Shown: piece by piece, positions 1 to 64,000 of the stretch | Layout of the letters: every line of letters starts with the position of its first letter | How positions within the stretch are numbered: the stretch's first letter is position 1 | IMG/VR virus record: IMGVR_UViG_3300034109_001012 | DNA from: a virus | Length of the DNA stretch: 64,000 nt | Strand: one strand, 5' to 3' | Translations under genes and position numbers: made by a program | Notes under the pieces: generated by a model | Databases searched by the model: none | What the model was told of the DNA's origin: nothing | The model's input: the letters and a program-made list of their open reading frames with translations, nothing else

Positions 1-142
1 CTATACCTTTTGTCCATTGTTTTTTTATGTCGTTTAGCATATAATCAGCATAACATTAACACAAATACTGAAAGGGGCTGACCGGATATCAGCCGATCAG
101 CCCCACCCCAACCCATTCTTTAACCCAGTTGAGGCTATTACA

Positions 143-340
143 ATGTTTGCACAAAAAGAACTATCTGTAGATGAATTTCGTTTACTTACCGGAAAATCCA
201 TCAACCAAATTTCATTGTTAACAGGAGCCGACCCTGACACGGTAAAAAATCACCGTCGCAAAGGCTACGACCCTAAACCCCAATACGTTCAATTTCGTCG
301 CCACTTAGGTTTGTTAGCACAATCAGAGGGAAAAATATAA
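143..340 (+). CDS. small HTH-like DNA-binding protein
   Basis: 65-aa ORF. The segment LLTGKSINQISLLTGADPDTVKNHRRKG looks like a helix-turn-helix. The stop overlaps the next ATG (TAATG). Confidence 0.45.
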   Translation: MFAQKELSVDEFRLLTGKSINQISLLTGADPDTVKNHRRKGYDPKPQYVQFRRHLGLLAQSEGKI

Positions 341-543
341 TGGACAATTATTCACACTCTCAAGAAGTCCATCACCTAAAAGGGGAAATAAAATTAGGGC
401 AAAACCTTAATGGTCAATACTGTATTGCAACGATTAATCAAGATAATACCTTTGTGGACTTATGGGTTGACCGAGATGTATTGAAACGATTTTGCAAACA
501 CACGCTTTATGTTATGGAATGGCAGGAAAAGAATAATCAGTAG
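340..543 (+). CDS. hypothetical protein
   Basis: 67-aa ORF translationally coupled to the previous gene. A CCCACC/GGTGGG hairpin lies downstream. Confidence 0.45.
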   Translation: MDNYSHSQEVHHLKGEIKLGQNLNGQYCIATINQDNTFVDLWVDRDVLKRFCKHTLYVMEWQEKNNQ

Positions 544-666
544 TGGCAAATTCCACCCCAGATGTATTTTCCCCTATGCCCACCCTTAGAGGTGGGTTTA
601 CTATTGGTACATCAGGTTAAATCAAGCCTGAGTAAACCCAGAACGGAGGACTATAGGAAGCCATGA

Positions 667-1137
667 ATGGGCGATTTTAGATCGAGGCAAGGGGGAATTA
701 GGAAAACAATAGATCTTAGAGACGAAAACGCTTTAGAACCATTTTCCTCAAAAGAGATTCAGTTGATTTTCAAGGTTTCCCACCAGACAATCGCAGACAG
801 AAAAGGGGTTTTGGGGATAACAAGAAAACCTGTTGATTGGGCGGAATTAAACATCTTGTACCTATTGCATATTTTTGTTAGTTCCAAATACCCACACCAT
901 ACCTACTATCAGTTCCAAAGCCTCTATCACCACTGTTTAAACAACGGTTTATCTATCGAGATAGAAGTTTTCCAGAAGATGTTAATGCTAAACACAACAC
1001 AACTATTTAAGGAGTTTAAAGTCGATGTCCTATCAAGAATCACAAGCTACCGACAACAACACTCAACCGGAACTTACCGAGTTGTATCAGAACTCACGGA
1101 AACCCCAAACCCAGGCGGAACAGCCGAAACAGCCTAA
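667..1137 (+). CDS. hypothetical protein, possible HTH
   Basis: 156-aa ORF. KEIQLIFKVSHQTIADRKGVLGI is HTH-like. The 3' end overlaps the next ORF by 113 nt, so the true end or frame is uncertain. Confidence 0.35.
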   Translation: MGDFRSRQGGIRKTIDLRDENALEPFSSKEIQLIFKVSHQTIADRKGVLGITRKPVDWAELNILYLLHIFVSSKYPHHTYYQFQSLYHHCLNNGLSIEIEVFQKMLMLNTTQLFKEFKVDVLSRITSYRQQHSTGTYRVVSELTETPNPGGTAETA

Positions 1138-1531
1138 ATCAGCTATCACCAAAGGGAGTACAACAGATCAACTCAATGATGCAGTTGTTAAGACCCAAAA
1201 GAAAGCTAAAGATAACGCGATCGTTAACACTAAAGCCGTTATTGTTGCGGGTCAAAACTCCGGGCGGGAAGATGCTAAACTATTTAAAAAAGCAAAACAA
1301 TTGGCTTTCTTAAATGAAATTGCAGACGATGAAATCGAGTCTGCTAAGGCTTTATTGGTTGGGATTCCTGAGTATAAGAATGCAATTGATCAAGCGTCCG
1401 GGTGTGAGTTGGAAAACCTCTTAGACTTTGATCAAGAAATCTCAATTGAGGCTTTAGAACAGCAACTTAACGAAGCGGTGGGAAAGTCAAAAAAATCCCA
1501 GTTAGCTGTGAGAAGTTTTTTCGGAGAATAG
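1025..1531 (+). CDS. hypothetical protein (acidic, helical)
   Basis: 168-aa ORF with an AAGGAG Shine-Dalgarno about 10 nt upstream of the ATG. It ends just after a T_TTT_TTC run (1516-1522). Confidence 0.5.
   Translation: MSYQESQATDNNTQPELTELYQNSRKPQTQAEQPKQPKSAITKGSTTDQLNDAVVKTQKKAKDNAIVNTKAVIVAGQNSGREDAKLFKKAKQLAFLNEIADDEIESAKALLVGIPEYKNAIDQASGCELENLLDFDQEISIEALEQQLNEAVGKSKKSQLAVRSFFGE
1516..1522 (+). promoter_or_regulatory. candidate -1 frameshift heptamer T_TTT_TTC
   Basis: In the zero frame the sequence reads agT TTT TTC. The -1 frame stays open for 37 more codons to the TGA at 1630-1632 (FFRRIEQLEARVERIEVILKIPQPKEISQQLELLMGGF). That frame has no usable start codon of its own: its only ATG/TTG lie 5-7 codons before the stop. 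Confidence 0.3.
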
Positions 1532-1632
1532 AACAATTAGAAGCGCGGGTTGAGAGAATAGAAGTTATCCTAAAAATCCCTCAACCCAAGGAAATCAGTC
1601 AACAATTAGAATTGTTAATGGGAGGATTTTGA

Positions 1633-1716
1633 ATGGGAATTATCATTGATTTAGTTAATATTTTCGGGGTCTACTGTTCCTATAATGTTATGCCGTTTTT
1701 AATGGGAGGTTTCTGA
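1633..1716 (+). CDS. 27-aa hydrophobic peptide (not in ORF track)
   Basis: MGIIIDLVNIFGVYCSYNVMPFLMGGF. It is preceded by a GGGAGG SD. The motif TTAATGGGAGGWTTYTGA recurs at its own 3' end and couples to the next ATG. Confidence 0.3.
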   Translation: MGIIIDLVNIFGVYCSYNVMPFLMGGF

Positions 1717-1841
1717 TGAATTTTATCTGTTACTTAATCGCTTTCTTTCTTGGTGTCGCAATCTTTAGCAATCAAATTGTCTACAGTAGAATCAGGGAAC
1801 AATCCCAAAATTATCGGCATGAAAATCTTAGAACCCGTTAA
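1716..1841 (+). CDS. 41-aa single-TM peptide (not in ORF track)
   Basis: MNFICYLIAFFLGVAIFSNQIVYSRIREQSQNYRHENLRTR. It has a TGATG overlap with the previous small ORF and a GGGAGG SD upstream. Confidence 0.3.
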   Translation: MNFICYLIAFFLGVAIFSNQIVYSRIREQSQNYRHENLRTR

Positions 1842-2244
1842 AGCGATCCTCTTAGGAACTATGATTGGTGGCGTTAGTTCAGTCCTTTTATCCCTAACAT
1901 TAGAACCCGAAATATCAGAACTTAGGATGGGGCAATACGGTCTGTTTATCGGATTAATAGCTAGTTCCACAGCTACCTCAATAATCACCGCTTCTAGCCC
2001 CAACAAAGACCAATCAAAACCAGATTACACACCCAACAAACCGGAGCTAAAACCAGACTTTAGCCTTGTATTGGGTGAACTAATCCAAAGGTCGGCAGAA
2101 AATCACCTTAATGCCTTGCTGCCTGGGACTCCTGAGTATTATACAGCCCTTGACCTGTACTGGAAGACGTTATCGGGCGAAAACGACACTTCAAACACCA
2201 ACACCCAAAAAACCAAAACCCTACACCGTAATGATGGAGCTTAA
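1819..2244 (+). CDS. membrane protein
   Basis: The track ORF 1750..2244 starts at TTG. The first ATG (MKILEPVKAILLGTMIGGVSSVLL...) is at 1819. There are two hydrophobic helices. Confidence 0.5.
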   Translation: MKILEPVKAILLGTMIGGVSSVLLSLTLEPEISELRMGQYGLFIGLIASSTATSIITASSPNKDQSKPDYTPNKPELKPDFSLVLGELIQRSAENHLNALLPGTPEYYTALDLYWKTLSGENDTSNTNTQKTKTLHRNDGA

Positions 2245-2249
2245 TACAG

Positions 2250-3059
2250 ATGATGGATGGATTACCACTTAGTGATGATTACACCCCCGTTGGTGTGGAA
2301 TCAGAACCCCCTCAGAGGGAACCCAGAAAGCCTAATAAAACACAGAAACGGGTTGTAATTTTTTTAATAGTAATTGCCGTCTGTGGGGCTATTAGTTTAA
2401 TCGGAAACAAAACAGGCATAACTAAGAAATTTGCTCCTAACGTCCCTGTTGCTGAAAACGTTGATATTTCAGCCATGACAGCAGCCGAACCAACGGGAGA
2501 GTCTTCAACAGAATCAGATAGTAACTCTGAAGATTTTCAGCCATCTCCTGACCTGGAAATGCTCAGAAATGACTTGCTTGATAAGTCATTAAACGAAGTC
2601 GGGTTTCAGATTAATAATTTGAGTGAGTCGGTAGCGGAAACTTTCCTGTTACAAGCCAGAAGTGCAATCGAAAAACAACCAATTTCGATTGAGTTATTTC
2701 TGATTAAGAAAATTAACTTCTTAGCCAACAAACTTGATAAAGCAACCCTAGCGGGCGAGTTTAACGGTAGCCCCAAAGAACGTAAAGCAGCCGCCGATCT
2801 GTTATTCGAGGTTTGGGGTAATTTGTTGGCATTAAAACGCCACTGGGAAACCACAGCCGCCGATCAAGTTCAGATTAAATTTACATCTGTTAATGTTGCG
2901 GTTTTAGCTTCTGATGTACGCCGATTTGCCGAGGTTTCAATGCAGTTAAGAATGCTCACTTACGAACAACAGAAAAGGACAGAAGCACTCCAAAAACAAC
3001 TTGAGTTAGAGGCTCAAAAATTGGCTGAAAAGGAGGCTAAAGATGCCAAAACCAAATAG
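2250..3059 (+). CDS. membrane-anchored coiled-coil protein
   Basis: 269 aa. One TM helix (VVIFLIVIAVCGAISLIG) and a C-terminal heptad-rich, Lys/Glu-rich tail. Confidence 0.55.
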   Translation: MMDGLPLSDDYTPVGVESEPPQREPRKPNKTQKRVVIFLIVIAVCGAISLIGNKTGITKKFAPNVPVAENVDISAMTAAEPTGESSTESDSNSEDFQPSPDLEMLRNDLLDKSLNEVGFQINNLSESVAETFLLQARSAIEKQPISIELFLIKKINFLANKLDKATLAGEFNGSPKERKAAADLLFEVWGNLLALKRHWETTAADQVQIKFTSVNVAVLASDVRRFAEVSMQLRMLTYEQQKRTEALQKQLELEAQKLAEKEAKDAKTK

Positions 3060-4470
3060 TTTTACTAAAGATAATTGGGGGGTTGCCATTGCTGCAACGT
3101 TGGGATTATCAGCAATTGGTTTATTTAGTGCCGCGTCAACTCAAATAGAAGATTTGAAAGGAATATCCCCATTTCAAAATAAAAGCGGTGAGTGGGGTCA
3201 CACCCTCGTTATCGAACAAAAACCCCTCAGCAATTCCGGTCTATTATTCCTGGTCGGTCTAGGTTGTCTCGGTGGTGTTGCTGGTTTGGTGTTAGGGGAT
3301 GAACCTTTATTAAGAATTGAAGACTTACCTCGGACAATCCCAGATACCCTATCCAAAACAATCGCCTGGACAGTTTTTGGGATTGGTCAAAGTTTGGACA
3401 CTCTAGGGGACTATGGCGAGAAAGGATACGCAAAATCAAGTCAGCTAATAATCCGAGCTATACCACCGGAAATCAAGTCGAAGTTTCAATCAATTAAGAA
3501 TGATTCCGGTTGGGTGTCAGAGTTTCTATCGTTGCCACACCAAAGACTCACCGGCGGGACGGGTTCGGGTAAGTCTAAGTTACTGGGATTGATTATTAGT
3601 CAATGGCTAGAAAACAATCCAGACGGTCAACTTTTTATAGCTGACCCGAACTACGGGAAACCCGATAATGACGGCTACCTTAATAATTGGTTCGGATTAG
3701 ATAACCAATGGATAAAACAACCCGACGATGAAATCGACGCATTGATTGATTACGTTCATAGCCAATTAGATGAACGGATTAAATGTTGCGTAGAGGGGGC
3801 TAAGAATGGGGCTACAAAGCTCTCTGACCTTCAAATTGACCTAACACCTATTTGTCTAATTTGTGAGGAGTTCGACAGCATAATCGAACGTTACAAAAAG
3901 GATAAAAATGATTCTCGATTAGATAAATTAATCGAGATTATTAAACAAGGGAGAGGCTACAAAATTAAGTTAATTCCCGTCGGTCAAAGCGCATCGGTAG
4001 GGGAGGGCGGTTTTACTTTGGCTACCCTTGAGAATATCGCCCAATTAATTATCTGTTATCCCGCAATTCCAGAAACCCAGTTGAGATATTTGGGCGGTGC
4101 TAAAGATGAATTAATCTTGATAGCTGAAAGGTTATTAAAAGATGGGAAACGTCCTGCTATTTGCACCATAAAAGGGCAGTCAAGAGTTGTCACCATTCCC
4201 GACCTATCTGGGTTTAACGTTAGTTTTGCTAACACTAATTCAACAAATCCCGACGATGATTGGTGGCAACAAATTAACACAGAATCCTTTAAATTAGCTT
4301 TGGAAGTAAGAGCATTAAAGTATTCTCAAAGCTTAATTCCATCACCGCTAAAACAGATTTGTTCTGAGTTGGGAATAGAGCCACGTTCAACAAATAAACG
4401 ATATACCCAATACCTAAAACCCGCTTGGGAAAATCAGTTAGCTCAAGCCAAAACCCCTGTGAATAAATAG
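3043..4470 (+). CDS. membrane-anchored FtsK/SpoIIIE/TraB-like DNA translocase ATPase
   Basis: 475 aa with N-terminal hydrophobic helices. Walker A is LTGGTGSGKSKLLG and the Walker B-like motif is ICLICEEFDS. GRGYKIKLIPVGQSAS resembles the FtsK motor motif. The C-terminal PLKQICSELGIEPRSTNKRY is HTH-like. Confidence 0.7.
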   Translation: MPKPNSFTKDNWGVAIAATLGLSAIGLFSAASTQIEDLKGISPFQNKSGEWGHTLVIEQKPLSNSGLLFLVGLGCLGGVAGLVLGDEPLLRIEDLPRTIPDTLSKTIAWTVFGIGQSLDTLGDYGEKGYAKSSQLIIRAIPPEIKSKFQSIKNDSGWVSEFLSLPHQRLTGGTGSGKSKLLGLIISQWLENNPDGQLFIADPNYGKPDNDGYLNNWFGLDNQWIKQPDDEIDALIDYVHSQLDERIKCCVEGAKNGATKLSDLQIDLTPICLICEEFDSIIERYKKDKNDSRLDKLIEIIKQGRGYKIKLIPVGQSASVGEGGFTLATLENIAQLIICYPAIPETQLRYLGGAKDELILIAERLLKDGKRPAICTIKGQSRVVTIPDLSGFNVSFANTNSTNPDDDWWQQINTESFKLALEVRALKYSQSLIPSPLKQICSELGIEPRSTNKRYTQYLKPAWENQLAQAKTPVNK

Positions 4471-4481
4471 GAGTATCTGTT

Positions 4482-4865
4482 GTGAATAAAAGGTTGAAAC
4501 TATTGACTATTGGATTGATTACCGCGACTTCGTTACTGTCTATTCCGATATTTTCCGTGGCAGAATCAGCCTTTGAAGGTTCAGGAAATTATCTAGTATC
4601 AGTTGGCAACACACCCAAAAGACAGTTAATTATCAATCCCTTTGATTCAAGACAATTAGTTACCATTTCTTCGGATATCAAGTTTTCTTTACTTCGCATA
4701 AATCGTAATGCAATGGCAAGTAATTCCCCTTCTTCTACAAGAAAATTCGTTTTTCTTGACAGAAAAGAGTCATTAATCATAGTATTCGAGCCGTCTAAAG
4801 TCAACAAAAAAACCAGGGTAACGGTTCGTTTTGAACAAGCTGACATCACCCAAATTAACAAATAG
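4482..4865 (+). CDS. secreted protein (signal peptide)
   Basis: 127 aa with a GTG start. N-terminal KRLKLLTIGLITATSLLSIPIFSVAES looks like a signal peptide. Confidence 0.5.
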   Translation: MNKRLKLLTIGLITATSLLSIPIFSVAESAFEGSGNYLVSVGNTPKRQLIINPFDSRQLVTISSDIKFSLLRINRNAMASNSPSSTRKFVFLDRKESLIIVFEPSKVNKKTRVTVRFEQADITQINK

Positions 4866-4872
4866 GACAACC

Positions 4873-5112
4873 ATGAAACCATCAAGAATTGCTTTGATCT
4901 CTGCCCTAACACTACTTATCTTTTTTGGAATCCGAGGAATGACGGTAGAAACCGCTATCAAGACGGGATTTGAAAAAACTATAGGAACTTTATCCTATTG
5001 GTTTGGTGGCAGCATTAACGCCGACAGCAATCAAAGATCCTTGCCTAAAAACCAGGGTGATGATTCTGAGACAATTACCCCAATTGAATCCTTGGAGGAC
5101 GTTAGAGAATGA
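4873..5112 (+). CDS. small membrane/secreted protein
   Basis: The first ATG after the upstream stop gives MKPSRIALISALTLLIFFGIRG... The track ORF began at 4831 inside the previous gene. Confidence 0.45.
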   Translation: MKPSRIALISALTLLIFFGIRGMTVETAIKTGFEKTIGTLSYWFGGSINADSNQRSLPKNQGDDSETITPIESLEDVRE

Positions 5113-5471
5113 GAGTTATTTTTAATGCTGGAGGATTGTTGGGATGGGTTTTTCTGATTTATTTCATATGGAATCAGGCTATCCCTTGGTGGTTCAAGAA
5201 AGGGTTTGCTGAAATCGTTAAGGTTGTTCCCGATATAGTTAAAACTATTCCGACTGAAGATTGGGCTAAACCCAAAGAAGAACCTAAACCAGAAGACAAA
5301 AAGCCCGGTGAAAGTAAAGAGAATAAACCAGGGGAGTCTAAGGAAGAAACCTCTAAAAAACTATTCTCAGGCGAATTTAAACTGGGTGGCTTGCGGTCAA
5401 AATATAACCTTGACATCCCACAAAATAAAGAGTCAGAAGCAGCGGGGAAACAGGACATGGGAGTCAAGTAG
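5109..5471 (+). CDS. membrane protein with Lys/Glu/Pro-rich tail
   Basis: 120 aa. TM helix LLGWVFLIYFIW, then a KPEDKKPGESKENKPGESKEE repeat. ATGA overlap with the previous gene. Confidence 0.5.
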   Translation: MRVIFNAGGLLGWVFLIYFIWNQAIPWWFKKGFAEIVKVVPDIVKTIPTEDWAKPKEEPKPEDKKPGESKENKPGESKEETSKKLFSGEFKLGGLRSKYNLDIPQNKESEAAGKQDMGVK

Positions 5472-5473
5472 CA

Positions 5474-6070
5474 ATGTTTAATCAGAAACTGGAGGAGAGG
5501 ATAAAGGATTTTGAGGAACAGTTGGATGACGCTTCTTTCTGGCTTTTCGTTGTTGCTTTGCTCTTGGGCTTTACAGTTTTTAAATTCGGAATACCCTCTC
5601 CCCAGGTTCCTCAATCCTCAACAGCAACATCATCAGAAACAGTCACGCTAGGAAAGGACGCGCCCAAATTTATCTATCCCCACTCAACCCCATACCTAAT
5701 ATCTTCTGGGTTTGGCATGAGAGAACATCCTGTAACGGGAGGACAAAAAATGCACAACGGGATTGATTTTTCAGCGCCAGGGGGTGCAAATATTCTGGCT
5801 GTTGCCGATGGACAAGTCTCGTTTGCGGGGGATATGGGGGGATGCGGTAACGCGGTTGAACTTAATCATTCCGGGGGCTACCTGTCCAAATATTGCCACG
5901 CCTCAAAAGTTTTAGTTCAGAAGGGTCAATCAGTCAAAGCGGGCACTCCTATTGCACTGGTTGGTACAACGGGAACATCGACCGGAAATCACCTGCACTT
6001 GGGCATAAAACTCAACGGAAAATACATCGACCCTAAAAAAGTTATCCCTATAATGGAGCCAAAAAAATGA
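5474..6070 (+). CDS. M23/LytM family peptidoglycan endopeptidase, TM-anchored
   Basis: HNGIDF (HxxxD) and GNHLHLG (HxH) are M23 zinc-ligand signatures. There is an N-terminal TM helix. Confidence 0.8.
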   Translation: MFNQKLEERIKDFEEQLDDASFWLFVVALLLGFTVFKFGIPSPQVPQSSTATSSETVTLGKDAPKFIYPHSTPYLISSGFGMREHPVTGGQKMHNGIDFSAPGGANILAVADGQVSFAGDMGGCGNAVELNHSGGYLSKYCHASKVLVQKGQSVKAGTPIALVGTTGTSTGNHLHLGIKLNGKYIDPKKVIPIMEPKK

Positions 6071-6678
6071 TTTTCAATAATTTGATGATGTCAGCAGTAA
6101 CCGGATTTGCCTTGATCGGATTATTGCAATCACCCGCTATTCAATCGGTAGCTGGTACAACTCAAGTATCAGGTGATATCTCCAAAGCAGAAGCCCCAGA
6201 AGATATCAAGAAAGCAGTTAGTGAAGCAGGGATAAGTGATCCTAGTTTTGCTTGGGCGATAAGTCACATTTTGAAGGTAGAAGGAGGTTGGTCAAATCAC
6301 CCTGCCGATGGTGGAGGAAAAACAAAATTCGGCATTATTGAAAGTGTAGCTAAACGCCACGGGATAAACGTTTCGACCATCACACTACCCCAAGCAATCA
6401 AAATATATTATCAAGATTATTGGTTGCAGTCGGGCGCAGATAAAGCGCAGAAACCGTTAAATTTAGCCATTATGAACTCCTATGTTAATTCTGGCAAAAA
6501 GTGGGGAATCTCAGGGGCTACACCATTAGAACAAGCTAAAAATTACATCCAGAAACAGGATGATTACTACACTTCGATTTACACCTCCCGACCTTCTCAG
6601 ACTGTATTCAAAACTGGGTGGCATCGCAGGACTAAATACATGATGGATGCTGTTAATGGTGGTAATCCTAGTTGGTAA
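6067..6678 (+). CDS. GH108-type lysozyme-like peptidoglycan hydrolase
   Basis: Signal-like N-terminus. VEGGWSNHPADGGGKTKFGI matches the GH108 N-terminal motif (EGGxxxxxxDxGGxTxxGI). ATGA overlap with the M23 gene. Confidence 0.7.
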   Translation: MIFNNLMMSAVTGFALIGLLQSPAIQSVAGTTQVSGDISKAEAPEDIKKAVSEAGISDPSFAWAISHILKVEGGWSNHPADGGGKTKFGIIESVAKRHGINVSTITLPQAIKIYYQDYWLQSGADKAQKPLNLAIMNSYVNSGKKWGISGATPLEQAKNYIQKQDDYYTSIYTSRPSQTVFKTGWHRRTKYMMDAVNGGNPSW

Positions 6679-6694
6679 GTGTTGGACAGTTAAC

Positions 6695-6731
6695 ATTCCT
6701 GAGAAAGTTTAACCCCTATTATCTCAGGAAT
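6695..6731 (+). terminator. 10-bp hairpin after the envelope operon
   Basis: ATTCCTGAGA...TCTCAGGAAT with a 17-nt loop. No clear U-tract follows. Confidence 0.4.
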
Positions 6732-6764
6732 GAAGAAAACCATAGATAATGAACAGGAATCTTA

Positions 6765-7040
6765 ATGGCAAAAGCAAAATTAAAATCAGAATATCCAGAG
6801 ATCGCGGAATTAGTTGTTGAGACAGCAAAAAAGCGCGGGGGAAATCAACAACTAACTGATATTAACTGGGTAACAAAAACCCTGTTTAAATATCAGAACG
6901 GCGCGATTCCTTTGACTGATACAGACTCGGATTGTGTTAGGATTGGAGAGGGACTAAGACCTCGTTACGAGTGGCAAATAACGCGAGATCATATAGCTTT
7001 TGCGGATGCCAACAGTGCTAAGAAAGGATGGAAAACTTAG
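6765..7040 (+). CDS. hypothetical protein
   Basis: 91-aa ORF. The stop lies inside a 14-bp tandem duplication. Confidence 0.5.
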   Translation: MAKAKLKSEYPEIAELVVETAKKRGGNQQLTDINWVTKTLFKYQNGAIPLTDTDSDCVRIGEGLRPRYEWQITRDHIAFADANSAKKGWKT

Positions 7041-7058
7041 GATGGAAAACTTAGGATG
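7027..7058 (+). repeat. 14-bp tandem duplication GATGGAAAACTTAG x2.3
   Basis: Copies lie at 7027-7040 and 7041-7054, with a partial copy at 7055-7058. The repeat duplicates the stop/start junction of two genes. Confidence 0.85.
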
Positions 7059-7332
7059 CCTACTCGATGAAGTGGAAAAAATATCAAGAGGGGTAAGCGA
7101 TCGCCATTATTCTATCTTTAAATTCAGCACTCACTTTAAAGGTGCTTTTGGAACACCCGATAGATTAAGGCTTGAACTGCCACACCTTCCAGCTTTTGAC
7201 ACTTTAGAAAAATTACTAATCTGGATGGTTAGTGAACGGGTAAGTTTTTCGGATATTGAAACCGAGAATATTGAAGGTTTTAAAATTCATAATGGGATCT
7301 ACCATGCGGAGGGAGATTTTATAGGTGACTAG
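7042..7332 (+). CDS. hypothetical protein
   Basis: The ATG in the second repeat copy gives MENLGCLLDEVEKI... The track ORF started at 7000 inside the previous gene. Confidence 0.5.
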   Translation: MENLGCLLDEVEKISRGVSDRHYSIFKFSTHFKGAFGTPDRLRLELPHLPAFDTLEKLLIWMVSERVSFSDIETENIEGFKIHNGIYHAEGDFIGD

Positions 7333-7657
7333 GGAACAGTTAGAATATATCTGGTTAGTTGATAGTTTGGTATTTTCCGAGACCGGAAAACATCTTGATA
7401 GCTTGACTAGAAAGATTATCGAGGGAATATTAAACGATAATACTTATCCTGAGATTGCCAAAAATCTAAATTATGGGTCTGCTTATATTGGCGATAAAAT
7501 GAGAATAATATTTAAAATTCTAAGCAGAAGACTTGGTGAAAAAATTGATAAGTACAACTTCTGTTGGGCAATTGAAAGAATTTTAATATTTGACTATAGC
7601 CCATCTGTTATCAACTATTTACAACAACAACGGATAAATGATCAACGTTTATCGTAA
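7325..7657 (+). CDS. LuxR/sigma70-region-4-like HTH protein
   Basis: TYPEIAKNLNYGSAYIGDKMRIIFKILSRRLGEKIDKYNFCWAIERI. By my recollection this matches the HTH module found at N-termini of many cyanobacterial STAND/WD40 proteins. GTG start. Confidence 0.5.
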   Translation: MTREQLEYIWLVDSLVFSETGKHLDSLTRKIIEGILNDNTYPEIAKNLNYGSAYIGDKMRIIFKILSRRLGEKIDKYNFCWAIERILIFDYSPSVINYLQQQRINDQRLS

Positions 7658-7931
7658 TACATCATCTTTTTGGGCTACATTTGCCTATTCATCGGGTGAG
7701 TTTAACGCCTTCTACCTCACAGCATCCGAAGCTATTGAACATTGCAACAACCCCGATAATAGATCGGAATTTGATGGTGAGTGGTTTCAAGATCGGATAA
7801 TGAAATTCATACCCCGAAGTTGTGTTCGAGTTGGGGATATGGTTTATTCGTCGGGAGCAAGCGACAAAATGTGTGATTTTGCAAACATCCCTTGCGGATG
7901 GGAATTAATACAATCTCAGAATATTTCTTAA
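7638..7931 (+). CDS. hypothetical protein
   Basis: 97-aa ORF, tightly packed in the operon. Confidence 0.45.
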   Translation: MINVYRNTSSFWATFAYSSGEFNAFYLTASEAIEHCNNPDNRSEFDGEWFQDRIMKFIPRSCVRVGDMVYSSGASDKMCDFANIPCGWELIQSQNIS

Positions 7932-8426
7932 ATGACCAACACTTTTATCGGAATTGATCCAGGGATAACCGGAGCGATCGCATCCATCTCTTTAGACGGC
8001 ACGATTAAGTTTATTGATTGCCCAACGACTACAACAACCTCCAAAGCAGCAGGAAAATCCAAGTCTAAAACCAAGCTAAACCCTACATTAATGGCGACTG
8101 AGTTGAGTCAACTGGTTAACCCTAACTCAATAATCATTATCGAAAATATACACGCCATGCCGGGTCAAGGGGTAACATCGATGTTTAACTTTGGAATGGG
8201 TTACGGCATCTGGCTAGGAATCATTGCCGCGTTAAATATTCCAGTAGAACTTGTCACACCGCAAGCGTGGAAAAAATACTTCGGATTGATTGGCACAAAT
8301 AAGGACGCATCCAGAGAGAAGGCTCTCCAATTGTTCCCTAGTCAGTCTCAAGAACTGAAGCTAAAGAAGCATCACGGGCGGGCGGATGCTTTGTTATTAG
8401 CTGAATACTTGAGACGTAGGTTATAG
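7932..8426 (+). CDS. RuvC-like Holliday junction resolvase
   Basis: N-terminal IGIDPGITGAIA, internal IIIENIHAMPGQG, and C-terminal HHGRADALLLAEY fit the RuvC-fold phage resolvase pattern. Confidence 0.65.
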   Translation: MTNTFIGIDPGITGAIASISLDGTIKFIDCPTTTTTSKAAGKSKSKTKLNPTLMATELSQLVNPNSIIIIENIHAMPGQGVTSMFNFGMGYGIWLGIIAALNIPVELVTPQAWKKYFGLIGTNKDASREKALQLFPSQSQELKLKKHHGRADALLLAEYLRRRL

Positions 8427-8447
8427 GGTTTCTAATCTTTAACCAAT

Positions 8448-8481
8448 AAAAAGCACCGCTATTAATTTAGAGGTGCTTTTT
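8448..8481. terminator. bidirectional intrinsic terminator
   Basis: AAAAAGCACC-14 nt-GGTGCTTTTT lies between convergent genes. Confidence 0.7.
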
Positions 8482-8515
8482 AGAGCGTCAATCCATGTTT
8501 ACCATTTAATTGTAA

Positions 8516-9067
8516 TTACCATTTAGAAGTCTGACAAACAGTTCCCCAACCCTCAAAAATTTCCTCAAATCTTTGAGGTTGCAATCCAAAATAAAATAGA
8601 GTTTGGGAGAATCGGTTTTGGTTTTGTTTCTTCCCTTCCACTGCCCGTTTTGGGGAATAAAAAGTTAACCGAGTTGACGGCAGGCAGAAGCGATCGCACC
8701 GATTCAAAGCCTTCTTGTACCAAACTGTACTGTTGTCGGTATTGGTTAACAAGAATGCTTCCGCTTCAGTCTCGTTCAATGTTGCAATCAATTTATCAAC
8801 AACCTTCTCAATAAATCCCGCGCTGTAGGGAGGGTTCAACCAGAGTGTTTTAGCCCGTCTCCAGTTCTGTTTAAATCCATCATCTTGAATTGTAAATATC
8901 TTTTGAGCTTTAATAATTTGATTAGCTTGTTCACAGCTAAAAGGATCTAACTCAGGATGCCCATAAAACTTGTGGACTAAACCGATTAAATCTGATGGGG
9001 TATAATTTTCGTTTGAATCAATTAATGATGGCTGTGTTTCAAACAGACAAAGTTGTTGTATAATCAT
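8516..9067 (-). CDS. phage Dam-type N6-adenine DNA methyltransferase
   Basis: LWLNPPYS (NPPY motif IV) and ELDPFSCEQ. The ~180-aa size is typical of phage Dam. AGGAG SD lies 9 nt upstream. Confidence 0.7.
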   Translation of the reverse strand: MIIQQLCLFETQPSLIDSNENYTPSDLIGLVHKFYGHPELDPFSCEQANQIIKAQKIFTIQDDGFKQNWRRAKTLWLNPPYSAGFIEKVVDKLIATLNETEAEAFLLTNTDNSTVWYKKALNRCDRFCLPSTRLTFYSPKRAVEGKKQNQNRFSQTLFYFGLQPQRFEEIFEGWGTVCQTSKW

Positions 9068-9137
9068 TGTTGTTTACTCCTAGTGCGTGTGGTTGTTTAA
9101 AAGTATCTGAGATGCTCTACAAACTCAGGTACTTTTT

Positions 9138-9146
9138 TGTTATAAT
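9138..9146 (+). promoter_or_regulatory. extended -10 promoter TGtTATAAT
   Basis: TG-n-TATAAT lies 26 nt upstream of the ATG at 9172. Confidence 0.5.
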
Positions 9147-9171
9147 ATAATAAGGTCTATTTTAAATTAAA

Positions 9172-9783
9172 ATGCAAGCAGAAACTTGGGATGATTCAGC
9201 TATTTCTGAGTTAATAGCTTTAAAGACTCAAGGGTTAAGTTATTCTGAGATTGCAGAGGTGATGGGTAGACAAAAACGAGCCGTCGCCACGAAGTACAGA
9301 AAACTATTCCCAGTCAATCCTAGCCAATCAAAACCCCATGCCAATTGGTCATCTCAGGAAACAACTTTTTTATCTCAAGTCGCTTCAAAATATCCCCGCG
9401 CCTTGGTTTACAAATATTATAATAGTTTAGCTAAAGAGTATGGGATGCCAACTCGGAGCGCGATTGCAGTTAGTTATAAGTTATGGTCTATGGGTCAAGA
9501 AACCTCAGCTAATGGATTCTTAACCGTAAGACAGACCGCCATCGGGTTAGGGTTCACCCAGACTAAGATAATTGGCTTTATTTCTGATGGTTTGGCAGTG
9601 GAGAAAGAGAATAAAACATATTATATTAAACAAGAAGATTTGATTGATTTCTTAATTGATAATCCTGAGAAAATGATCGGAATACCGGAGTCGGGTTTCA
9701 TGTGGTTTATGAAGGTTTTAAAAGAAGTTAGGGAGTGCGATCGCAATACCAACAACGGGGTAAACAAAGATGGACGACTTTAA
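9172..9783 (+). CDS. Myb/SANT-like DNA-binding protein
   Basis: WDDSAISELIALKTQGLSYSEIAEVMGRQKRAVATKYRKL is a Myb/GcrA-like HTH. A second W-containing repeat follows (WSSQETTFLSQVASKYP...). Confidence 0.45.
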   Translation: MQAETWDDSAISELIALKTQGLSYSEIAEVMGRQKRAVATKYRKLFPVNPSQSKPHANWSSQETTFLSQVASKYPRALVYKYYNSLAKEYGMPTRSAIAVSYKLWSMGQETSANGFLTVRQTAIGLGFTQTKIIGFISDGLAVEKENKTYYIKQEDLIDFLIDNPEKMIGIPESGFMWFMKVLKEVRECDRNTNNGVNKDGRL

Positions 9784-10678
9784 GGGTTCAACAAACTTAA
9801 CAACAACTGAAATATTGTTTTTTCCTACGGTAGATTTTACTCGAATGATATGGGGAACGCAAGCCGAAAGTGGAACCCTTGTATTGTTAAGGAGTACGCC
9901 CGAATTTTATACTACAACTGAAGTCTATACATCCCCTGCGTATCATACATTATCGGGCTTCTTTATTCTGTCTACCAATTCCGAGATAACAACACTAAAC
10001 GCCTCTGTCTCGGCTCCTGCTAAGATAGAAAGTTCAGCAACCTTACCCGGCTTTATTCAGTCAATTAAAGGTAGTATAAAGGGCAAACCATCTAGTAAAG
10101 GGATATCATTCTACAACTCGGATTCAACGGTCACACTATTTGCATCCGAGGATAGAATAGCACCAAGCAAGGAGTCACTAGAAAAGTTAACTCTCAAGAT
10201 ATTTAATACCGAGAATGATTGGTATTTGGGGTTAGCTTCTTTCCCTGAATTGGTGATATCCTCAACCCCGGATTCTCTAAAATCAATCTCAGAAGAAATC
10301 TTTACTGTTGTTCAGTCTACCAGTTCAGATATTCTTGATCATAGTGTTTTGGTTGGCACTGACACGGCGACAATAGCTTGTTTTTATCAGTATCAACAAA
10401 CTGATATCTCCTTTGAATATATAGAGACTAGGGCTTGTTATCAAGCCAACTATTCTAACGCTTCATTTGTTGGGGGTAAAACTGATATACTTGGTGATGT
10501 ATTGTTCTTATTCTCAGTAAATGATGATAATGATTCGGTCGTTAGTCATGCAGCACATTTAACCGCCCCTATGTTGTTAAGAGGGATGGATTCAGAATCT
10601 ACCAATAAAGATGTATTAGAATACAATAACTTTGATATTGAGGTGAAATTCGGATGGCGGGAAATAATTATAATCTAA
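9770..10678 (+). CDS. hypothetical protein (Ser/Thr-rich, possibly structural)
   Basis: 302-aa ORF with overlapping coupling at both ends. Confidence 0.45.
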   Translation: MDDFKGSTNLTTTEILFFPTVDFTRMIWGTQAESGTLVLLRSTPEFYTTTEVYTSPAYHTLSGFFILSTNSEITTLNASVSAPAKIESSATLPGFIQSIKGSIKGKPSSKGISFYNSDSTVTLFASEDRIAPSKESLEKLTLKIFNTENDWYLGLASFPELVISSTPDSLKSISEEIFTVVQSTSSDILDHSVLVGTDTATIACFYQYQQTDISFEYIETRACYQANYSNASFVGGKTDILGDVLFLFSVNDDNDSVVSHAAHLTAPMLLRGMDSESTNKDVLEYNNFDIEVKFGWREIIII

Positions 10679-13068
10679 AAGGTGGTTATGTTCAACAAGG
10701 GAAGATATACACCGGACAAATTAAGGGTGATATAGCTTTTGTTTACTCTCGTTTAAAAAGAGAGGACGAGGTTTTTGGTGGCACAACTGGTTATACAACC
10801 CAGAGTAGATCGTGGCGAAGGGTAGTAGTGGAAAAGCCATCCCCTCAAGAATTTCCGGGGGGAGGTGGTCAGGGTTATTGCTGTATCGAATGCCCTGATA
10901 ATTGTGGGGATTATACTACCAAAGAAAGATGTTTAGCAGGGTCAACTGACAAAGAAGTTGATAGCGGTTCCGATAGTTCTTTGGGTGCTCAAAGCATGAC
11001 AGTGTTTTTAATGTATTTACTTGGAAAACCAGGATCAGGCCCTTACACTGAAACCGACTTAGCCGTTTCTTCTACAACTTCGGGTGATGAGATTGCGGTC
11101 TGGACTAGAGGGTTTATTGGGGGAGAGTTACGACCTTTTATAAGCCCCGCCGCATCTATGTCGGCTAACGATGCTCTAATAGTCCCACCCGGAACAGGCA
11201 GGGGATTTCCTGGTGCGATTGGTTGGTATGGGGGTTTACCGAGTTGGAAGGGTGCTGTATGGGCGTATCATCGGGACTATGTAGCTTATTACGCGGATTA
11301 CTCGACTACAGAGTACGGGGAGAGTTATCACGACGGAGCTTCGGGCTATCTTAACGGAGTTGGTGGAACACCTTCTCCTGGGTATAAAGATAATTGGACT
11401 ATTACACAATACAACCAAGATCATCAAGCCGATTTTTTAACCTTTGGTCGTGATGTTTTTACAACAATCGGAGAATCTACATGGTGTTCTACTGGGGATC
11501 TTAAAACAATCACTGGCTATGCTCATGATCAAATAATAAAAAATCCGTTCTCCGACGATCCAACACACACATACAGAGGTAGGAGGTATAACGGATATGG
11601 AATCCCAGCACAAGAGTACAACGGGCATATAACCTCAATCGATCAGACCGTCAGAGGCCCAAGAACTGCCAACGACAAGTTTGATGAGTTCACCTCTTGC
11701 GATAGTTTATGCGTAGTTTGGCGTGGCGATATTCTTGTGGCGGGGGGTGTGGCAAACTTAATGAACAATATTAAAAACTATTGGGGCTTTGAAACATCTC
11801 TTTTATGTGGTGGTCATTCCTCTGTTCAGGGTTGTTTTTCTGGTAGCAGTATAGGGGGAGATATTGGAAACCTAGAAAGACCTACCCCACCCGTGATCAC
11901 ATGGGGAGAAGTCAAGGGTAGAAAATCAGAGGTTTTTCTAAACTTTCAAGACTTAATGGGTAACGTCAAAGAACTGAAATTACCCGTGGAGTTTTCCAGT
12001 CGCCCAACCCATATTCGATTCGACAATTCAGAGTTTTATCCAGACGGTGTTAGTGGTTGGCTACCGAGACAGCCGTGGTATGCAGTTGAATGGTTCGATT
12101 CTCGAATATCAATGACTAAAGACGATATTTTTGTAGACATTCTTTACGAGATGGTTCAGGAGTGGGAACCCGTGAACGGTGCTATCAGACTATTAGCTAC
12201 AAGTGAACCCACAGAAAAAGATACCACACCTATCCCCCCGGTTATCGCTTCATATTACAATATTTGTGGAAATTACCATTGGCATCAGTTCTTGGATAGC
12301 GATAGCGATAGATTCAAGGGATTCTCTCGCCCCAAGAAAACAAGATTTAACAAGATAAAATCATTTAAAATTAATAAAATTTCGTTTGCAATTACAGCAA
12401 CAGCTAATTATACTTATCCTACACCGCCAGCACTTTCTCAAGAGACATTGCACAATAATTTGATTAAACACTATACCCTGTTAGATACAAGAACATATTT
12501 AGGATACTGGGATTATTATGAGAAGGTATTTGAAGACGGATTATCTAGTGAGACATATTTAGAGTATGGAGAGATTAAGATTCCATACTTACCCGATAGC
12601 GTTGAATATCTGGGATTACCCCTAACCTATCCTCAGTTAATGGAACGGGCAGAACAATTCGCTAGAGCCAATGACTTTATTAAACCTCAATCAAGTTGGA
12701 CTCAATTAGATTGGATATTCTGGGAATTATTAGAGCGCCCAAATAAAACAGATGGAATATCTTATATTGAGTTTTTGAAAAATGGAAAGTTCGGCTACCA
12801 CGGCAGAACTCAGCAAGTGACAGCTAGACCTCAAACTAGCTTAATAAAAGTAGATTCTCCCTATGCTTTTTATGTAAGACAACCCGAATCGGGAATCGGA
12901 AGATCATTAAATATTCCAGACTACTATCTAAGAGTTCTTGAAAGTGAAAGACTCAGAAGCGGAGCAAAATTAGACAAAACAGGCAAAATTGTTAAGTGGT
13001 GGAGGGTTAGCCCTGTTAGTTTTCCGGTTATAATGACAGGGGGAGAAAAAGCTATTGCGATTAATTAA
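10654..13068 (+). CDS. large hypothetical protein (804 aa)
   Basis: Long ORF with a Cys cluster (GYCCIECPDNCGDY). No motif recognised. Confidence 0.55.
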   Translation: MAGNNYNLKGGYVQQGKIYTGQIKGDIAFVYSRLKREDEVFGGTTGYTTQSRSWRRVVVEKPSPQEFPGGGGQGYCCIECPDNCGDYTTKERCLAGSTDKEVDSGSDSSLGAQSMTVFLMYLLGKPGSGPYTETDLAVSSTTSGDEIAVWTRGFIGGELRPFISPAASMSANDALIVPPGTGRGFPGAIGWYGGLPSWKGAVWAYHRDYVAYYADYSTTEYGESYHDGASGYLNGVGGTPSPGYKDNWTITQYNQDHQADFLTFGRDVFTTIGESTWCSTGDLKTITGYAHDQIIKNPFSDDPTHTYRGRRYNGYGIPAQEYNGHITSIDQTVRGPRTANDKFDEFTSCDSLCVVWRGDILVAGGVANLMNNIKNYWGFETSLLCGGHSSVQGCFSGSSIGGDIGNLERPTPPVITWGEVKGRKSEVFLNFQDLMGNVKELKLPVEFSSRPTHIRFDNSEFYPDGVSGWLPRQPWYAVEWFDSRISMTKDDIFVDILYEMVQEWEPVNGAIRLLATSEPTEKDTTPIPPVIASYYNICGNYHWHQFLDSDSDRFKGFSRPKKTRFNKIKSFKINKISFAITATANYTYPTPPALSQETLHNNLIKHYTLLDTRTYLGYWDYYEKVFEDGLSSETYLEYGEIKIPYLPDSVEYLGLPLTYPQLMERAEQFARANDFIKPQSSWTQLDWIFWELLERPNKTDGISYIEFLKNGKFGYHGRTQQVTARPQTSLIKVDSPYAFYVRQPESGIGRSLNIPDYYLRVLESERLRSGAKLDKTGKIVKWWRVSPVSFPVIMTGGEKAIAIN

Positions 13069-13070
13069 TT

Positions 13071-13622
13071 ATGCCATACGGAAATCCATTTTTTTCTGAG
13101 CTATTCCTAAAGCAATACGGGTTATACAACCTCTCAAAACATTATGAGATTCTCCATGCGGGGTTTCCTCCATTAAAGACATCAACGTCGAGCCAACCTA
13201 TTAATCTCCCTCTAATATTCCCTAGGGTTGATGCTTTCCTTTGTTCAAAAGAAACCTTTTCCTGGGCGGTTGAACTTTATGATGTAGAGGGAGAAGGAAC
13301 TGAAACCGATTTAGTTAGTAAAGGAATAGGAGTTTTTGTGGTTAAAGGGCTTGGTATTCCTTCACCCAACGACCGAACAGTAACTATTAAAGACAATATG
13401 GAACGGGGCTTGGATTATAAAGGAAGCCTTTTCCCTTTGGGGATATCTTATTATAAAACCAATGATGATACTGCTTATCAATTAAACGGTGAAAGAGAGC
13501 GAGAAATTGAAATAACAGGGGATGATTACGACTTCCCAGGTATTGAGCCATTTGATTTTTACAGGGATAACAATATCCCCCATGGTCAATTATTAGACAT
13601 GGCTATTTATATTTATGACTGA
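13071..13622 (+). CDS. hypothetical protein
   Basis: 183-aa ORF starting 2 nt after the previous stop. Confidence 0.5.
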   Translation: MPYGNPFFSELFLKQYGLYNLSKHYEILHAGFPPLKTSTSSQPINLPLIFPRVDAFLCSKETFSWAVELYDVEGEGTETDLVSKGIGVFVVKGLGIPSPNDRTVTIKDNMERGLDYKGSLFPLGISYYKTNDDTAYQLNGEREREIEITGDDYDFPGIEPFDFYRDNNIPHGQLLDMAIYIYD

Positions 13623-14359
13623 GCAAATAAATTCAACTTCTCAAAAGTAGGCATCCGCCGCCCAACCTCGGCATCCTCAGAACACAGCCACCAATTACAA
13701 AATGATTTGATTTGGTGATTGTTTGCGATCGCTTCCAACTCCCCCCATAAGAAATCACAGGCGAGTTTATCAAGATCATTCTTATACCACAAACTTGCCT
13801 CAATAAAATGTACCGGAATATCGCCAAACATCCCAATTATTTCAGGGAGTCGGGCTAAAACAACCGGAGCATTGTAACTCTTGATGTGAGTTTGAATCCC
13901 AACTTCTACCGGAAAATCCTTAGCTAGTTCGTGGCAGATATTAGCGATCGCACGCCATTTATTCAGAAGATGTGGTCTGAAATCTCCTAAAATTATTCGC
14001 GTGCTAGGATTAGCAGTATAGGCAGCTTCACAATAACGCTTTAGGTCATCGAGGGAATAGTTGGGATACGGAATCCCAAGGTCATCCGTCCATTCATTTA
14101 CTAACACCCACTCAGTGATCTGTGGAAATCTCTCAACCCTTCTATGCACCCATTCAATAATTGAATCACAACCGGAAAATGGGCAGGGTTTGTGATGTTT
14201 GTTGCCATATAAAAACTGCGCTCGGATGATTTTATTAGGGAAATTCAGATGGTTTTTTGTGCCATCTTGATTGAAACATTGCCAGTGGTAGCCGATCACA
14301 ACCCCGTCAAACGGGGTCAAATCCAATGGCAAAGAACTTCCACAGGTAAACTGCATCAA
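13613..14359 (-). CDS. putative clan GH-A (TIM-barrel) glycoside hydrolase
   Basis: WVLVNEW (NE acid/base-type motif) and VHFIEAS (candidate nucleophile Glu). 248 aa. Confidence 0.4.
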   Translation of the reverse strand: MMQFTCGSSLPLDLTPFDGVVIGYHWQCFNQDGTKNHLNFPNKIIRAQFLYGNKHHKPCPFSGCDSIIEWVHRRVERFPQITEWVLVNEWTDDLGIPYPNYSLDDLKRYCEAAYTANPSTRIILGDFRPHLLNKWRAIANICHELAKDFPVEVGIQTHIKSYNAPVVLARLPEIIGMFGDIPVHFIEASLWYKNDLDKLACDFLWGELEAIANNHQIKSFCNWWLCSEDAEVGRRMPTFEKLNLFAQS

Positions 14360-14835
14360 CTAGCGCCACCTCCTGCCACCCAACCGCCATTGAAAGCGGT
14401 ATAAACTATTCCCGTTGACGTATCCTTCCAAGACTCCCGATTCGAGTTAGGAGTCTTAGATAAACTTGCGGGGGTTCCGGTGTGGAGTCGCATCCTAGTA
14501 TCTATCTCTACCCATGTCGTACCGTTGTAGATGTAACTAATAACCGAATCATAACTATTGACGGCGTTATTCTCCTGATACCGCCAACGGGTTCCGGTGG
14601 CAGCCGCACCTGTCGGCAAAGTGTTAGCAGAAACTTCAGTATCACTAGAAACAAACCAGCGACCAGTCCCACCCGTTGCTGTGTAGCACGATTTACTATT
14701 AGCAGTTGCGGTGGATGTTTTATCTAGTCCGAGCCACGTCTTTTCAGCCCGCGCCCAAAAGATAATCCCATCCTCTAAAGTCGTGGTGCTTAATGCCACG
14801 ATTGCAGCGATATTAGTTTGCGTCGCCATGTGCAT
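14356..14835 (-). CDS. hypothetical protein (fibre/receptor-binding-like composition)
   Basis: 159 aa, rich in Thr/Gly/Ala/Trp. ATGA overlap with the hydrolase gene. Confidence 0.45.
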   Translation of the reverse strand: MHMATQTNIAAIVALSTTTLEDGIIFWARAEKTWLGLDKTSTATANSKSCYTATGGTGRWFVSSDTEVSANTLPTGAAATGTRWRYQENNAVNSYDSVISYIYNGTTWVEIDTRMRLHTGTPASLSKTPNSNRESWKDTSTGIVYTAFNGGWVAGGGAS

Positions 14836-14848
14836 AATTAATAGTTCC

Positions 14849-15214
14849 TTAAATAGCAGCTACAGTTAAGTTTAGCAAAGTCGAACCATATCCAGGAGAT
14901 GGGGAGTTCCATCCCTCAACATTGTCAGAATCCCAATTATTAATCCCGTCAGAATCCCAGATCAGATTAATAGGAACATCTGAAACTAGACAATCCATTT
15001 TAGATCCTGAGTTTAGAAAAACTTTGGTTTGCAATTGCCACGGATTACCCTGTTCAACCTTCGCGTTAAACAGAAACGGTCTAATGGTTAAATAGCCGTC
15101 CGTTGATAGAAGATTAGAAGCCACACCCCCAATGATCATATAATCCTGAGTCGGATTCAAAAGTGTGGTTAAATTATTTTCAACCCTAACGTTTATTGAT
15201 TCAGCTAACGCCAT
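14849..15214 (-). CDS. hypothetical protein
   Basis: 121-aa ORF, first gene of a three-gene minus-strand block. Confidence 0.45.
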   Translation of the reverse strand: MALAESINVRVENNLTTLLNPTQDYMIIGGVASNLLSTDGYLTIRPFLFNAKVEQGNPWQLQTKVFLNSGSKMDCLVSDVPINLIWDSDGINNWDSDNVEGWNSPSPGYGSTLLNLTVAAI

Positions 15215-15276
15215 ATTCTTATTTTCAAAAACTACTTATATTATATAATAAAACAATAGTTTTAAGTTGATTAATT

Positions 15277-15534
15277 ATGATCAATCAGGAATTAGAGAAT
15301 GCGATTGCTATTGTGGAAAAATGGTTAGCCCCTCAATTCCTAGGAAAGAGGGCAGTATTTATCTATCCCTCCAAAGCTCAGAAAGATTTAGGACTAACTG
15401 AAAAAGTATTCTGGTTTGCAATTTTTACTTTAGTTGAGCAACAGAAAATCAGCTTAGGTGAAAACGATTACATGGCAATTTATCCGGCTGCAATTGTATT
15501 AAGTAAACATCAAGGATCAATCAATGAGCGATAA
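15277..15534 (+). CDS. hypothetical protein (possible winged helix)
   Basis: 85-aa ORF downstream of an AT-rich divergent promoter region. Confidence 0.4.
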   Translation: MINQELENAIAIVEKWLAPQFLGKRAVFIYPSKAQKDLGLTEKVFWFAIFTLVEQQKISLGENDYMAIYPAAIVLSKHQGSINER

Positions 15535-15808
15535 AAAAAACCCGCCATGTCCGAAGTGTGGGCATAGGATGAAAAAGAACGGGGTGTTGGTTGATGGTCG
15601 GCAAAAGTGGCGCTGTACCCCCTGCGGAGCGTCCCAAACCTCCGACCCTAAGCCCGTGGGAAGACCGAGAATTCATCCCAAAACTGATCCTAAGCCTATG
15701 GGTAGACCGTCTATTTTTCCAGGTAGGAAATTGACCGATGCCGAATCTTATTTAAGGCATAAGAAGAAAAAGGCTATGCTGGCTCTCAAGGCAAAATTTG
15801 AGGATTAA
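15524..15808 (+). CDS. zinc-ribbon protein with two AT-hook-like repeats
   Basis: CPKCG...17 aa...CTPCG forms a zinc ribbon. KPVGRPRIHPK and KPMGRPSIFPGRK are GRP cores flanked by basic residues. Confidence 0.55.
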   Translation: MSDKKNPPCPKCGHRMKKNGVLVDGRQKWRCTPCGASQTSDPKPVGRPRIHPKTDPKPMGRPSIFPGRKLTDAESYLRHKKKKAMLALKAKFED

Positions 15809-15814
15809 CCAAAA

Positions 15815-15847
15815 GACTGAACTCCTTGCATAGCAAGGAGTTCAGTC
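15815..15847 (+). terminator. perfect 15-bp hairpin
   Basis: GACTGAACTCCTTGC-ATA-GCAAGGAGTTCAGTC lies directly after the stop at 15808. An A/T-rich tract follows. Confidence 0.55.
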
Positions 15848-15874
15848 AATCTAAAAAATATTTTATTTTAGGGG

Positions 15875-15903
15875 TTGACATATAGCCGTAAGTCTACTAT
15901 ATT
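15875..15903 (+). promoter_or_regulatory. near-consensus sigma70-type promoter P1
   Basis: TTGACA-17 nt-TATATT. It shares TTGACATATAGCCGT with P2 and P3. An A/T UP-like tract lies upstream. Confidence 0.7.
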
Positions 15904-15936
15904 TAGATTATTGAAACACGCAGAGGACATAACACC

Positions 15937-16179
15937 ATGATTACTCGCCAAACAGACGATTCAAGCAAAACAAGTATCTGGACATTGGATATCGAAACAG
16001 CCCAAAAATTAGTTAAATCTCTAAAAGTGACTAAAGGATCTTGGGAATATAGCAACATCATCTATCCGATTAAATCTGCAATCAAAGCAAAACAGCAATG
16101 GGTAAACATCTACACAGAAGGATATGCAACGGGACAATTTGCCACAAGATTAGCCAATGCGGTCGGTTACATATACTAA
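15937..16179 (+). CDS. small early protein
   Basis: 80-aa ORF, 34 nt downstream of the P1 -10 element. Confidence 0.5.
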   Translation: MITRQTDDSSKTSIWTLDIETAQKLVKSLKVTKGSWEYSNIIYPIKSAIKAKQQWVNIYTEGYATGQFATRLANAVGYIY

Positions 16180-16250
16180 GAACCCTCATATCCTAGCCAA
16201 ACACCAAACGGCTAGGGATTTAATAAACCAAAACGCACAAAGGAGGACAG

Positions 16251-16526
16251 ATGAAAGCAGAGCAATTAAAAACAACAATTAAGGGGATAATTGACAGCGA
16301 CCCCGGATGGATTGACGGGGTTTCTACCAAAGAATTAGCCCAAAAACTGAAAGAAGAAAAGGACGTTATTTGCTCAGTCTCCACACTAAATAGAGCCATG
16401 CTCTCAATAGTCGGGGAAACTGAAGACGGTTATCCCACCAATGACGGAAACCTCGTTATGGGTGAGGATTGCCCCAATAACGGGAGAAGTACAGGGTTAA
16501 AGAAATATTACTGGTTTATCACATGA
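16251..16526 (+). CDS. small protein, possible wHTH
   Basis: 91-aa ORF with an AAAGGAGG SD upstream. Confidence 0.5.
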   Translation: MKAEQLKTTIKGIIDSDPGWIDGVSTKELAQKLKEEKDVICSVSTLNRAMLSIVGETEDGYPTNDGNLVMGEDCPNNGRSTGLKKYYWFIT

Positions 16527-16780
16527 CCAGAGAATGGAAACCTTCACTCTGGAAAGCCCAGAAAAAGTATAAAAAATCAGAGAAGGGTAAAGACAGGGAT
16601 CTGAAATACGAGGGTACGGAGAAGGCAAGGGAACGGCGGAAACGCTACCTTGCCAACTTAACCCCAGAGCAACAGGAAAATCGGCGCGAACAGAAAAGAT
16701 TGTGCGCCGAAAGGCGACGGGAGAGAGACAGACAGGAAGGGGTTGATCAATTAAAAAACCAAGGAAAAGACAATGATTGA
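16523..16780 (+). CDS. Lys/Arg-rich small protein, paralog of 18029..18256
   Basis: It shares KAQKKY..S.KGKDR.L.Y..(S/T)EK.RER.(K/R)RY..NL.PEQ...RE.KRL.A.R with the inverted paralog. Confidence 0.55.
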   Translation: MTREWKPSLWKAQKKYKKSEKGKDRDLKYEGTEKARERRKRYLANLTPEQQENRREQKRLCAERRRERDRQEGVDQLKNQGKDND

Positions 16781-17030
16781 ATTAACAGATTTAGAAAAGA
16801 AAGTCCTGCACTCCAGTCGGGACAATGAATATGGAGATCCAGCTGAAGACCCTGTCTGGGTTTTCTCTATCATCAAAAACTCTGGTATAGAATCTTCTAA
16901 AGCTAGAGGGGTTATTTCCTCTCTAGCAAAAAAAGGACTGGCTTTCGTAGACGACTACGAGGGCAACGGAAAAGCTGATGATATGGTTTTTTCTTTAACT
17001 CCACTAGGAGTTGAAATGAGTGGAGGTTAA
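16773..17030 (+). CDS. winged-helix-like small protein
   Basis: 85 aa. KARGVISSLAKKGLAFV resembles a MarR-type recognition helix and wing. Confidence 0.45.
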   Translation: MIELTDLEKKVLHSSRDNEYGDPAEDPVWVFSIIKNSGIESSKARGVISSLAKKGLAFVDDYEGNGKADDMVFSLTPLGVEMSGG

Positions 17031-17052
17031 GCGATCGCACTCCCAACAACAC

Positions 17053-17084
17053 AAAAACCCCAGGATTCAAGCCCTGGGGTTTTT
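17053..17084. terminator. bidirectional intrinsic terminator
   Basis: AAAAA-CCCCAGG-ATTCAAGC-CCTGGGG-TTTTT lies between convergent genes. Confidence 0.75.
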
Positions 17085-17098
17085 GTTGTTTCAACCTT

Positions 17099-17866
17099 CT
17101 AAACCGCCAAAACATCTACAACAGATTCAAACCACTGCAAATGTTGACGGGTTGCATCCTTAACGCCCTTCTGCGCAGCGAGTAATAGTTTAGAAAAAGC
17201 ACTCCCCTCTGGAGTTGGAACCCAAGCCGGATCTTTCCCCGTGGGGTTAGGAGTTTGCAATCCATTCTCGGCTAACAATTGATTAATTCGTCTGCCACTG
17301 TATTTGATGCCAGTACGCTGTTCTAGGATGACTCCAATTTCGGTGGGTGTCAGAAGTTTTTCCTTAACTTCGACGGTTAGATGTTTTTTGGCTTCTTCCA
17401 TCGCAGGAGCTAACGCCGGATAAGTTTTAGCGATGTTGTTGGCAATGACCCCTGAGATAAGTGTTGGGTCAACATTGGTGGGTCGGAAAACTGCCATAAC
17501 CGCATCACTAATCAGTTGAGGTGAAGGCTTGTCTAGTAAATTAATTCCATGAGTGTTTTTCAATTCCTTCTCGCACCGCAGGAAATATTGTCGGGTTTTC
17601 TTCCCTTGCTCCGTCCCTGACATCATCCCTAATGCCTTGAAACAATCGACGGTGAGATAGATGGATTCGCTAGGACGACCGCCATCTGGGGTTTTCATCC
17701 ATTCGGATAAATAGTCTTCCTCTTGTTCAAAGTTGCGGGTTAGCTTCTTTTTGGCAGCCTGTTTACTCGAATATCCCAACCATTGCCAAGCGTCTTCAAA
17801 ATCAACGGGGTATTCTTTACCGGAACCGAGTAAACTTAAAGCTAGTTCTTTGTTAAAGTTATTCAT
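17099..17866 (-). CDS. antirepressor-like protein (KilA-C/ANT-like C-terminus)
   Basis: The start is taken at [10 protein letters not shown]. The N-terminal [24 protein letters not shown] and C-terminal [33 protein letters not shown] resemble phage antirepressor domains. Confidence 0.5.
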
Positions 17867-17936
17867 TGTGATCCTGTTAGTTAGGTTTACAGCCCTTGGG
17901 TATTTGACGTACCGCGAAGGGCGATTTCTATTAACT

Positions 17937-17945
17937 ATTATACCA
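17937..17945 (-). promoter_or_regulatory. extended -10 promoter TGgTATAAT
   Basis: The reverse complement of 17937-17945 reads TGGTATAAT, about 70 nt upstream of the ATG at 17866. Confidence 0.5.
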
Positions 17946-18028
17946 CAATTAATGTTAATTAGTCTGGCAATTTTCCGATTAAAAGTATAGCGATCGCACC
18001 TCAAGATTAAATACTAGAGGATGTTAAA

Positions 18029-18256
18029 TTATTCGCTAAAACCATCAAGATTCCCATGTTTATCCTTCCATCGTTTCCGTCTAGCACTAAGCCGTTTAGC
18101 TTCCCTTTGTTTTTCCTTTTGTTCGGGTGAAAGGTTTTGAGCATAACGCCGTTTCCGTTCCCGACCTTTCTCAGAACGATCATAATCAAGGTTCCGATCT
18201 TTTCCTTTGTCGCTCTGACTATATTTAGCCTGTGCTTTCTTCAGTGACTCGCTCAT
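18029..18256 (-). CDS. Lys/Arg-rich small protein, paralog of 16523..16780
   Basis: 75 aa, same motif series as 16523..16780 but on the opposite strand. Confidence 0.55.
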   Translation of the reverse strand: MSESLKKAQAKYSQSDKGKDRNLDYDRSEKGRERKRRYAQNLSPEQKEKQREAKRLSARRKRWKDKHGNLDGFSE

Positions 18257-18320
18257 GCTATAATAACCTCACTTGTTGCTTAACTACGTCCTCTAGCCTT
18301 CTGGGTTAGAGGGCATCTTA

Positions 18321-18329
18321 ATTATAGCA
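18321..18329 (-). promoter_or_regulatory. extended -10 promoter TGcTATAAT
   Basis: The reverse complement reads TGCTATAAT. A hairpin (CCTCTAACC...GGCTAGAGG) follows in the 5' UTR. Confidence 0.45.
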
Positions 18330-18375
18330 GTCCATCTACTTAGGTCTATCTCTAAAAAAATATTTTAGAAAACCC

Positions 18376-18404
18376 TTGACATATAGCCGTCTATCTACTA
18401 TAGT
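18376..18404 (+). promoter_or_regulatory. near-consensus promoter P2
   Basis: TTGACA-17 nt-TATAGT. Identical to P3 over CCCTTGACATATAGCCGTCTATCTA. Confidence 0.7.
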
Positions 18405-18435
18405 TATAAATAGTTAAGCAATAAGGAAAAACGCC

Positions 18436-18690
18436 ATGAACACCACTAAAATCGTCCATCAAGTAGTAATCACCCTCCGAGACACATACAGACACGCTCG
18501 GTTTATTGTGACCACAGAAGGCTCGGACATTATCATCTCATGGACTGACGGCCCTACAGAGGAATCGGTGATGGGGTTTGTGTCATACCTGAGCAAAAAT
18601 ATCAAGCCCAACCGAACCTATACAGAGCAACAGGAAGAAGCTGACATTTGGGAAAGCGTAGTAAATAACTACGCAAAAGCACACCGCTAA
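18436..18690 (+). CDS. small early protein, paralog family member a
   Basis: MNTTKIVHQV...IIISWTDGPTEESV. It shares the N-terminus and the (V/I)(T/S)W(T/S)xG core with the next two ORFs. Confidence 0.55.
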   Translation: MNTTKIVHQVVITLRDTYRHARFIVTTEGSDIIISWTDGPTEESVMGFVSYLSKNIKPNRTYTEQQEEADIWESVVNNYAKAHR

Positions 18691-18706
18691 AAATGAAAAT
18701 GCGCTA

Positions 18707-18743
18707 AACCCCTTGCCAGTCACGGTTAAGGGGTTTTCTTTTT
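18707..18743 (+). terminator. intrinsic terminator
   Basis: AACCCCTT-13 nt-AAGGGGTT followed by TTCTTTTT. Confidence 0.65.
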
Positions 18744-18781
18744 AGCTCGGATCTACCTTAAAAAGAATTTTAAAAAAACCC

Positions 18782-18810
18782 TTGACATATAGCCGTCTAT
18801 CTATTATGAT
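18782..18810 (+). promoter_or_regulatory. near-consensus promoter P3
   Basis: TTGACA-17 nt-TATGAT. Confidence 0.7.
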
Positions 18811-18842
18811 TAAGATAGTTAAGAAATAAGGGAACAAACACC

Positions 18843-19025
18843 ATGAACGCCAAATCAATCGCTAAAGAAGTTAAGTTTATCTTAGTCAATACCTACACTA
18901 AATCAGTATTTAAAGTCACATCTACAGGGTATTGTGTTGTAGTAACCTGGACGGGTGGCCCTACAGTTTACGAAGTCGGTCAAAGTGTTTTACACCTGGG
19001 TGATGTCAAACTCCACAGAGCATAA
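18843..19025 (+). CDS. small early protein, paralog family member b
   Basis: MNAKSIAKEV...VVVTWTGGPTVYEV. Confidence 0.55.
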   Translation: MNAKSIAKEVKFILVNTYTKSVFKVTSTGYCVVVTWTGGPTVYEVGQSVLHLGDVKLHRA

Positions 19026-19068
19026 GAATCAATACTTAACCACTTGAATCCCACAAAGGACAAACACA

Positions 19069-19284
19069 ATGAATACCACTAAAATCGTCCGCGACCTCAA
19101 AATTTCACTCAATAGCTTGCCCAACACAACTTTCACGATCCAATCAAACAGCAATAATGAAATTGATGTAACTTGGTCTAAGGGGGTATCAGAAGTGTTC
19201 GTAGAAGAATACCTCGCCTCCATAGGATACCCCGCATATCTAGCCAGCACGGGAATAGTTATTAAAATGATACGAAAGAATTAA
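19069..19284 (+). CDS. small early protein, paralog family member c
   Basis: MNTTKIVRDL...IDVTWSKGVSEVFV. Confidence 0.55.
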   Translation: MNTTKIVRDLKISLNSLPNTTFTIQSNSNNEIDVTWSKGVSEVFVEEYLASIGYPAYLASTGIVIKMIRKN

Positions 19285-19296
19285 GACTCATTACTA

Positions 19297-19333
19297 TCAA
19301 AAAGCCTAGGATTCAACCCCTAGGCTTTTTGAT
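19297..19333. terminator. bidirectional intrinsic terminator
   Basis: ATCAAAAA-GCCTAGG-ATTCAACC-CCTAGGC-TTTTTGAT. The loop nearly matches that of the 17053 terminator. Confidence 0.75.
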
Positions 19334-19335
19334 AA

Positions 19336-20910
19336 TTAATCCGGCATCCGCCCAATTAATTTAGGTTCAATTCCTGTTAGTTTCTCGAATCTTTGTAAGA
19401 TGATTTCAGAATACTTCTCGCTGAGTTCAAATCCTGCGACGGTGCGATCGCCTTCTAACTTTTCCCCTGCAATAATATCCGTGCCACTACCAAGGAAAGG
19501 GGAATAAATTACCCCGTCATCAGGTGAGCTACTTTTATAAATTCTGGCAATCATATCAACGGGCTTGGGTGTTGCGTGACCCCATCTCTCCTCACCTTGA
19601 ACTCTGGGATATTCCCATACATCGGTCATGTTTTCATGGGTGTTGTTGAAGTAAGCCCGTGTCTCGTACCATTCCCGTTTAAGGTCATCGTATTCCCGTT
19701 TAAGGTCATCGTATTCCCGTTTAAATGCTTTGCCTTTTGCTGCGTTTTGCAGAGCAATATAATCCTCCTCTAAAATAAGTCTGAACCCTCCTTTTGTAAA
19801 AGCAGATTGAGTCATGTTCTGTTTGCCACAAATCTTGTTACATTGTGCCGTTGTTAACCCTGATTTCTTGCGCTCATTGTCAAGGTATAGCCTGATTGTC
19901 TCCCATCCTTCCCAATAATTATCGGCATTATTATTAAATCCTTGTTCACCTAACATAAAGAAAAGCACAACTTCATAGCCGTGCGGGTAGCTTCTCATTT
20001 TGTCGCTACCAATCGGACTTCCACACGGACCTGCAGATGGTGGTTTATTCCAAATAACTTGACTTCTGAAAGTCAATCTTTCCGAATCTTTCAACCCGCC
20101 CGAATACCACAACCGCCATAAATCCTCAACATTTCCCCAAATATAGGCACTGGCATTATCAGCAACAGAACCCCGGCAAGCCCTCCACCATTTCATCTGA
20201 AAGTCATCTAGCTTATCTCGGTAGAGGTTATCATTCAGAACCCCGTCCTTTTCTTTACCCATGCCATAGGGCGGATCGGCGTGAATTAATGAAGCTATGC
20301 GATCGCCTAACAAAGCCCTAACATTCTTCTCAATAGTAGAATCACCTACAGCTAATTTGTGCCGCCCTAACTGCCAAATTTCACCCAACTTAACACGGCT
20401 TTCAATCTCATCTACCTTATCCAGAAGTTCGGCAATTTCTTCCTCGTTTTCTTCCCTCTGTTCAGCAACGCCAAAACTTTCACCTTTACCCAATGACTCT
20501 AATAATTCATTTAATTTATCATCAGGGAAAAACTCAGAATAATCTACCTCTTGAGCCAACTCCTCCAATATTTCATAATCCCATGTACTAAAATCAGATG
20601 CCGTATTATCAGCGATCGCATACTTTTTCCATTGTTCCTCAGTCAATCCTCTCCTTTTGACTGCAACAATAGTATTACCATCTACCTCAATGGTGACAAC
20701 CTTCTCAATCCCTAATTGACCCGCCTCCTCAAAGGTTCCATTACCCGCCCGAATCACGTCATTTTCATCGACAACAATACTTCGAGCTGCCCCAAACTGT
20801 TCTAACGATTTCCTAATAACGCTTGCTGATAAGGGCGTTCTTTTGCGGGCATTGTTAGGATCGGGAGTCAATTTGCTGATATCTGTCTCAGTAATTTTAG
20901 GTTTAGTCAT
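19336..20910 (-). CDS. ParB-like nuclease domain fused to N4/N6 DNA methyltransferase
   Basis: N-terminal LTPDPNNARKR...IVVDENDVIRAGNG is ParB/Srx-like. IHADPPYGMG is motif IV and SPFLGSGT is motif I. Confidence 0.75.
   Translation of the reverse strand: MTKPKITETDISKLTPDPNNARKRTPLSASVIRKSLEQFGAARSIVVDENDVIRAGNGTFEEAGQLGIEKVVTIEVDGNTIVAVKRRGLTEEQWKKYAIADNTASDFSTWDYEILEELAQEVDYSEFFPDDKLNELLESLGKGESFGVAEQREENEEEIAELLDKVDEIESRVKLGEIWQLGRHKLAVGDSTIEKNVRALLGDRIASLIHADPPYGMGKEKDGVLNDNLYRDKLDDFQMKWWRACRGSVADNASAYIWGNVEDLWRLWYSGGLKDSERLTFRSQVIWNKPPSAGPCGSPIGSDKMRSYPHGYEVVLFFMLGEQGFNNNADNYWEGWETIRLYLDNERKKSGLTTAQCNKICGKQNMTQSAFTKGGFRLILEEDYIALQNAAKGKAFKREYDDLKREYDDLKREWYETRAYFNNTHENMTDVWEYPRVQGEERWGHATPKPVDMIARIYKSSSPDDGVIYSPFLGSGTDIIAGEKLEGDRTVAGFELSEKYSEIILQRFEKLTGIEPKLIGRMPD
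19671..19724. repeat. 21-bp tandem repeat x2.6 inside the ParB-MTase gene
   Basis: ATTCCCGTTTAAGGTCATCGT is repeated. It encodes KREYDDL-KREYDDL-KREW. Confidence 0.85.
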
Positions 20911-21085
20911 AACTCAATAGTAGATAGGTTTCTAACCTATGTTATCTTGATAATACTGTTTAGCGACATTTACCGACATAAAAAAATTCAATATAGCTAA
21001 AATTGAAAAAGCTGTTGAGATTTTTCTTGATAACCCCTGGCTAAATGTTGTTGATTTAGCCGGAAAAGTTGGTGTATCTGAGAGG

Positions 21086-21481
21086 GTGATTAGATACTGG
21101 AAAAAACACCCCATCTGGGAAGAAACCAAGACTAGAATAATATATAAACGTGCGGAGGTTTTAGGGGCAATGTCTGAACAAGAAAAGATCGAACTTAGAG
21201 AAAAACTTTTAGAGCGACAACGTGAAATAGATATTTTTAGAAATGCTCTTAAAGAGAATACTGCACAGTGTTTCAAGGTTACAAACCAAGCCTATCGGGA
21301 TCTTACCAAAGACAATGATGCAGTTAAGGCTTGTGCTAAAGCTACAAAATCAGGTATTCATGTCCAATCTAAAAATGCAATGGATGGACTAAAAACAATC
21401 ATGCTGATAGATGAACACAGTTATCAACTCAGTATTATTATTGAAAACTTCGATGACTCCGGCGAAGATGACGAGGATTAA
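21086..21481 (+). CDS. terminase small subunit-like protein (start uncertain)
   Basis: It lies directly upstream of TerL. The frame is open from 20954 and encodes an HTH-like segment (NVVDLAGKVGVSERVIRYWKKH) that straddles the GTG at 21086. No ATG, GTG or TTG lies upstream in frame. Confidence 0.45.
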   Translation: MIRYWKKHPIWEETKTRIIYKRAEVLGAMSEQEKIELREKLLERQREIDIFRNALKENTAQCFKVTNQAYRDLTKDNDAVKACAKATKSGIHVQSKNAMDGLKTIMLIDEHSYQLSIIIENFDDSGEDDED

Positions 21482-21486
21482 TTATT

Positions 21487-23172
21487 ATGCTTCGAGCTAT
21501 TCAGAAGGGAGAACGACTCAAGAAAGAGTTAAAAGAAGCAAGGAAGCGACGGAGGCAAAAACGAACCAAGTCGGGTCATAATTCCTTAACCCGATTCAAA
21601 GATGACCCCGTAGGCTTCTCTCGGTTTATCGGAGTAGCCCCAACGGTTGATCAACAGCGATTCCTTGAGAGTGTCCGAGACAACCCAGAAACAAACGTTA
21701 AGGCAGCGCACGGGGTCGGAAAGTCTATCGGTTCGGCTGTATGCGTTCTGTGGTGGGTTTTCGCTGTTGACGGTTTGGCAATCACTACAGCGCCAACAGA
21801 GGATCAGGTTAAACAAATCCTATGGTCTGAGATACGAAAAATCTATGATCGCAACAAAGAAAAGTTAGGGGGAACCAGGGGGGAGCTATTTGTCAGAAAG
21901 TCAGAAACCGCCCGTGCTTATGGCTTTACCGCTCGCAACTATGATACAAACTCATTCCAAGGTAAACACGCGGATCGACTTCTATTAATTGCAGACGAAG
22001 CCGATGGTATCTCGGACATTATTGATGATGGGTTTCAGAGTTGTTTAACGGGGTCAAGTAACAGGGGATTAAGAATTGGCAACCCGTTGAATAAACAGTC
22101 GTCATTCTCAAAGGCTTGCGATCGCACTGCAATAACAATCCCTGCATGGAATCATCCCAATGTCGCCTGGGCATATCACCTAGAAGAAACCATAGACCCA
22201 TCGGGTAAAATTCGATTAATTCATAGACTAAAGCCATCGGTGGCACTACAACTTTTAGACTCAAATGGATTGGTCAAAACTCAAGATCAATGGCCCCCTG
22301 AGTTTCCCCGTGATGTCATCCCCGGCGCTATATCCCTTAAATGGATTGAGGAAGTTAGACAGGATAAAGGCGAGTTTTCCGTGTTTTGGCAGGGAAGGGT
22401 AGAGGGCATTTTTCCTGAAGATGTCATCGAGGGAATCATCCCCTCCACTTGGTTAAAAGCTGCAAGGGAACGCTACGACTTTAATCCTGAGTATTGGGAT
22501 AGACGGGCTATTATTTCACCTTGGAGGCTTGGCATTGATGTTGGGGATGGAGGGGATAGTCACGCCGTTGCATTATGGCGGGGTGATGTTCTGTATGAAG
22601 TAGTCTTATATCCCACTCAAGGGGATGAGCTTGATACAATTAGAATCGCTGATATTGTTGCTGAAAAGATTAGGAAATTAGGGGGTGCTTATTATGCGGC
22701 GGTTGATAAAACGGGCGTGGGTGCAGGGACATTAGCACGATTAAAACAGCAAGGTTTCTTGGTTAGAGGTTGTGCATTTGGAGAATCAGCCGAAAATAAC
22801 CACGAATTTTCCAACCGTAAGACCGAGCTATTTTGGAAACTCAGGGACGGGTTAAGGTTAGGGAAAATAGCGATCGCTCCTTTGGGAGATATTGAGGATC
22901 AGGTATTTGAGGATCTATCATCCCATCGTTATTCCTTATCGGGAAAAGGTGGGGAAGATAGACAGATAGCTTGTGAGAGTAAGAAGCACGTCCGGGCTAG
23001 ATTGAAACGTTCTCCCGATGCAGGGGACTCTGTAATCATTGGATCATCCTGTCCTAACCCTACGTTTTCCGATGGGGTGTCAGAACAGGATGTACTCAAA
23101 GAAAAAGTTAAACAACAGCAATTTAATCCAGAGGAGGTATCTGTTAAGAAGGTTAGAGATTTATTTAGTTAA
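21487..23172 (+). CDS. terL: terminase large subunit
   Basis: 561 aa. Walker A is AAHGVGKS and Walker B is LLLIADEADG. The C-terminal half is acidic-residue rich, as in the nuclease domain. Confidence 0.75.
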   Translation: MLRAIQKGERLKKELKEARKRRRQKRTKSGHNSLTRFKDDPVGFSRFIGVAPTVDQQRFLESVRDNPETNVKAAHGVGKSIGSAVCVLWWVFAVDGLAITTAPTEDQVKQILWSEIRKIYDRNKEKLGGTRGELFVRKSETARAYGFTARNYDTNSFQGKHADRLLLIADEADGISDIIDDGFQSCLTGSSNRGLRIGNPLNKQSSFSKACDRTAITIPAWNHPNVAWAYHLEETIDPSGKIRLIHRLKPSVALQLLDSNGLVKTQDQWPPEFPRDVIPGAISLKWIEEVRQDKGEFSVFWQGRVEGIFPEDVIEGIIPSTWLKAARERYDFNPEYWDRRAIISPWRLGIDVGDGGDSHAVALWRGDVLYEVVLYPTQGDELDTIRIADIVAEKIRKLGGAYYAAVDKTGVGAGTLARLKQQGFLVRGCAFGESAENNHEFSNRKTELFWKLRDGLRLGKIAIAPLGDIEDQVFEDLSSHRYSLSGKGGEDRQIACESKKHVRARLKRSPDAGDSVIIGSSCPNPTFSDGVSEQDVLKEKVKQQQFNPEEVSVKKVRDLFS

Positions 23173-23201
23173 TGATATAATACTTAATTATCGAAAAGAT
23201 T

Positions 23202-26200
23202 ATGTTTGACTCTGTTTTTTCTCCAAATCCTTCTGCAATATTCCGAGCCAAAACCCCCGACTACGTTAAACCCAAGTCGATAAAAATTAATCTGGATAGA
23301 TTAGAGAATGGCGGGGCTAATACTTTAACTGATGCTTTTAGTCGTGTGGTCTCCAAAGCATTAAAAGACTTAGACGGAGCAATTAAAACTAAAGACTCAA
23401 AGGCAATTGAAAACTATCAAGCTGTCTTAATTCCTGAGTTGACCAAATCAATTTACGGGATGTGGCTTGGGGGTTGGAACATCGGGCGGAAACATGGGGA
23501 TAATGAAATTAAGTCCCAACAGAAAAAGGGAACAAACACAGCCAACTTTGACGAGGATCTGCTAGACGCAGAATTAGCGTCTATAGAAAATGTCCCCGCT
23601 CAAAACGCTATTGCCAACCGTTCCAAGACTCTGGCTTCTGATATTTCCTCGACTCAATGGGGGAAAATTAGAGGGCATATCCTATCAGCAATTCAACCCC
23701 AATCCGAAACAGGGGAACCGATAAGCAGATCCGAACTTCTCAAGCGGATCAATTCGGAGTTAGGTGATAGAGGGTTTAAAAATCGCGCCGAGAAAATAGC
23801 CAGAACGGAGTTAACTTTTGCCTATAACGCAGGGAGATTACAGACTTATAAAGATTCTGGTTTAGTTTCCCATGTTGTATTCTTGTCAATCCTAGATGAT
23901 CGCCGTTGTCAGGTCTGTGAAGGTCGTCACGGGATGATGATTGACCTAAACGATATAGAGACTGTTTCAGCGAATACACCGCCGATGCACGTCAATTGTC
24001 GCTGTGTATTGAGTCCGAGACTGGCAACTCCTGACAATCAACAGGAGCTAGACGATCAAACCCAAGATTCCAAAAAACGTCGATTATTTGAAGCTCCTCC
24101 TAAATGGTTGGCTGCGGGTATCTTAGCGGCGATTCTATTGTCACAGAAAAAGGTACGGGTTCCGGGGTCGGGTGTTGCCACCCCAGGAATTTCAATTCCT
24201 TCTCCAGTCAGGGAAGCTGTTGAACGGGGTTTGGTTGATGTTGCTTTAGCTGCACAGATTCAGAAGATAGCCAAGGCAACGGGTGAAGTCCAGACAGCAG
24301 AACAGATCCGTCAACGACGCAAAAATCAAACCGAATCATTGCCGGATCAAGGTGTGATTGAAATTCAACCTAGATTAGTTTTGAATGGGGTTGAGCTAAA
24401 TAGTGCCACACCTGAACAAATTAGAGAGGGGTTAAAAGAGTTTTTACCCAAAAAACAATTAGATGATTTAATCAATTATTTACAAGAAAACAAAATTAGT
24501 TCTATTGATGATTTGTTAGAGGTTAAAGGTATATCTCGGAAAAGTAAAGCATTTAAAATATTGCAGGGTTTAGCTGATAAAGATAAACTCAGGATTGAAT
24601 TAGAAAAGCTAACCAGTCCCTCGGAATTGTGGTTAAAAAATTTAGGGTTTTCCCGCTCGGAATCCAAAGCAATTTTTGATGAATTAAAAAATAAACCTTC
24701 TGAGTCATGGAGTGATCTTAAACGCCGACTTAAAAAGCGTGGTATTTCCGGTGACCGGATACAGAGAGCTATAGACAAACTCAAATCAATCGAGGCACAA
24801 GAGAAACGTCAAGTTGTGGGATTAGATAATTCCGTCCCAATGGTTCCTGATGTGACCCTAGATTCTCCAGAGATTGCAGTTGGTAAACTGATTAAACAGA
24901 GAGAGATCGGATTACAACGACGACGTGAAGCATTGCAAGAAATTAAGGATCTAGGAATTGAATTAGCTAAAATTAGATCCGATGAGAAAAGATTTAACGT
25001 CCGTCTCCGTCGCATGAACAAACGGAATCCCAAGGAGTTCGTTTCACCCGAAGAAATTAGAATTAAAGAAATTAGATACGCTAGGGTTCAGGCAAAAATA
25101 GAACAAGCTCAAAAGAAAGCCAACGCCATCGGATTCCAACTTGAAAGAGCTAATTTGGCGCTTAATCAGTTAGATATCCCCAACCTCACCCCCGCTGCCA
25201 AACTACGGAACCAAGCCGTCCAAAACTTAGGAGACGAGGGTTCTACTCTGCTCGACGCTACCAATAGCTTAAAGGCTCAAATATCTAACGAGATAGACAG
25301 CCAAATGTCTAAAGGTTTTATCCCTCCTAACAAGAAAATAGCGGGGTTAGAACAAGCAAATAACCGGGCTAAGTTAATCACAGAACCCGTGTCTAATCTG
25401 ATTGAAAAAACAAATTTAGAAGATTTACGATCTAAATTAACCGCACTCCAATCCCACTACCAAAACCTATTAGATCCTCTCTACCCAGAAAACTTTTTCG
25501 GTCGTGATATTCAGAATGACTTAACCTCACTTCGTGCCGAATTAAAAAGAGTTAAGACCGAGATTGATGATGCTGTTAGCCTACTGAAAAGAACCGATCA
25601 AACCCTCACAGCTACAACTAATCAAACTGAGTCAATCTTAGGAAAAATGGGTTATCTAAAAACCGGAGCGCAACTAGAAAAGCAAGCCAAAGAACTTGAA
25701 TCACAGATATTGAATTGGGAGAATAGAGTTAAGAAAACTAGAAACTATGAGCAAACTTATGAGCCATTTAGTCAAATAGAGAGACAGCAACCACTAGATA
25801 AATTAATTCAAGATGCTACGGACATTAAAACTCAAGTCCCTAAGTTCAAAAAGGAGCTAGAGAGTAGATTTAGACCCGGATTAAATAATGCTAAATCAAC
25901 TATTTCCGATATTGCTATACAGACTAAAAAACTCGAACAATTACAGAAAGAAATTGACGGCATCCTAACTGATACCTCCAAACTTCCTATAACCAAAGCC
26001 CAAATTCCTAGTTCGGATGTGGGAACGTATAACGCGACAGTAGAGCTTAGAAAAATATCCCGTGAAATTACAGAGGAAGTTAAACGGTTAAAGGCGTTAG
26101 CTGGTGCGAGCCGAGTTAACCTTGATGAATCTTTAAAGTCACAAAATAAAACCTATCAGCAATACGAAAAACAACGGTTTGGGGACGAGCAAACCCCATC

Positions 26201-27635
26201 CTGGGAGAAAAATCTATCCCCAATGGTTGAGTCAAGAATCACTCAAGTTGAGGATGCTGTTAAGAAGTTGGAAGCTATAGGTCAGGATTGGAATATAGGC
26301 TTCTTGGTTGATCTCGGTCAGAAGATTGACGATGGTGTTGATGCCACGGGAAAAGCTCTCAAGGTTAGGCGGTGGCTTGATGCTAACGGGCTTTCACCTG
26401 AAGATTTAACCTTATCACCAGGTACAGGCAGAAAGGTTGGTTATGAAGCCATTAGACAGTTGGCTGACGAAACCCTCAGACAGTACAACATTGTCCAGTC
26501 CAATATTAGATCCATTAAAAAAGATACCCAGTTTAAAGTATTTACCGAGAATGGATTAATTGAGGAAGACAAGTTTTTAAAATGGGCAGAAGATCAAGCT
26601 GCATACTGGCAAAACCAAGTTAAAACATCAACATCCGATAATTGGCAGGGGTCAAGTTACGAGCGAGTTGATAAGCTCTGGAAATCTTTGGATGGCAAAA
26701 AAGCCTCTGATGTTAAGGTCAGGGAATCTATCAAGCCCGATGATGTACAAGGTCAACTCAGAAAAACCATAGGTAAATATCAGGATTGGCAGCGTAAATA
26801 CACGGTATTAAAGGAACAGGGGGAAGTAACGGGGAATGGAATTAGATCATTAAATGATGCTCAAAAGAAATTATTAAATGAGCAAAATATTCTATTAGAA
26901 CAGCTTAATAGATATAACCTTGATAGCTCAAATCTAATTAGAGATAACGCAGATAACACCATGCAAATATGGGAGAAGGTCAGACAAGATGCTGGTAAAC
27001 CCGTATTCTTTGACGTGAAAGGGAAAGCCATTGAGAGGGGGGAACTATTTAAACAATTAGATGAGATTGAGAATAAATTAAAACAATCTCTAAACATGAG
27101 AGAAATCAAGATAGAACCATTAACTTATCAAGCCGATAAAGCATCGTTAATGATTAAAGATCGGAACATCCTTAATCAAGCCTTGACTGAATTAGAGCCT
27201 AAGATAACTGAAATTCAACAACAGATTCAACAGCTTGCTACGGCTGGGAAAGGAACTAAAAAACTAGAAACTCAACTGAATAAGTTGCAGCTAGAGAAAC
27301 AAATTAAACAACAGCAGTTGGGCGAGGTTATTCAAGATATTAGAGACTTGAGATTACCGCCATTACAGAATGAGAAAATCCAAATCCTCAAGGGTCAAAT
27401 AGGAGAAACCCAGAAACAATTGACGGGAATTAAATCCGAAATAGCAACACTGCGACGGGAGATAACGGCACTCAAGGAACAGCCATTGGACGGGTCAGCA
27501 TCGGGTATTAAACGTCAAAACAGACTCAATGCTTTGGAGGGTAGTATCACGCGGAAAAATCAAGATTTGTTTAAGGTTGTTGGGGTATTGAATGATCAAA
27601 GGGGAGAATTAGGGAGGTTGAGAGCAGGGAGTTAA
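23202..27635 (+). CDS. giant MuF/SPP1-gp7-domain head morphogenesis protein with coiled-coil extension
   Basis: RAEKIARTELTFAYNAGRL...DDRRCQVCEGRHG...PPMHVNCRCVL is the gp7/MuF signature. It is followed by a hydrophobic segment (WLAAGILAAILL), HhH-like motifs and more than 1000 aa of heptad-rich sequence. Confidence 0.7.
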   Translation: MFDSVFSPNPSAIFRAKTPDYVKPKSIKINLDRLENGGANTLTDAFSRVVSKALKDLDGAIKTKDSKAIENYQAVLIPELTKSIYGMWLGGWNIGRKHGDNEIKSQQKKGTNTANFDEDLLDAELASIENVPAQNAIANRSKTLASDISSTQWGKIRGHILSAIQPQSETGEPISRSELLKRINSELGDRGFKNRAEKIARTELTFAYNAGRLQTYKDSGLVSHVVFLSILDDRRCQVCEGRHGMMIDLNDIETVSANTPPMHVNCRCVLSPRLATPDNQQELDDQTQDSKKRRLFEAPPKWLAAGILAAILLSQKKVRVPGSGVATPGISIPSPVREAVERGLVDVALAAQIQKIAKATGEVQTAEQIRQRRKNQTESLPDQGVIEIQPRLVLNGVELNSATPEQIREGLKEFLPKKQLDDLINYLQENKISSIDDLLEVKGISRKSKAFKILQGLADKDKLRIELEKLTSPSELWLKNLGFSRSESKAIFDELKNKPSESWSDLKRRLKKRGISGDRIQRAIDKLKSIEAQEKRQVVGLDNSVPMVPDVTLDSPEIAVGKLIKQREIGLQRRREALQEIKDLGIELAKIRSDEKRFNVRLRRMNKRNPKEFVSPEEIRIKEIRYARVQAKIEQAQKKANAIGFQLERANLALNQLDIPNLTPAAKLRNQAVQNLGDEGSTLLDATNSLKAQISNEIDSQMSKGFIPPNKKIAGLEQANNRAKLITEPVSNLIEKTNLEDLRSKLTALQSHYQNLLDPLYPENFFGRDIQNDLTSLRAELKRVKTEIDDAVSLLKRTDQTLTATTNQTESILGKMGYLKTGAQLEKQAKELESQILNWENRVKKTRNYEQTYEPFSQIERQQPLDKLIQDATDIKTQVPKFKKELESRFRPGLNNAKSTISDIAIQTKKLEQLQKEIDGILTDTSKLPITKAQIPSSDVGTYNATVELRKISREITEEVKRLKALAGASRVNLDESLKSQNKTYQQYEKQRFGDEQTPSWEKNLSPMVESRITQVEDAVKKLEAIGQDWNIGFLVDLGQKIDDGVDATGKALKVRRWLDANGLSPEDLTLSPGTGRKVGYEAIRQLADETLRQYNIVQSNIRSIKKDTQFKVFTENGLIEEDKFLKWAEDQAAYWQNQVKTSTSDNWQGSSYERVDKLWKSLDGKKASDVKVRESIKPDDVQGQLRKTIGKYQDWQRKYTVLKEQGEVTGNGIRSLNDAQKKLLNEQNILLEQLNRYNLDSSNLIRDNADNTMQIWEKVRQDAGKPVFFDVKGKAIERGELFKQLDEIENKLKQSLNMREIKIEPLTYQADKASLMIKDRNILNQALTELEPKITEIQQQIQQLATAGKGTKKLETQLNKLQLEKQIKQQQLGEVIQDIRDLRLPPLQNEKIQILKGQIGETQKQLTGIKSEIATLRREITALKEQPLDGSASGIKRQNRLNALEGSITRKNQDLFKVVGVLNDQRGELGRLRAGS

Positions 27636-27642
27636 TATTTAA

Positions 27643-27951
27643 TTAATCCTTAATTGAATCCTCAAACTTATCAATCTGGGATTCGATTAAATATTCAATT
27701 GCGATCGCAACATATCCATTAAACAAACCCGCCAGAAACCCGACATAAACATTAAAAGGCATCAGGATCAAATAAACGATCACTGATGCCTCAAACGTTT
27801 GGCAGTAAGGGCATTGAAACAATTTACTAAAAAATGATTGCGCTTTGGAATTTTCAAGCCACACCCGAACGGGATGGAGTAGGGAATGCTTAAAAATAAA
27901 CCATCTTAAACCGAGAGATAATAGCAGAAAAACAATTAAATCAGATAACAT
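27643..27951 (-). CDS. multi-TM membrane protein (DUF1360-like CxxC)
   Basis: 102 aa with three hydrophobic helices. FQCPYCQTFEASVIV resembles the DUF1360 motif. Confidence 0.45.
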   Translation of the reverse strand: MLSDLIVFLLLSLGLRWFIFKHSLLHPVRVWLENSKAQSFFSKLFQCPYCQTFEASVIVYLILMPFNVYVGFLAGLFNGYVAIAIEYLIESQIDKFEDSIKD

Positions 27952-28160
27952 TATTTACCCAATGACCATTTTTTGAGTGATTTCAAGTCACTGTATTCCT
28001 GATACTGATTAATTAATTCATCAATATTCGATTTCTCTAATACAACACTTCCCCCAATGTCATCAGTGATAATGTACCTGTGATCTTTAATAATTAATTG
28101 AGGGCAACAACTTTTACCTCTACACAATGAGACTTGATACTTTCCTTTTATTTCTGTCAT
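27951..28160 (-). CDS. small Cys-containing protein
   Basis: 69-aa ORF (CRGKSCCP). Its stop overlaps the next start. Confidence 0.4.
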   Translation of the reverse strand: MTEIKGKYQVSLCRGKSCCPQLIIKDHRYIITDDIGGSVVLEKSNIDELINQYQEYSDLKSLKKWSLGK

Positions 28161-28190
28161 TGGTTTTTGGTTAATGGTTTTTTCTTGTTA

Positions 28191-28766
28191 TTAGTAACTT
28201 TCACGATGTCCAAACTCCTCAAAGGAAACTTTAAATGGCTGCCCCAAAAACCGTCTGGGATTGTCGGGAGTATTGGTTACATCCCCACTAACGCACTGTC
28301 GAGATCCTTTTGCCATCACACCAGATCCTCCCTGGGGTTCTATTCCTAATATCTTAACATGACGCTCCGTGACACCCGCCGCATAATCAGCAATATCAAA
28401 CCCCACATAATCCCAGACCCTTAAAGCTCTAAACGATTTGTTACTTTGAATGGTTGCTCCCTGATACCGCCTCAATTCCTGGAACACAAACCGCAATTCC
28501 GCCATTTCTTCAATGACGTCAATTGAGAATCCAAACCGGATATTAGTCACTTGTACCCAGTCACCGCCAAACCGATTGGATACGGAACCGGGGGAAGGGG
28601 GATTCTCTTGATACTTGTCACCTGGAATCATTAATTCTAGGTTGCCCGCATCGTTAAAGTACGATTTACGGATTGCATCCCCATCTCGCCACGTCAATGC
28701 TTCATAATATTTATCTTTGATTGAGGATGGAGTCTCAAAAATTAACTTACCAATGATTACAGCCAT
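28191..28766 (-). CDS. hypothetical protein (possible tail component)
   Basis: 191-aa ORF divergent from the 1083-aa gene. Confidence 0.45.
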   Translation of the reverse strand: MAVIIGKLIFETPSSIKDKYYEALTWRDGDAIRKSYFNDAGNLELMIPGDKYQENPPSPGSVSNRFGGDWVQVTNIRFGFSIDVIEEMAELRFVFQELRRYQGATIQSNKSFRALRVWDYVGFDIADYAAGVTERHVKILGIEPQGGSGVMAKGSRQCVSGDVTNTPDNPRRFLGQPFKVSFEEFGHRESY

Positions 28767-28805
28767 ATTACAATTAGAATAGACCTATAAATTTATAATA
28801 ATATT

Positions 28806-31800
28806 ATGTATCTAAAACTAGACATCCCTGAATTAAATCTAAATGTTAAACAGTCAGGGGCTTTTGGTTTGTCGCTAGGGAATCCAAATGGATTAAGTAA
28901 AGAAATATTAATTAAAGATGGTGTCTCTATTGTAGAAATAACTCCTACTGTCAACCCTGTCCTGATTATTCCCACACCTCAAAGCCAGAAGATTGTCTCG
29001 CTTGTTATTAATAATAAAATTTACCAATTATCAGAATCAGTAGAAGCAGAACAACTCGCACCGGATGAATTTATTTATAATCCCTATGCTCAACAGGTAG
29101 CGATCGCTCAATATTCAGATCCAAAATATATTCAAGTCACTTCACCTACCAATCCCGTAACCGTATCAATCCCAGGCTACAGCACCGCCACGAATGTTTA
29201 TATCGGTGGGACTAGCCAGAATGCTGTTAGCTACACGGTCAAACCGCACGGAACACTTATTGGAGATTTAGAACAAGGGCAAGCGGTTTACAACCCCGCA
29301 TCCAATGAATTAATTTTTATTCCCGTTCAGTCTTTAGCCAAAACCATCACTACAGCCCCCCAAATTTTAGCTGTACAGATATCGGGAGTTAAGATAACAA
29401 CACCTACTACCCCGATCAAGGTATCGGTTGTTAACAATACATCTAATATTGATTACGACACCGACTATATAGATAAGTTGCCAACGGTTTTACAATGGTT
29501 ACCTTTGTTGGGTAACTTCAATTATTCGACATCCTTAGAACAATCTCAAAACGGAGAGATGCGGTTCGAGACTTGGTTTAGTTATAAAAATTTAGTTTTG
29601 AAACATTTATGTCGGGGGGCAAAGTTTGAGGCATTCGGGATTGGGTGGCGAGTCGATGGATTACAGATTAATGAAAAGATGAGATCAGAATTATCTCATC
29701 CAAAAATAGAGGTTTCAATTTCTCTGACCGATCCCCATTGGTGGCTCGATACAGAAGTCCCGCTGGTTCCCAGAAAGTACAAGGACGATCCATTGGGCGG
29801 ATTGTCCCCTATTCTCTATTCTGGGGATTGGAAGATTTCTTATCACTATTCAGCAAGTAGTCCAGGGGTTGACCCTGAATGTTTAACCAACAGCCCATCA
29901 CAACCCAAAGCCACATTAGCTGAATCGAGGACTTTAACATGGCTTTGCGGTCAAGCGGGGGGGATGTTATCAGGAATGGAAGGGGAAATACCAGTACCAA
30001 ATGATGTGAGTCCAGAGGAAGGAAGGATACCCCGTAGTGAAATTCAATCAAGATTAAGACAGAATAATTGTTTTTTGGATTTATCGGACTCTGATACTGT
30101 CTATTGCAAAAAATGGAACTCAACCAAGCAATGGCTATTACAAGAAACTGATATTTTATCACCAATTTCTGTCAGTTGCTCCACTGGTAAGCAACGAAAA
30201 CTTACACCTAACTCCGCATTCCAACAAGAAATTATTGTCGGGTTGCCAAACAATATCACACCCAAACAGACCATTACCTTAAAGAATGAGGATGTGACCA
30301 ATATTTATGGAGCTTCTTATATATGGCCGAAGCAAGAAGTCACTGGAGAATTTCTTGAAAAGTCTCAGGAACAGGTAGAGGAAAACCAAGGGAATAGAGC
30401 GCCCACACTGCCAGAATACCGAATGAGACAGCGTAAGTATGAACAAAGGACAGAAGACCCCGACATCGCAAATACACCGCCCGATTCAGTTGATATCAAT
30501 GATTTGTCGGTATCTTTTTGGAAGTCTGGGCAAAACTACGTCAAGGTTAAACGAGAGATTAAAACTATTGATGGTTTTGAGTTTCAAGTTACCGAACAAA
30601 AATACGCTTTTAACGGGCCGTTAGCTAAAGATATTTATGAATATAGTCAAGGGGTTTGGAAGTTAAAGAAAGCTGATGTTAGAAGTTTTTGGGGATTGAT
30701 AGAGGAAACCACAACTCAACACTTCTATAGCTCTGGATTCAGTGCCTACGAAGGGCTTTATTTGGGATACGAAAAAAGTGGGTGGCGGTTTCATGTTTTC
30801 GCTACGGAACCAGAAATTAATATTTCGGATTCAGAAGCCGACCCAACGCTGCAATACCCTACACTCTCATCTCAACAGCAATACATAGACAAGGGGAGCG
30901 GAGCCACAAACGCAGACCTTCAGACTAAAGACCTAGCGAACAAAGCCTACACGCCCCAACGCGTCCCTATTTTTGAGAAGGAAAAATATTACCATGAGCC
31001 GATGGAAAAATACTATAAAGACGCGGCGGTTCAGACTGTTGACGAGGTTAAATGGTGTATGCCCGACGGGACAAGTCGCAGGTTGGCAGCGATAGATAAG
31101 ACCTTCCAACAGCCCTATATTGTCACCGCTAGGGAGAAGGTTGTCAGAGGTTTGTCTTCAATGGAAGATCCTCGAAATCCTACGATTAGAGAATTTAATC
31201 AAAAGCGACCAGATGGGCAAAAGGAAAAACCAGAATTTCCCCCTCTGACAACCGGGACGGAATCATCAGAATCCTACAAGGTAAAAATCAATCGGAGCGT
31301 CAACACCCCTGGATATAGGAACACTGATGATTCCGAAAAGGATACTTTCACGGCTTACACTCGGTCAGCATCAACAGGGGGGAATGGGTCAGGTTTTGGT
31401 TCTCAAATCTCAGAAAATAGGGTAGACGAAGTTGAAGGTAGACCGGAATCATCGAGGCGGCTTCCCCCTATTTGGGAGCGGGTAGAGGAGGAAAACCCTA
31501 CCGAAACAGAGGAAAAGCAAAACCAATCCGATCCCAAGCGATACCGCTATAAAGTGTGGACACCCTTAGCACCGGACAAAACACCTTTTGACCAATTAGT
31601 GTCGGGGTCAATGAGTTTTCCTTATGCCAAAACATTATCAGAGGTTAGAACGGCAATTAAAACCAATCTGGATATAGAAAACGCTCGCAACAGTTACACA
31701 GAAGGCTTCACTACTTTTTTTAATCCTTCAATGCGTCCGGGCGATCAGCTGACCTATTTTGTTAATGGCGAAAGACGCAAGCGCAGGATTCTGTCTATAT

Positions 31801-32057
31801 CTCCTAGCGTCGTTTTTCAAGGCAACCTGAATAACAAACCTTTTGCCACAGGGACGATGCAGTTAAGTGTGGGATGTCCGATTGAGGTCGATTTCATATT
31901 AGAGCAAGAATTAATCCCCAATAGCGCCACAGACAAGGATAAATTAGGTACGGGCTATCCTTTAGAGGTTTGGCTAGATCCTACGGGCGGAGCGCAGGGA
32001 GCTTTTGAAGTGGAAAATATCCCCTCCCGACTAACGCCCCCTTCTACTTTCTTGTAA
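28806..32057 (+). CDS. large structural-type protein (1083 aa; tail tip/baseplate candidate)
   Basis: Long ORF convergent with the tape measure gene. No catalytic motif recognised. Confidence 0.5.
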   Translation: MYLKLDIPELNLNVKQSGAFGLSLGNPNGLSKEILIKDGVSIVEITPTVNPVLIIPTPQSQKIVSLVINNKIYQLSESVEAEQLAPDEFIYNPYAQQVAIAQYSDPKYIQVTSPTNPVTVSIPGYSTATNVYIGGTSQNAVSYTVKPHGTLIGDLEQGQAVYNPASNELIFIPVQSLAKTITTAPQILAVQISGVKITTPTTPIKVSVVNNTSNIDYDTDYIDKLPTVLQWLPLLGNFNYSTSLEQSQNGEMRFETWFSYKNLVLKHLCRGAKFEAFGIGWRVDGLQINEKMRSELSHPKIEVSISLTDPHWWLDTEVPLVPRKYKDDPLGGLSPILYSGDWKISYHYSASSPGVDPECLTNSPSQPKATLAESRTLTWLCGQAGGMLSGMEGEIPVPNDVSPEEGRIPRSEIQSRLRQNNCFLDLSDSDTVYCKKWNSTKQWLLQETDILSPISVSCSTGKQRKLTPNSAFQQEIIVGLPNNITPKQTITLKNEDVTNIYGASYIWPKQEVTGEFLEKSQEQVEENQGNRAPTLPEYRMRQRKYEQRTEDPDIANTPPDSVDINDLSVSFWKSGQNYVKVKREIKTIDGFEFQVTEQKYAFNGPLAKDIYEYSQGVWKLKKADVRSFWGLIEETTTQHFYSSGFSAYEGLYLGYEKSGWRFHVFATEPEINISDSEADPTLQYPTLSSQQQYIDKGSGATNADLQTKDLANKAYTPQRVPIFEKEKYYHEPMEKYYKDAAVQTVDEVKWCMPDGTSRRLAAIDKTFQQPYIVTAREKVVRGLSSMEDPRNPTIREFNQKRPDGQKEKPEFPPLTTGTESSESYKVKINRSVNTPGYRNTDDSEKDTFTAYTRSASTGGNGSGFGSQISENRVDEVEGRPESSRRLPPIWERVEEENPTETEEKQNQSDPKRYRYKVWTPLAPDKTPFDQLVSGSMSFPYAKTLSEVRTAIKTNLDIENARNSYTEGFTTFFNPSMRPGDQLTYFVNGERRKRRILSISPSVVFQGNLNNKPFATGTMQLSVGCPIEVDFILEQELIPNSATDKDKLGTGYPLEVWLDPTGGAQGAFEVENIPSRLTPPSTFL

Positions 32058-32079
32058 GATGTTTTTAAAATGGTTACTA

Positions 32080-32114
32080 CCCCTGGGTGTTCACGCACCG
32101 CGAGGGGTTTTGTT
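32080..32114 (+). terminator. intrinsic terminator
   Basis: CCCCT-G-GGTG-TTCACG-CACC-GCG-AGGGG followed by TTTTGTTATT. Confidence 0.65.
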
Positions 32115-32177
32115 ATTATTAATTATATCATTTTTTATTAAGTTGTAGTACAGAGCATACAATTTAATAAAAACAAT

Positions 32178-35100
32178 TTACATCCGTCTCTTAGTCTCAA
32201 TCATAATATTATCAAAAGCTTTTAATATTTCCTGCTCTAAATTTTTACCAACATCACCTGGGGATGTAACTGTTATTTTTACCCCCCCCACTTCCATCTT
32301 GACGTTGTTCTCTACGTTCTGAGCAGTTTGCTGAAACCGAGTGTACTCCGTCTGTCCAATACTAAGACTTGGTGCGGAAGGTGTCCCCATCTGTAAGTCA
32401 GGAGAAACGGGGTCACTTAGTGCTTGTATTTTTTTGAATATCTCATCAAGGCGATCTGTTGGAACGTTTAACCCTTGAACTTCGGGCGGTTTTCCATAGT
32501 CAATATAAACAGAACCAGAGCGCCCTCTCATTGTCTCCTGATCTTTTCCATTAATTAATCTGTTTAATTCCGATTGATCGCCCCGTTGGATTTGATCTAG
32601 GACGCTAGTATAGTTCCAGTCCGTGACCTTCTTACCGTAAACATCACTCAAGGCTTCGTTGATAATCTGTTGCTTTAATTGTGCCTGTTGTCTTCCCTCT
32701 GGCAGTGTGTTGGCTAGTTCAGACTTAGCTTGCATCCGGTCTAGCTTTTGCCTTTGGTCTAAATTCCTAATTTCCTGCTCTTGGGAAAAATCTAATAATT
32801 GAGACTGCAATGGTAAAAGCGATGCTTGCAAAGCTAATCCTTGTCCCGCCATTAACTTCGCCTCAAGATTCATTTGACCCGCAGCGATTTCTTCTGGTGT
32901 AGCTCCCGACGCTTCAAGTTTAGCTAAATCAGCTTGAGCCTGCGCTACCTCGGCTTTGTTTTGAGCCTGTTGCCCTTTTAATTTAAGAGCATCAATCTGT
33001 CCCTGAACTTTAGCTTGCTGTTGATTAAGAAGCAAAACCTCTCGCTCGGCTTTCTGTTGCTGATCTAACGCCTTTAATTTAATAGTGGCAGTTGATTGAG
33101 CCAGTACCTGTCTTTGTTTCTCATTGACGATCAACTGAGAAGCCAAACCCATTTCAGAGGTAACTATACCTAACCTGTCACTAAACGCCCGTTGTCTAGC
33201 TTCAAGTAACTGCTTTTGAAACCCAATAATTGTATTCTGTTTCTCTAAGGCAGAAGTCTGTTTATCGTATCCCTGTTGGATTTGTTGCTGACTTAAAACA
33301 AACGACTTGGTAACTTTATCAATCTGTTCTTGTATCAGTTTTTGCTTGGCTAATTTCTTTTCAATTTTGGCATTCTCTGATTCAATCTGTTGAGTTAGAT
33401 TAACTCGTTTTTGCTCATTCTTATTTATTTCTCCCTGTTGGTTTACTTGTTGATTCGTTAAGTTTAGTTGTTGAGTAAGTGCTTCTGTACGTTGTTTATT
33501 GCCTTGAATCTGAAGTTTAATTGCCTCAATTTCTTCGGGTGATCTCTTTTGTTTAGTTGCCCTTTCTAGTTCAAATTTTAAGATTTGAGCCTGAGATTCT
33601 GCCTCAAGTTCTTGTAATTCAATTTGAGAAACTTGACGTTTTAAATCCAAATCCAGAAGTTTTTGACGGGTAGCCAAACTTTCTAATTCAGCTTTTTGAG
33701 TACGGACTAAATCAACTTCCCTTTCTTTAATTACTCTTAGTTCAACCTCAGCTTGTTTTAAAGGGTCGCGGGTTAACTTAGCTTGGTTCTGTAGCTGTGA
33801 TTGCACATAACGCGATTCAGTATCAGCTAATTGATTCCTGCTACTGGTAATATTTTCTGTAAGTTGCGCTTGTTTTTGGAGTAAATCATACTCAGATTCT
33901 AAAGCCTGTTTTCTTAGATCCGCCCGTTGATTCTCATTCTCAAGTTGTTTTCTCTGGGTTTCAAAATCTAAATCTTTTAATCGGTTTTTTTCCTTGGCTT
34001 CAGCTTCTCTGATTTGGTTTCTAGTTTGTGCGTATTCATTCTCTAATTCAACATTTTTAACCCCATTGGCTTTGAATTGATTAAGTTGTCTCTTTAATTC
34101 ATTGGCTCTTAGTTTAAATTCTTTAATCTGTAAATCCGCCACCTTTGCTTGTGCATCTTCCTCTGATAAACCCCGTTCAGCTACCTGTGCAGAAATCAAG
34201 GTTTTCTCGGTATTCAACGCTTGAAGTTTTTGTTCTAATTGTTTCTGGATTAGCTTTTCCCGTGCGTTAAATTCAGCTTGTGCAATCTCAAGGTTTATCT
34301 GTTTAAGTTGATTCTCAAGGTCGATAACTTTGATTCCATATTGTAGACGAAGTTCAAGTTCTGACTCTAGTTGTTTCTTCTGTAAACCTAATTTTTCCTG
34401 TTGCAGTCCAGAGGTTCTTTTGATAACATCTTCCTCGGACGCTCGACGGAGTTGCCCTGCGGTTACTGTGGCAGAGGATTCTAACTCTATTTGGGAGATC
34501 CTTTCTGCCGTCGCTTGAGAGTTAAATTGGGCGATTTGACTGATTAGATTTTTCTGGGTGTCAATATCAAAGATAGAACCCTTAATCTGTCTTCCGTCTT
34601 TAGTTAAGGTAATGAATGATTCGTCCAAAACACTCTTAACTTTGTTGGCGACGTCACGACTTTTTAATAAATTCCGGTCATAGTTTTGGAGGATTTGATC
34701 TAGTACCGCTTGCCCTTCAGTTCTTTGCTGTTGAACATCTTTTAAGAATACTTTACCCTCGTCAATATATTTTTCTTTAAACACTGAGAAGGCATCATCT
34801 AAAGCGTTATTACCCTCTAATGGGTTAACAGATGAAGCTACCACCGCCTGCTGTAATACTGGTAGAGTCTCATTATAATATTTGGTGATTTGTTCCCTAG
34901 CTTGTTTTAACGCCTCTGTGCGTTTTTGAAGGTTATCTATTTGAGCTTGAGCAGCATCAAATTGATCGTTTAATTGTTGTTTTAATCCTGTATCTGTAGT
35001 CTCATCAAGTAGTTTTTGCCGTTCTTTTTGTTGGGATTGATAGCCCGATATTAAGAGTTCGTTGGCTTTGATTAAGTCGTTAGTTTCCTTATTCTCTTTT

Positions 35101-38100
35101 TCCAGAACAATGCCTTGAACTTGTGATCCTTTCAATGCTAATTTTCTGGCTTCTTCTGTTTGAAATAAACCAGCGTTAAGCTCTTTAGTCTGCTTAATTG
35201 TCTGAATTGTATTGTCACCAACATCTTTTAAAGTCTCATTCCTTAGTTTGGATTGCATTTTGATTAGGCGATCGCCTTCTCTGTTGGCGTTTGCTTCTGC
35301 AACAGTTGTTATACCTTTCTGTGGGTTGTAAAGGGTAGTCATAACCGCAGCGTTGAGATTCCCTATAAAATTAGTAAACCGCCCCAAACCCTCTAGTGAG
35401 AAAATTTCCCCAATCCGATCCCCAATCCCTTTCTCAATTTCACCCGGTGCGCCTGCTCTAAAAGCCTCAATCTGATTTTGAAGTATTGATAATTCCTGAG
35501 CGGTGATTTTTCCATCTTCCCCGGCTTTCCGCATGGCTTTGGACATAGCTGTGAACTGTCCAGAGGTAAGATTGCCAGCTTCTTTTAATTCGTTTAATTT
35601 GTTTTTGAGGGGATCGAGTGCGTCCGCGTTTCCGGTGTTGGATTCCGATAGTGCAACTAAATTGGCTTTGAATGCCAACAAAGCCCCGTCCTTTCCAGAT
35701 TCCTTCTCTAGTGCCTTGAGAGCTTTGGTCGTCTCATCAATGCCCTTACTGATAGCATTGGCTGTACCAAAACCAAATATATGAGCAATTTCTTTTCCTG
35801 CAAATACAAACGCCGCACCAATAGCCAACCCAATTGGAACAATAGGGCCAAGTGCCGTTAACGCTGCACCAGCTAACTCTGTTATTAATTCAAATCCTTC
35901 TTTAGCCCCTGCGTATACCGCCTTACCTGTTTTTTCCCCGACAAAACCAAGGGCTTGCCAGACTGTTAACCTCTCGTTTATTCCCGATAATCTTCTAGCC
36001 TCAGCAGCCCGTCTAGCGTCCCCTATACTCGCACCCCCGCGTCTTCTAGCCCGTTCCCTTAATTCGTCTCTAGTTGGCTTGCGTGGATCGTCAACTTCTG
36101 GATTGGATGCCATGAAGTCGCCAAAAGTTCCAACAGGTACCAGAGGCACCAGAGGCACCGGTCTTGGGATACCCGACACTTCTTGTTGATTTACCCGATC
36201 TGGTAATTGTTCAGGAAGACCAATTAATGATCGAAAACCTTTTTCTGCTTTAACTCCCGCAGATTCAACAGCCGCTCCTACACTTCCAAAAAATCCATCT
36301 AACGCCTTTTTAAATTCACTGGTCTGGCTGGAGACAGAGGTAACTAATTGGCGAGGAAGATCCTTGAGTGATTCAAAAGTTTGCTTACTTTTTTTAGTTA
36401 AAATCTCCAGGGAATAAAAGCCAGCGTTTGAAATGGACGCTTGAAAAGATTTTATCTTACTGGGTAAGCCTTGTAGACTTTCTGATACTTGTCCAAAACC
36501 AGTTTTTAAAGCGCCAAAAATAGATGTAAAAGTATTGACACTGATTATCTGTTTTAAGGTTTTAAATTGATTCGAGACTGCTGTTGTGGTTCGAGTTGAT
36601 GCAGCCAAAAACTTAGCTTGAGCTTTTTCTATCAATGTAAAATCAGCAACATTGGCACTTCTTAAATTGCTGAAATAATCTTTTTGTTGTTCGGCAAATG
36701 ACCTCCGCGATCTCACTATCTCGGATGATGATCCCAATCTTCTGTTAACTCCATCGGCGTTAGCACTTCTTAGATTTTCTAAATCTATAGGACTTGCTGT
36801 TTGCCGACCTCTGGCTAAATCAAAAATATTTTTCTGCTGAACAATTGTTTGCGACTGTTGGGCTTTTTTGAATCCAGGTATTTTATTGGCAATCAAATCT
36901 TTAAGGTTGCCAATGTAATTTTTTGTTTGTTTATTGAGATCGTTAAATAATTCTTTCTGTTTACCAAAAACAGCTGTTATCCCTTCAAATCCTTTGCTTA
37001 ATTTATTCCCAATATTTAGATTTGAGAATATCCCGGCAAACTTAATTAATCCAGACTGAAGCCCAACAAAAGCTAGTTTAGCCTTATCCCCTAAAGCAGT
37101 AAATGACGCAGTGACTTTATTGATTGTAGACTGAAGAAATCCAAACCGACTAGACGCTTGAGATGCGGCTTCTCCTGATCCTAGTAGTGCGCGAGCTTGT
37201 TTCTGCTGTGATAAACTAAAGTCATCAACAGCAGCACTTTTGAGATTATTAAAATATTCTTCTTCCCTACCTTTAAAAGTTTTCTGAACTCTCGTTATCT
37301 CAGATGATGTTGGTAAAGACTTGATAGTTACATCGCCAGTGGCACTCTTAAGATTGTCGAGATATTTACTTTTTGCTATTTTGCTATTCTGTTGAATCTT
37401 TTCAATCTGACCAACTACTTCAGGCTGAACGCTTTGTGCTTTTCCTCTATCCTGAGCATTCTGCCAGAAGTTTTTAAACCCTTCTACAGCTTTATCTTTT
37501 AATGTGAGAATATATAGCTTTAATCTCTGTATTAATCCTAGTAGTATTTCCTTCTGAGAATTAAAGACACTGTTTAAATTCTCGAATCCTTTTGTTAAAT
37601 TTATAGACTTAATAGTTTTACTGAGTTCTAAGATCCTTCCCCTGATACCAGTAACAGTTTTACCTATTCTGTCCCCAACTAAAGCAAATGTTGAACCAAT
37701 CCCCAACGTAACAGACTGTAAAAGACCAGTCTTCTTGACACTATCCCCAACTAGACTTTGTGACTCGTAGAATTCTTTAGTTCGTGCCAATGCGCTTGTC
37801 TTATTGCCCAAGACGGCTAATTGTCCGCCTTTTGTTTCTCGTTCTTGGATTTTTTTCTTTCTGGCTTCCCTGCGTCTATCTAGTTCCGTTAATAGTTCCC
37901 ATTGTCGCTCCTCTTTCTGAACCTCGATGTCAACTTCTGGTATTCGCTTAAAAGTATCTGGAGCGCTTGGTTTGTTCAGGGAATCTCGAAGTTTTTTCTC
38001 AAGTTCAGCCCGTTTTAGTTTTGGATCAATCCCTGGAGTCTCTATAGGACTATCTGGGACGCTTGGGATGTTTTTCTCAAGTTCAGCCCGTCGCCTTGCT

Positions 38101-40103
38101 GCATAAGCCTCTACCTGTTGATCCATTTCCAAAGGTTGAGAACCCTTCACTTTATCTACACCACTACCCAAAACGTCTTTCAACCCTGAGTAATACTTCT
38201 GGGTAGTTTCTGCTAATTTCTTAATAGCTTCTTTCTGTCCTGTAAATTTCTCGGTAATTTCTTCTATTTTCTTCCCAACCGTTGTACTTCTAATTGTTTC
38301 AGCGAAACCAAGAAATCCAGATTTAGCCCCTTTAATTGCTTCTGTTTTTCCTGCTATTGCTAACTTATGGCTTTGATCTATCCCGATCATCTGTTTGATA
38401 ACCGATCTATAGCCCTTTTTCTGTATAATTAATTCTTTAATAATTCCGATCTGTTTTCCGAGTTGACCGGACAATGCTAAACTAATAACTCTTAATAATG
38501 CCAGATTAGTAATAACCGGAACGATAGCACCGACTAACTGTTTAAACGCTATTCCTGCGGAATTAACTTGAATTTTAAATAACAAATAAGAAGCAATCGC
38601 TTTCTTTACGGGGTCGGGAATATTGGCAATAAATTTACTTAATTTTTCTAAATAAGCAAGTCCGGGTTCAAATACGGGGGCGAGGGATTCTCCTAACTGA
38701 ATGATAGTTTCTTCAAATCGGTTGGCTATCTTTTGAAACCTAGAAATCCTGTCATCTGTAGCAGTTTTAGCAACTTCATCTAAACTCTGAGCATTGGCAT
38801 TAGCTTTGATTGCTGCGGTGACATTCTTGTAATCCTGTCCTTTGTTGGAACTTAACCCTAAAGCAGTCCGATAAGCTAAAGTGTCGGGAAGAATTTGAGC
38901 TAATTTAGTTTGATCTCCCCCTGTTGCCTCAAAAACATCTTGAATTGATTTTGCTAACCCTTTCTCCTGAACTTCTCTAATATCAAATCGAATTCTTTTC
39001 CCTTCTGAATCTCGAAGTTTGGCGATCTCTTTTGCAGCTTCGGGTGTCTTATCAATAATACTTCTAGCTAACGCCTGAATACCTGTTAATGCCACTGGTG
39101 TTGATGTACCCTGGGCGGTTAAAACAGAGGTAGCCGCGGCTAAATCTTCAATGCTAATTCCTGCTGTTTTAGCAACTTGAGAAGCTTGTCCGAAAGTTTG
39201 GGATAATTCCTGAATCGTTGTAATCCCATTCTCTACCGTACCGTTTAAGATTGCGCTGACACGGGTAGCTTGAGACGCTTCTAATCCATAGGCTCGGAGG
39301 GTTTTTGTCAACAACTGAAGGGTAGCAGTAGGATCAACGGCTTGACCACCAGCACCCGCAATTCCGATTAATTTTAGACCGGGTTCTAGTACCTGTTGAG
39401 ATGATTTAGTATCTGTAAACCCCCCAGATAGAACTTCGTATTGTCCTAATAATGCTTCTGTTGTTGTAACTGAATTGTCTAATTTATCTCTTAGTAACGA
39501 TTGAATTTGTTTTCTGTTTTTATTTAAGTCTGTAGCCGTTGCTCGTTTAGCCGTACCCGATTCGGTAAATTCAGTGGAGGATTTGAGGATGGTTCCCACA
39601 CGGGCGGACGCACTCTCAACGGCGTTTAACTTAGCGACGGCTACCTGAGCAAAACTTTCTACTGCTACCTGACTCCCTGATATGGCATCCCTCAACGTCA
39701 TAAACCCCTGAATGGAATCAGTGCTTACCCCTGAACGTTGCATCTGTTCTAATGTCTCAGGAATGCGTTTTAAAGATACATAGGCATCACTCGCACCCTT
39801 AGCTAAGAGTGTAAATTGTTGAGCATAAAAAGCAATATTAGAAGCCTTGCCGATAATAGTGGAAAGCTCAGTATTTAAACTGATAACTTTCCGCATATTT
39901 CTGGCAAAATCATCGGCATTCTTAGCCCCAATAACAAGGGCAGAGGTGGAGGATCTTAACCCTTTTTCAAGGAATGGTAAAGCCATACCCGTAGCCGTTA
40001 AGCCGATCTGCATATAGGTTAACTGTGTCGAGATATTCCCAACACCTTTAGCAAAACCATCGTCAATCAGACCTAGTTTTAAACTCGCGCCTTGTTCTAC
40101 CAT
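32178..40103 (-). CDS. tail tape measure protein (2641 aa)
   Basis: The N-terminal region resembles the TP901-type TMP core (LLGQYEVLSGGF, TTIQELSQTFGQASQVAKTAGISIEDLAAATSVLTAQG). Very long coiled coils follow. The gene lies downstream of the tail chaperone genes. Confidence 0.85.
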   Translation of the reverse strand: MVEQGASLKLGLIDDGFAKGVGNISTQLTYMQIGLTATGMALPFLEKGLRSSTSALVIGAKNADDFARNMRKVISLNTELSTIIGKASNIAFYAQQFTLLAKGASDAYVSLKRIPETLEQMQRSGVSTDSIQGFMTLRDAISGSQVAVESFAQVAVAKLNAVESASARVGTILKSSTEFTESGTAKRATATDLNKNRKQIQSLLRDKLDNSVTTTEALLGQYEVLSGGFTDTKSSQQVLEPGLKLIGIAGAGGQAVDPTATLQLLTKTLRAYGLEASQATRVSAILNGTVENGITTIQELSQTFGQASQVAKTAGISIEDLAAATSVLTAQGTSTPVALTGIQALARSIIDKTPEAAKEIAKLRDSEGKRIRFDIREVQEKGLAKSIQDVFEATGGDQTKLAQILPDTLAYRTALGLSSNKGQDYKNVTAAIKANANAQSLDEVAKTATDDRISRFQKIANRFEETIIQLGESLAPVFEPGLAYLEKLSKFIANIPDPVKKAIASYLLFKIQVNSAGIAFKQLVGAIVPVITNLALLRVISLALSGQLGKQIGIIKELIIQKKGYRSVIKQMIGIDQSHKLAIAGKTEAIKGAKSGFLGFAETIRSTTVGKKIEEITEKFTGQKEAIKKLAETTQKYYSGLKDVLGSGVDKVKGSQPLEMDQQVEAYAARRRAELEKNIPSVPDSPIETPGIDPKLKRAELEKKLRDSLNKPSAPDTFKRIPEVDIEVQKEERQWELLTELDRRREARKKKIQERETKGGQLAVLGNKTSALARTKEFYESQSLVGDSVKKTGLLQSVTLGIGSTFALVGDRIGKTVTGIRGRILELSKTIKSINLTKGFENLNSVFNSQKEILLGLIQRLKLYILTLKDKAVEGFKNFWQNAQDRGKAQSVQPEVVGQIEKIQQNSKIAKSKYLDNLKSATGDVTIKSLPTSSEITRVQKTFKGREEEYFNNLKSAAVDDFSLSQQKQARALLGSGEAASQASSRFGFLQSTINKVTASFTALGDKAKLAFVGLQSGLIKFAGIFSNLNIGNKLSKGFEGITAVFGKQKELFNDLNKQTKNYIGNLKDLIANKIPGFKKAQQSQTIVQQKNIFDLARGRQTASPIDLENLRSANADGVNRRLGSSSEIVRSRRSFAEQQKDYFSNLRSANVADFTLIEKAQAKFLAASTRTTTAVSNQFKTLKQIISVNTFTSIFGALKTGFGQVSESLQGLPSKIKSFQASISNAGFYSLEILTKKSKQTFESLKDLPRQLVTSVSSQTSEFKKALDGFFGSVGAAVESAGVKAEKGFRSLIGLPEQLPDRVNQQEVSGIPRPVPLVPLVPVGTFGDFMASNPEVDDPRKPTRDELRERARRRGGASIGDARRAAEARRLSGINERLTVWQALGFVGEKTGKAVYAGAKEGFELITELAGAALTALGPIVPIGLAIGAAFVFAGKEIAHIFGFGTANAISKGIDETTKALKALEKESGKDGALLAFKANLVALSESNTGNADALDPLKNKLNELKEAGNLTSGQFTAMSKAMRKAGEDGKITAQELSILQNQIEAFRAGAPGEIEKGIGDRIGEIFSLEGLGRFTNFIGNLNAAVMTTLYNPQKGITTVAEANANREGDRLIKMQSKLRNETLKDVGDNTIQTIKQTKELNAGLFQTEEARKLALKGSQVQGIVLEKENKETNDLIKANELLISGYQSQQKERQKLLDETTDTGLKQQLNDQFDAAQAQIDNLQKRTEALKQAREQITKYYNETLPVLQQAVVASSVNPLEGNNALDDAFSVFKEKYIDEGKVFLKDVQQQRTEGQAVLDQILQNYDRNLLKSRDVANKVKSVLDESFITLTKDGRQIKGSIFDIDTQKNLISQIAQFNSQATAERISQIELESSATVTAGQLRRASEEDVIKRTSGLQQEKLGLQKKQLESELELRLQYGIKVIDLENQLKQINLEIAQAEFNAREKLIQKQLEQKLQALNTEKTLISAQVAERGLSEEDAQAKVADLQIKEFKLRANELKRQLNQFKANGVKNVELENEYAQTRNQIREAEAKEKNRLKDLDFETQRKQLENENQRADLRKQALESEYDLLQKQAQLTENITSSRNQLADTESRYVQSQLQNQAKLTRDPLKQAEVELRVIKEREVDLVRTQKAELESLATRQKLLDLDLKRQVSQIELQELEAESQAQILKFELERATKQKRSPEEIEAIKLQIQGNKQRTEALTQQLNLTNQQVNQQGEINKNEQKRVNLTQQIESENAKIEKKLAKQKLIQEQIDKVTKSFVLSQQQIQQGYDKQTSALEKQNTIIGFQKQLLEARQRAFSDRLGIVTSEMGLASQLIVNEKQRQVLAQSTATIKLKALDQQQKAEREVLLLNQQQAKVQGQIDALKLKGQQAQNKAEVAQAQADLAKLEASGATPEEIAAGQMNLEAKLMAGQGLALQASLLPLQSQLLDFSQEQEIRNLDQRQKLDRMQAKSELANTLPEGRQQAQLKQQIINEALSDVYGKKVTDWNYTSVLDQIQRGDQSELNRLINGKDQETMRGRSGSVYIDYGKPPEVQGLNVPTDRLDEIFKKIQALSDPVSPDLQMGTPSAPSLSIGQTEYTRFQQTAQNVENNVKMEVGGVKITVTSPGDVGKNLEQEILKAFDNIMIETKRRM
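36560..37630 (-). repeat. internal ~190-200-aa tandem duplication within the tape measure gene (approximate bounds)
   Basis: ...KGFENLNSVFNSQKEILL...YFNNLKSAAVDDFSLSQQKQARALL... is paralleled by ...KGFEGITAVFGKQKELFN...YFSNLRSANVADFTLIEKAQAKFL... Confidence 0.6.
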
Positions 40104-40122
40104 TACCCCATCCCCCCTTTAA

Positions 40123-40581
40123 TTAACTCTGTACCCAATTAACTAAATAATTGGCAATCTTTTCTAATAAGATCGGATGCCAAAATATAAACGGTCTATC
40201 CCTTTGTAATCGAGATGCTTTGGTTAATGCCGTCCCGAAAACAATCTCGGATTCTGTGACATTAAATACCTCGTAGGGATGACCCTCGACTGTTAATGAT
40301 TGCTGAAGTTCCCCTGTATCTCTAAGAATTTGACCGCCATAACGTCTAGGGTTTTGGACTAGATAAGATTCCGAAAGTGATCGCCATTGAACACCACCAA
40401 ATACCTCACCTCCAGTTTCAACAGAGGGGGCATTAGCAAAACGGGTGTCCACATCTTCTTGCATCATTAAACGAATAGCAGGGGCGGCGGATGCGATATC
40501 TTCTGCCCTGAGTTTAAACCCTGCAATTCGTTTAATTTCTTTGTTGATTTCTGATGAATCAATACTAAGTTTAATCCCCAT
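40123..40581 (-). CDS. virion morphogenesis (Mu gpG / tail-S-like) protein
   Basis: The start is taken at MGIKLSID. FGGVQWRSLSESYLVQNPRRYGGQILRDTGELQQSLT resembles the virion-morphogenesis family motif. Confidence 0.55.
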   Translation of the reverse strand: MGIKLSIDSSEINKEIKRIAGFKLRAEDIASAAPAIRLMMQEDVDTRFANAPSVETGGEVFGGVQWRSLSESYLVQNPRRYGGQILRDTGELQQSLTVEGHPYEVFNVTESEIVFGTALTKASRLQRDRPFIFWHPILLEKIANYLVNWVQS

Positions 40582-40840
40582 TTTCCCCCATGTTGGCATC
40601 TGGAAAAAATGAAGCCATAGACAGAATCCGTGGCATCTGTTCCCCTGCAATCGAGATCCTCAATTCCCGTTTTAGGAGATCAGCTTTTTGATCTTTCAAG
40701 GTTTCCTCGGCTTGACGTTTTGCTCTGTCTTCATCGCTCATTCTATGCTCAACAGTTTGGAATAACAAACACTCAAGAAACTCCGCAGGGTATTCATTAG
40801 AAAGTGCGATCGCTCCTTGAGGTTCGTAGGCTTCAATCAA
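40571..40840 (-). CDS. tail assembly chaperone T-part (probably made only as a -1 frameshift fusion)
   Basis: The only candidate start is TTG. The frame is open well upstream and is the -1 frame of 40855..41370. Confidence 0.5.
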   Translation of the reverse strand: MIEAYEPQGAIALSNEYPAEFLECLLFQTVEHRMSDEDRAKRQAEETLKDQKADLLKRELRISIAGEQMPRILSMASFFPDANMGENGD

Positions 40841-40854
40841 TTGAGCAAGAAGGT

Positions 40855-41370
40855 CTACTTCGTAGTTTCCACTGCCTCTAATTCTGCGAGTTCCTGTTCC
40901 CGTATCTTCTGCCGTTCCCTCTCCTTGTCCACTAGGATTTGCAAAAAATTGAGATTGTGCAGATCCGCTATTACTCCAGGCTCGATTAAAGTGGCTTCGC
41001 CTTTAGCGTCAACATCTCGATTCCCTGCCTCATCATAGGATGTGGTAACAAATAGTCGGGTAATTTGGGGCCAGTCATCAGCATCGACTAAAGCCTGAAA
41101 ATCAATCGGACGGGTTTGACCGACAACAGGAATTAATGTTGACAATTGTTGGCATAGGGGGATAAAGGTTTCATCGCAAAACAAGTCACCGATAGATCCC
41201 CCAATCTCGACATACAACTCAAGGATTAACTTCTGAATTTCTGCAATTTTTCCCCATTTAACAAAGGGTGCAGCTGTGATTAATTCAGAGGTGATAAATT
41301 CCCCTGTTATCGGGTCATAATAACTAACTGTTGCAGTCCGTCTCGGTTGTCTTTTTTTAATCTCAGTCAT
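40855..41370 (-). CDS. tail assembly chaperone (G-like)
   Basis: The start is taken at MTEIKKRQP, 4 nt after the tube gene stop. Its position between the tube gene and the TMP, and its acidic C-terminus, support the call. Confidence 0.5.
   Translation of the reverse strand: MTEIKKRQPRRTATVSYYDPITGEFITSELITAAPFVKWGKIAEIQKLILELYVEIGGSIGDLFCDETFIPLCQQLSTLIPVVGQTRPIDFQALVDADDWPQITRLFVTTSYDEAGNRDVDAKGEATLIEPGVIADLHNLNFLQILVDKERERQKIREQELAELEAVETTK
40942..40948 (-). promoter_or_regulatory. candidate -1 frameshift heptamer T_TTT_TTG
   Basis: The minus strand reads aaT TTT TTG in the zero frame of the chaperone gene. The -1 frame then runs without a stop to 40571. Confidence 0.5.
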
Positions 41371-41374
41371 ATTT

Positions 41375-42184
41375 TTAAGCTGCACAATATACGGTTTCTG
41401 CGGTGTCAATTAGCTTGAACGGGTCACACCAATCAAGGGGTTGGATGATTTGCATAGGGATTTGTAGCTGTTCAGAACTAGGATCAAATTGACCTTGAGA
41501 CGGATCGATAATTACCTCTGGAATATAGATAATCATTACCCGTTTATCAGTCCCTACGACTAACCCAGAAAACTCATGGGCATTCAAAGGATCGCCCATA
41601 GAATTGCCAGCGATTGACCGACTAATTGAAAGGGTAACAAATGCTCCGTCCTCAACCAAGTTATCGGAAAATTTCAAAGCCCGATTAGCACCAACAGCAA
41701 AAGTATTAGCAGTTGTTCCCGAAAAACTAGCGAAGGGCTGCTGGGTCAAAGGAACCGATTTTTTAGCTCCGGTAATATCGGTTTTAGAGCCATAGGTCTC
41801 GGCATCGGCAACGATACCAAATCCCACCTGTCCAGTTGTTGCAGCCGCGTAAGTGGCTGTCTTAGCCTGAACTTGGAAGGGTTGAGTAACGTCGTAAGTG
41901 CCGGATTCAAGTTGTTTTCCCATAGCAAAGGCAAGCATTTCAAAATTGAAACCTGAGTAGGTTAGTGTGGCTACGGGATCAGAACTTTGAATTAGAATAT
42001 CGTCGGTAATGTTTTCCCCTAAGTTGTTGCGTCGGGTTGTTTTCCGAGTTTGGCGGTTAGGGTTAATGGCAACGTTAGATGGGGTTTTCCAGTTGTAAAC
42101 GAGTCCGGTTTTTAAATCCCTTAGCGTTGCGTTGGTATTGGCAATAAACTGAAACGTTACCGCGTCACGTTGTGATTGAGCCAT
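41375..42184 (-). CDS. major tail (tube) protein candidate
   Basis: 269 aa with beta-rich composition. It lies immediately upstream of the chaperone pair. Confidence 0.5.
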   Translation of the reverse strand: MAQSQRDAVTFQFIANTNATLRDLKTGLVYNWKTPSNVAINPNRQTRKTTRRNNLGENITDDILIQSSDPVATLTYSGFNFEMLAFAMGKQLESGTYDVTQPFQVQAKTATYAAATTGQVGFGIVADAETYGSKTDITGAKKSVPLTQQPFASFSGTTANTFAVGANRALKFSDNLVEDGAFVTLSISRSIAGNSMGDPLNAHEFSGLVVGTDKRVMIIYIPEVIIDPSQGQFDPSSEQLQIPMQIIQPLDWCDPFKLIDTAETVYCAA

Positions 42185-42188
42185 TGTT

Positions 42189-42635
42189 TTAAGCCTCTAA
42201 ATAATCAATTCCAGTAAAACTAAAACGCAAGAAAGCATAGACGGGTTGAGACAGTTCATTAACCATGATCCTGTACTCGGATCTAAAACTTCCTTGTGTT
42301 ATAATTGGGGAACAGTTCTTAGACTCTTTCCACTGAGTCAAAGCCTCATTAAGTTGCCAACTAACCCATCTCAAAATGCCCGGCAAAAGCTCTTGATCTG
42401 GGAATGATAGGCAATAGGAAATTACAAAGCTGGTTTGGCTTTTCGGGTGTCCATACTCAAAGTTGTCAGACAACCGATAAACTTTGAGTAATGGAAATCT
42501 CGATAAATCAGGATTGACGGCATCATAACAAACGGTATCCCGACACGCGATCAGATTGGGGTCAATCTTTTTAAGCTCGGAGTTTAACCACTCTTGTAAA
42601 TATTTAGCTAATTTAAGACATACAGGATCAAGCAT
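42189..42635 (-). CDS. tail completion/terminator-like protein
   Basis: 148-aa ORF. The call rests on position only. Confidence 0.35.
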   Translation of the reverse strand: MLDPVCLKLAKYLQEWLNSELKKIDPNLIACRDTVCYDAVNPDLSRFPLLKVYRLSDNFEYGHPKSQTSFVISYCLSFPDQELLPGILRWVSWQLNEALTQWKESKNCSPIITQGSFRSEYRIMVNELSQPVYAFLRFSFTGIDYLEA

Positions 42636-42813
42636 ATCTATTCCCCCTTCTTTTCAGTCTAGGGGTTTGTTTTGTTTTCCTGCGTTTTAATGGTTTGGAG
42701 GCATCACAACAGCATCCGGGTTTGGCAAAGTTAGCGAGTTTAGATTTCAGTATTCTCAAGTTGTTGCCTCCAAATTGAGCGAGTTTAAGGTATAGGGAAG
42801 GGAAGTCGATCAT
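42628..42813 (-). CDS. small basic protein sharing the MIDFP(S/T)L N-terminal module
   Basis: MIDFPSLYLKLAQF...ANFAKPGCCCDASKPLKRRK parallels the N-terminus of 42891..44138. Confidence 0.45.
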   Translation of the reverse strand: MIDFPSLYLKLAQFGGNNLRILKSKLANFAKPGCCCDASKPLKRRKTKQTPRLKRRGNRYA

Positions 42814-42890
42814 TTTGTTTTTGGGTTGGGAGAAATTAGTCTATTTAGATTTACGCCGTCTTAGTGTACTGTTTCCAAAGTTGGTTAGGG

Positions 42891-44138
42891 TTATTTTGGC
42901 GTTAAAGTCTTTTTTTTTGGCGTTAAAGATTTTATCTTTATTTTTACATCCCAGACGTTACTATAATCTGTTTTATATTCAATCCCTTTGTTATCAAGAA
43001 TTTTAGTAACACCCGCCAATCTTTCTGGCGTAGTATTAATCCCGTGTTGATGTATTGATACGCCCTCTATTTTGTTCTGTTTAACAAAGGATGAGATATC
43101 GGCTTTAAATGCCTTCCTTTTGGCTTTATTTTCTGCATTCTTTTTATCCCTTTCTTCCTGTCCAGGGAATCCGATCCAATTCCCATCAACATCGTAAGCA
43201 GTATCGCCAAATCTTTCAGGTTTCTTAACTTCAGCTATAGGTTTTGGTTCAGGTTTTGGTTTAGGTTCAGTTGCCGGAGGTAACTTCTCGGCTTTTTCCT
43301 TTGCATCCCTAGCGTCTCGTGCATTAACTTCTTCTTCTGCACCTTGTTTTGTCATCCCATATTGAGCCTGTACTATTCCGACCTTGACTGCGTGTAATTG
43401 TTCGTTATTTAGATCCTTGTTTTTTAAGTCTACTGATTTAATCAAATCAGTCATTTCTACTGCGCTATTTTCAGCTTGCTTGAGTGTTTCATCCATCTCT
43501 CGATAACCGTATTTAAACGTATGAAATCGCAAGCCATTAGGAATATGTGTTACTGCATAGCCATCTATCGTGTCTGTCTGTTTTCCTGTCCACTGTTCTG
43601 CTCTATAGTTAGGGTGAATAGCTAAATCACCCCTTGCCATAGCCTCTATCTTAGTTTCACCCGTCCCAGTTTTTATCGTTATTTCTGACTTTTTAAAACC
43701 CTTTTTCTCTAATCTTTTTACCAACAATTCCGGTACGGGTTTCATTTTTGATTCAGTTTCAATGCCTTTGATCTCTATTTTGCCAGATTGTTCTTTAACT
43801 GGCTCTACCTTCTTATTCTGCCACCCCTTCACTCTCTCTCGTGCCTTATCCCTAAACCCTTGCTCACGGTTTTGTAAAGCCGTTCTACCCTTCTCTGTAC
43901 GGCTTTTCTGACTCTTTTCTTTAGCTTCTTGATACTTCTGATAAGTCAGAGGTTGCTTGAGTTTATTACCTGTTTTTGGATGTGTCCAACACTTATTCCG
44001 ACGTGGGATAAAAACACCTTTGTTGCCACACGGGTATCCCTCACCCCGCGCGAATTGTGCCATGCGAGGATAGAATTTTTCCATCCAATTGGGGATGTAT
44101 TTAACAAGGCTCGGAAACAAAGTTGGAAAGTCAATCAT
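42891..44138 (-). CDS. Lys-rich virion-associated candidate with MIDFPTL N-terminal module
   Basis: 415 aa. MIDFPTLFPSLVKY...AQFARGEGYPCGNKGVFIPRRNK, plus a PEPKPKPEPKP linker. Confidence 0.45.
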   Translation of the reverse strand: MIDFPTLFPSLVKYIPNWMEKFYPRMAQFARGEGYPCGNKGVFIPRRNKCWTHPKTGNKLKQPLTYQKYQEAKEKSQKSRTEKGRTALQNREQGFRDKARERVKGWQNKKVEPVKEQSGKIEIKGIETESKMKPVPELLVKRLEKKGFKKSEITIKTGTGETKIEAMARGDLAIHPNYRAEQWTGKQTDTIDGYAVTHIPNGLRFHTFKYGYREMDETLKQAENSAVEMTDLIKSVDLKNKDLNNEQLHAVKVGIVQAQYGMTKQGAEEEVNARDARDAKEKAEKLPPATEPKPKPEPKPIAEVKKPERFGDTAYDVDGNWIGFPGQEERDKKNAENKAKRKAFKADISSFVKQNKIEGVSIHQHGINTTPERLAGVTKILDNKGIEYKTDYSNVWDVKIKIKSLTPKKKTLTPK

Positions 44139-44153
44139 TCTATCCTCGCACCT

Positions 44154-44546
44154 TTAAACTAAAGTTTTAACCCGATCATTTTCAATCTTTAGAATCCCTT
44201 GTAATTCATTAAAAGGAATCACACCGCCCGAAGTTTCAAACTGAATCCCCCAATAAAGGGTATCAACTGTTAACGCATTAGTGTCTAACGGCCCTATATC
44301 AAATCGAGCCACAATCCTTTGACTATTACTAGCTTCAGTATCAACAACAATTTGAGTCGGGGTAGTCTTAATAATCTTAGATCGGGAATCATCTAAGTCG
44401 GGCAAAGCAATCAAATCTTTAGCTACGAATTTAAGTTTCCCACCCGTTAACCCCGTCCCTGTTACTGTAACAGTGACGGGGATTGTCCTCTGTCTTTCTA
44501 ATATAAATCCATTTAACGGCGCTCTATCTACAAAAGCATTGATCAT
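44154..44546 (-). CDS. hypothetical structural protein (Ig-like composition)
   Basis: 130-aa ORF in the head-tail block. Confidence 0.4.
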   Translation of the reverse strand: MINAFVDRAPLNGFILERQRTIPVTVTVTGTGLTGGKLKFVAKDLIALPDLDDSRSKIIKTTPTQIVVDTEASNSQRIVARFDIGPLDTNALTVDTLYWGIQFETSGGVIPFNELQGILKIENDRVKTLV

Positions 44547-44561
44547 AATTAATTTTTCTTT

Positions 44562-45119
44562 TTAACTCCAATTAATTTTATCAGCTTGGCAGGGATTCTT
44601 TTGAGCAACAATTGTGGTTTGACGGGTATATGTTCCTGGGGTCAAAACTTTCAACTTAACGCCGGGCAACTTCAAGGTTTGTGTTGGCATCATCGGGTTA
44701 ACCATAGGAGGAGGTAAACCCGGGATGTTGAAATCTAATTGATAACCCGCTACATACTGTCTAAGGGTGTACAAAGCATTCCGGTAAAGGATGGCCCCAA
44801 ATCCCATATCTCCCCCCATTTGTGGGTTTTGCATCTGTTGAAAATGCACCACAGCAAGGGAAGCGACCGTCAAATCCTCAACAATAGAACTAATAATCTG
44901 TAAGGCATCGCGGGCATTTGAAGGTATTGGCAACTCATAAACAAAGTTAAGAATTGAATTTACCTGAGCCTCAATTTGACTGCCTTTTTGATCCAACAAT
45001 TCCATGTCAACTTCCTTGGCCCCGAAGCTAGATCCAAAAGGAACCCCCGACGCATTTGTACCGAGTTCAAGCCTCCCTCTTAATATTCGAGCTATCCGGT
45101 CAGGAGTTGTGTAAATCAT
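44562..45119 (-). CDS. head-tail connector/adaptor candidate
   Basis: 185-aa ORF. The call rests on its position downstream of the capsid gene. Confidence 0.35.
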   Translation of the reverse strand: MIYTTPDRIARILRGRLELGTNASGVPFGSSFGAKEVDMELLDQKGSQIEAQVNSILNFVYELPIPSNARDALQIISSIVEDLTVASLAVVHFQQMQNPQMGGDMGFGAILYRNALYTLRQYVAGYQLDFNIPGLPPPMVNPMMPTQTLKLPGVKLKVLTPGTYTRQTTIVAQKNPCQADKINWS

Positions 45120-45583
45120 TGGATCACAATAGATTCTTTCAATTCATCCCAAGACTTACCTCTAAGGGGGATTCTGGTATCCAAATCCTCAACAGAGGTA
45201 AAAGGTTGTTGATCCCGTGCTTTGTCAAGTTTGGTAGCGATCGCAGCACCAACACCCGGCAATTTAGAAAGCTCGTCAATTGTGGCTTTATTAACATCTG
45301 TTTTGGGTAAGACAGCACCAACAACAACGGTTTCAGTGGGGTAGGCTTTCGGAACTGTACTCGGAGCCTCCACAGAGAAGGAGATGCTATTCTCAACTTT
45401 GACATCTGAATTATTGATGGTTGGAGTTAGCACGGGTTCTTTCACTTCATCCTGTTGGACGATGTCAAGCCGTGCTAACACTTCCTCTGGCAATTCTCCA
45501 GGGTTGTAGATTCGAGGGTGATAGATATTCCCTCGATTGACCGCCATTTTAAGAAGTTTTACAGGTCTAGTGGTATCTATCAT
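45116..45583 (-). CDS. helix-hairpin-helix (ComEA-like) DNA-binding protein
   Basis: VNKATIDELSKLPGVGAAIATKLDKARDQQPFTSVEDL is a ComEA-type HhH motif. Confidence 0.6.
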   Translation of the reverse strand: MIDTTRPVKLLKMAVNRGNIYHPRIYNPGELPEEVLARLDIVQQDEVKEPVLTPTINNSDVKVENSISFSVEAPSTVPKAYPTETVVVGAVLPKTDVNKATIDELSKLPGVGAAIATKLDKARDQQPFTSVEDLDTRIPLRGKSWDELKESIVIQ

Positions 45584-46707
45584 GCGACTGTCCGACCTCC
45601 CAATAAGTCAGGCTGTGGGAAGAAAGGAACCATTTTGCCAACGCAGTAGGAACGGTCACGGGCTGGGGATGTTTGTAATTGTTCGGTTTTGACAAACAGA
45701 CCGGATCTCCCTTCATTTTCAATTGTGGGGCCGAACAATCGCTTACCCATGCCAGAGGTTAGGAAACAGTAAGAGTTATCGTTCAGATAACGCCCTTTCA
45801 CTGTTTGACCGGGTGATGTTTCGATCTCGTATTGGGCATCGTAAATCTCTAATTGAGTTTTGGACATTGCCAACTGAGGTACGAGTTTCATCAAAATCTC
45901 AGGAGAAACGGCACTAGCCACCCCCGCAGCAGGGACATTAGACAGCATCCCAGTAGAGAGTGCCCGGTTGCGGGTCGATTCTTGGCGACTTAAATGGATC
46001 GCCAAACGATTGCTCATCACAATCTTGTCAGGGTAATATCCCTTCTTATCGTAGAAATTGAGCAAATGATCCTCAATATCTTGCAATCCCGTGGCTGTAG
46101 CGTACTGATCCCATCGGGCGGTTCCAGTTAAAGCGGTAGGGTACTGATCGGCTGTAGTGGCATAAGCTAATCTGGCAGTTACACCGGAGCGGGGGTCGGT
46201 ATAGGAGACTTGACCAGACTGTAATACTTGCCAAGTCAGAACGTTTGCAAGTTTGACAACTCTAGGCTGTAGACTGGCAACGGAACCAAACAGCATATCC
46301 ACAAAAGTTTGCGACATATTGCCGGGCATCATCCGTTTAAATTTCAACATTTGCTCTTGTTTCTTTTCGTCCCAGTTATGGGCGATCGCCAGTTTAAAGA
46401 AGTCTCCATCAAACTTAATTAAGCTACCCGCGCCCGTTGAGACAACCTCACCATCGGTAGAAATCACAGAAGCGATTGCTAGGTTTTGTTTAACAAGATA
46501 TGCCAACACATCAGGGTCATCGGAAAACTCAAGGGTGACAAAATCATCCATCAGTTTGTATTGACTAAGAACCCCCGGATCGGGCTTTTTGCCCATCCGT
46601 TGCAGGAGGGATTCTTTATCAGGGTCAACCAGGAATTGAAAAGTATCTTCATACAAAAGTTGAACTTGTGCAGCCGATACAGTATTTAAGAAATCTGCAA
46701 TGTACAT
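45580..46707 (-). CDS. major capsid protein (lambda gpE-like)
   Basis: 375 aa. The C-terminal RYLNDNSYCFL...SPARDRSYCVGKMVPFFPQPDLL resembles, by eye and from memory, the gpE-type C-terminus. The scaffold-decoration-capsid gene order supports the call. Confidence 0.65.
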   Translation of the reverse strand: MYIADFLNTVSAAQVQLLYEDTFQFLVDPDKESLLQRMGKKPDPGVLSQYKLMDDFVTLEFSDDPDVLAYLVKQNLAIASVISTDGEVVSTGAGSLIKFDGDFFKLAIAHNWDEKKQEQMLKFKRMMPGNMSQTFVDMLFGSVASLQPRVVKLANVLTWQVLQSGQVSYTDPRSGVTARLAYATTADQYPTALTGTARWDQYATATGLQDIEDHLLNFYDKKGYYPDKIVMSNRLAIHLSRQESTRNRALSTGMLSNVPAAGVASAVSPEILMKLVPQLAMSKTQLEIYDAQYEIETSPGQTVKGRYLNDNSYCFLTSGMGKRLFGPTIENEGRSGLFVKTEQLQTSPARDRSYCVGKMVPFFPQPDLLGGRTVA

Positions 46708-46723
46708 TAATCAAGTCCCTCCG

Positions 46724-47635
46724 TTAAGGAATAAAGGTTAGTTTTGGCAGTTGGGTTTGAATGTCACCGTCAATGTATGGCAGCGCATTACGGAAGACGA
46801 CACCACCTGAGTACGGAGCGATAAACTGATCACCGTCATAGAGGGAGACAGTGGCATTTAAAACCCCTACAACAACATCCCCAATCGTACCGATCTTGGC
46901 TCCAATTGCCAGAGAAGCGTTACCACCTTGGGGGGTAATGGTTAGGGTTCCGATTGCCGTAGAAACATCAGCAACCGCAGTTCCCAAAGTGCCAGCAACA
47001 CCCTGAGCTACCGTTACAGCCGTTGTGAAAATGATACCTTCTTGATCGGTAGTGAGAGTTAGAACACCGCCCGGAGTAGTCGCGCGGATTTCTTCTAAGG
47101 GAGAAGACCCAGATTGTGCTTTGGTGATAGCAGCCTTTAGACCATCAGCAACATTCTGGCTTGATGCAGCCGTAGCTGTGTAAGAAATGGGAACGCCGTT
47201 AATAGAAACAGTAAAAATATTGCCAACAGCAACCGAGGCAAATGTGACGGTCGTAACCTGTCTTTGATTCAAGGAATCAATACCCGTCACCGTCCCAAAT
47301 ATCGGAGCTGTAGCTGCACGAATAGCGGCTTCTTCTGTGTACCGTGTAGCCCCTGGTGCAGCGATATAACGCAGTACATCCCCGATTTTAAAGACTTGAG
47401 GGCATTCTACAATCACAACCGTTTCACCAGAAACATAGGGAGCAAGAATTTTGGATCTACCCAATGGGCGATGACCGCCCGTAGATTTCTTGGCGAGAAA
47501 AACACCAGCAGGAACCGATTTAGATCCTGCAACAGATGGGATATCCGACTCCTCTAAGCAGCAAGAAAACGCGGCTTCGGTATTAGTATTTACCGCGATA
47601 ATTGGAGGGTCTGAATAAAAACGGGTTACTTTCAT
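46724..47635 (-). CDS. head decoration/cement protein candidate
   Basis: 303 aa, rich in Ala/Thr/Gly/Val. It lies immediately upstream of the capsid gene. Confidence 0.4.
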   Translation of the reverse strand: MKVTRFYSDPPIIAVNTNTEAAFSCCLEESDIPSVAGSKSVPAGVFLAKKSTGGHRPLGRSKILAPYVSGETVVIVECPQVFKIGDVLRYIAAPGATRYTEEAAIRAATAPIFGTVTGIDSLNQRQVTTVTFASVAVGNIFTVSINGVPISYTATAASSQNVADGLKAAITKAQSGSSPLEEIRATTPGGVLTLTTDQEGIIFTTAVTVAQGVAGTLGTAVADVSTAIGTLTITPQGGNASLAIGAKIGTIGDVVVGVLNATVSLYDGDQFIAPYSGGVVFRNALPYIDGDIQTQLPKLTFIP

Positions 47636-47644
47636 TTTTTCTCC

Positions 47645-48619
47645 TTAAACATATCCATTACGGGTGCGGAATGACTGAATAGATTGCACATCTTCATGGG
47701 AGAAGTTGGTATCAATCGGGTCATTAGCCATTTGTCCAAATATTGCCATTGATGGGCGATTAGAAGCCCAATATAAGCAATATTGAATTCGGTCTAATTG
47801 TTGACCAATGGGAACATCTAACTGAGCGCAAGCCTGGGAAAAACTGGCAACTCTGTCTTGACCTGTCTCGAAGTCACCAATCAAAAACCGACGATCTGCC
47901 GTTGTGATTTGTCCACTGGAAACGAGTTGATCACATTGGCGTTCTAAGGCTCTCAGGGTTTCACCAATGGCTTGCTGTTCCTTGAGTGCCTCAAATTCGG
48001 CACGGAGTCCGATGTCAGCGCTCATGGTGGCAACGGGTTCAGCATAGATGCCTTCACTCAGGGAGTAGGAGTCATCGGGAGATCCCCCTAACTCAGTAAA
48101 AGCATTCGCAGCTAGATTAATGAAATCGTTGTAATCTTGACCGCCTAACTGAAAAGCGTCTGCTAATTCGGCGGCGGTTTCGGGTTCGATTGCCAGCGTC
48201 CCATCAAACAGGCTAGAAATATCTCGCCCGTCTAATCCGGTGATTTCAGAGACAACAGCAACACCATCATTAACATTATCAAATCTTTGTTCAATCAAAC
48301 CAGCTAAAGCCTGACCAAACCCTTGAGAAAATGAAGCCATAACCCCCATATTTTGGGAGTATTCTTCCATTTCTTCCTCATCTTCCATTCGAGATTCTTC
48401 TACATCAATACCAAAAATTTGATAAAGAGTAGAGGCAAAATCTTCAATTCCTTCAGCAATTACATCATCCATTTCTTCTTCGCCCAAAACTTCCCCATCC
48501 TCTTGATCAAGGGCGGTTTGAGCTAATTCAAGAAATGCCGAAAAGGTTTCTGTTGAGTCGTGAACTTCCTCGAAAGTTGTTGACTCTAAGATTGCCTGAA
48601 TTTGACTGAGTGAATCCAT
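47645..48619 (-). CDS. acidic scaffolding-like protein
   Basis: 324 aa and strongly acidic (EEMDDVIAEGIEDF, EESRMEDEEEMEEY). Confidence 0.45.
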   Translation of the reverse strand: MDSLSQIQAILESTTFEEVHDSTETFSAFLELAQTALDQEDGEVLGEEEMDDVIAEGIEDFASTLYQIFGIDVEESRMEDEEEMEEYSQNMGVMASFSQGFGQALAGLIEQRFDNVNDGVAVVSEITGLDGRDISSLFDGTLAIEPETAAELADAFQLGGQDYNDFINLAANAFTELGGSPDDSYSLSEGIYAEPVATMSADIGLRAEFEALKEQQAIGETLRALERQCDQLVSSGQITTADRRFLIGDFETGQDRVASFSQACAQLDVPIGQQLDRIQYCLYWASNRPSMAIFGQMANDPIDTNFSHEDVQSIQSFRTRNGYV

Positions 48620-48913
48620 CTATTTTCTCCTAACATTTTCAACTACTGTTTTACCATTTTTAGTTCTCCTTCGACGGGAAAACACCTTTCCTCCGTAATA
48701 CCCCGCAGCGACGGCGGGGCTTGTAGCCATAAGTACGCCTTGAGCCAAAGGATTCTTTTTCATAAAATCTCTTTGTTTATGCCTAAACTCTTTATTGCGA
48801 GCATTTAGAGCATACCAAGTCCCATAACCCGCACCACCAACAGCCGCGGCGAGGGTTAAGGCATTAAAAGAAGCCTGTTGTTTATGTCTAATCACCCTCC
48901 GAATAACGATCAT
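48620..48913 (-). CDS. Arg-rich small protein, tandem paralog 3
   Basis: Begins MIVIRRVIRHKQQASF and ends FSRRRRTKNGKTVVENVRRK. Confidence 0.55.
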   Translation of the reverse strand: MIVIRRVIRHKQQASFNALTLAAAVGGAGYGTWYALNARNKEFRHKQRDFMKKNPLAQGVLMATSPAVAAGYYGGKVFSRRRRTKNGKTVVENVRRK

Positions 48914-49203
48914 CTTCTAACGACCTCTGTAACGACTTTGCCGTTTTTGGTTCGCCTAGTTCGGGTATAAGCTACTTTCCCTGATCGGCGTTTCATCTTA
49001 TTAGCTGTTGGCTGCATTATGGAAGCAAGAATATTGGGATCTCGGATATTTTTACCTTGGGATTTAGATAGAGCTAAATCTTTTTGTAGTGATTTCCGAG
49101 CATATTCCGCTTCTCTATTTACCTCACTAATTCGATTAAAAGGGTTAGGGAAACCAAATGAAGCTTGTTGTTTTGATCTGACAACCCTCCGAACAATAAT
49201 CAT
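48910..49203 (-). CDS. Arg-rich small protein, tandem paralog 2
   Basis: Begins MIIVRRVVRSKQQASF and ends YTRTRRTKNGKVVTEVVRR. Confidence 0.55.
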   Translation of the reverse strand: MIIVRRVVRSKQQASFGFPNPFNRISEVNREAEYARKSLQKDLALSKSQGKNIRDPNILASIMQPTANKMKRRSGKVAYTRTRRTKNGKVVTEVVRR

Positions 49204-49697
49204 TAGCGTCTCACTTGTTCAACAATCATTTTTCCAGTTTTACTACGACGACGACGGAGGAAGTAAGCACCAGCACCACCTACAGCCAACAAAGCACCTG
49301 CTCTTCCTGGGTTGGCTTTGATTAAGTCTGCTGCGCTATTCATCAATTCCCCACCTTTTCGCGCACCGAAACGAAGTCCACGCTCTGCGTAACCACCTAA
49401 GCCCCTGGCTCCTGATTTAGCCATACCATAACCACCAATAGCACCGCTTCTAGCTGTCCCATAAAAATCGTTTTTACCAACCCCAAGAACAGCATTTTTA
49501 GCCCGTCTCATGTCTCTTATTGCTTGATGCACTTTCTTGGGCGCGGCGGGAGCCACTCTTTGCTGAGGCTGTGCTGCTCCACCCATCCCATAAGGCATTG
49601 CAAACAAAGCCATTCCCGTTCCTTCATACCGATTATATTTGTCAACTTCCGCCATTGAAAACATAGCTACAGGCGGTTCGTATTGGTAAAAATTCAT
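49203..49697 (-). CDS. Gly/Ala-rich protein with the same Arg-rich C-terminal motif, tandem paralog 1
   Basis: Ends FLRRRRSKTGKMIVEQVRR. Its stop overlaps the next start. Confidence 0.55.
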   Translation of the reverse strand: MNFYQYEPPVAMFSMAEVDKYNRYEGTGMALFAMPYGMGGAAQPQQRVAPAAPKKVHQAIRDMRRAKNAVLGVGKNDFYGTARSGAIGGYGMAKSGARGLGGYAERGLRFGARKGGELMNSAADLIKANPGRAGALLAVGGAGAYFLRRRRSKTGKMIVEQVRR

Positions 49698-49735
49698 TTT
49701 TGTCTCCTTAAATACTTAGTGTGAAAATAACAAAA

Positions 49736-50626
49736 TTATCGGTTCTTTTTCCGTCGTCTTAACCCCGTATCACTAAAATTAGAAGTAGTGTTACTCAGGG
49801 AATAAGTGGCTTGCTGTTTAACTAATTCGTTGGCATAAGGGCTTGAATCATACGGAAGTTCAGGCTCTTGATTCGTTGATTGACTCAGATTATCAAGCCC
49901 AAAATATTGCTTAATTTCTGCCGTAAATTCGTCAATCGCAGTCGATAACAATTGCCCAGGACTAACAGCGATCAATTGTTCTGGAGATGCTTTTTGAATC
50001 CGTTGGATGGTTTGTAATAGGATTTCAAACTCCTCCAGTAGATCCTCTTTCTGTCGCTTAAACGTTCCCTGTTCCTCTTTGACCGAAGCAAAACTCAAGT
50101 CTTGAACAGTAGAAGACGCAGCGAAAAGCGCGGGGCCGTGGATGGCTGGGAAGGCAACGGCGGATACTTCTGCTAATCTTTCAAGTTTTAAATCAACACC
50201 CGGACTTAAAAGATTAATTAGTTTCGACTGAACTTCGTTAACCTTATTAAGAATTTTAGCCTTGGAAAATGCACCAAGTTTTCCGATTAAGTGTTGCATT
50301 TTTGGGTTGGGCAAATCCTCTTGGCGGATAACCCGACACTCGAAAGGACTAACAAAAATCCCAAGTTTCTTGAGTTCACCGTCCGCCCCGATCAATTGCT
50401 TGCTATGATCGGACATGAGTGGAATTTCATAACCTTGAGACATTGCCGCGTTTGTCCTTTGTGCAATTCTCAAGATTCTCTCAGAGGGAAATTCATGCAC
50501 AACCCCTTGGTTGTCTTTATGGGTTCCCTCAATCAAAACCAGAGCGTTTTTAATCAGCTCTCCGGTGGCATTATCCTCAGAAAACTGACACAATCCACCT
50601 ATAGCGTCAAAGCAAGAAACACCCAT
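49736..50626 (-). CDS. prohead protease/scaffold candidate (Mu gpI-like?)
   Basis: 296 aa, first gene of the head operon. LIEGTHKDNQGVVHEF...IPLMSDHS. The call is weak and rests on position. Confidence 0.35.
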   Translation of the reverse strand: MGVSCFDAIGGLCQFSEDNATGELIKNALVLIEGTHKDNQGVVHEFPSERILRIAQRTNAAMSQGYEIPLMSDHSKQLIGADGELKKLGIFVSPFECRVIRQEDLPNPKMQHLIGKLGAFSKAKILNKVNEVQSKLINLLSPGVDLKLERLAEVSAVAFPAIHGPALFAASSTVQDLSFASVKEEQGTFKRQKEDLLEEFEILLQTIQRIQKASPEQLIAVSPGQLLSTAIDEFTAEIKQYFGLDNLSQSTNQEPELPYDSSPYANELVKQQATYSLSNTTSNFSDTGLRRRKKNR

Positions 50627-50642
50627 AGGGAAGGGGTAAATA

Positions 50643-50927
50643 ATGGGTCAATTACAATACTATTCTGTTAACTCAAATTCTAGTAAAAAGTATCCCAATT
50701 CAGGATATTTAGACAGCATCGGATTAAGGTTAAAGAAACTAAGGGAAGATAGGAATATGACTCAGCTTGAACTGGGGGAGTTACTTAACTACAGGCAACA
50801 TTCTATAAGCAGAAAAGAATCCGGTGTATCACAAATATCAAGTATTGAGGTGGTCAATATTTCCAGGGTTTTAAGTTTAACCACGTCTGAATTAATTTAT
50901 TTATTATTGGGGGTCGATAATGGTTGA
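50643..50927 (+). CDS. XRE-family HTH protein
   Basis: LKKLREDRNMTQLELGELLNYRQHSISRKESGVSQIS is a canonical Cro/C1-type HTH. Its stop overlaps the portal ATG (ATGGTTGA). Confidence 0.7.
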   Translation: MGQLQYYSVNSNSSKKYPNSGYLDSIGLRLKKLREDRNMTQLELGELLNYRQHSISRKESGVSQISSIEVVNISRVLSLTTSELIYLLLGVDNG

Positions 50928-52305
50928 AAAATTAAGTTACCTTCCGGGTCAAATATCACCCAGTCTTGATAATTTAATCTGGGATTTTGTCTCTAGTTTG
51001 GACACTAGGGGAAAATACCCAATTAAAGATTTAGCTGCAATGCTCAAAGCTGATCCAATATCGGGCGCGGCTTTGACTGTTAAGGCATCAAGAGCAATCG
51101 CGTTAACCGGAATGTTTAAGCATGGCAATAATGAGGTTGCTAGTTTTCCCTCTGGCAAATTTACTCCAGTTGAATTTATTAATTCCTGTTGGGAGTTGAT
51201 GGATGGATCGCTGTCTGATGTGATCCTTCAGATGTCTAAACAAGCTTATGGCTTGGGTCGGAGCGTTGCTGAGATTGTGTTTAGTACGGAGATGGAGGGA
51301 CACAAGGGAGAATTAAGGATTAAACGATTCAATATTTTAGAGCCTAGTCGGATTAAGTTTGCAGGGAAATCCGGTCAGATAGATCGGATAATTTATTCGT
51401 CAAGCAAGGGGGAGGTCGGGATTCCTTATTCTAAATGTTTGCACATCTCAAATACCCCAATTGACAGCAACGATCCAAACGGCGACCCACAATCCGCGGC
51501 AGCCTATCCTTTTTGGGAATTTCATAAGTTGTTGATGCGGGAATGGTCTGTAGCTTGTCAACGGCAAGCGACAGGATTGACCATCGTACAGGTTCCGTCA
51601 ACTGAACCGATCCCTATGATGGACGCGAACGGCAAGCCCATTCTTGATGAATATGGACAAACCAAAAACACATCGGCATTAGCTCAGGCTTTAGATCAAT
51701 TAAAAGATTTAGCCAACGGGTCGATTGTTGGAACTGACAAAAACAACACCATCACCACGATTCCACAAACCGGAGGAGAAGGGTTTTTTAATTTAACTTC
51801 TGAGAAATTAGATAAATATAGGTGGTTGGCTTATGGAATCCCCTATACAATCTTTAATGAAGGCACTGCTACACTCGGACAGGCTGGCTTGAACTCAGGG
51901 CATAGATTGATTTTAGATGGCTTAATTGAGGAAATAGCTAGGCAGTTTAGGGATAGATTAATTAATAATGTTTGTCGCCCTTTATTGATGTGGAATTTTG
52001 GAATACAAGATAATTATGGAACATTTGAATCAGAACAATTCTTAGATCCCGCACAGTCGGGAATGCGAGTTTCTAATATTATGACCTGTATTCAAACTGG
52101 ATTATTTAATCCCACTGATTTAGAGGCGTTAAATCAACTCAGGAAAGATTTAGGATTAAGTCAAAGAAGACAGGAGGATTTCAACCAAGAATTAATCGAA
52201 AAAATTATGGCAGCAGAACAGCAAAAACAAGCGCAAGCACAAGCTGAATCGGCAACAGCGGAAAAAACAGAGGAGAAAACAGAGGAGGATAACCCGTATT
52301 TATAA
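50920..52305 (+). CDS. portal protein candidate
   Basis: 461 aa with an acidic C-terminal tail. It is the only portal-sized ORF next to the head operon. No motif confirmed. Confidence 0.5.
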   Translation: MVEKLSYLPGQISPSLDNLIWDFVSSLDTRGKYPIKDLAAMLKADPISGAALTVKASRAIALTGMFKHGNNEVASFPSGKFTPVEFINSCWELMDGSLSDVILQMSKQAYGLGRSVAEIVFSTEMEGHKGELRIKRFNILEPSRIKFAGKSGQIDRIIYSSSKGEVGIPYSKCLHISNTPIDSNDPNGDPQSAAAYPFWEFHKLLMREWSVACQRQATGLTIVQVPSTEPIPMMDANGKPILDEYGQTKNTSALAQALDQLKDLANGSIVGTDKNNTITTIPQTGGEGFFNLTSEKLDKYRWLAYGIPYTIFNEGTATLGQAGLNSGHRLILDGLIEEIARQFRDRLINNVCRPLLMWNFGIQDNYGTFESEQFLDPAQSGMRVSNIMTCIQTGLFNPTDLEALNQLRKDLGLSQRRQEDFNQELIEKIMAAEQQKQAQAQAESATAEKTEEKTEEDNPYL

Positions 52306-52677
52306 CTTTCCGGTGTAACCAATTTTAATCTCAATCTCAATTTTTCTGCTATCTGTAGAATGGGGTGTTTGGGACACATTAATTTCCGATCTTGAATTGA
52401 CAACCTGACTAGGGGAACCAGAAAAAGCACCCCAATCACACCCATTGATAGGCTCGGATAATCTAACTAAGCTAACGTTATTTGATCCTACTTGAATAGG
52501 ATTAAAAGCAAAAGCTCTAATCACTGAAGGAAACCCCGGAATAGACATATTTAATTGAACAGCTACGGATTGACCTTGAGGCTTTGATTGTCTGGCTGAT
52601 CCTTTTTGAATAGGGGATTGAGATTTAATAATATTTGCTAGAGTTTGACTTAAACCACTTTCTGTGACAATTTTCAT
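52300..52677 (-). CDS. hypothetical protein
   Basis: 125-aa ORF that exactly fills the gap between two plus-strand genes. Its ATG overlaps the ATG at 52676 of the divergent gene in a CATG. Confidence 0.4.
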   Translation of the reverse strand: MKIVTESGLSQTLANIIKSQSPIQKGSARQSKPQGQSVAVQLNMSIPGFPSVIRAFAFNPIQVGSNNVSLVRLSEPINGCDWGAFSGSPSQVVNSRSEINVSQTPHSTDSRKIEIEIKIGYTGKL

Positions 52678-54529
52678 GAGTACGATTTTTCCTGGGAATT
52701 TGAATCAATGTCTTCCCGCTACTGTATCAATTGAAACGGGGGGAAGTTTGACTACGAATGGCACAATCTATTTAGGGATTCAAGCCCTCAACGAATCGGG
52801 GGTTAATTTTTGTTCAACACTCGTACCGGCAAGCTATACGGTCGGGAGTCGAATTAGAGTCCAGTTTAATTCTGCCAACAGAACCGGAGGGACTCTATTC
52901 CCTTATTATCTCTTAATTGCTTCACCTGATAGCGACAAAGCCAATGGTCACGTTATAGGAATCTGGAAAAATTGGGAAGACAACGGAAAAACTTTAGCGA
53001 CATTCTCCGACATTCTTTTGAGCCAAGATACTGATTTAGCCATCACCCCGCTATCGGTAGCAAACCCTCTGGCACTACCAACAAATGCCATTCAGGGACA
53101 GGTAAGAACTGTTACCAGTTTGGGTGCTTATTACCTGAGATTAGACACCCCGCAAGCTGTTGATGGGGTTAAGGTTATTGCTGATAATTCAGGGAATAAA
53201 TGGATTTTGAATCTTGGATCTACTAATTATGGGGCATTCCCAATCGGAGGGACTACTGGAGTTTTTGGCTGTCATCAACCAGCAGCGAATATTGATGCTG
53301 AAATCTTAGCAAATAATCCATTTTTTCCACGTCCCACATACACTCCCGATGGTAGCGGATCATTGTTTGACCCCGATCAATCACCGATTAGGTTAGCTTT
53401 CCTAAATCTGTATGACTCGGAAATGGGAGTGGGTAGAAGACTCCGTTTAAACTGTTTTTTAAATGGGTCAGAACCTGTTTCTAATTTGTTGAGTGGGAGG
53501 ATTTTTGCTAAGGTTCTAGGCTTTGTGAATATTGATTCTGGGGAGCTTGTCACCGAAAATGACACGGGCGATGGGAACGATATGGATGGTGTTGGGGAAT
53601 GGGTTCCTGTTGATACGAAGTTAGGCTTTTTTATTCTGCAAAGACCTTTGCCTTATAACTGGGTTGTCGCTGTTGAGATAGCAGTTGGATTCAAGTCTTC
53701 GGAACTTCAGATAGCACCCGGATCGATTTTGAGCTTTACTCTTAGCTGTGGGATTCAGTCAGGTGTGTTGGTTGAAGGAGGTCTGATTTATAGGCAGCCA
53801 CAAGGGGGATTAATCTATAAAGATCAAAATTATACGGGTCGGGTTTTGCCAGATGCTGTAGGGGTGAGAGTTGGCAGGATGGCAGGGGGGATGATCCACG
53901 GATCACAGTCTCGAATCTATGAATTTCTGGACACACCTGAACAGTTTTTATCTGGATTTTTAACCAATACTGAAGGGCAAAAAATAACCCTTAGTCGTGA
54001 TGGTGTAGCCACTTTTCGAGGGATTGAGGCTACCCAATCATCGGAAGCGTTATTGGCAATTGTTTCTACAAAAACTGGGGAATCCAAGGTTTTTTGGGGT
54101 GCTAATGAATTAGTCCTAAATAGCCAAGGAATTTCAGCCATAATAACCTATCCATCAGGAGGTTTCAATGTTTCCTTGATTCGTTTCTATCTTTTAATTA
54201 ATGGCGTTTTATATAGGCAGGATTCTCCTTCTGGAATCACAACAGGATTAACCTCTCAAACTTTTAATATTTCTGCCATTACTGGATTTAGTTTGACAAG
54301 TTTAGAACCGACTAATTATATTAATGGCTTATTTACCTCTCCTGGTATGGCAATAAGTTTATCCTCTGGATCTCTGTCTGGAAATATTAAGTTAGGGGTT
54401 TCTTATGTTTACAATGGAAGTATTGTCTCATCAATCTCTCAAGATGTTTCACTAGGGTGTTTACCTATCCTAGATTTTGATGCTATGATTAGAATAACAG
54501 CAAGGAAGATGACGTTAATTTTTGGATAA
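52664..54529 (+). CDS. large structural protein (tail/baseplate candidate)
   Basis: 621-aa ORF with a GTG at 52664 or an ATG at 52676. It precedes the fibre genes. Confidence 0.5.
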   Translation: MTIFMSTIFPGNLNQCLPATVSIETGGSLTTNGTIYLGIQALNESGVNFCSTLVPASYTVGSRIRVQFNSANRTGGTLFPYYLLIASPDSDKANGHVIGIWKNWEDNGKTLATFSDILLSQDTDLAITPLSVANPLALPTNAIQGQVRTVTSLGAYYLRLDTPQAVDGVKVIADNSGNKWILNLGSTNYGAFPIGGTTGVFGCHQPAANIDAEILANNPFFPRPTYTPDGSGSLFDPDQSPIRLAFLNLYDSEMGVGRRLRLNCFLNGSEPVSNLLSGRIFAKVLGFVNIDSGELVTENDTGDGNDMDGVGEWVPVDTKLGFFILQRPLPYNWVVAVEIAVGFKSSELQIAPGSILSFTLSCGIQSGVLVEGGLIYRQPQGGLIYKDQNYTGRVLPDAVGVRVGRMAGGMIHGSQSRIYEFLDTPEQFLSGFLTNTEGQKITLSRDGVATFRGIEATQSSEALLAIVSTKTGESKVFWGANELVLNSQGISAIITYPSGGFNVSLIRFYLLINGVLYRQDSPSGITTGLTSQTFNISAITGFSLTSLEPTNYINGLFTSPGMAISLSSGSLSGNIKLGVSYVYNGSIVSSISQDVSLGCLPILDFDAMIRITARKMTLIFG

Positions 54530-54530
54530 T

Positions 54531-54701
54531 ATGAGAGATCTAAATTATGTATCGCAAGAGTTAATAAAAATATTAAAATTAACTCAGCCTCAAATTAAAA
54601 ACGGATACAATCAAGTCACGCTATCAACTCAAAAGCAGACGATTGTAATTCCCAAACAATCTGGCTCCAAAAGATCATCATCTAGTTCAAGGAGTATTTG
54701 A
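54531..54701 (+). CDS. 56-aa protein (not in ORF track)
   Basis: MRDLNYVSQELIKILKLTQPQIKNGYNQVTLSTQKQTIVIPKQSGSKRSSSSSRSI. It starts 2 nt after the previous stop and fills the gap. Confidence 0.35.
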   Translation: MRDLNYVSQELIKILKLTQPQIKNGYNQVTLSTQKQTIVIPKQSGSKRSSSSSRSI

Positions 54702-54704
54702 AAC

Positions 54705-55172
54705 ATGACACTATCGACCGAAGCTCGAACGAATCTAAACAGCATTTTAACTGCCTTGGATGAGCAAATGCAGTTAAGCGAAAATGCAGCTTATCAAGCT
54801 GCATTAAAATACAACGCTGTATTGAGTTGCTTTGATGATATCTCTACGCTCACCAAAGAGGCAACATTAACAGCGATTAACGCCAAGATTCCCAGTCTTT
54901 CTAATAACAGGATTCCGGTTGAGTTGCCCGCGACCAACTTAACAGCAGATTGGAGGATTTTAACAGCAGGGACAACAACTATTCCCGCAGGGAGTTGTTA
55001 TGTCTACATAACGATTTTAACCGGAACTGTAACGATTAATGGACTGACAAAAACAGCAACAAATGGGATTAATGACATTGTGAATTTGGAGTCATGCTTG
55101 CCCGCGCGACATCCCGCCATCACAATCATTGTTCCAGAAGGGGCATCCGTTGAACTAATAAGGGGGTTTTAG
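54705..55172 (+). CDS. hypothetical protein (fibre-associated)
   Basis: 155-aa ORF that abuts the fibre gene. Confidence 0.45.
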   Translation: MTLSTEARTNLNSILTALDEQMQLSENAAYQAALKYNAVLSCFDDISTLTKEATLTAINAKIPSLSNNRIPVELPATNLTADWRILTAGTTTIPAGSCYVYITILTGTVTINGLTKTATNGINDIVNLESCLPARHPAITIIVPEGASVELIRGF

Positions 55173-56906
55173 ATGGGCGTTGGACAATTAATTAGGAATG
55201 TGATTACAGCTGAAACCGATCCAACGGTGGCAAATTTCACAAAATCATTAACTTCTAGCAACACAATCTTAACGGCTGTTAACGCCGCGTCTGGCACAAT
55301 TTCAGCATCGGTTTTGCCATCCTATGTTGATGATGTCTTGAATTTTGCTAACCTTGCAGCGTTTCCGGTTGCGGGTGATGCTGGCAAAATTTATGTCACC
55401 GAAGATAACAACAAAACCTACCGATGGTCGGGTTCTGTTTATGTTGAGATATCGAGTTCTGCTACTGCGGGAGAGGCTTTAAAACTAACCACGCCACGGA
55501 CAATTACAACAACGGGGGATGCTAGTTATTCAGTTAGTTTTGATGGTTCAGCCAATGTTACAAGTGCGATAACACTGGCAACGGTCAATAGTAATGCTGG
55601 TTCTTTCGGTAGTGCTAGTTCAATTCCTGCTATTACTGTCAATGCTAAGGGTCAAGTAACTGCGGTTTCAACTAACAGTATCGGCAACGAATTAATTGCT
55701 ATTCAATCGCTATCCGACACCCCAGGATTCCTAAAAAAAACAGGGGATGGGACTTATTCAATTGATATTAATTCCTATCTTTCATTGGCGGGTGGAACTT
55801 TAACAGGGGCATTGATCGCCACTTCTTTTTCTGGGGTTGGGACGGCATTAACAGCTTTAAATGCTTCAAATATCTCAACTGGAACCATCAACGCAGCCCG
55901 ATTACCCGCAGCTTACCTCCCCCTGACTGGTGGGACTATCACAGGGGACTTGGTTTCAACTAGCGCAACGGTATCAACCTCTCCCAATACAGGGGCTTTG
56001 AGGGTTGCTAGTTTAGGGGTTACGGGTGATGTCAATGCGTATACGGTATCAGCTAGTGAATTAACAGTTTCGAGTATTTATCCGGCGATATGGCTTAACG
56101 AGAGCAAAGCCCCGACAAATAAAAAATTATGGTATTTGGTGGTGGATGGGGAGACGCTCCAGTTTCAAACGAGAGATGATAATAGTAATTTCCTAGGGCA
56201 GCCCCTTACTGTTTCAAGGGCGGGTACTATTACCACAACAGATATGATTGTGTCTGCTGCAACACCTTCAACTTCTACCACTACAGGCGCGATTCGTGCA
56301 GCTAGTTTGGGGATTACGGGAGCGATTTTTGCTGGTTCGTTGAACGGGGATGGCTCCGGACTAACCAGTTTAAATGCTTCTAATATTTCAACCGGAACCT
56401 TGAGTGCTGCCAGACTTCCCGACACATACCTTCCTTTGGCTGGTGGTATTGTAACGGGTGCTTTAAGGTTACGAAGTCTGGGGTATGCAGCTGCTATCGA
56501 AATCAGTAACCTTGGAAAAACAGAAGCAGGACTTAGCACCTCATACGTTCTCTATAATATGAAATCAACAAATGCGGGGGGGAGCTTGCAAAATGGTTTT
56601 CATATTTACTCTTATAATAATAATGCTGTTAAATCAATACCCTTCACTATTTTAGATAATGATAATGTAGGAATTGGTACTACTAGCCCATCGCAACAAT
56701 TAGATGTTAATGGGTCGGCAAAAGCAACGTCTTTTGTTGTTGGGACTAATCAAGTTGTTTCCGCCCGAAGAACGGGATGGGCTGCCCCTACGGGAACCGC
56801 TACTCGCACAACTTTTGCAACTTCAACGGTAACTCTTTCACAATTAGCTGAAAGAGTAAAAGCGTTGATTGATGATTTGACAACTCACGGATTAATAGGA
56901 GCATAA
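55173..56906 (+). CDS. tail fibre protein
   Basis: Repeated LNASNISTGT(I/L)(N/S)AARLP..YLPL(T/A)GG..TG.L motifs are typical of phage fibres. Thr/Ser/Gly/Ala-rich. Confidence 0.7.
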   Translation: MGVGQLIRNVITAETDPTVANFTKSLTSSNTILTAVNAASGTISASVLPSYVDDVLNFANLAAFPVAGDAGKIYVTEDNNKTYRWSGSVYVEISSSATAGEALKLTTPRTITTTGDASYSVSFDGSANVTSAITLATVNSNAGSFGSASSIPAITVNAKGQVTAVSTNSIGNELIAIQSLSDTPGFLKKTGDGTYSIDINSYLSLAGGTLTGALIATSFSGVGTALTALNASNISTGTINAARLPAAYLPLTGGTITGDLVSTSATVSTSPNTGALRVASLGVTGDVNAYTVSASELTVSSIYPAIWLNESKAPTNKKLWYLVVDGETLQFQTRDDNSNFLGQPLTVSRAGTITTTDMIVSAATPSTSTTTGAIRAASLGITGAIFAGSLNGDGSGLTSLNASNISTGTLSAARLPDTYLPLAGGIVTGALRLRSLGYAAAIEISNLGKTEAGLSTSYVLYNMKSTNAGGSLQNGFHIYSYNNNAVKSIPFTILDNDNVGIGTTSPSQQLDVNGSAKATSFVVGTNQVVSARRTGWAAPTGTATRTTFATSTVTLSQLAERVKALIDDLTTHGLIGA

Positions 56907-56908
56907 AA

Positions 56909-57223
56909 ATGAGTTACCAAGAGCATAGAATTGTCTATCGTCAACAGTTTGAAACTGCAAATCCTCAAACTGGAATTGTTAATAGGGAATATATTGAAGC
57001 CTGTTATGTAATCGTCATGGTTGACGATGAAACGGGTCATACAATCCCAACGAATAAAAGCGGAATCATTAGGATTCCGTTGGCTAAATATCCAGGGCTG
57101 CACGATGCTATTGAGGCTTTTGTTCCTATTTTTATTGATGCCTTTGAGAAGGAATATCAAGAAAGATTAGACGCGGAATTAGTCGCACTTGAATCCATGG
57201 ACAACGACCCGTTAGTACAATAA
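56909..57223 (+). CDS. hypothetical protein (fibre assembly candidate)
   Basis: 104-aa ORF 2 nt after the fibre stop. Confidence 0.4.
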   Translation: MSYQEHRIVYRQQFETANPQTGIVNREYIEACYVIVMVDDETGHTIPTNKSGIIRIPLAKYPGLHDAIEAFVPIFIDAFEKEYQERLDAELVALESMDNDPLVQ

Positions 57224-57227
57224 CAAT

Positions 57228-57563
57228 ATGCCATTGACAATCGACAATTCTGGCTATATTCTCCTGCTATTTTTTGCCGGACTAATTTCTATTGTTAATG
57301 GCATCTTCTTATTTTTTGATGATAGAAAATTAAATAAATACTTGAGTTCAACGCTATTGATTAACAGTGGTATAATGCTGATATTTGATAGTTTAAATAA
57401 ATTTGGCTATCAAAAATTTGGATATATCAAGGTTTCGACTTTAGTTATTCAGGTTTTTATCAGTTTTCTATCGTTGTTTTTGGTGTGGGAGCATTACTAT
57501 GAACGGAACAAAAAACTTAAGGAAAGAAAGAGAAAAAAACAGGACTTTCCCGACGTTGATTGA
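57228..57563 (+). CDS. membrane protein (holin-like candidate)
   Basis: 111 aa with three hydrophobic helices and a highly basic C-terminus (KKLKERKRKKQ). Confidence 0.45.
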   Translation: MPLTIDNSGYILLLFFAGLISIVNGIFLFFDDRKLNKYLSSTLLINSGIMLIFDSLNKFGYQKFGYIKVSTLVIQVFISFLSLFLVWEHYYERNKKLKERKRKKQDFPDVD

Positions 57564-58002
57564 ATACGAGAGATACAACAGTAAACCAGTTTTTAAGATT
57601 AAGTATGTCGGTCAGGCATTGTTTTTTAATCATCATTTCTTGGTGATGATTTTATTGGGGTTTTTTGGGGTGATATTTACCCCGCCAAAAACTTCCATTT
57701 ATTTCGTAAACGAAAGCATCGACTTCCTGAACGCCTTTATGTTGGGGGTGGGGATTAGCGGTGTGATTTGTTGGGTATTTGTTTATAAGTTGAAAAAAAA
57801 TCATTATGTTAGCTCTCCGGTTTGGGTGGCTTGCTATTTGCTATTGAATATCTGCCACATCCTTTCAGTGTTGTTTGTTCTCGGTTTTTTTGGAGCCATA
57901 GGAATTGAACAAAACGGGAATATTTCTGCTTTAATTTGCGGGAATTTTTTCTCAACTCTTGTGGGAATTGTGTTATCTATAAAGTATACCTATAAGTCCT
58001 AA
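57499..58002 (+). CDS. multi-TM membrane protein (start uncertain)
   Basis: 167 aa with four hydrophobic helices. It overlaps the previous ORF by 65 nt. Confidence 0.45.
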   Translation: MNGTKNLRKEREKNRTFPTLIEYERYNSKPVFKIKYVGQALFFNHHFLVMILLGFFGVIFTPPKTSIYFVNESIDFLNAFMLGVGISGVICWVFVYKLKKNHYVSSPVWVACYLLLNICHILSVLFVLGFFGAIGIEQNGNISALICGNFFSTLVGIVLSIKYTYKS

Positions 58003-58003
58003 T

Positions 58004-58408
58004 ATGTTGACCTTTCTTCAGATTACTACAACCACACCACCAGACCAAACCGTCCAAACTGTCTTGGGGTTCACTGGTATTTTATTGAGTGGTAGTAGCG
58101 TGATCGGGATTGCTATTAATCGAATTTTTGATATTAAAAATGCTAAAATAATTGTGGAACTTCAGGGGAAGATTAAGACTCTTGAAAGGGAGATTGAATA
58201 CAGAGAAACCAATCTTCGCAAAATCGAAACTGAGAATATTAACTTAAAGGAAAAGTTAACCATATTACAAGAGCAGAGTAATTCAAGTATTAGTAATCAA
58301 ATAGCTGAATTACAAGAAAAAAATCAGAAGTTGAATTTAGAATATAAAAAAGCTATTGCAGTTATTAATAAGTTTAAAAAAAGTGTTAAACACCATCCTG
58401 ACCAATAA
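58004..58408 (+). CDS. TM-anchored coiled-coil protein (spanin-like candidate)
   Basis: 134 aa. An N-terminal TM helix is followed by heptad repeats. Confidence 0.4.
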   Translation: MLTFLQITTTTPPDQTVQTVLGFTGILLSGSSVIGIAINRIFDIKNAKIIVELQGKIKTLEREIEYRETNLRKIETENINLKEKLTILQEQSNSSISNQIAELQEKNQKLNLEYKKAIAVINKFKKSVKHHPDQ

Positions 58409-58423
58409 AGAATCCTTTTTATT

Positions 58424-58639
58424 ATGAAAAATTCTACTATAATTAAGTTAATAGCACTCAACAGGGAGGTGACGGCATCTGAGGAGATTTTCACGATTAA
58501 GGAATTGAAGGATAAATACCCTAAACTTTGGCTAAATTCTAGGGGAGATTATCAAGTTTTTGTTAATTCGTGTATGGATAAATGGATTAAGGAACAGGTA
58601 GAATTAAAGTGGAACGTTGTTACTTTTGAGGTGGGATGA
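58424..58639 (+). CDS. hypothetical protein
   Basis: 71-aa ORF. Confidence 0.4.
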   Translation: MKNSTIIKLIALNREVTASEEIFTIKELKDKYPKLWLNSRGDYQVFVNSCMDKWIKEQVELKWNVVTFEVG

Positions 58640-59028
58640 TGGATACGGAAGCATTAAAAAATTTAATAACCGAGTACGAGAATGCTACTACGGATTCAGG
58701 GTACAAGATGAGATTAGCTAATCAGATGAACGACATTATAAAAAAAGATATCTGGGAACTTCAAGGGAAAATTAGAGAGGAAATGATGTTGCGAATGCAA
58801 ACAAAAACAGAACAATTAAATAATTTAATAGCCAAAACAACGGGAGAAAATACCCAATATGGTTATTGGTATATTGAGTTCAGAGGTCGGTCTGGGTGGT
58901 GGGCGGTTTCTGATATCCCTGTTAGTTTTGGAGAGAATGGAACATACCTCGGTAAGTCTTATATTGATGCTGTCAGGTCAATTAAAGATTTATTTCCAGA
59001 AAGAAAACCTTTGAATAGGGTGCTATAA
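58636..59028 (+). CDS. hypothetical protein
   Basis: 130-aa ORF with an ATGA overlap. Confidence 0.45.
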   Translation: MMDTEALKNLITEYENATTDSGYKMRLANQMNDIIKKDIWELQGKIREEMMLRMQTKTEQLNNLIAKTTGENTQYGYWYIEFRGRSGWWAVSDIPVSFGENGTYLGKSYIDAVRSIKDLFPERKPLNRVL

Positions 59029-59136
59029 TAATAATGCACACTGATTAAAATTGGACAACACTAACCCGATGATTTATTAATTGTTGGGTTTTTTATTGGT
59101 GAAGATATTGGGTTTGTATTATAATATTAAAATGCA

Positions 59137-60066
59137 ATGGTAACTAATATTATTATGTATGCAAATCAAATTATTCATGGCGATTGTTTTGAGGTTTTAA
59201 AGAATATTCCTGATAAGTCGATTGATGCTGTGATAACCGATCCACCCTACGGAATTGGGTTGGCAAAATGGGATACTGTTGTGGATATCCCATTATTTAC
59301 TAAAGAGGTTAAACGGGTTTCTAATGGGTTTTATGCCTTCTTTGGTCAGATGCCAACTATGGTTAATTGGATTAATGAAGCTAATAATGAGAAATTGCAT
59401 TACTGTGAGCATATATCATGGATTAAGAGAATGGAAATGCCGTGTTTTCCTAGGCTAAAAAGGAAGCACGAAAGTATAATTCTTTATTCTAAAGACTCAA
59501 CTATAAAATATTTTAAAAATACAGGAAAATATGAAGATGTAAAAATCCCTGGGTTAATGTTTGATGTCATTACTATTCAGGCTATACAGAGGATGATCAG
59601 TGACCTGAAAACAGGAGTAGTTAGCAGGATTTCGTCTTGCAACTTTCAAGGACAATTTTCGAGTGAGAAAAGAAAACTCGGAAAAAGTCACAACCGATTG
59701 ATTCCAGAGGATGTAGACTTCACTAATGTTTGGTCATTCTTGCCACCCGTTTATCAACCTGGGAGAAGTCAAAAACAATCCTATGTACACCCAACAGAAA
59801 AGCCATTAGAGATAATGAAGCGGTTAGTTGAAATGCTAACACCGGAAGGTGGAACAGTTTTAGATCCGTTTTGTGGTAGTGGTACAACGGCGGTGGCTTG
59901 CAAAGAATTGGGGCGTAATTATATTTGTATTGAGAAAGAGAAAGAATATTTTGATATTGCTTGCGATCGCATCTCCCAACCCAGGGAATATTCAGAAACA
60001 GAATTAGAAATTATGGAGCTAAAGCAACCGGAATTTAAGCAATTAAGTTTGTTTGACGTGGCTTAA
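59137..60066 (+). CDS. beta-class N4/N6 DNA methyltransferase
   Basis: ITDPPYGIG is motif IV. HPTEKPLEIMKRLV. LDPFCGSGTT is motif I. Confidence 0.8.
   Translation: MVTNIIMYANQIIHGDCFEVLKNIPDKSIDAVITDPPYGIGLAKWDTVVDIPLFTKEVKRVSNGFYAFFGQMPTMVNWINEANNEKLHYCEHISWIKRMEMPCFPRLKRKHESIILYSKDSTIKYFKNTGKYEDVKIPGLMFDVITIQAIQRMISDLKTGVVSRISSCNFQGQFSSEKRKLGKSHNRLIPEDVDFTNVWSFLPPVYQPGRSQKQSYVHPTEKPLEIMKRLVEMLTPEGGTVLDPFCGSGTTAVACKELGRNYICIEKEKEYFDIACDRISQPREYSETELEIMELKQPEFKQLSLFDVA
60026..60066 (+). repeat. 41-bp direct repeat, copy 1
   Basis: AACCGGAATTTAAGCAATTAAGTTTGTTTGACGTGGCTTAA forms the 3' end of the methyltransferase gene. Confidence 0.9.
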
Positions 60067-60110
60067 ATTACTGCTAAAATAAGGTAAAGTAATTGTTTAA
60101 ACAGGGTAAC

Positions 60111-60515
60111 ATGGCAAAGCAAGATAAAGCAGAACAAAAAGAGGTTGAAACGTTTGAAAACAGAAAAAGTCAGTTTCAGTCTTGGCTAAAGAACAATCCA
60201 GATAATAGCGATTCTCAGCTATTCACAAGAATATCTATTGCAGTTCTTGATGCTCTCGAATACATGACAGCAAAATACAGTTATAGAAATGGAGAGATTG
60301 ATTTTGATTTTGAGACAATGGACGCATTACACAGCCATGACTACATTCTTAAAACACTAGAAAGGGTTGCATTATTTACGGCTTTTTTCCTAAAGATAAC
60401 AATCAAAGACTTCAGAATTATTCAAAACAATGAAACGTTAAGCAACGTCATTTGTTGGTTTGAAAGTGTGGATGCCTACGACTACGATAATTACGATCAG
60501 TTAACCGGAATTTAA
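60111..60515 (+). CDS. hypothetical protein bracketed by the 41-bp direct repeats
   Basis: The first ATG gives MAKQDKAEQ... The track ORF used the TTG at 60093. Confidence 0.5.
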   Translation: MAKQDKAEQKEVETFENRKSQFQSWLKNNPDNSDSQLFTRISIAVLDALEYMTAKYSYRNGEIDFDFETMDALHSHDYILKTLERVALFTAFFLKITIKDFRIIQNNETLSNVICWFESVDAYDYDNYDQLTGI

Positions 60516-60543
60516 GCAATTAAGTTTGTTTGACGTAGCTTAA
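60503..60543 (+). repeat. 41-bp direct repeat, copy 2 (one mismatch)
   Basis: Same sequence as copy 1 with one G to A change. It is read here in a different frame, ending at TAA 60513-60515. Confidence 0.9.
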
Positions 60544-60567
60544 TTAACAGACAAACTAATAAAATAT

Positions 60568-60576
60568 TGATATAAT
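60568..60576 (+). promoter_or_regulatory. extended -10 promoter TGaTATAAT
   Basis: It lies 12 nt upstream of the ATG at 60588. The mRNA is therefore near-leaderless, or the true start is the internal ATG at 60633. Confidence 0.45.
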
Positions 60577-60587
60577 TAATAACAGAA

Positions 60588-61172
60588 ATGCTCCTCGCGG
60601 TGTTAGTCGCACCCAAGAGCCGTAACCATTACATGGAAAATAGTCACATGGATAATATTAGCAAAGTATTGGTAAAATCCGTTCACTTAGGCGGTGGCAT
60701 TGTCTTAGAAGGTCATCAGTACCCAAGTGGAGAATTTGGTCTGTCCATCACGTCGGCATCTACTTCCCTGGGATTTTCAAGGGAATGGTTGGGGAGAGCT
60801 ATAGACAGAAGTGGCAACACCTTCAAAGCCTTATGTAGTGCGGGTTTTAGTGGTATTTCCGAGAAAGTGGCAACACCTTCAAATGGTGGGGAACAGGTTT
60901 CTCGCAGTATCTTGTTAAAGGATTTCAATAGATTAATCCTGTACGCTGCAAGCAAAGGAAATCCAGAAGCCGTCGCCCTTGCGGACGCACTGCTTTCAAT
61001 GAGCTTAACGGATCTATTTCGAGATACCTTTGGGGAGCGCCCCTTAACTCTGGATGAAAAACGGGCTGCTTTTTACAGGTCTTACGCCGCGACTATCAAT
61101 TGGCTCGAAGAAGATAGACAGGAATGGCGAGTCATTGAGGAACAAGAGGCGTTTATATTGAGTATGAGCTAA
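60588..61172 (+). CDS. hypothetical protein
   Basis: 194-aa ORF followed by a palindromic terminator. Confidence 0.5.
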   Translation: MLLAVLVAPKSRNHYMENSHMDNISKVLVKSVHLGGGIVLEGHQYPSGEFGLSITSASTSLGFSREWLGRAIDRSGNTFKALCSAGFSGISEKVATPSNGGEQVSRSILLKDFNRLILYAASKGNPEAVALADALLSMSLTDLFRDTFGERPLTLDEKRAAFYRSYAATINWLEEDRQEWRVIEEQEAFILSMS

Positions 61173-61181
61173 TCAAAAAAT

Positions 61182-61206
61182 AACCCTCTAAATATTTAGA
61201 GGGGTT
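61182..61206 (+). terminator. palindromic terminator copy 1
   Basis: CCCTCTAAATATTTAGAGGG is a perfect palindrome. The same element recurs at 61680. Confidence 0.6.
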
Positions 61207-61233
61207 AATCCCATGAGTAAACATTAATAAAAA

Positions 61234-61674
61234 ATGACTACACCAACGGATAGATACGCATCCGCACTAAAAGAACTCTCCTCACTCCTTGGGGGTCAAA
61301 TAGCCTATCACTTTCCTGATTATCAGGCAATATTAGATAACGTGCAGCCACGGGGTACAAGAGCCCTTTTTAGACAGCAAACTCGTTTAATGGCTGTTGT
61401 AGAAGGGGTTGCCATTATAAAGATCGGTAACTCTGCTATAAAAGAACTAGCCTCTACTCATCGCCATTCAAACGCATTGACTGAAGCGTTTAAGTCTTAT
61501 TATGGTGGCGAGGGCATGAGCCTTGTTTTTATTTGTGACGACGACATTATAAAACCACCGCCACCGCCAAGAGACAAGAATGGACAGGCAAGTATTTTTG
61601 ACATCCTGGAAAGTGAGTATTTTAAGAGTTCACCAAAAGGAGGCATTCTTACCAATCCCAAGCCAACTAAATAA
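61234..61674 (+). CDS. hypothetical protein
   Basis: 146-aa ORF with a PPPPP tract. Confidence 0.5.
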   Translation: MTTPTDRYASALKELSSLLGGQIAYHFPDYQAILDNVQPRGTRALFRQQTRLMAVVEGVAIIKIGNSAIKELASTHRHSNALTEAFKSYYGGEGMSLVFICDDDIIKPPPPPRDKNGQASIFDILESEYFKSSPKGGILTNPKPTK

Positions 61675-61679
61675 AAATA

Positions 61680-61701
61680 CCCCTCTAAATATTTAGAGGG
61701 G
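61680..61701. terminator. palindromic terminator copy 2 (bidirectional)
   Basis: CCCCTCTAAATATTTAGAGGGG lies between convergent transcription units. Confidence 0.6.
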
Positions 61702-61739
61702 TTAAACCTAAATAAACACAAATTAAAACTTGCGAAGTT

Positions 61740-61817
61740 TTAACTTAATTTGTTGGCGAGCATAACACCAACAATTCCGCATAGTAAACAAACCAACAGG
61801 GTTAAAAAATAAGTCAT
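61740..61817 (-). CDS. 25-aa hydrophobic peptide (not in ORF track)
   Basis: MTYFLTLLVCLLCGIVGVMLANKLS. Its leader and SD (AAGGTAGAG) are identical to those of the upstream gene 61903..62106. Confidence 0.45.
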   Translation of the reverse strand: MTYFLTLLVCLLCGIVGVMLANKLS

Positions 61818-61856
61818 GTCTCTACCTTTGTGTTGTTGATATCCCTTTTCGGGAAT

Positions 61857-61902
61857 GCGATCGCACGGAGTCGAACCGTGCTAGGAGCTAACCTGCGATC
61901 GC
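61857..61902 (-). ncRNA. tRNA-like minihelix A (acceptor stem + T-arm, no D or anticodon arms)
   Basis: Minus-strand RNA: GCGAUCG-CAGGUUAGCUCCUAG-CACGG-UUCGACU-CCGUG-CGAUCGC, then an unpaired A. It starts directly after the stop codon at 61903-61905. Confidence 0.6.
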
Positions 61903-62106
61903 TCAAACATATTCTAGGATCGCCCCATCGGGGAAATCCGAATACATCTCAGCCTCCTTAGCGAAAGCTAGAAAATCCTTGTGTATAAATACGTCAGTAC
62001 CATTAAAGGTACTCAGGACGTACCCAGCTTCTGCTAACTGGTTACGATAAGCCCCGACCGCCTTTTTGTAGTCGGCGCTAATTTTCAACCCCTTTGCTAG
62101 TGTCAT
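61903..62106 (-). CDS. hypothetical protein
   Basis: 67-aa ORF flanked on both sides by tRNA-like modules. Confidence 0.5.
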   Translation of the reverse strand: MTLAKGLKISADYKKAVGAYRNQLAEAGYVLSTFNGTDVFIHKDFLAFAKEAEMYSDFPDGAILEYV

Positions 62107-62144
62107 GTCTCTACCTTTGTGTTGTTTAAATCCCTTTCGGGAAT

Positions 62145-62186
62145 GCGACCACTGGGAATCGAACCCAGTCAGGGGCCTGCGGTCGC
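62145..62186 (-). ncRNA. tRNA-like minihelix B
   Basis: Minus-strand RNA: GCGACCG-CAGGCCCCUGA-CUGGG-UUCGAUU-CCCAG-UGGUCGC, then an unpaired A and a UCCC-GAAA-GGGA tetraloop hairpin. It lies 4 nt after the stop at 62191-62193. Confidence 0.6.
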
Positions 62187-62190
62187 TGTC

Positions 62191-62994
62191 TTAGTCAACA
62201 AGATCGCACTTTGCTGTCATCTTGTTTCCGCAGGGAAAATCCGCACAAACGGATTGATATAGCGGGTTTTTAGTCCCAAAGGCTTTGGTCACGGTTCCCT
62301 GTCCATAGACAGGGTGATTGATAATGTCCCCGACTTTCAATAAACCCGTCGAGGGTTTATTTAAATCCTCCAGGTATTTTTCAATAACCTTGATTGCTTC
62401 TGTGTAAAAATGCTCCCGTTGGGGAGTGTAGACCTTCTCCACTTTTTCGGTAGGCAAGTCTAAGACGGCCAAATCCGCCACAGTATATTCCGTGACTTCC
62501 CCATAGCCCGTTTCATAGGCGATGGTAGTGGCACTGGGAAACTTGGGTTTTCCCTCAATAACTTCCCCAAATTGGTTCACGGCTTTAGTTGCCGTGTAGG
62601 TGACTAAAACCTCGTATTCATCAGCCACAAAATGGGCTTTGGGGCTAGGGGTTTCACCCCATTGAGAATTGCCTCCCCGCATCCCATCAGGGGATTCTTT
62701 GCGACGGGTGGGGCGGGCGGTTTTTTGGTAACTACCGTGTAGTTTTTCGCAGGAAACGGATTCCTGTTTTTGTTCGTGGGTGACAACCCATTCTAGGGGT
62801 GTCACCTTAACTGAATTTGGTAACGGGGTGACGCTACCAATGGAGTCGCCGTCTTTCCAGACGTTTCCTCTGTTGTCAACGTGACATCCCTTTGTAGGGA
62901 GTTTTAGGGCATCACACCCCAAAACCGCATTCCATTTCCACTCAGGGGTTTTTGGAGCTTTGGCGGTTTTGGCGGTTTTGGTTGCGACTGTCAT
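62191..62994 (-). CDS. hypothetical protein with C-terminal Tudor/SH3-like VGDxIxHxxYGxGTV motif
   Basis: 267 aa. VGDIINHPVYGQGTVTKAF resembles the small C-terminal domain seen in UvrD/PcrA-type proteins. N-terminal KTAKTAKAPKTP repeat. Confidence 0.45.
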   Translation of the reverse strand: MTVATKTAKTAKAPKTPEWKWNAVLGCDALKLPTKGCHVDNRGNVWKDGDSIGSVTPLPNSVKVTPLEWVVTHEQKQESVSCEKLHGSYQKTARPTRRKESPDGMRGGNSQWGETPSPKAHFVADEYEVLVTYTATKAVNQFGEVIEGKPKFPSATTIAYETGYGEVTEYTVADLAVLDLPTEKVEKVYTPQREHFYTEAIKVIEKYLEDLNKPSTGLLKVGDIINHPVYGQGTVTKAFGTKNPLYQSVCADFPCGNKMTAKCDLVD

Positions 62995-63026
62995 GGCGTT
63001 ATGTCCTCTGTGCGTTTACAAATTCT

Positions 63027-63056
63027 ATAATATACGCATACTTTAGAAATTGTCAA
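63027..63056 (-). promoter_or_regulatory. promoter P4 (same family leader as P1)
   Basis: The reverse complement reads TTGACA-16 to 18 nt-TATATTAT. The leader AAACGCACAGAGGACATAACGCC-ATG is nearly identical to the P1 leader AAACACGCAGAGGACATAACACC-ATG. Confidence 0.6.
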
Positions 63057-63262
63057 CCTTTTTTTAAAAAAATTTTATAAAAGGCTTGTAAGTCTTGTGG
63101 GGCAATCGCTCCACGGGATAGGCGTTCAACGAACTCACTCCTGGACACTCCCAAGAGCGCAGCTAATTTATCAAGCCGTTGCCACGCCGTGTCGGTCAAA
63201 CTCAGATTGTGAGGCTTTTTCTTTTCCCCATAGTCGGGGACTCTGTTTATATAGTCGCGCAT
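63053..63262 (-). CDS. ribbon-helix-helix (CopG/MetJ-type) DNA-binding protein
   Basis: HNLSLTDTAWQRLDKLAALLGVSRSEFVERLSRG fits the beta-strand plus two helices pattern of RHH proteins. Confidence 0.65.
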   Translation of the reverse strand: MRDYINRVPDYGEKKKPHNLSLTDTAWQRLDKLAALLGVSRSEFVERLSRGAIAPQDLQAFYKIFLKKG

Positions 63263-63349
63263 TGTGCCATCTCCTGCTGTATTTATATATTTCTATACTA
63301 TACGCATTGGCAAATTAAATCCATTATCAGGAGCAATTGGCAACAGGTA

Positions 63350-63370
63350 AATCAAAAAAATATTTTGATT
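63350..63370. promoter_or_regulatory. palindromic operator O1
   Basis: AATCAAAA-AAATA-TTTTGATT has perfect 8-bp arms. Confidence 0.55.
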
Positions 63371-63390
63371 CTGTATTAAAGAGATATAAA

Positions 63391-63414
63391 AATCAAAATA
63401 TTTTTTGATATAAT
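63391..63414 (+). promoter_or_regulatory. operator O2 overlapping an extended -10 promoter
   Basis: AATCAAAA-TATT-TTTTGATA (7 of 8 arm match), with TGaTATAAT at 63406-63414. This lies 31 nt upstream of the nblA-like ATG. Confidence 0.55.
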
Positions 63415-63444
63415 CTATGTGTTGATATTCTTATAACAACGGAA

Positions 63445-63609
63445 ATGGAACCAACACAGCTAACAATGGAGCAAGAATTTAAACTTGCGACAATTAAACG
63501 TAATGTGGATATATTGACATTGGAGGAAGCTAGAGAATATATAATTGAATTAATAAGGCAAGGTATGATTAAAGATGATTTGATTAAAAATTGGATGAGG
63601 ATGAAATGA
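63445..63609 (+). CDS. nblA: NblA-like phycobilisome degradation protein (not in ORF track)
   Basis: 54 aa: MEPTQLTMEQEFKLATIKRNVDILTLEEAREYIIELIRQGMIKDDLIKNWMRMK. It follows the NblA pattern (LSLEQQF...MSHDQAKDFLVKLYEQMVV in Anabaena NblA, recalled from memory). Its stop overlaps the tmk ATG. Confidence 0.6.
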   Translation: MEPTQLTMEQEFKLATIKRNVDILTLEEAREYIIELIRQGMIKDDLIKNWMRMK

Positions 63610-64000
63610 GTAAATTGATTGCTTTTGAAGGGATTGACCGCAGTGGGAAAACAACCCAAATTAGAAAACTTTGCGACCATTTCACGGCGTTAAAGTTAAA
63701 GTTCTACATCACAAGAGAACCCTGTGATTATGACGTTCGGTTTGAATTAAAGAATGGGCTTTTGACACCGGAGCAGCAGCTTAAATTAATCCTGAAGGAT
63801 AGGATTAAACACAATCCCACGATTAAATATTTGTTAGAAGATTCTGATTTGGTATTGTGCGATCGATACACGGATTCAACTCTTGCTTATCAGGGGTATG
63901 GGCACGGGCTTAATTTAGATAATTTAAGGAAGCTAAATCACGAGGCGACGGGGGGAATTGATCCCGATATGGTGATTTTGTTCGATTGTCCTGTTGAGGT
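63606..64000 (+). CDS. tmk: thymidylate kinase (3'-truncated by the window end)
   Basis: MSKLIAFEGIDRSGKTTQ contains the P-loop. TREP, DRYTDSTLAYQGYG and a PD-containing lid region follow. The ORF is still open at the window end. Confidence 0.85.
   Translation, partial: MSKLIAFEGIDRSGKTTQIRKLCDHFTALKLKFYITREPCDYDVRFELKNGLLTPEQQLKLILKDRIKHNPTIKYLLEDSDLVLCDRYTDSTLAYQGYGHGLNLDNLRKLNHEATGGIDPDMVILFDCPVE

Follow-up and report, generated by a model that had tools for sequence, protein, structure and literature searches.

Positions 1633–6678 of the viral DNA that we analysed (IMG/VR record IMGVR_UViG_3300034109_001012; 64000 nucleotides, hereafter the window) form a single functional module that is conserved among mobile elements of cyanobacteria, and its presence on ordinary plasmids of filamentous cyanobacteria as well as in phages points to a role in passing DNA across the cell envelope. 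In our preferred reading, to which we assign a probability of about 40%, the module would be a VirB4-less conduit of the TraB/TcpA kind that takes DNA across membrane and peptidoglycan, with the phage's lysis cassette as its hydrolase end. The FtsK/SpoIIIE annotation of the ATPase, which dates from 2012, and the lysis pair ORF124/ORF123 were already known, both from the Planktothrix phage PaV-LD (NC_016564); published work on that phage handled ORF123 and ORF124 alone, without a link to the ATPase or to plasmids. New here are a family limited to cyanobacteria (approximately 140 clusters) that is founded by the ATPase of gene C, the conserved gene order and the residence of the module on plasmids.

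Organization of the module and its relation to PaV-LD

ORF calling on the window showed a plus-strand gene string that is tightly coupled throughout (Table 1), with the overlaps and gaps found just as a first-pass annotation had described them when it proposed an operon joined by ATGA/TGATG overlaps. A TGATG junction at 1714–1718 joins the stop of the 27-aa ORF to the start of the 41-aa ORF, genes B and C overlap by 17 nt (3043–3059), ATGA overlaps link E1 with E2 (5109–5112) and F with G (6067–6070), and the remaining intergenic gaps are 2–11 nt. Two genes have alternative starts, gene A (1750/1819–2244) and gene E1 (4831/4873–5112); judging from its relatives, gene A most likely begins with the ATG at 1819 (141 aa). 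The 'two or three tiny TM peptides' claimed previously come down to two, which are conserved in PaV-LD and in locus L008, whose ATPase is approximately 80% identical; the 27-aa ORF is conserved there with substitutions and lies below the Kyte–Doolittle TM threshold. The stretch 1516–1632 was rejected as an ORF, as it contains no start codon.

Table 1 Genes of the module in the window
Feature	Position	Strand	Remarks
Mini-ORF, 27 aa, hydrophobic, MGIIIDLVNIFGVYCSYNVMPFLMGGF	1633..1716	+	Identical in PaV-LD (unannotated there)
Mini-ORF, 41 aa, one N-terminal TM segment	1716..1841	+	42–44 aa ORF kept in PaV-LD and L008
Gene A, small membrane protein, orthologue of PaV-LD ORF129L	1819..2244	+	
Gene B, bitopic protein, orthologue of ORF128L	2250..3059	+	
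Gene C, membrane-anchored FtsK/TcpA-like P-loop ATPase, orthologue of ORF127L	3043..4470	+	
Gene D, 127 aa, exported or anchored, orthologue of ORF126L	4482..4865	+	N-terminal hydrophobic segment
Gene E1, 79 aa, one N-terminal TM, orthologue of ORF125L	4873..5112	+	
Gene E2, 120 aa, N-terminal TM and charged disordered tail, 94% identical to ORF124	5109..5471	+	
Gene F, signal-anchored M23 (LytM-type) peptidoglycan endopeptidase, 91% identical to ORF123	5474..6070	+	
Gene G, GH108 muramidase-like, orthologue of ORF122L	6067..6678	+	'Endolysin' in RefSeq

The string has 92% DNA identity and the same gene order as ORF122L–129L of PaV-LD, with protein identities of 78% (A), 91% (B), 93% (ATPase), 98% (D), 100% (E1), 94% (E2), 91% (F) and 98% (G). 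The window phage is nevertheless different from PaV-LD, as outside the left arm 3–20% of the DNA matches, and its head genes are Mu-like. Within the phage clade all genes of the module, including A–C, are under purifying selection, with dN/dS values of 0.08–0.5.

A single N-terminal hydrophobic segment was found in each of the 41-aa peptide, B, D, E1, E2, the M23 protein and the GH108 protein, whereas the gene A protein has one strong and one weaker segment and its homologues have two TM segments. By iterative HMM search, family A was located at 31 loci, in every case two genes upstream of the ATPase, and family B lies immediately 5′ of the ATPase gene in 37 loci. The gene B protein, in which a disordered N-terminus, one TM segment and a proline-rich linker precede a helical domain and then a charged coiled-coil tail, matched nothing in Pfam or the PDB. 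Gene D is the variable component, being absent from the close relatives L007, L008, L014 and L017, and its positional equivalents in other elements encode 144–159 aa with an N-terminal TM segment. By sequence E1 is confined to the PaV-LD clade, and the positional equivalents of E2 on plasmids and other elements share similar N-termini (M..ILALIGL..). In the domain-database searches run here, A, B, D and E gave no match to VirB6, VirB8, Tcp or Spd proteins.

Gene C encodes a membrane-anchored FtsK-type ATPase

On the basis of hydrophobicity, the gene C protein has TM segments at residues 13–31 and 62–84, and it runs from TM1 through a β-hairpin loop to TM2 and a long helix; a linker then leads to the RecA-like core, which carries the Walker A/B and GRGY...GQS motifs, and a conserved four-helix domain forms the C-terminus. 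The motifs named in the first-pass annotation are all present, namely GGTGSGKS (171–178), CEEFD (274–278) and GRGYKIKLIPVGQSAS (303–318), with core residues that vary little or not at all across the family: Gly176, Lys177 and Glu276 are invariant and Gln315 is at least 90% conserved in 60 family sequences, and the Walker A/B and GR..G...Q motifs are kept across approximately 140 family representatives.

The Pfam check for FtsK_SpoIIIE (PF01580) that had been suggested gave no match at E≤0.1 for the window ATPase, the sole Pfam match of which is DUF87/HerA (E 0.0033; 18 bits against a cutoff of 23.2); among the 60 family members, eight match FtsK_SpoIIIE weakly, with a best value of 2.3e-5. As Pfam did not supply this placement, a family profile and a structure model were required for the assignment. 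The family profile matched EssC/EccC (1.2e-11 to 1.2e-10), HerA (2e-9), FtsK (3e-8) and TcpA (1.4e-4), and an AlphaFold monomer model (pLDDT 88) compared with the PDB by Foldseek matched TcpA best (2.8e-6), followed by FtsK (6.9e-6) and EccC (1.9e-5), with HerA also among the fold matches. Motifs, profile alignment and fold all place the protein in the FtsK-like branch of the FtsK–HerA superfamily, with a single ATPase domain of approximately 250 residues. Gene C encodes a membrane-anchored, translocase-like protein of the FtsK type, the nearest solved structures being TcpA and the FtsK motor. The C-terminal four-helix domain (residues 403–470) was confidently modelled (pLDDT >90), and its profile found nothing in the PDB; neither the C-terminal HTH-like segment of the first-pass annotation nor a γ-like winged helix or other DNA-binding fold was confirmed there.

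The module on phage-like contigs and plasmids

The synteny check showed that the gene string is conserved as a unit in its entirety and is found on true plasmids too. The conserved order is a two-TM protein, a TM/helical protein, the ATPase, two small TM proteins and one or more membrane-anchored hydrolases, and this order, A-B-C-(D,E)-hydrolase, persists at 26–35% ATPase identity in more than ten lineages. Besides several phage-like contigs of approximately 100 kb, the module is present on each of the two circular plasmids of Oscillatoria acuminata PCC 6304, beside ParM and a D5/DUF5906 Rep gene, and no virion or VirB4 genes are annotated on either; further copies adjoin ParA/KfrA or DUF3854-type Rep genes. 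The surroundings of the module are replication, partition and regulatory genes rather than late structural genes, and the module genes are all that the window phage has in common with the plasmids and other elements. The hydrolase position is constant, whereas the type of hydrolase varies: M23 alone, an M23–GH108 fusion (one protein of 375–391 aa on Oscillatoria/Laspinema plasmids), M23 with SLT, an F-like protein for which no M23 domain is recorded and then SLT, or an unassigned 285-aa protein followed by LprI and GH108. The named hosts, Planktothrix, Oscillatoria/Laspinema, Elainellaceae and Kastovskya, are all filamentous.

Markers and signals of conjugation

A VirB4-family ATPase is the universal marker of type IV secretion and conjugation systems. 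The statement that the string lacks VirB4 and a relaxase was borne out, as neither belongs to the unit; of the type IV secretion marker set, VirB4, a VirB6-like protein and a relaxase, nothing was found within 10 kb of the examined module copies, among the ten largest ORFs of the window or in the annotation of pOSCIL6304.01. On pOSCIL6304.02 a MOBP relaxase lies approximately 30 kb from the module in one direction and approximately 17 kb in the other, without VirB4. The proposed search for over-represented 8-mers as loading sites returned only the palindromic HIP1 as enriched, and neither a clustered or strand-biased 8-mer nor a clt-like repeat was seen in or near the module. HIP1 is abundant at every module locus.

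The view of the string as a conjugation/Spd-like module is accordingly upheld in part: the anchored FtsK-type ATPase is there, and a conserved unit on true plasmids is what that view predicts, but a loading site, a clt-like repeat and a winged-helix domain were not found. In FtsK and TraB, a C-terminal winged-helix (γ-like) domain reads 8-bp motifs (KOPS, TRS/clt).

Two N-terminal TM segments and a single FtsK-like domain are the architecture of conjugative translocases of the TcpA/TraB type, and gene C shares two TM segments and an FtsK-like NTPase with the Gram-positive coupling proteins TcpA, ConQ and Orf21. TcpA of the Clostridium perfringens plasmid pCW3 (PDB 6o1w/6o1x) is the best structural match, with approximately 250 aligned columns at 14–16% identity, and it too places one FtsK-like NTPase domain behind a pair of N-terminal TM segments. 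TcpA shares the Tcp locus with small membrane proteins and with peptidoglycan hydrolases dedicated to the system, which also needs the VirB4-like TcpF, the VirB6-like TcpH and a relaxase; by contrast, counterparts of TcpF and TcpH and a relaxase were not found in the module or on pOSCIL6304.01, and the host here is a diderm cyanobacterium. The TraB/Spd system of Streptomyces is a plasmid-borne, membrane-associated FtsK-like motor with several small membrane proteins and without VirB4 or relaxase, which works in multicellular filamentous hosts and has a short helical C-terminal domain after the motor. The cyanobacterial module resembles it in context, with plasmid residence, small TM proteins on both sides of the ATPase gene, no relaxase or VirB4 on pOSCIL6304.01, filamentous hosts and a short helical domain C-terminal to the motor, but no clt-like array of 8-bp repeats was found, and it includes M23, GH108 or SLT hydrolases as a fixed part. 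With FtsK/SpoIIIE and EssC/EccC, gene C shares the RecA-like core, Walker A/B and the GR..G(I/V)H/K...Q motif; it differs from FtsK in having two rather than four TM segments and no detected γ domain.

The 3′ half of the module as a probable lysis cassette

Gene F matches Pfam Peptidase_M23 (2.5e-32) and is MepM/ShyA-like in NCBIfam, its translation has intact HxxxD (HNGID) and HxH (HLH) motifs, and its family occupies the same position in 33 loci. Gene G matches Glyco_hydro_108 (6.3e-19) and the endolysin PHROG 315 (3.7e-46), and its N-terminus is a weakly hydrophobic signal or SAR-like segment. Both hydrolases are Sec-exported and stay tethered to the membrane. In PaV-LD, ORF124 (holin) and ORF123 (M23 endopeptidase) are an experimentally tested lysis pair, each of which stops growth, damages the membrane and lets enzymes leak out in E. 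coli and Synechocystis; the two act synergistically and their TM segments are required for the effect (PMC9096620). The domains found here, together with these tests by heterologous expression of PaV-LD proteins 91–94% identical to ours, are those of a holin–endolysin cassette, and no spanin was identified. Since the orthologues of E2 and F have been tested and are, with GH108, the only lysis-type genes annotated in PaV-LD, the 3′ half of the module is very likely the phage's lysis cassette. The first-pass annotation had kept a lysis cassette as a mere fallback, a ranking at odds with the experimental record of the E2 and F orthologues (94 and 91% identical) as holin and endopeptidase (PMC9096620).

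Proposed mechanism and alternative explanations

In the conduit that we propose, the ATPase would assemble into a hexameric motor or pore within the cytoplasmic membrane, as TraB and TcpA do, and A and B, translationally coupled to it, may provide its scaffold in membrane and periplasm. FtsK-type translocases are hexameric rings around a central DNA channel. Local opening of the peptidoglycan would fall to the tethered hydrolases, and double-stranded DNA of the element would be pumped out of the cell, probably into the adjacent cell by way of the septal wall, a route that we favour because every named host is filamentous. Such transfer would need neither VirB4 nor a relaxase, as in Streptomyces TraB/Spd, and E2, F and G of the window phage might double as its lysis cassette, either additionally or after unrestrained expression. 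DNA transfer, cell-to-cell spread, superinfection exclusion and a phage–plasmid lifestyle, all raised by the first-pass annotation, are hypothetical roles. Because an outer-membrane component could not be recognised, the proposal does not account for transfer from one separate diderm cell to another. A minimal FtsK-type motor with a few membrane proteins is an accepted conjugation design (PMC13492992), and 88% of cyanobacterial plasmids are without known transfer genes, and an as yet unrecognised mechanism has been suggested for them (PMC8600333).

That the module is purely lytic in the phage is a live alternative, because the E2 and M23 orthologues act as holin and endolysin in heterologous hosts and are, with GH108, the sole lysis-type genes annotated in PaV-LD. 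Extended to the whole module, it would make the string a lysis or release system in which the ATPase and the membrane proteins encoded before it would control or power wall destruction by E2, M23 and GH108, e.g. by timing or by releasing tethered hydrolases, and in which plasmid copies are phage remnants or serve lysis-mediated DNA release. The damage, synergy and TM requirement reported for ORF123/ORF124 (PMC9096620), the strong PHROG matches to endolysin families, the lack of any other annotated lysis gene in PaV-LD and the presence of the module in several phage-like contigs of approximately 100 kb all speak for it. Toxicity on over-expression is, however, also expected of the anchored hydrolases dedicated to transport machines, and the full module, with ATPase motifs intact, occurs on two plasmids of one strain with partition and replication genes and without virion genes, and elsewhere among replication, partition and regulatory genes away from late structural genes. 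No lysis system is known to use an FtsK-type ATPase. We regard this extension as rather unlikely, if still deserving serious weight.

We give little credence to a protein-export machine, type VII-like or of the holin/hydrolase 'type 10' kind, that would carry element-encoded proteins across membrane and wall. It is true that the best sequence-profile matches in the PDB are EssC/EccC, type VII ATPases that move proteins and not DNA, and that EccC is among the fold matches, but the best fold matches are DNA translocases. Moreover, EssC/EccC proteins have three ATPase domains in tandem, as seen for EccC from three matched stretches in 4nh0, and EssC has FHA domains in addition, whereas gene C has one domain and its conserved partners are all membrane proteins or hydrolases, and no WXG100-like protein, the substrate type of type VII systems, or other candidate substrate was noticed among them. 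In favour of this reading, holin and endopeptidase pairs are also known as non-lytic secretion systems (PMC4259817). Similarly improbable to us is a role in maintenance or conflict, be it that the module, as an FtsK-like partition aid, helps ParM to clear element DNA from closing septa, or that the tethered hydrolases bring about superinfection exclusion or abortive-infection killing. In the Oscillatoria plasmids and an Elainellaceae contig the module immediately follows ParM/StbA, but most copies, that of the window included, have no adjoining ParM, and a hydrolase is always present although septal DNA clearance needs none. Weak PADLOC matches to mad8 (1.7e-7) and HerA count for such a role, as does the richness of the plasmid DNA around the module in toxin–antitoxin and Abi genes, but the PADLOC matches are confined to the generic P-loop core.

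A compact gene string encoding membrane proteins, an ATPase and two hydrolases

ORF reading showed that the plus strand from 1633 to 6678 is occupied by ten successive ORFs with minimal spacing, their junctions consisting of one TGATG overlap, one 17-nt overlap, two ATGA overlaps and gaps of 2–11 nt. The ORFs, their hydropathy and the Pfam matches to M23 and GH108 confirm the tightly packed operon with an ATPase, small TM proteins and two hydrolases described in the first-pass annotation, and all of the ATPase motifs quoted there were found in the sequence; the stretch 1516–1632, which had been counted as part of the string, is not an ORF. The likely start of gene A is 1819. No usable matches for the membrane or exported proteins A, B, D, E1 and E2 were obtained in Pfam, NCBIfam, PHROGs or PADLOC, and no relatives with known function were detected for A, B, D and E in the domain databases or, with a profile of protein B, in the PDB (no significant match). 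Promoter and terminator scans gave a signal no better than that of shuffled sequence.

Genes of the module in the window, with hydrophobic segments as called by hydropathy scan
Feature	Position	Strand	Length	Hydrophobic segments	Domain and family matches
Mini-ORF	1633-1716	+	27 aa
Mini-ORF	1716-1841	+	41 aa	one, N-terminal
Gene A	1819-2244	+
Gene B	2250-3059	+		one, N-terminal
Gene C, ATPase	3043-4470	+		two
Gene D	4482-4865	+		one, N-terminal
Gene E1	4873-5112	+		one, N-terminal
Gene E2	5109-5471	+		one, N-terminal
Gene F	5474-6070	+		one, N-terminal	Peptidase_M23 (Pfam, 2.5e-32); PHROGs endolysin family
Gene G	6067-6678	+		one, N-terminal	Glyco_hydro_108 (Pfam, 6.3e-19); PHROGs endolysin family

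ORF 1025–1531 terminates in ..AGT TTT TTC GGA GAA TAG, and from its T_TTT_TTC the −1 frame is open until 1632, ending in ..LLMGGF*, the same tail as that of the next mini-ORF (..FLMGGF*). In addition, a 21-nt unit, TT(G/T)TTAATGGGAGG(A/T)TT(T/C)TGA, is duplicated at window positions 1612 and 1696. This arrangement (1510–1632/1612–1716) could be a programmed frameshift, or a mere duplicated ribosome-binding and stop-start junction.

The ATPase belongs to the FtsK branch

A word-indexed homologue search with the ATPase returned only relatives of at least 73% identity, and an exhaustive profile search yielded approximately 140 cluster representatives, 63 of them below 1e-10. The family members are 400–510 aa long and share an architecture that opens with two N-terminal hydrophobic segments, continues with the motifs PHxR-xG-TGSGKT (Walker A), CDxNYGKP, DExDS (Walker B) and GRGYxxK...GQSLAVGE, and ends in a conserved tail, SPLK...RYxxYxKPxWE. 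Pfam matches of individual members were weak and mixed (AAA_22 in 15/60, DUF87 in 10/60 and FtsK_SpoIIIE in 8/60). A single-sequence phmmer search of the PDB gave no match; the family profile matched EssC/EccC (1.2e-11 to 1.2e-10), HerA (2e-9), the FtsK motor (3e-8) and TcpA, the FtsK-like coupling protein of pCW3 conjugation (1.4e-4).

The AlphaFold model reached a pLDDT of 88 from a 60-sequence alignment and 46 from a shallow alignment of the relatives with at least 73% identity. Reading from the N-terminus, a β-hairpin separates TM1 from TM2, after which a long helix and a disordered linker lead to a RecA-like core; four helices make up the C-terminal domain. Foldseek comparison with the PDB ranked TcpA first (2.8e-6), followed by the DNA-bound FtsK motor (6.9e-6) and then EccC and HerA; judged on the predicted fold, the nearest solved relatives are therefore DNA translocases. 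Profile matches, model and fold ranking thus identify a membrane-anchored FtsK-branch ATPase. The FtsK-like assignment of the first-pass annotation holds at the level of family profile and fold, but Pfam made no FtsK_SpoIIIE call for the window protein and gave only a sub-threshold DUF87/HerA match, and the HTH-like C-terminal tail also proposed was not recovered, the profile of the C-terminal domain having no significant match in the PDB.

The viral fold matches are generic FtsK-HerA ATPases, A32-type packaging enzymes included. We rejected a packaging role of the A32/PRD1 type, as PaV-LD, a Planktothrix phage with orthologues of genes A–G, has a large terminase, both phages have a portal and the module is present on virion-less plasmids.

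The module is a conserved unit that moves as a cassette

The genomic contexts of distant family members (26–35% ATPase identity) keep one gene order: A, B, ATPase, D/E and hydrolase. In these loci A is a small two-TM protein, B is a TM/helical protein of 250–390 aa whose 3′ end overlaps the ATPase start, D/E are represented by one or two small proteins with an N-terminal hydrophobic/TM segment (three in the lineage of loci L024–L026), and the last gene encodes a membrane-anchored hydrolase. Pairwise BLAST and iterative HMMs over all fetched loci found families A, B, C and F in 31–39 loci with constant order; the D and E equivalents were identified by position and architecture, not by sequence. 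The hydrolase itself varies, being M23 alone in several loci, M23 plus SLT on a Kastovskya contig, an F-like protein plus SLT, a 285-aa unassigned protein followed by LprI and GH108, or, on Oscillatoria and Laspinema replicons, a single M23-GH108 fusion of 375–391 aa. Synteny, proposed beforehand as a check, was borne out, the order being kept both in phage-like contigs and on plasmids.

When every window ORF was compared by tblastn with the loci outside the PaV-LD group, only B, C, F and G were matched, so the module moves as a cassette among otherwise unrelated elements. A wider backbone common to phage and plasmids was rejected, since matches were limited to module genes.

Carriers are phage-like elements and plasmids of filamentous cyanobacteria

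The module occurs on both complete circular plasmids of Oscillatoria acuminata PCC 6304 (50.7 and 64.1 kb), in each case immediately downstream of ParM/StbA and close to a gene for a D5/DUF5906 replication protein. No virion genes or VirB4 are annotated on either plasmid; one has a MOBP relaxase approximately 30 kb from the module (approximately 17 kb the other way round the circle) and the second has no relaxase. Further copies adjoin ParA/KfrA or DUF3854-type Rep genes, and one, on an Elainellaceae contig, is flanked by ParM and, on the opposite side, by baseplate genes. A 218-kb Kastovskya contig carries one copy, and in 100–117 kb phage-like contigs the module lies amid nucleotide-metabolism and helicase genes.

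The named hosts are filamentous cyanobacteria in all cases, and the cyanobacterial HIP1 octamer is abundant in every module locus. Its palindrome, GCGATCGC, occurs 22 times in the 64-kb window, approximately 56-fold over the order-3 Markov expectation. The first-pass annotation had looked to over-represented 8-mers as loading sites, but HIP1 was the sole enriched 8-mer, and the loading-site search of the window found no clt- or KOPS-like motif and no clustered repeat. An apparent homologue from an ‘Actinomycetota bacterium’ (GCA_050262755.1, JBLNEP010000218.1; locus L049) was rejected as actinobacterial; with 19 HIP1 sites in 8.2 kb, this module-bearing contig (50% GC) is almost certainly mis-binned cyanobacterial mobile-element DNA.

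Relationship to PaV-LD and its lysis genes

The module region is 92% identical, over its full length, with PaV-LD ORF122L–ORF129L, of which ORF127L is annotated as ‘FtsK/SpoIIIE protein’, ORF123L as ‘peptidase M23’ and ORF122L, in RefSeq, as ‘endolysin’. Meng et al. (2022) expressed PaV-LD ORF123 (endopeptidase) and ORF124 (termed holin) in E. coli and Synechocystis and observed growth arrest, membrane damage and enzyme leakage, the pair being synergistic and the TM segments required (PMC9096620). Window E2 and F are 94 and 91% identical with ORF124 and ORF123 respectively. Given these tests, and given that the PaV-LD genome annotation has no lysis-type genes other than ORF122L and ORF123L, the 3′ third of the module is very likely a known lysis cassette. 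All module genes are under purifying selection within the PaV-LD clade (dN/dS of 0.14 for the ATPase and 0.08–0.27 for B), and gene D is absent from some close relatives.

The module is among the best-conserved window segments relative to PaV-LD. Past the left arm, nucleotide coverage falls to 20% (6.7–31 kb) and 3% (31–56 kb), and the window has a Mu-type portal (50920–52305, PF06074) and a 1477-aa protein with a Mu F domain (23202–27635); it is therefore a mosaic relative and not a PaV-LD strain.

The last 51–55 bp of the GH108 gene (window 6616–6670, ..HRRTKYMMDAVNGGNP) have 89–90% matches in nine Planktothrix agardhii plasmids, all in unannotated intergenic DNA and, on plasmid p3, upstream of both a 1207-aa hypothetical gene and the site-specific integrase gene that comes after it. 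These look like the relic 3′ end of a GH108 gene on the host plasmids.

Possible functions of the module

The module, whose composition, synteny, translational coupling, ATPase fold class and residence on both phage and plasmids are established, may be a conduit in which the FtsK/TcpA-like motor, membrane partners and wall hydrolase would together move element DNA through the cytoplasmic membrane and peptidoglycan (probability approximately 40%). This is the best fit because the motor is invariably coupled to membrane partners and a wall hydrolase, and because the module is kept by plasmids, for which lysis of the host would serve no purpose. Lysis by the phage would be brought about by these hydrolases together with E2. 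The closest functional analogue is the TraB/Spd plasmid transfer system of Streptomyces, and minimal FtsK-type motors provide the general principle (PMC13492992). Since VirB4, a VirB6-like protein and a relaxase are all missing from the unit, it does not qualify as a type IV secretion system; the first-pass annotation likewise saw no VirB4 or relaxase and no complete T4SS. The DNA-movement interpretation advanced there is partly supported, in its operon, synteny and ATPase class but not in its loading sites.

Less probable is a device for lysis or release formed by the entire unit, with the ATPase regulating or energizing it: in its favour are the published expression experiments on the orthologous pair and the fact that no further lysin is annotated, but the module also resides on plasmids and is positioned among early and maintenance genes. 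The EssC/EccC sequence matches would suit a type VII-like or holin-dependent protein exporter; with a single ATPase domain and no conserved substrate genes, however, this seems improbable. We regard a partition aid or an exclusion/abortive system as equally improbable, for although ParM adjoins the module in some elements and weak PADLOC matches were obtained, the hydrolase is constant and the neighbourhood variable.

Filamentous cyanobacteria have an outer membrane that runs uninterrupted along the filament. On the conduit reading, transit of DNA to the neighbouring cell would therefore require the crossing of only the membrane and septal wall, which would account both for the filamentous nature of the hosts and for a missing outer-membrane component. 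A bolder and rather unlikely extension is that PaV-LD-type cyanophages, other large cyanophage-like elements and filamentous-cyanobacterial plasmids share a hitherto unrecognized VirB4- and relaxase-independent DNA-transfer apparatus, which would consist of an FtsK/TcpA-like membrane motor, bitopic membrane proteins and tethered M23, GH108 or SLT hydrolases, and would pump the dsDNA of the element through septal peptidoglycan into the adjacent cell. If so, it would be the cyanobacterial counterpart of TraB/Spd spreading, would give the phage virion-free spread along the filament and would explain the movement of ‘non-mobilizable’ cyanobacterial plasmids. Immobile-looking plasmids (PMC8600333) and cell-associated PaV-LD-like genomes (PMC10343443) are consistent with transfer, but not proof of it.

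Relation to published work

Earlier publications already cover the individual genes, the FtsK label and the lysis pair. We found no published description of the ATPase as a cyanobacteria-specific family with a fold nearest conjugative coupling proteins, of the ATPase and ‘lysis’ genes as one conserved module, or of a module common to phage and bona fide plasmids. Most cyanobacterial plasmids lack recognizable transfer genes, 88% appearing immobile under the current model in one survey, and conjugation by an as yet unknown mechanism, long suspected, had been proposed before (PMC8600333); a conserved FtsK/TcpA-like motor module carried by plasmids of this kind offers a specific candidate that can be tested. 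Its presence in bloom-associated Planktothrix phages connects phage and plasmid biology, places the published PaV-LD ‘holin/endopeptidase’ pair at the end of a larger machine, and might also account for field data in which PaV-LD-like genomes are for the most part cell-associated and little transcribed (PMC10343443). Were the module to serve lysis only, its coupling to an FtsK-type ATPase would still be a first among lysis cassettes.

Other features of module-bearing elements

On the Kastovskya adunca contig (L044, 18280–21431), a Mu-like transposase gene (HTH_Tnp_Mu_1, rve and Mu-transpos_C) lies approximately 4 kb downstream of the module and adjoins a repressor-like HTH gene; the module appears to be located outside this Mu-like element. 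The motif (A)ACCCGTCA(C) is clustered inside D5/DUF5906-type Rep genes of Oscillatoria plasmid loci (L027, 3541–3805; L028, 3551–3814) and of an unrelated metagenomic plasmid-like contig (L046, 17980–18204), forming iteron-like repeats common to otherwise different replicons. In addition, two module-bearing elements have small Cas_csx3-domain genes (L047, 13602–13949; L050, 1976–2275), which may be anti-CRISPR or signalling-related cargo.

Follow-up and report, generated by a model that had tools for sequence, protein, structure and literature searches.

The window analysed here, a 64,000-nucleotide stretch of the virus record IMGVR_UViG_3300034109_001012, is about 90% identical to PaV-LD, a Planktothrix phage, and all features located below lie on its minus strand. 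Read in the direction of transcription, the locus consists of a gene for a 267-aa protein (62191-62994, a homologue of PaV-LD ORF024R), an element that we call B, a gene for a 67-aa protein (61903-62106, a homologue of ORF025R), a second element, A, a putative 25-aa hydrophobic ORF (MTYFLTLLVCLLCGIVGVMLANKLS; 61740-61817) and a predicted intrinsic-terminator-like hairpin with a U tract (61702-61679) that closes the operon. A sigma-70-like promoter, TTGACA-N16/18-TATATT/TATTAT with 11 of 12 consensus matches, is predicted ahead of the 267-aa gene (63027-63056), and this gene's transcribed leader (AAACGCACAGAGGACATAACGCC-ATG) is similar to the leaders found 3' of the elements. No significant Pfam or PHROG family was found for the 267-aa or the 67-aa protein; the 25-aa ORF is found in some relatives and is missing from PaV-LD. 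Just upstream of the unit lies a gene for a 69-aa ribbon-helix-helix (CopG-like) protein (63053-63262; RHH_1, E = 2e-4), which has its own promoter/operator resembling that of the 267-aa gene (repeat D7) and whose product is a probable regulator of the operon. In PaV-LD, HicAB and PIN-like toxin genes are situated near the operon region, so tRNA- or RNA-directed conflict systems are present there, and the phages related to PaV-LD encode a tyrosine integrase, adjoined ~4.5 kb from the elements by an attP-like tRNA-Pro 3' half. ARAGORN reported no tRNA gene in the window, in PaV-LD or in 40+ related loci; a single call (L141) is antisense and inside a coding region, and was rejected as spurious.

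The original prediction described two modules of ~85 nt (61815-61902 and 62104-62186), each starting 0-4 nt past a stop codon, and all of its statements about the sequence hold. Module B (62186-62104) starts 4 nt past the TAA of the 267-aa ORF, and module A (61902-61815) starts directly past the TGA of the 67-aa ORF. In each, a 12-bp acceptor/T-arm minihelix with a canonical T-loop is followed by a discriminator-like unpaired A and a single U, then by the hairpin UCCC-GAAA-GGGA, and finally by an A-rich leader that carries a ribosome-binding site; the fold proposed for the first part, a 7-bp acceptor stem, an 11-15-nt linker and a 5-bp T stem, was recovered in both copies. Minihelix B is 42 nt long (62186-62145), is itself the minimum-free-energy fold of its sequence, and scores 78.8 bits against the family's covariance model. 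Its acceptor strands are GCGACCG (62186-62180) and TGGTCGC (62151-62145), its linker is CAGGCCCCTGA (11 nt), and its T arm, CTGGG/CCCAG, closes the loop TTCGATT (62163-62157). The unpaired A (62144) and the U (62143), with the predicted RNase Z cut between them, are followed by the 4-bp hairpin with its GNRA loop (62142-62131) and by the leader (62130-62107), in which AAAGG is the ribosome-binding site for the 67-aa gene with its ATG at 62106. Minihelix A is 46 nt long (61902-61857; 84.7 bits), with acceptor strands GCGATCG (61902-61896) and CGATCGC (61863-61857), a 15-nt linker (CAGGTTAGCTCCTAG) and the T arm CACGG-TTCGACT-CCGTG. Here the A is at 61856 and the U at 61855, the hairpin is a variant with a 5-nt loop (UCCC-GAAAA-GGGA; 61854-61842), and the leader, again with a ribosome-binding site, occupies 61841-61818 and shares its final 20 nt with leader B. 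A 25-nt stretch, AACAACACAAAGGTAGAGACATGAC, is common to both modules (two exact matches, none expected).

Several details of the fold recur throughout the family. The linker forms a conserved 3-bp mini-hairpin (AGG/CCU), and two registers are open to the first base of the acceptor's 3' strand: its partner is G7 in register 7+5 and the final base of the linker in register 6+6. The junction pair is G·U in nine sequences, G-C in eight and a mismatch in two under the first register, and G-C in ten and A-U in nine, with no exception, under the second; the stack is 12 bp in either. In folds of element, hairpin and leader together the leader stays open and the ribosome-binding site has no conserved pairing partner. 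In copy A each of the two acceptor strands is contained in a HIP1 octamer, GCGATCGC (61857-61864 and 61895-61902). HIP1 is absent from copy B and from many homologues (GCGACCGC/GTGGTCGC), whose stems still pair, so that it colours the sequence of some copies without explaining the structure.

The fold exceeds chance expectation. A sequence-independent descriptor, which required perfect pairing over a 7-bp stem, a linker of 3-25 nt, a second stem of 5 bp enclosing a TTCRANN loop and contiguous 3' strands, returned exactly these two sites when both strands of the 64 kb were scanned (0.06 expected in shuffles), and after the two copies the next best match to the covariance model in the window reaches 15 bits. 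Of the 12 stem pairs, 4 differ between copies A and B, and each of the four remains paired, three through double compensatory changes and one through a change from G-C to G·U, which bears out the claim that the stem changes are mostly compensatory. The further claim of a covarying minihelix that is not a tRNA also stands across the homologues: among the 19 distinct sequences, the share of stem cells that pair is 97.2% in register 7+5 and 97.9% in register 6+6, double compensatory changes occur at 4-5 pairs, and ARAGORN calls no tRNA. In control alignments pairing falls to 29-48% when the structure is slid, and to 22%, against 98.6% unshifted, when the structure string is shifted by one column. 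The covariation score of 0.285/0.327 was reached by none of 500 shuffles (0.149/0.155), with the tool's own caveat that related sequences may exceed shuffles without any structure. By the more robust pair-count measure the result is only moderately unusual, with 4 observed against a mean of 2.6 and with 39 of the 500 shuffles reaching 4. Mean column identity is 87-89%, marking the family as narrow and young, and the covariation comes mostly from two T-arm types, which are possibly co-inherited blocks.

The distribution of imperfect pairs and the pattern of conservation add to this. Non-Watson-Crick pairs number 20 G·U and 7 mismatches when the sense strand is read, and 4 G·U and 23 mismatches when the same stems are read antisense. 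Orthologous copies at the B position share a pairwise identity of 0.94 in the minihelix, 1.00 in the hairpin and 0.71 in the leader, compared with 0.73-0.78 at third codon positions. Pairing that is kept, G·U pairs on the transcript strand and this conservation together show that the structure is selected at the RNA level, and since the A and B copies remain distinct inside one genome the conservation is not homogenisation. Conservation and covariation in related genomes had been named beforehand as one test of the idea, and both are present. Exceptions do occur: the widespread internal copies of the L024 type have a terminal mismatch, U7xC66, under the 7+5 register, and PaV-LD copy B has another, A1xC72. 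In copy A of the PaV-LD reference genome the T hairpin is inverted (loop AGUCGAA); no T-loop is left after this inversion, so that the phage can do without at least this copy as a tRNA mimic.

In total we found ~60 instances, comprising the 19 distinct minihelix sequences, and only in PaV-LD-like phage contigs. The 14-mer TCGCATTCCCGAAA proved too loose as a probe, giving mostly chance matches among those listed, and longer degenerate patterns were used instead. Two scans covering genomes from 185,579 species, with linker plus T arm as the pattern, gave a single match, presumably by chance, in a gammaproteobacterial MAG, and a host-genome repeat or MITE was rejected. Searches with the 1.65-kb region gave no plasmid match, and only PaV-LD matched among 50,697 phage records; neither PaV-LD nor the rest of the window contains further copies. 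Contigs with the 67-aa gene come mostly from metagenome assemblies, in which a break at a repeat looks the same as an RNA end, and the ends of these contigs were left out of the evidence. Every Rfam match in the window stays below the gathering score of its family. Sub-threshold matches to ncr1575, JA04 and PyrR are merely the operon terminator, and an antisense match to Plastid-ycf2 (27.2 bits against a threshold of 65.7) is the antisense of a T arm.

The T arm of all full copies reads GG-TTCGAYT-CC or GG-TTCAATT-CC and has the features of a canonical tRNA T arm, a 5-bp stem closed by a G53-C61 pair and a 7-nt loop of the form UUCRANY, and in all full copies the 3' strands of T stem and acceptor are contiguous and are followed by an unpaired discriminator, which is A in all copies except one lineage (C). 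Merely 11-15 nt separate the acceptor and T stems. In an Rfam scan the sense strand of both copies was matched by tRNA-like models alone (mascRNA-menRNA, RF01684; E = 0.03-0.07), whose scores of 23.8 and 22.6 bits fall far short of the gathering score, 42.5, and the canonical tRNA model RF00005 gave no match even at E ≤ 10. Nor is there any sign of a tmRNA or a YrlA-type Y RNA, with no tmRNA called by ARAGORN, no Rfam match at E ≤ 10 and no Ro60-like gene in the PaV-LD annotation. All three T-stem types contain GGTTCRANYCC, the motif used for finding plant mitochondrial t-elements (PMC1920247). The other structural traits of t-elements, an acceptor-like stem and a place inside an mRNA precursor, have their match in a covariation-backed acceptor stem and an intercistronic site in gene orientation.

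All full copies lie between cistrons in gene orientation. Most begin 0-13 nt past the stop codon and a few 37-53 nt past it, which shows that close stop-codon adjacency is not universal, and the next ATG follows 19-39 nt 3' of them. The modules follow at least six upstream gene families and precede at least eight downstream families, with 2-3 copies per operon, and position -1 is A in nearly all copies although the upstream genes differ. A divergent member (L148:2281-2338) has the third T-stem type, and in it the place of the hairpin, 3' of the discriminator and UU, is taken by another hairpin. Where the downstream cistron has been lost the hairpin is lost too and the minihelix is retained; in L148b, L153 and L171 the minihelix is joined directly to the 3' end of a convergent gene and the intrinsic terminator is deleted.

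The module marks the breakpoints of gene-cassette exchange, and as a description the alternative offered in the original prediction, that the repeats are recombination targets, proved correct: insertions, deletions and A/B chimeras break in or at the module. PaV-LD ORF026R lies between 18-bp direct repeats (GCGATCGCATTCCCGAAA), the L103 copy ends after CCTAGCA and is fused to a different gene, independent deletions begin at A73+0, +2, +8 and +9, an A-type minihelix occupies the B position in L128, A/B chimeras occur in L124a, L142 and L158a, and L167 has tandem 67-aa genes with elements between them. These events would all be expected if the repeats were DNA-level recombination linkers only, cassette boundaries that promote gene shuffling much as boundary sequences and PeSLs do in other phages, their tRNA-like shape being the relic of a tRNA-derived ancestor with no RNA function. 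We nevertheless regard that account as improbable. A homology patch needs no fold, yet double changes keep the pairing and G·U pairs favour the transcript strand (20 against 4); the T-loop is invariant over three different T stems; the minihelix is conserved above synonymous sites and the adjacent leader, which is also in the repeat, is not; and the breakpoints are scattered, with no single crossover. Recombination is better read as a consequence of repetition, a reading compatible with the other, and in our preferred account it is a by-product of a t-element-like signal.

What such a signal would do is suggested by its resemblance to tRNA. The acceptor/T-arm part of a tRNA is what RNase P, RNase Z and the CCA-adding enzyme recognise, and processing by these enzymes may uncouple the cistrons, as the original prediction had proposed. 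Our preferred reading, to which we give about an even chance, is that the modules act as a t-element-like signal at which host RNase P and RNase Z cleave the message, so that the downstream mRNA starts with a hairpin. One RNA would be transcribed from the promoter through the 267-aa gene, element B, the 67-aa gene, element A and the 25-aa ORF to the terminator, and each element would fold into its 12-bp acceptor/T-arm stack with a canonical T-loop. Host RNase P would then cut 5' of G+1, 0-4 nt past the upstream stop codon, and host RNase Z would cut 3' of the discriminator A. The products would be the upstream mRNA, a minihelix RNA of 43-47 nt (42-46 nt plus the discriminator) and a downstream mRNA whose new monophosphorylated 5' end would consist of a single U and then the GNRA-capped hairpin. 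This hairpin may protect the downstream mRNA against 5'-end-dependent RNases, with the unstructured leader and its ribosome-binding site coming next, and the cistrons would thereby gain independent stability and translation. Because the same module recurs, it would also serve as an ~85-nt homology patch by which cassettes may be exchanged, duplicated and deleted.

There is precedent for such processing. Acceptor/T-arm hairpins are efficient model substrates of RNase P, an enzyme whose other substrates include operon mRNAs and the phage RNAs M3 and C4 (reviewed in PMC11143913), and t-elements set mRNA ends via RNase P and RNase Z (PMC1920247). Among the points against the proposal are that the upstream mRNA would be left without obvious 3' protection once RNase P has cut, and that a 3' RCCA is absent from the elements. 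Bacterial RNase P is often helped by a 3' RCCA; the cyanobacterial enzyme is not known to need one. The cut sites are predicted to the single nucleotide, and stranded metatranscriptomes from Sandusky Bay exist (PRJNA946791, PRJNA941812 and PRJNA945377; PMC10343443).

The released minihelix could instead be the point of the system, a functional trans-acting tRNA mimic, possibly CCA-tailed, with cleavage of the mRNA being its biogenesis only, as with mascRNA; it could act as a decoy for tRNA-targeting host defence nucleases or toxins, or as a competitor for tRNA-processing or tRNA-modifying enzymes. The strict conservation of minihelix and T-loop would fit this, as would its retention where the downstream cistron and hairpin are lost, the 2-3 copies per operon behind a predicted early-type promoter, the HicAB and PIN-like toxin genes nearby in PaV-LD and the weak match of both copies to the mascRNA model. 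We consider it unlikely, to the same degree as the account in terms of recombination linkers. Lacking an anticodon arm, the minihelix can neither stand in for nor imitate the site that anticodon nucleases usually attack; the acceptors vary (G1-C72, A1xC72, G3-C70, G3·U70, A3-U70) and hence present no single aminoacylation identity, and of the copies in the PaV-LD reference one has the inverted T-loop and one the A1xC72 mismatch.

The chances are similarly low for a variant of our preferred reading that differs only in which cuts happen. Here the minihelix would stay on the upstream mRNA as a 3' tRNA-like cap, comparable to the tRNA-like 3' ends of plant RNA viruses, with RNase Z making the only cut and the cap, stable and rich in GC, blocking 3' exonucleases and setting the 3' end. 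Such a cap would supply the protection of the upstream mRNA that an RNase P cut would remove, most elements do begin 0-13 nt past a stop codon, and the terminal copies fused to a convergent gene (L148b, L153 and L171) keep the minihelix with no terminator. However, a free minihelix that has an unpaired A at -1 is a classic substrate of RNase P, with no visible obstacle to the 5' cut, and the stem mismatches found in three terminal copies (L153A, L148b and L156A) are odd if the structure matters there.

Less probable still is a structured cis-regulatory site for a protein or the ribosome, for example a translational operator or a coupling device for the next cistron, with no cleavage and with the tRNA likeness either coincidental or exploited. 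A ribosome-binding site is always found 3' of the element at a fairly constant 19-39 nt, and a small RHH regulator gene heads the unit; against this, RHH proteins are DNA binders, the downstream genes are mutually unrelated, no pairing with the ribosome-binding site is conserved and the folds keep the leader open, and the minihelix persists where there is no downstream cistron. Decayed tRNA pseudogenes or attachment-site remnants under no selection, which the tyrosine integrase and attP-like tRNA-Pro 3' half ~4.5 kb away might bring to mind, tRNA gene fragments being common by-products of integration (PMC9897764), are very improbable and largely refuted by conservation above synonymous sites and by the compensatory pairs that are kept, and also because the elements carry both acceptor strands where att remnants have one tRNA end only, differ in sequence from the attP-like fragment, show the identical internal 'deletion' of D and anticodon arms in every copy and are replaced by a full-length tRNA at this position in no relative.

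The most likely meaning of the locus is a phage mRNA punctuated by tRNA-like minihelices that recruit host tRNA enzymes, something not described for a phage. A more extended version, in which portable minihelices hijack host RNase P and RNase Z to split an early operon into hairpin-protected monocistronic mRNAs and the excised, CCA-competent minihelices perhaps act as decoys, has in our estimation somewhat less than an even chance. To our knowledge no phage or bacterial element punctuates an mRNA operon with dedicated tRNA-like minihelices instead of tRNAs; the original prediction had likewise known of no such phage system, and we found none in the literature that we searched and no Rfam family at threshold. 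If true, this would be the first t-element system in the bacterial and phage world and a natural counterpart of engineered tRNA-spaced arrays, the principle being known so far from organelles, an archaeal rRNA operon and vertebrate lncRNAs. If the cuts occur, host RNase P and RNase Z would serve the maturation of phage mRNA in cyanobacteria, an RNA-processing signal would be tied to cassette exchange in the accessory region of bloom-associated Planktothrix phages, and minihelix plus 5' hairpin would make a compact portable part of ~60 nt for splitting polycistronic RNAs.

Several known systems invite comparison. The boundary sequences of lambdoid phages and mycobacteriophages, and the PeSLs of T4-type phages, are short, conserved intergenic modules with a regulatory role among accessory genes and sites of gene shuffling; PeSLs combine early promoters with terminator-like stem-loops and act in transcription. 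The module described here likewise recurs between accessory genes but is tRNA-shaped and has no promoter or terminator consensus: a promoter scan found no -35/-10 site within 61815-62190 on either strand, no intrinsic terminator was reported at either element, and the operon terminator is separate. Integron attC sites are also structured, stand right after cassette stop codons at cassette boundaries and conserve structure more than sequence. Unlike attC, the phage elements have no R''/R' core sites (GTTRRRY, which the heptamers GTTAGCT and GTTCGAC do not fit), their breakpoints are scattered over at least five different positions and not confined to the one crossover point that attC requires, selection acts on the transcript strand, the T-loop is that of a tRNA, and the nearby integrase has its own tRNA-type attP.

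Other parallels are found in RNA processing. An acceptor stem with a T stem-loop suffices for correct cleavage by RNase P, whose known substrates include phi80 M3 RNA, the P1/P7 C4 antisense RNA and his and other operon mRNAs (PMC11143913). These natural non-tRNA substrates are single cases, are not canonical T-loop minihelices, and none is a repeated intercistronic module. A tRNA-like element upstream of haloarchaeal 5S rRNA is cut by tRNase Z, and crRNAs flanked by t-elements have been engineered (both mentioned in PMC6546412). The haloarchaeal case is likewise a prokaryotic tRNA-like element used purely as an RNase Z and RNase P signal; in contrast to the phage modules it belongs to archaea and to an rRNA context, and it is a single locus. 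In the tRNA punctuation of animal mtDNA and in operon-embedded tRNA genes, tRNA shapes between cistrons again act as cleavage signals, but these units are real decoding tRNAs, whereas minihelices of 42-46 nt cannot decode and the phage has no tRNA genes. In the case of mascRNA and menRNA of MALAT1 and NEAT1 (RF01684), too, a longer transcript ends in a tRNA-like fold that lacks a functional anticodon, and RNase P, RNase Z and the CCA-adding enzyme process it. mascRNA is a feature of vertebrate nuclear lncRNAs, is ~56-61 nt long with D-like and anticodon-like stems, and has no evolutionary relation to the phage elements.

The nearest counterpart is the t-element of plant mitochondria, which is likewise not a tRNA, combines a GGTTCRANYCC T arm with an acceptor-like stem and lies inside mRNA precursors adjoining coding regions (Forner et al. 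2007, PMC1920247). In both systems the borders are proposed to set mRNA ends and a small tRNA-like RNA is released or would be released (PMC1920247). Cleavage has been demonstrated for t-elements, whereas for the phage elements we infer it, and t-elements are organellar and depend on a protein-only RNase P where the phage element would use the bacterial RNA-based enzyme. Unlike t-elements, the phage elements form a sequence-related mobile family within one operon, and each is coupled to a conserved hairpin and leader, seemingly designed to start the next mRNA.

The two tRNA-like modules that the original prediction had placed between minus-strand cistrons were confirmed on that strand with the parts described for them, copy B at 62186-62104 and copy A at 61902-61815. 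Reading 5' to 3', both open with the 7-nt 5' half of the acceptor stem; next come a linker of 11 nt (B) or 15 nt (A) with CAGG at its start and a CCU-containing stretch at its end, a 5-bp T stem with a G-C closing pair and a UUCGAYU loop, the acceptor 3' strand without a gap, an unpaired A, a single U, a UCCC-GAAA(A)-GGGA hairpin and a leader whose last 20 nt plus ATGAC make 25 nt identical between the copies (2 matches, 0 expected). The distance from the upstream stop codon is 0 nt for copy A (TGA of the 67-aa ORF) and 4 nt for copy B (TAA of the 267-aa ORF), as in the 0-4 nt range first described. The proposed compensatory changes also stood: 4 of the 12 pairs differ between copies and all four remain paired, through three double changes (U-A/C-G, A-U/U-A and C-G/G-C) and one G-C to G·U. 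A structural descriptor, sequence-free except for a TTCRANN loop, found only these two sites on both strands of the 64 kb (0.06 in shuffles), and ARAGORN called no tRNA there, in keeping with the earlier view that the elements are not tRNAs. One ARAGORN call in a related contig, a 97-nt 'tRNA-Pro(tgg)' at L141:1418-1514 (+), was judged a false positive; it lies antisense, within the 267-aa coding region.

No Rfam family was matched at threshold, and sense-strand matches to both copies came only from tRNA-like models (mascRNA-menRNA, 23.8 and 22.6 bits; gathering score 42.5). Copy B antisense (62143-62186, +) gave a sub-threshold match to Plastid-ycf2 5'UTR (27.2 vs 65.7 bits), a model presumably resembling the antisense of a tRNA T arm plus acceptor, with no bearing on function. 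Using pattern scans and a covariance model built in this analysis (R1), we collected from IMG/VR and metagenome contigs a family of ~60 instances with 19 distinct minihelix sequences, in every case from PaV-LD-like phages. Members scored 52-92 bits, and one partial and one divergent copy 28-32 bits; on 866 kb of unrelated control DNA the top matches reached 26.5 bits, at loci where TTCCCGAA follows a real tRNA gene. Planktothrix phage PaV-LD was the sole match in a search of 50,697 phage records; two pattern scans of one genome per species for 185,579 bacterial and archaeal species returned zero copies, and a plasmid search gave no match. The window and PaV-LD hold one cluster each and no further copies.

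Across these 19 sequences we found both the conservation and the covariation that the original prediction had expected of relatives, and a tRNA-top-half RNA structure is conserved and selected on the transcript strand. The junction base can be paired in two registers, 7+5 (as first described) or 6+6, under which 97.2% and 97.9% of stem cells are paired, compared with 29-48% in a control with partners slid 1-3 columns. Double changes affect 4 and 5 pairs, respectively, and the covariation scores of 0.285 and 0.327 (0.149 and 0.155 in column shuffles) were reached by 0/500 shuffles, a score on which related sequences may beat shuffles without structure; a measure based on counts departs only moderately from the shuffles (4 pairs vs a mean of 2.6, reached in 39/500), and in this shallow family much of the covariation is the split between two T-arm types. 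RNAalifold, run independently, returned the same architecture. Beyond the window's two T-stem types there is a third, UCCGG/CCGGG with loop UUCAAUU, and acceptor pairs 3 (G-C, A-U, G·U) and 5 (U-A, C-G, U·G) each occur in three forms. Read on the transcript strand, 20 of the non-Watson-Crick pairs are G·U and 7 are mismatches, where the opposite strand would show 4 G·U and 23 mismatches, which argues against a DNA cruciform or neutral palindrome since neither predicts asymmetry. Among 12 distinct sequences aligned at the orthologous B position, mean pairwise identity was 0.94 for the minihelix (one 4-nt indel, four variable columns), 1.00 for the hairpin, 0.78 and 0.73 for third codon positions in the genes on either side, and 0.71 for the leader. 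Gene conversion between copies does not explain this conservation, because A and B within one genome are only 76% alike over a 45-nt stretch (T arm plus flanks).

The stack is 12 bp under both registers, and RNase P gauges this same length on its tRNA substrates (PMC4919913). The first base of the acceptor 3' strand has G7 as a possible partner and pairs without exception with the last linker base (G-C in 10, A-U in 9). The linker holds a conserved AGG/CCU mini-hairpin and quasi-repeats the T arm (GGTTAGCTCC vs GGTTCGACTCC); with the 15-nt linker of copy A the repeat is quasi-direct (CAGGTTAGCTCCTAG vs CACGGTTCGACTCCGTG; 61864-61895, minus), which suggests that the minihelix may stem from tandem T-arm duplication rather than from loss of the D and anticodon arms. 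Nearly all copies have A at position -1 regardless of the upstream gene, and the discriminator A (C in one lineage) is followed by U. The hairpin starts 1-2 nt past the discriminator, a position kept in a divergent copy (L148:2281-2338) whose hairpin sequence is unrelated (AGCAAGG...CCUUGCU). The leader beyond it (e.g. UUUAAACAACGCACAGAGGAAACGCC-AUG) is similar to the primary, promoter-proximal 5' UTR (AAACGCACAGAGGACAUAACGCC-AUG), and thus each module restores a 5' UTR to the cistron that follows.

The intercistronic placement and the coupling to hairpin and leader are observed features of the module; as to mechanism, we consider processing of the operon at the elements by host RNase P and RNase Z the most likely, giving it about an even chance by analogy with known substrates. 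RNase P would cut before G+1 and RNase Z after A73, leaving an upstream mRNA that ends just beyond its own stop codon, a downstream mRNA that starts with pU and then a GNRA hairpin, and a released minihelix RNA of 43-47 nt; recombination at the repeats would be a by-product, explaining the cassette variation. In cyanobacteria most tRNA genes do not encode the CCA, and their transcripts are matured by RNase Z, which prefers U after the discriminator, and a 5'-terminal hairpin protects against 5'-end-dependent decay, as in the E. coli ompA 5' stem-loop. All the data are also compatible with a trans-acting tRNA-mimic small RNA, an unlikely role in our estimate and one that would come on top of processing, not instead of it. 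Equally compatible with everything seen, though improbable in our view, is a tRNA-like cap at the 3' end of the upstream mRNA, which would change only the choice of cuts.

Several variants are evidence against the processing model. Copy A of PaV-LD (L001:5404-5450; record 15096-15142) has its T hairpin exactly inverted (CACGG-AGTCGAA-CCGTG), the stem unchanged and the loop AGTCGAA in place of TTCGACT, which destroys the T-loop; with the linker as the new partner of the inverted loop, the RNA is predicted to refold into one long hairpin (-33.9 kcal/mol, z = -4.5). Its 3' hairpin is also truncated, and the inversion has the appearance of a template switch or a flipped hairpin. The A1xC72 mismatch in PaV-LD copy B and the U7xC66 of the commonest variant (L024 type, 7+5 register) weigh in the same direction as the inverted T-loop.

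The element region is 90% identical to PaV-LD from ORF023R to ORF026R. A small RHH regulator gene (63262-63053) heads the minus-strand unit, a predicted near-consensus sigma-70-type promoter lies at 63056-63027, and the 267-aa gene, element B, the 67-aa gene, element A and a 25-aa hydrophobic ORF follow in that order before a predicted intrinsic terminator (61702-61679). Our scan found no promoter or terminator consensus within the elements, the 267-aa and 67-aa proteins matched no informative family, and PaV-LD has no annotated RNA genes, tRNAs or tRNA-processing enzymes. A 17-nt repeat (TTCTATAATATACGCAT / TTCTATACTATACGCAT, plus strand) at 63023-63039 and 63291-63307 overlaps the -10 regions before the 267-aa and RHH genes and is a candidate operator of the RHH (CopG-like) protein. 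A near-identical palindromic terminator hairpin (CCCTCTAAATATTTAGAGGGG; 94% over 36 nt) at 61176-61211 and 61673-61708, on both sides of a convergent 146-aa gene, is a second reused regulatory module of the region. Adjoining the operon is a 54-aa homologue of NblA, the phycobilisome degradation protein (63445-63609, +; PaV-LD ORF022L), and the called gene at the matching position in two related contigs (L163, L164) is Pfam NblA. The cyanobacterial HIP1 octamer GCGATCGC occurs 22 times in the window, with 0.19 expected in shuffles (e.g. 7097, 13725, 61857, 61895), and the acceptor strands of copy A each lie inside a HIP1 site; an N6/N4 DNA methyltransferase (59137-60066, +; Pfam N6_N4_Mtase, E = 1e-37), ~1.7 kb from the operon, may bear on this HIP1/GATC-rich context.

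Full copies are always intercistronic and in gene orientation, mostly 0-13 nt after a stop codon (37 and 53 nt in contig L167) and 19-39 nt before the next ATG. At least six gene families lie upstream of elements and at least eight downstream, nearly always in a variable operon beside nblA that begins with the RHH and 267-aa genes. The suggestion that the modules are recombination targets is borne out descriptively, insertions, deletions and chimeras having their breakpoints concentrated there. PaV-LD has ORF026R as an insertion flanked by two GCGATCGCATTCCCGAAA repeats, and it cleanly lacks the 25-aa ORF (MTYFLTLLVCLLCGIVGVMLANKLS; 61740-61817, minus), which has the same leader as the 67-aa gene and a counterpart in several relatives; the PaV-LD junction (CAACACAAA joined to TTAAAAC) is consistent with deletion between short CAACA(C)AAA repeats. 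One copy (L103) is cut off within the linker/T arm and fused to another gene, and four different deletions beginning at A73+0, +2, +8 and +9 remove the hairpin, leader and last cistron (in one class the terminator too) and keep the minihelix. Contig L128 has an A-type minihelix at the B position, chimeras also exist, and L167:1088-1632 carries three modules in one operon, two tandem diverged 67-aa paralogues being parted by a module plus a 37-53-nt spacer. Such scattered breakpoints do not fit a site-specific event but fit repeat-based recombination, homologous or illegitimate. That the elements are purely DNA-level recombination linkers nevertheless seems doubtful, as this would leave unexplained the strand-specific G·U pattern, the invariant T-loop and the drift of the repeat's leader part while the structure holds. 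An operator bound by protein or ribosome lacks support and is less probable still.

PaV-LD also has a tRNA-Pro-like 3' half (…GGGGTCGCAGGTTCAAATCCTGTCGCTCCGA; L161:10243-10290) just upstream of its tyrosine integrase gene ORF018R, found likewise, outside the window, in three related contigs (L024 ~11594, L079 ~5175, L110 ~6378). It has the form usual for an attP core, which points to a host tRNA gene as the integration site; integration would be noteworthy for PaV-LD, a phage treated as lytic. That the elements are themselves decayed tRNA or att remnants is very improbable: they are conserved and carry both acceptor strands, and the attP-like fragment beside the integrase is a separate one.

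The principle behind RNase P/RNase Z processing, tRNA-like structures as signals for the two enzymes, is already known, and mascRNA and the haloarchaeal 5S t-element are among its precedents. In Rfam and the literature searched, no account of elements like these came up for phages or bacterial operons, in agreement with the original prediction, and the joining of minihelix and 5'-hairpin/leader in a module mobile within an operon appears to be a new combination, of high interest if processing is confirmed experimentally. RNase P substrates include acceptor/T-arm models and natural non-tRNAs, phage RNAs and operon mRNAs among them (PMC11143913). In plant mitochondria, RNase P and RNase Z generate mRNA ends that fall at the borders of t-elements, which carry the GGTTCRANYCC motif (PMC1920247); the phage elements share this motif and by analogy would be cleaved in the same way.
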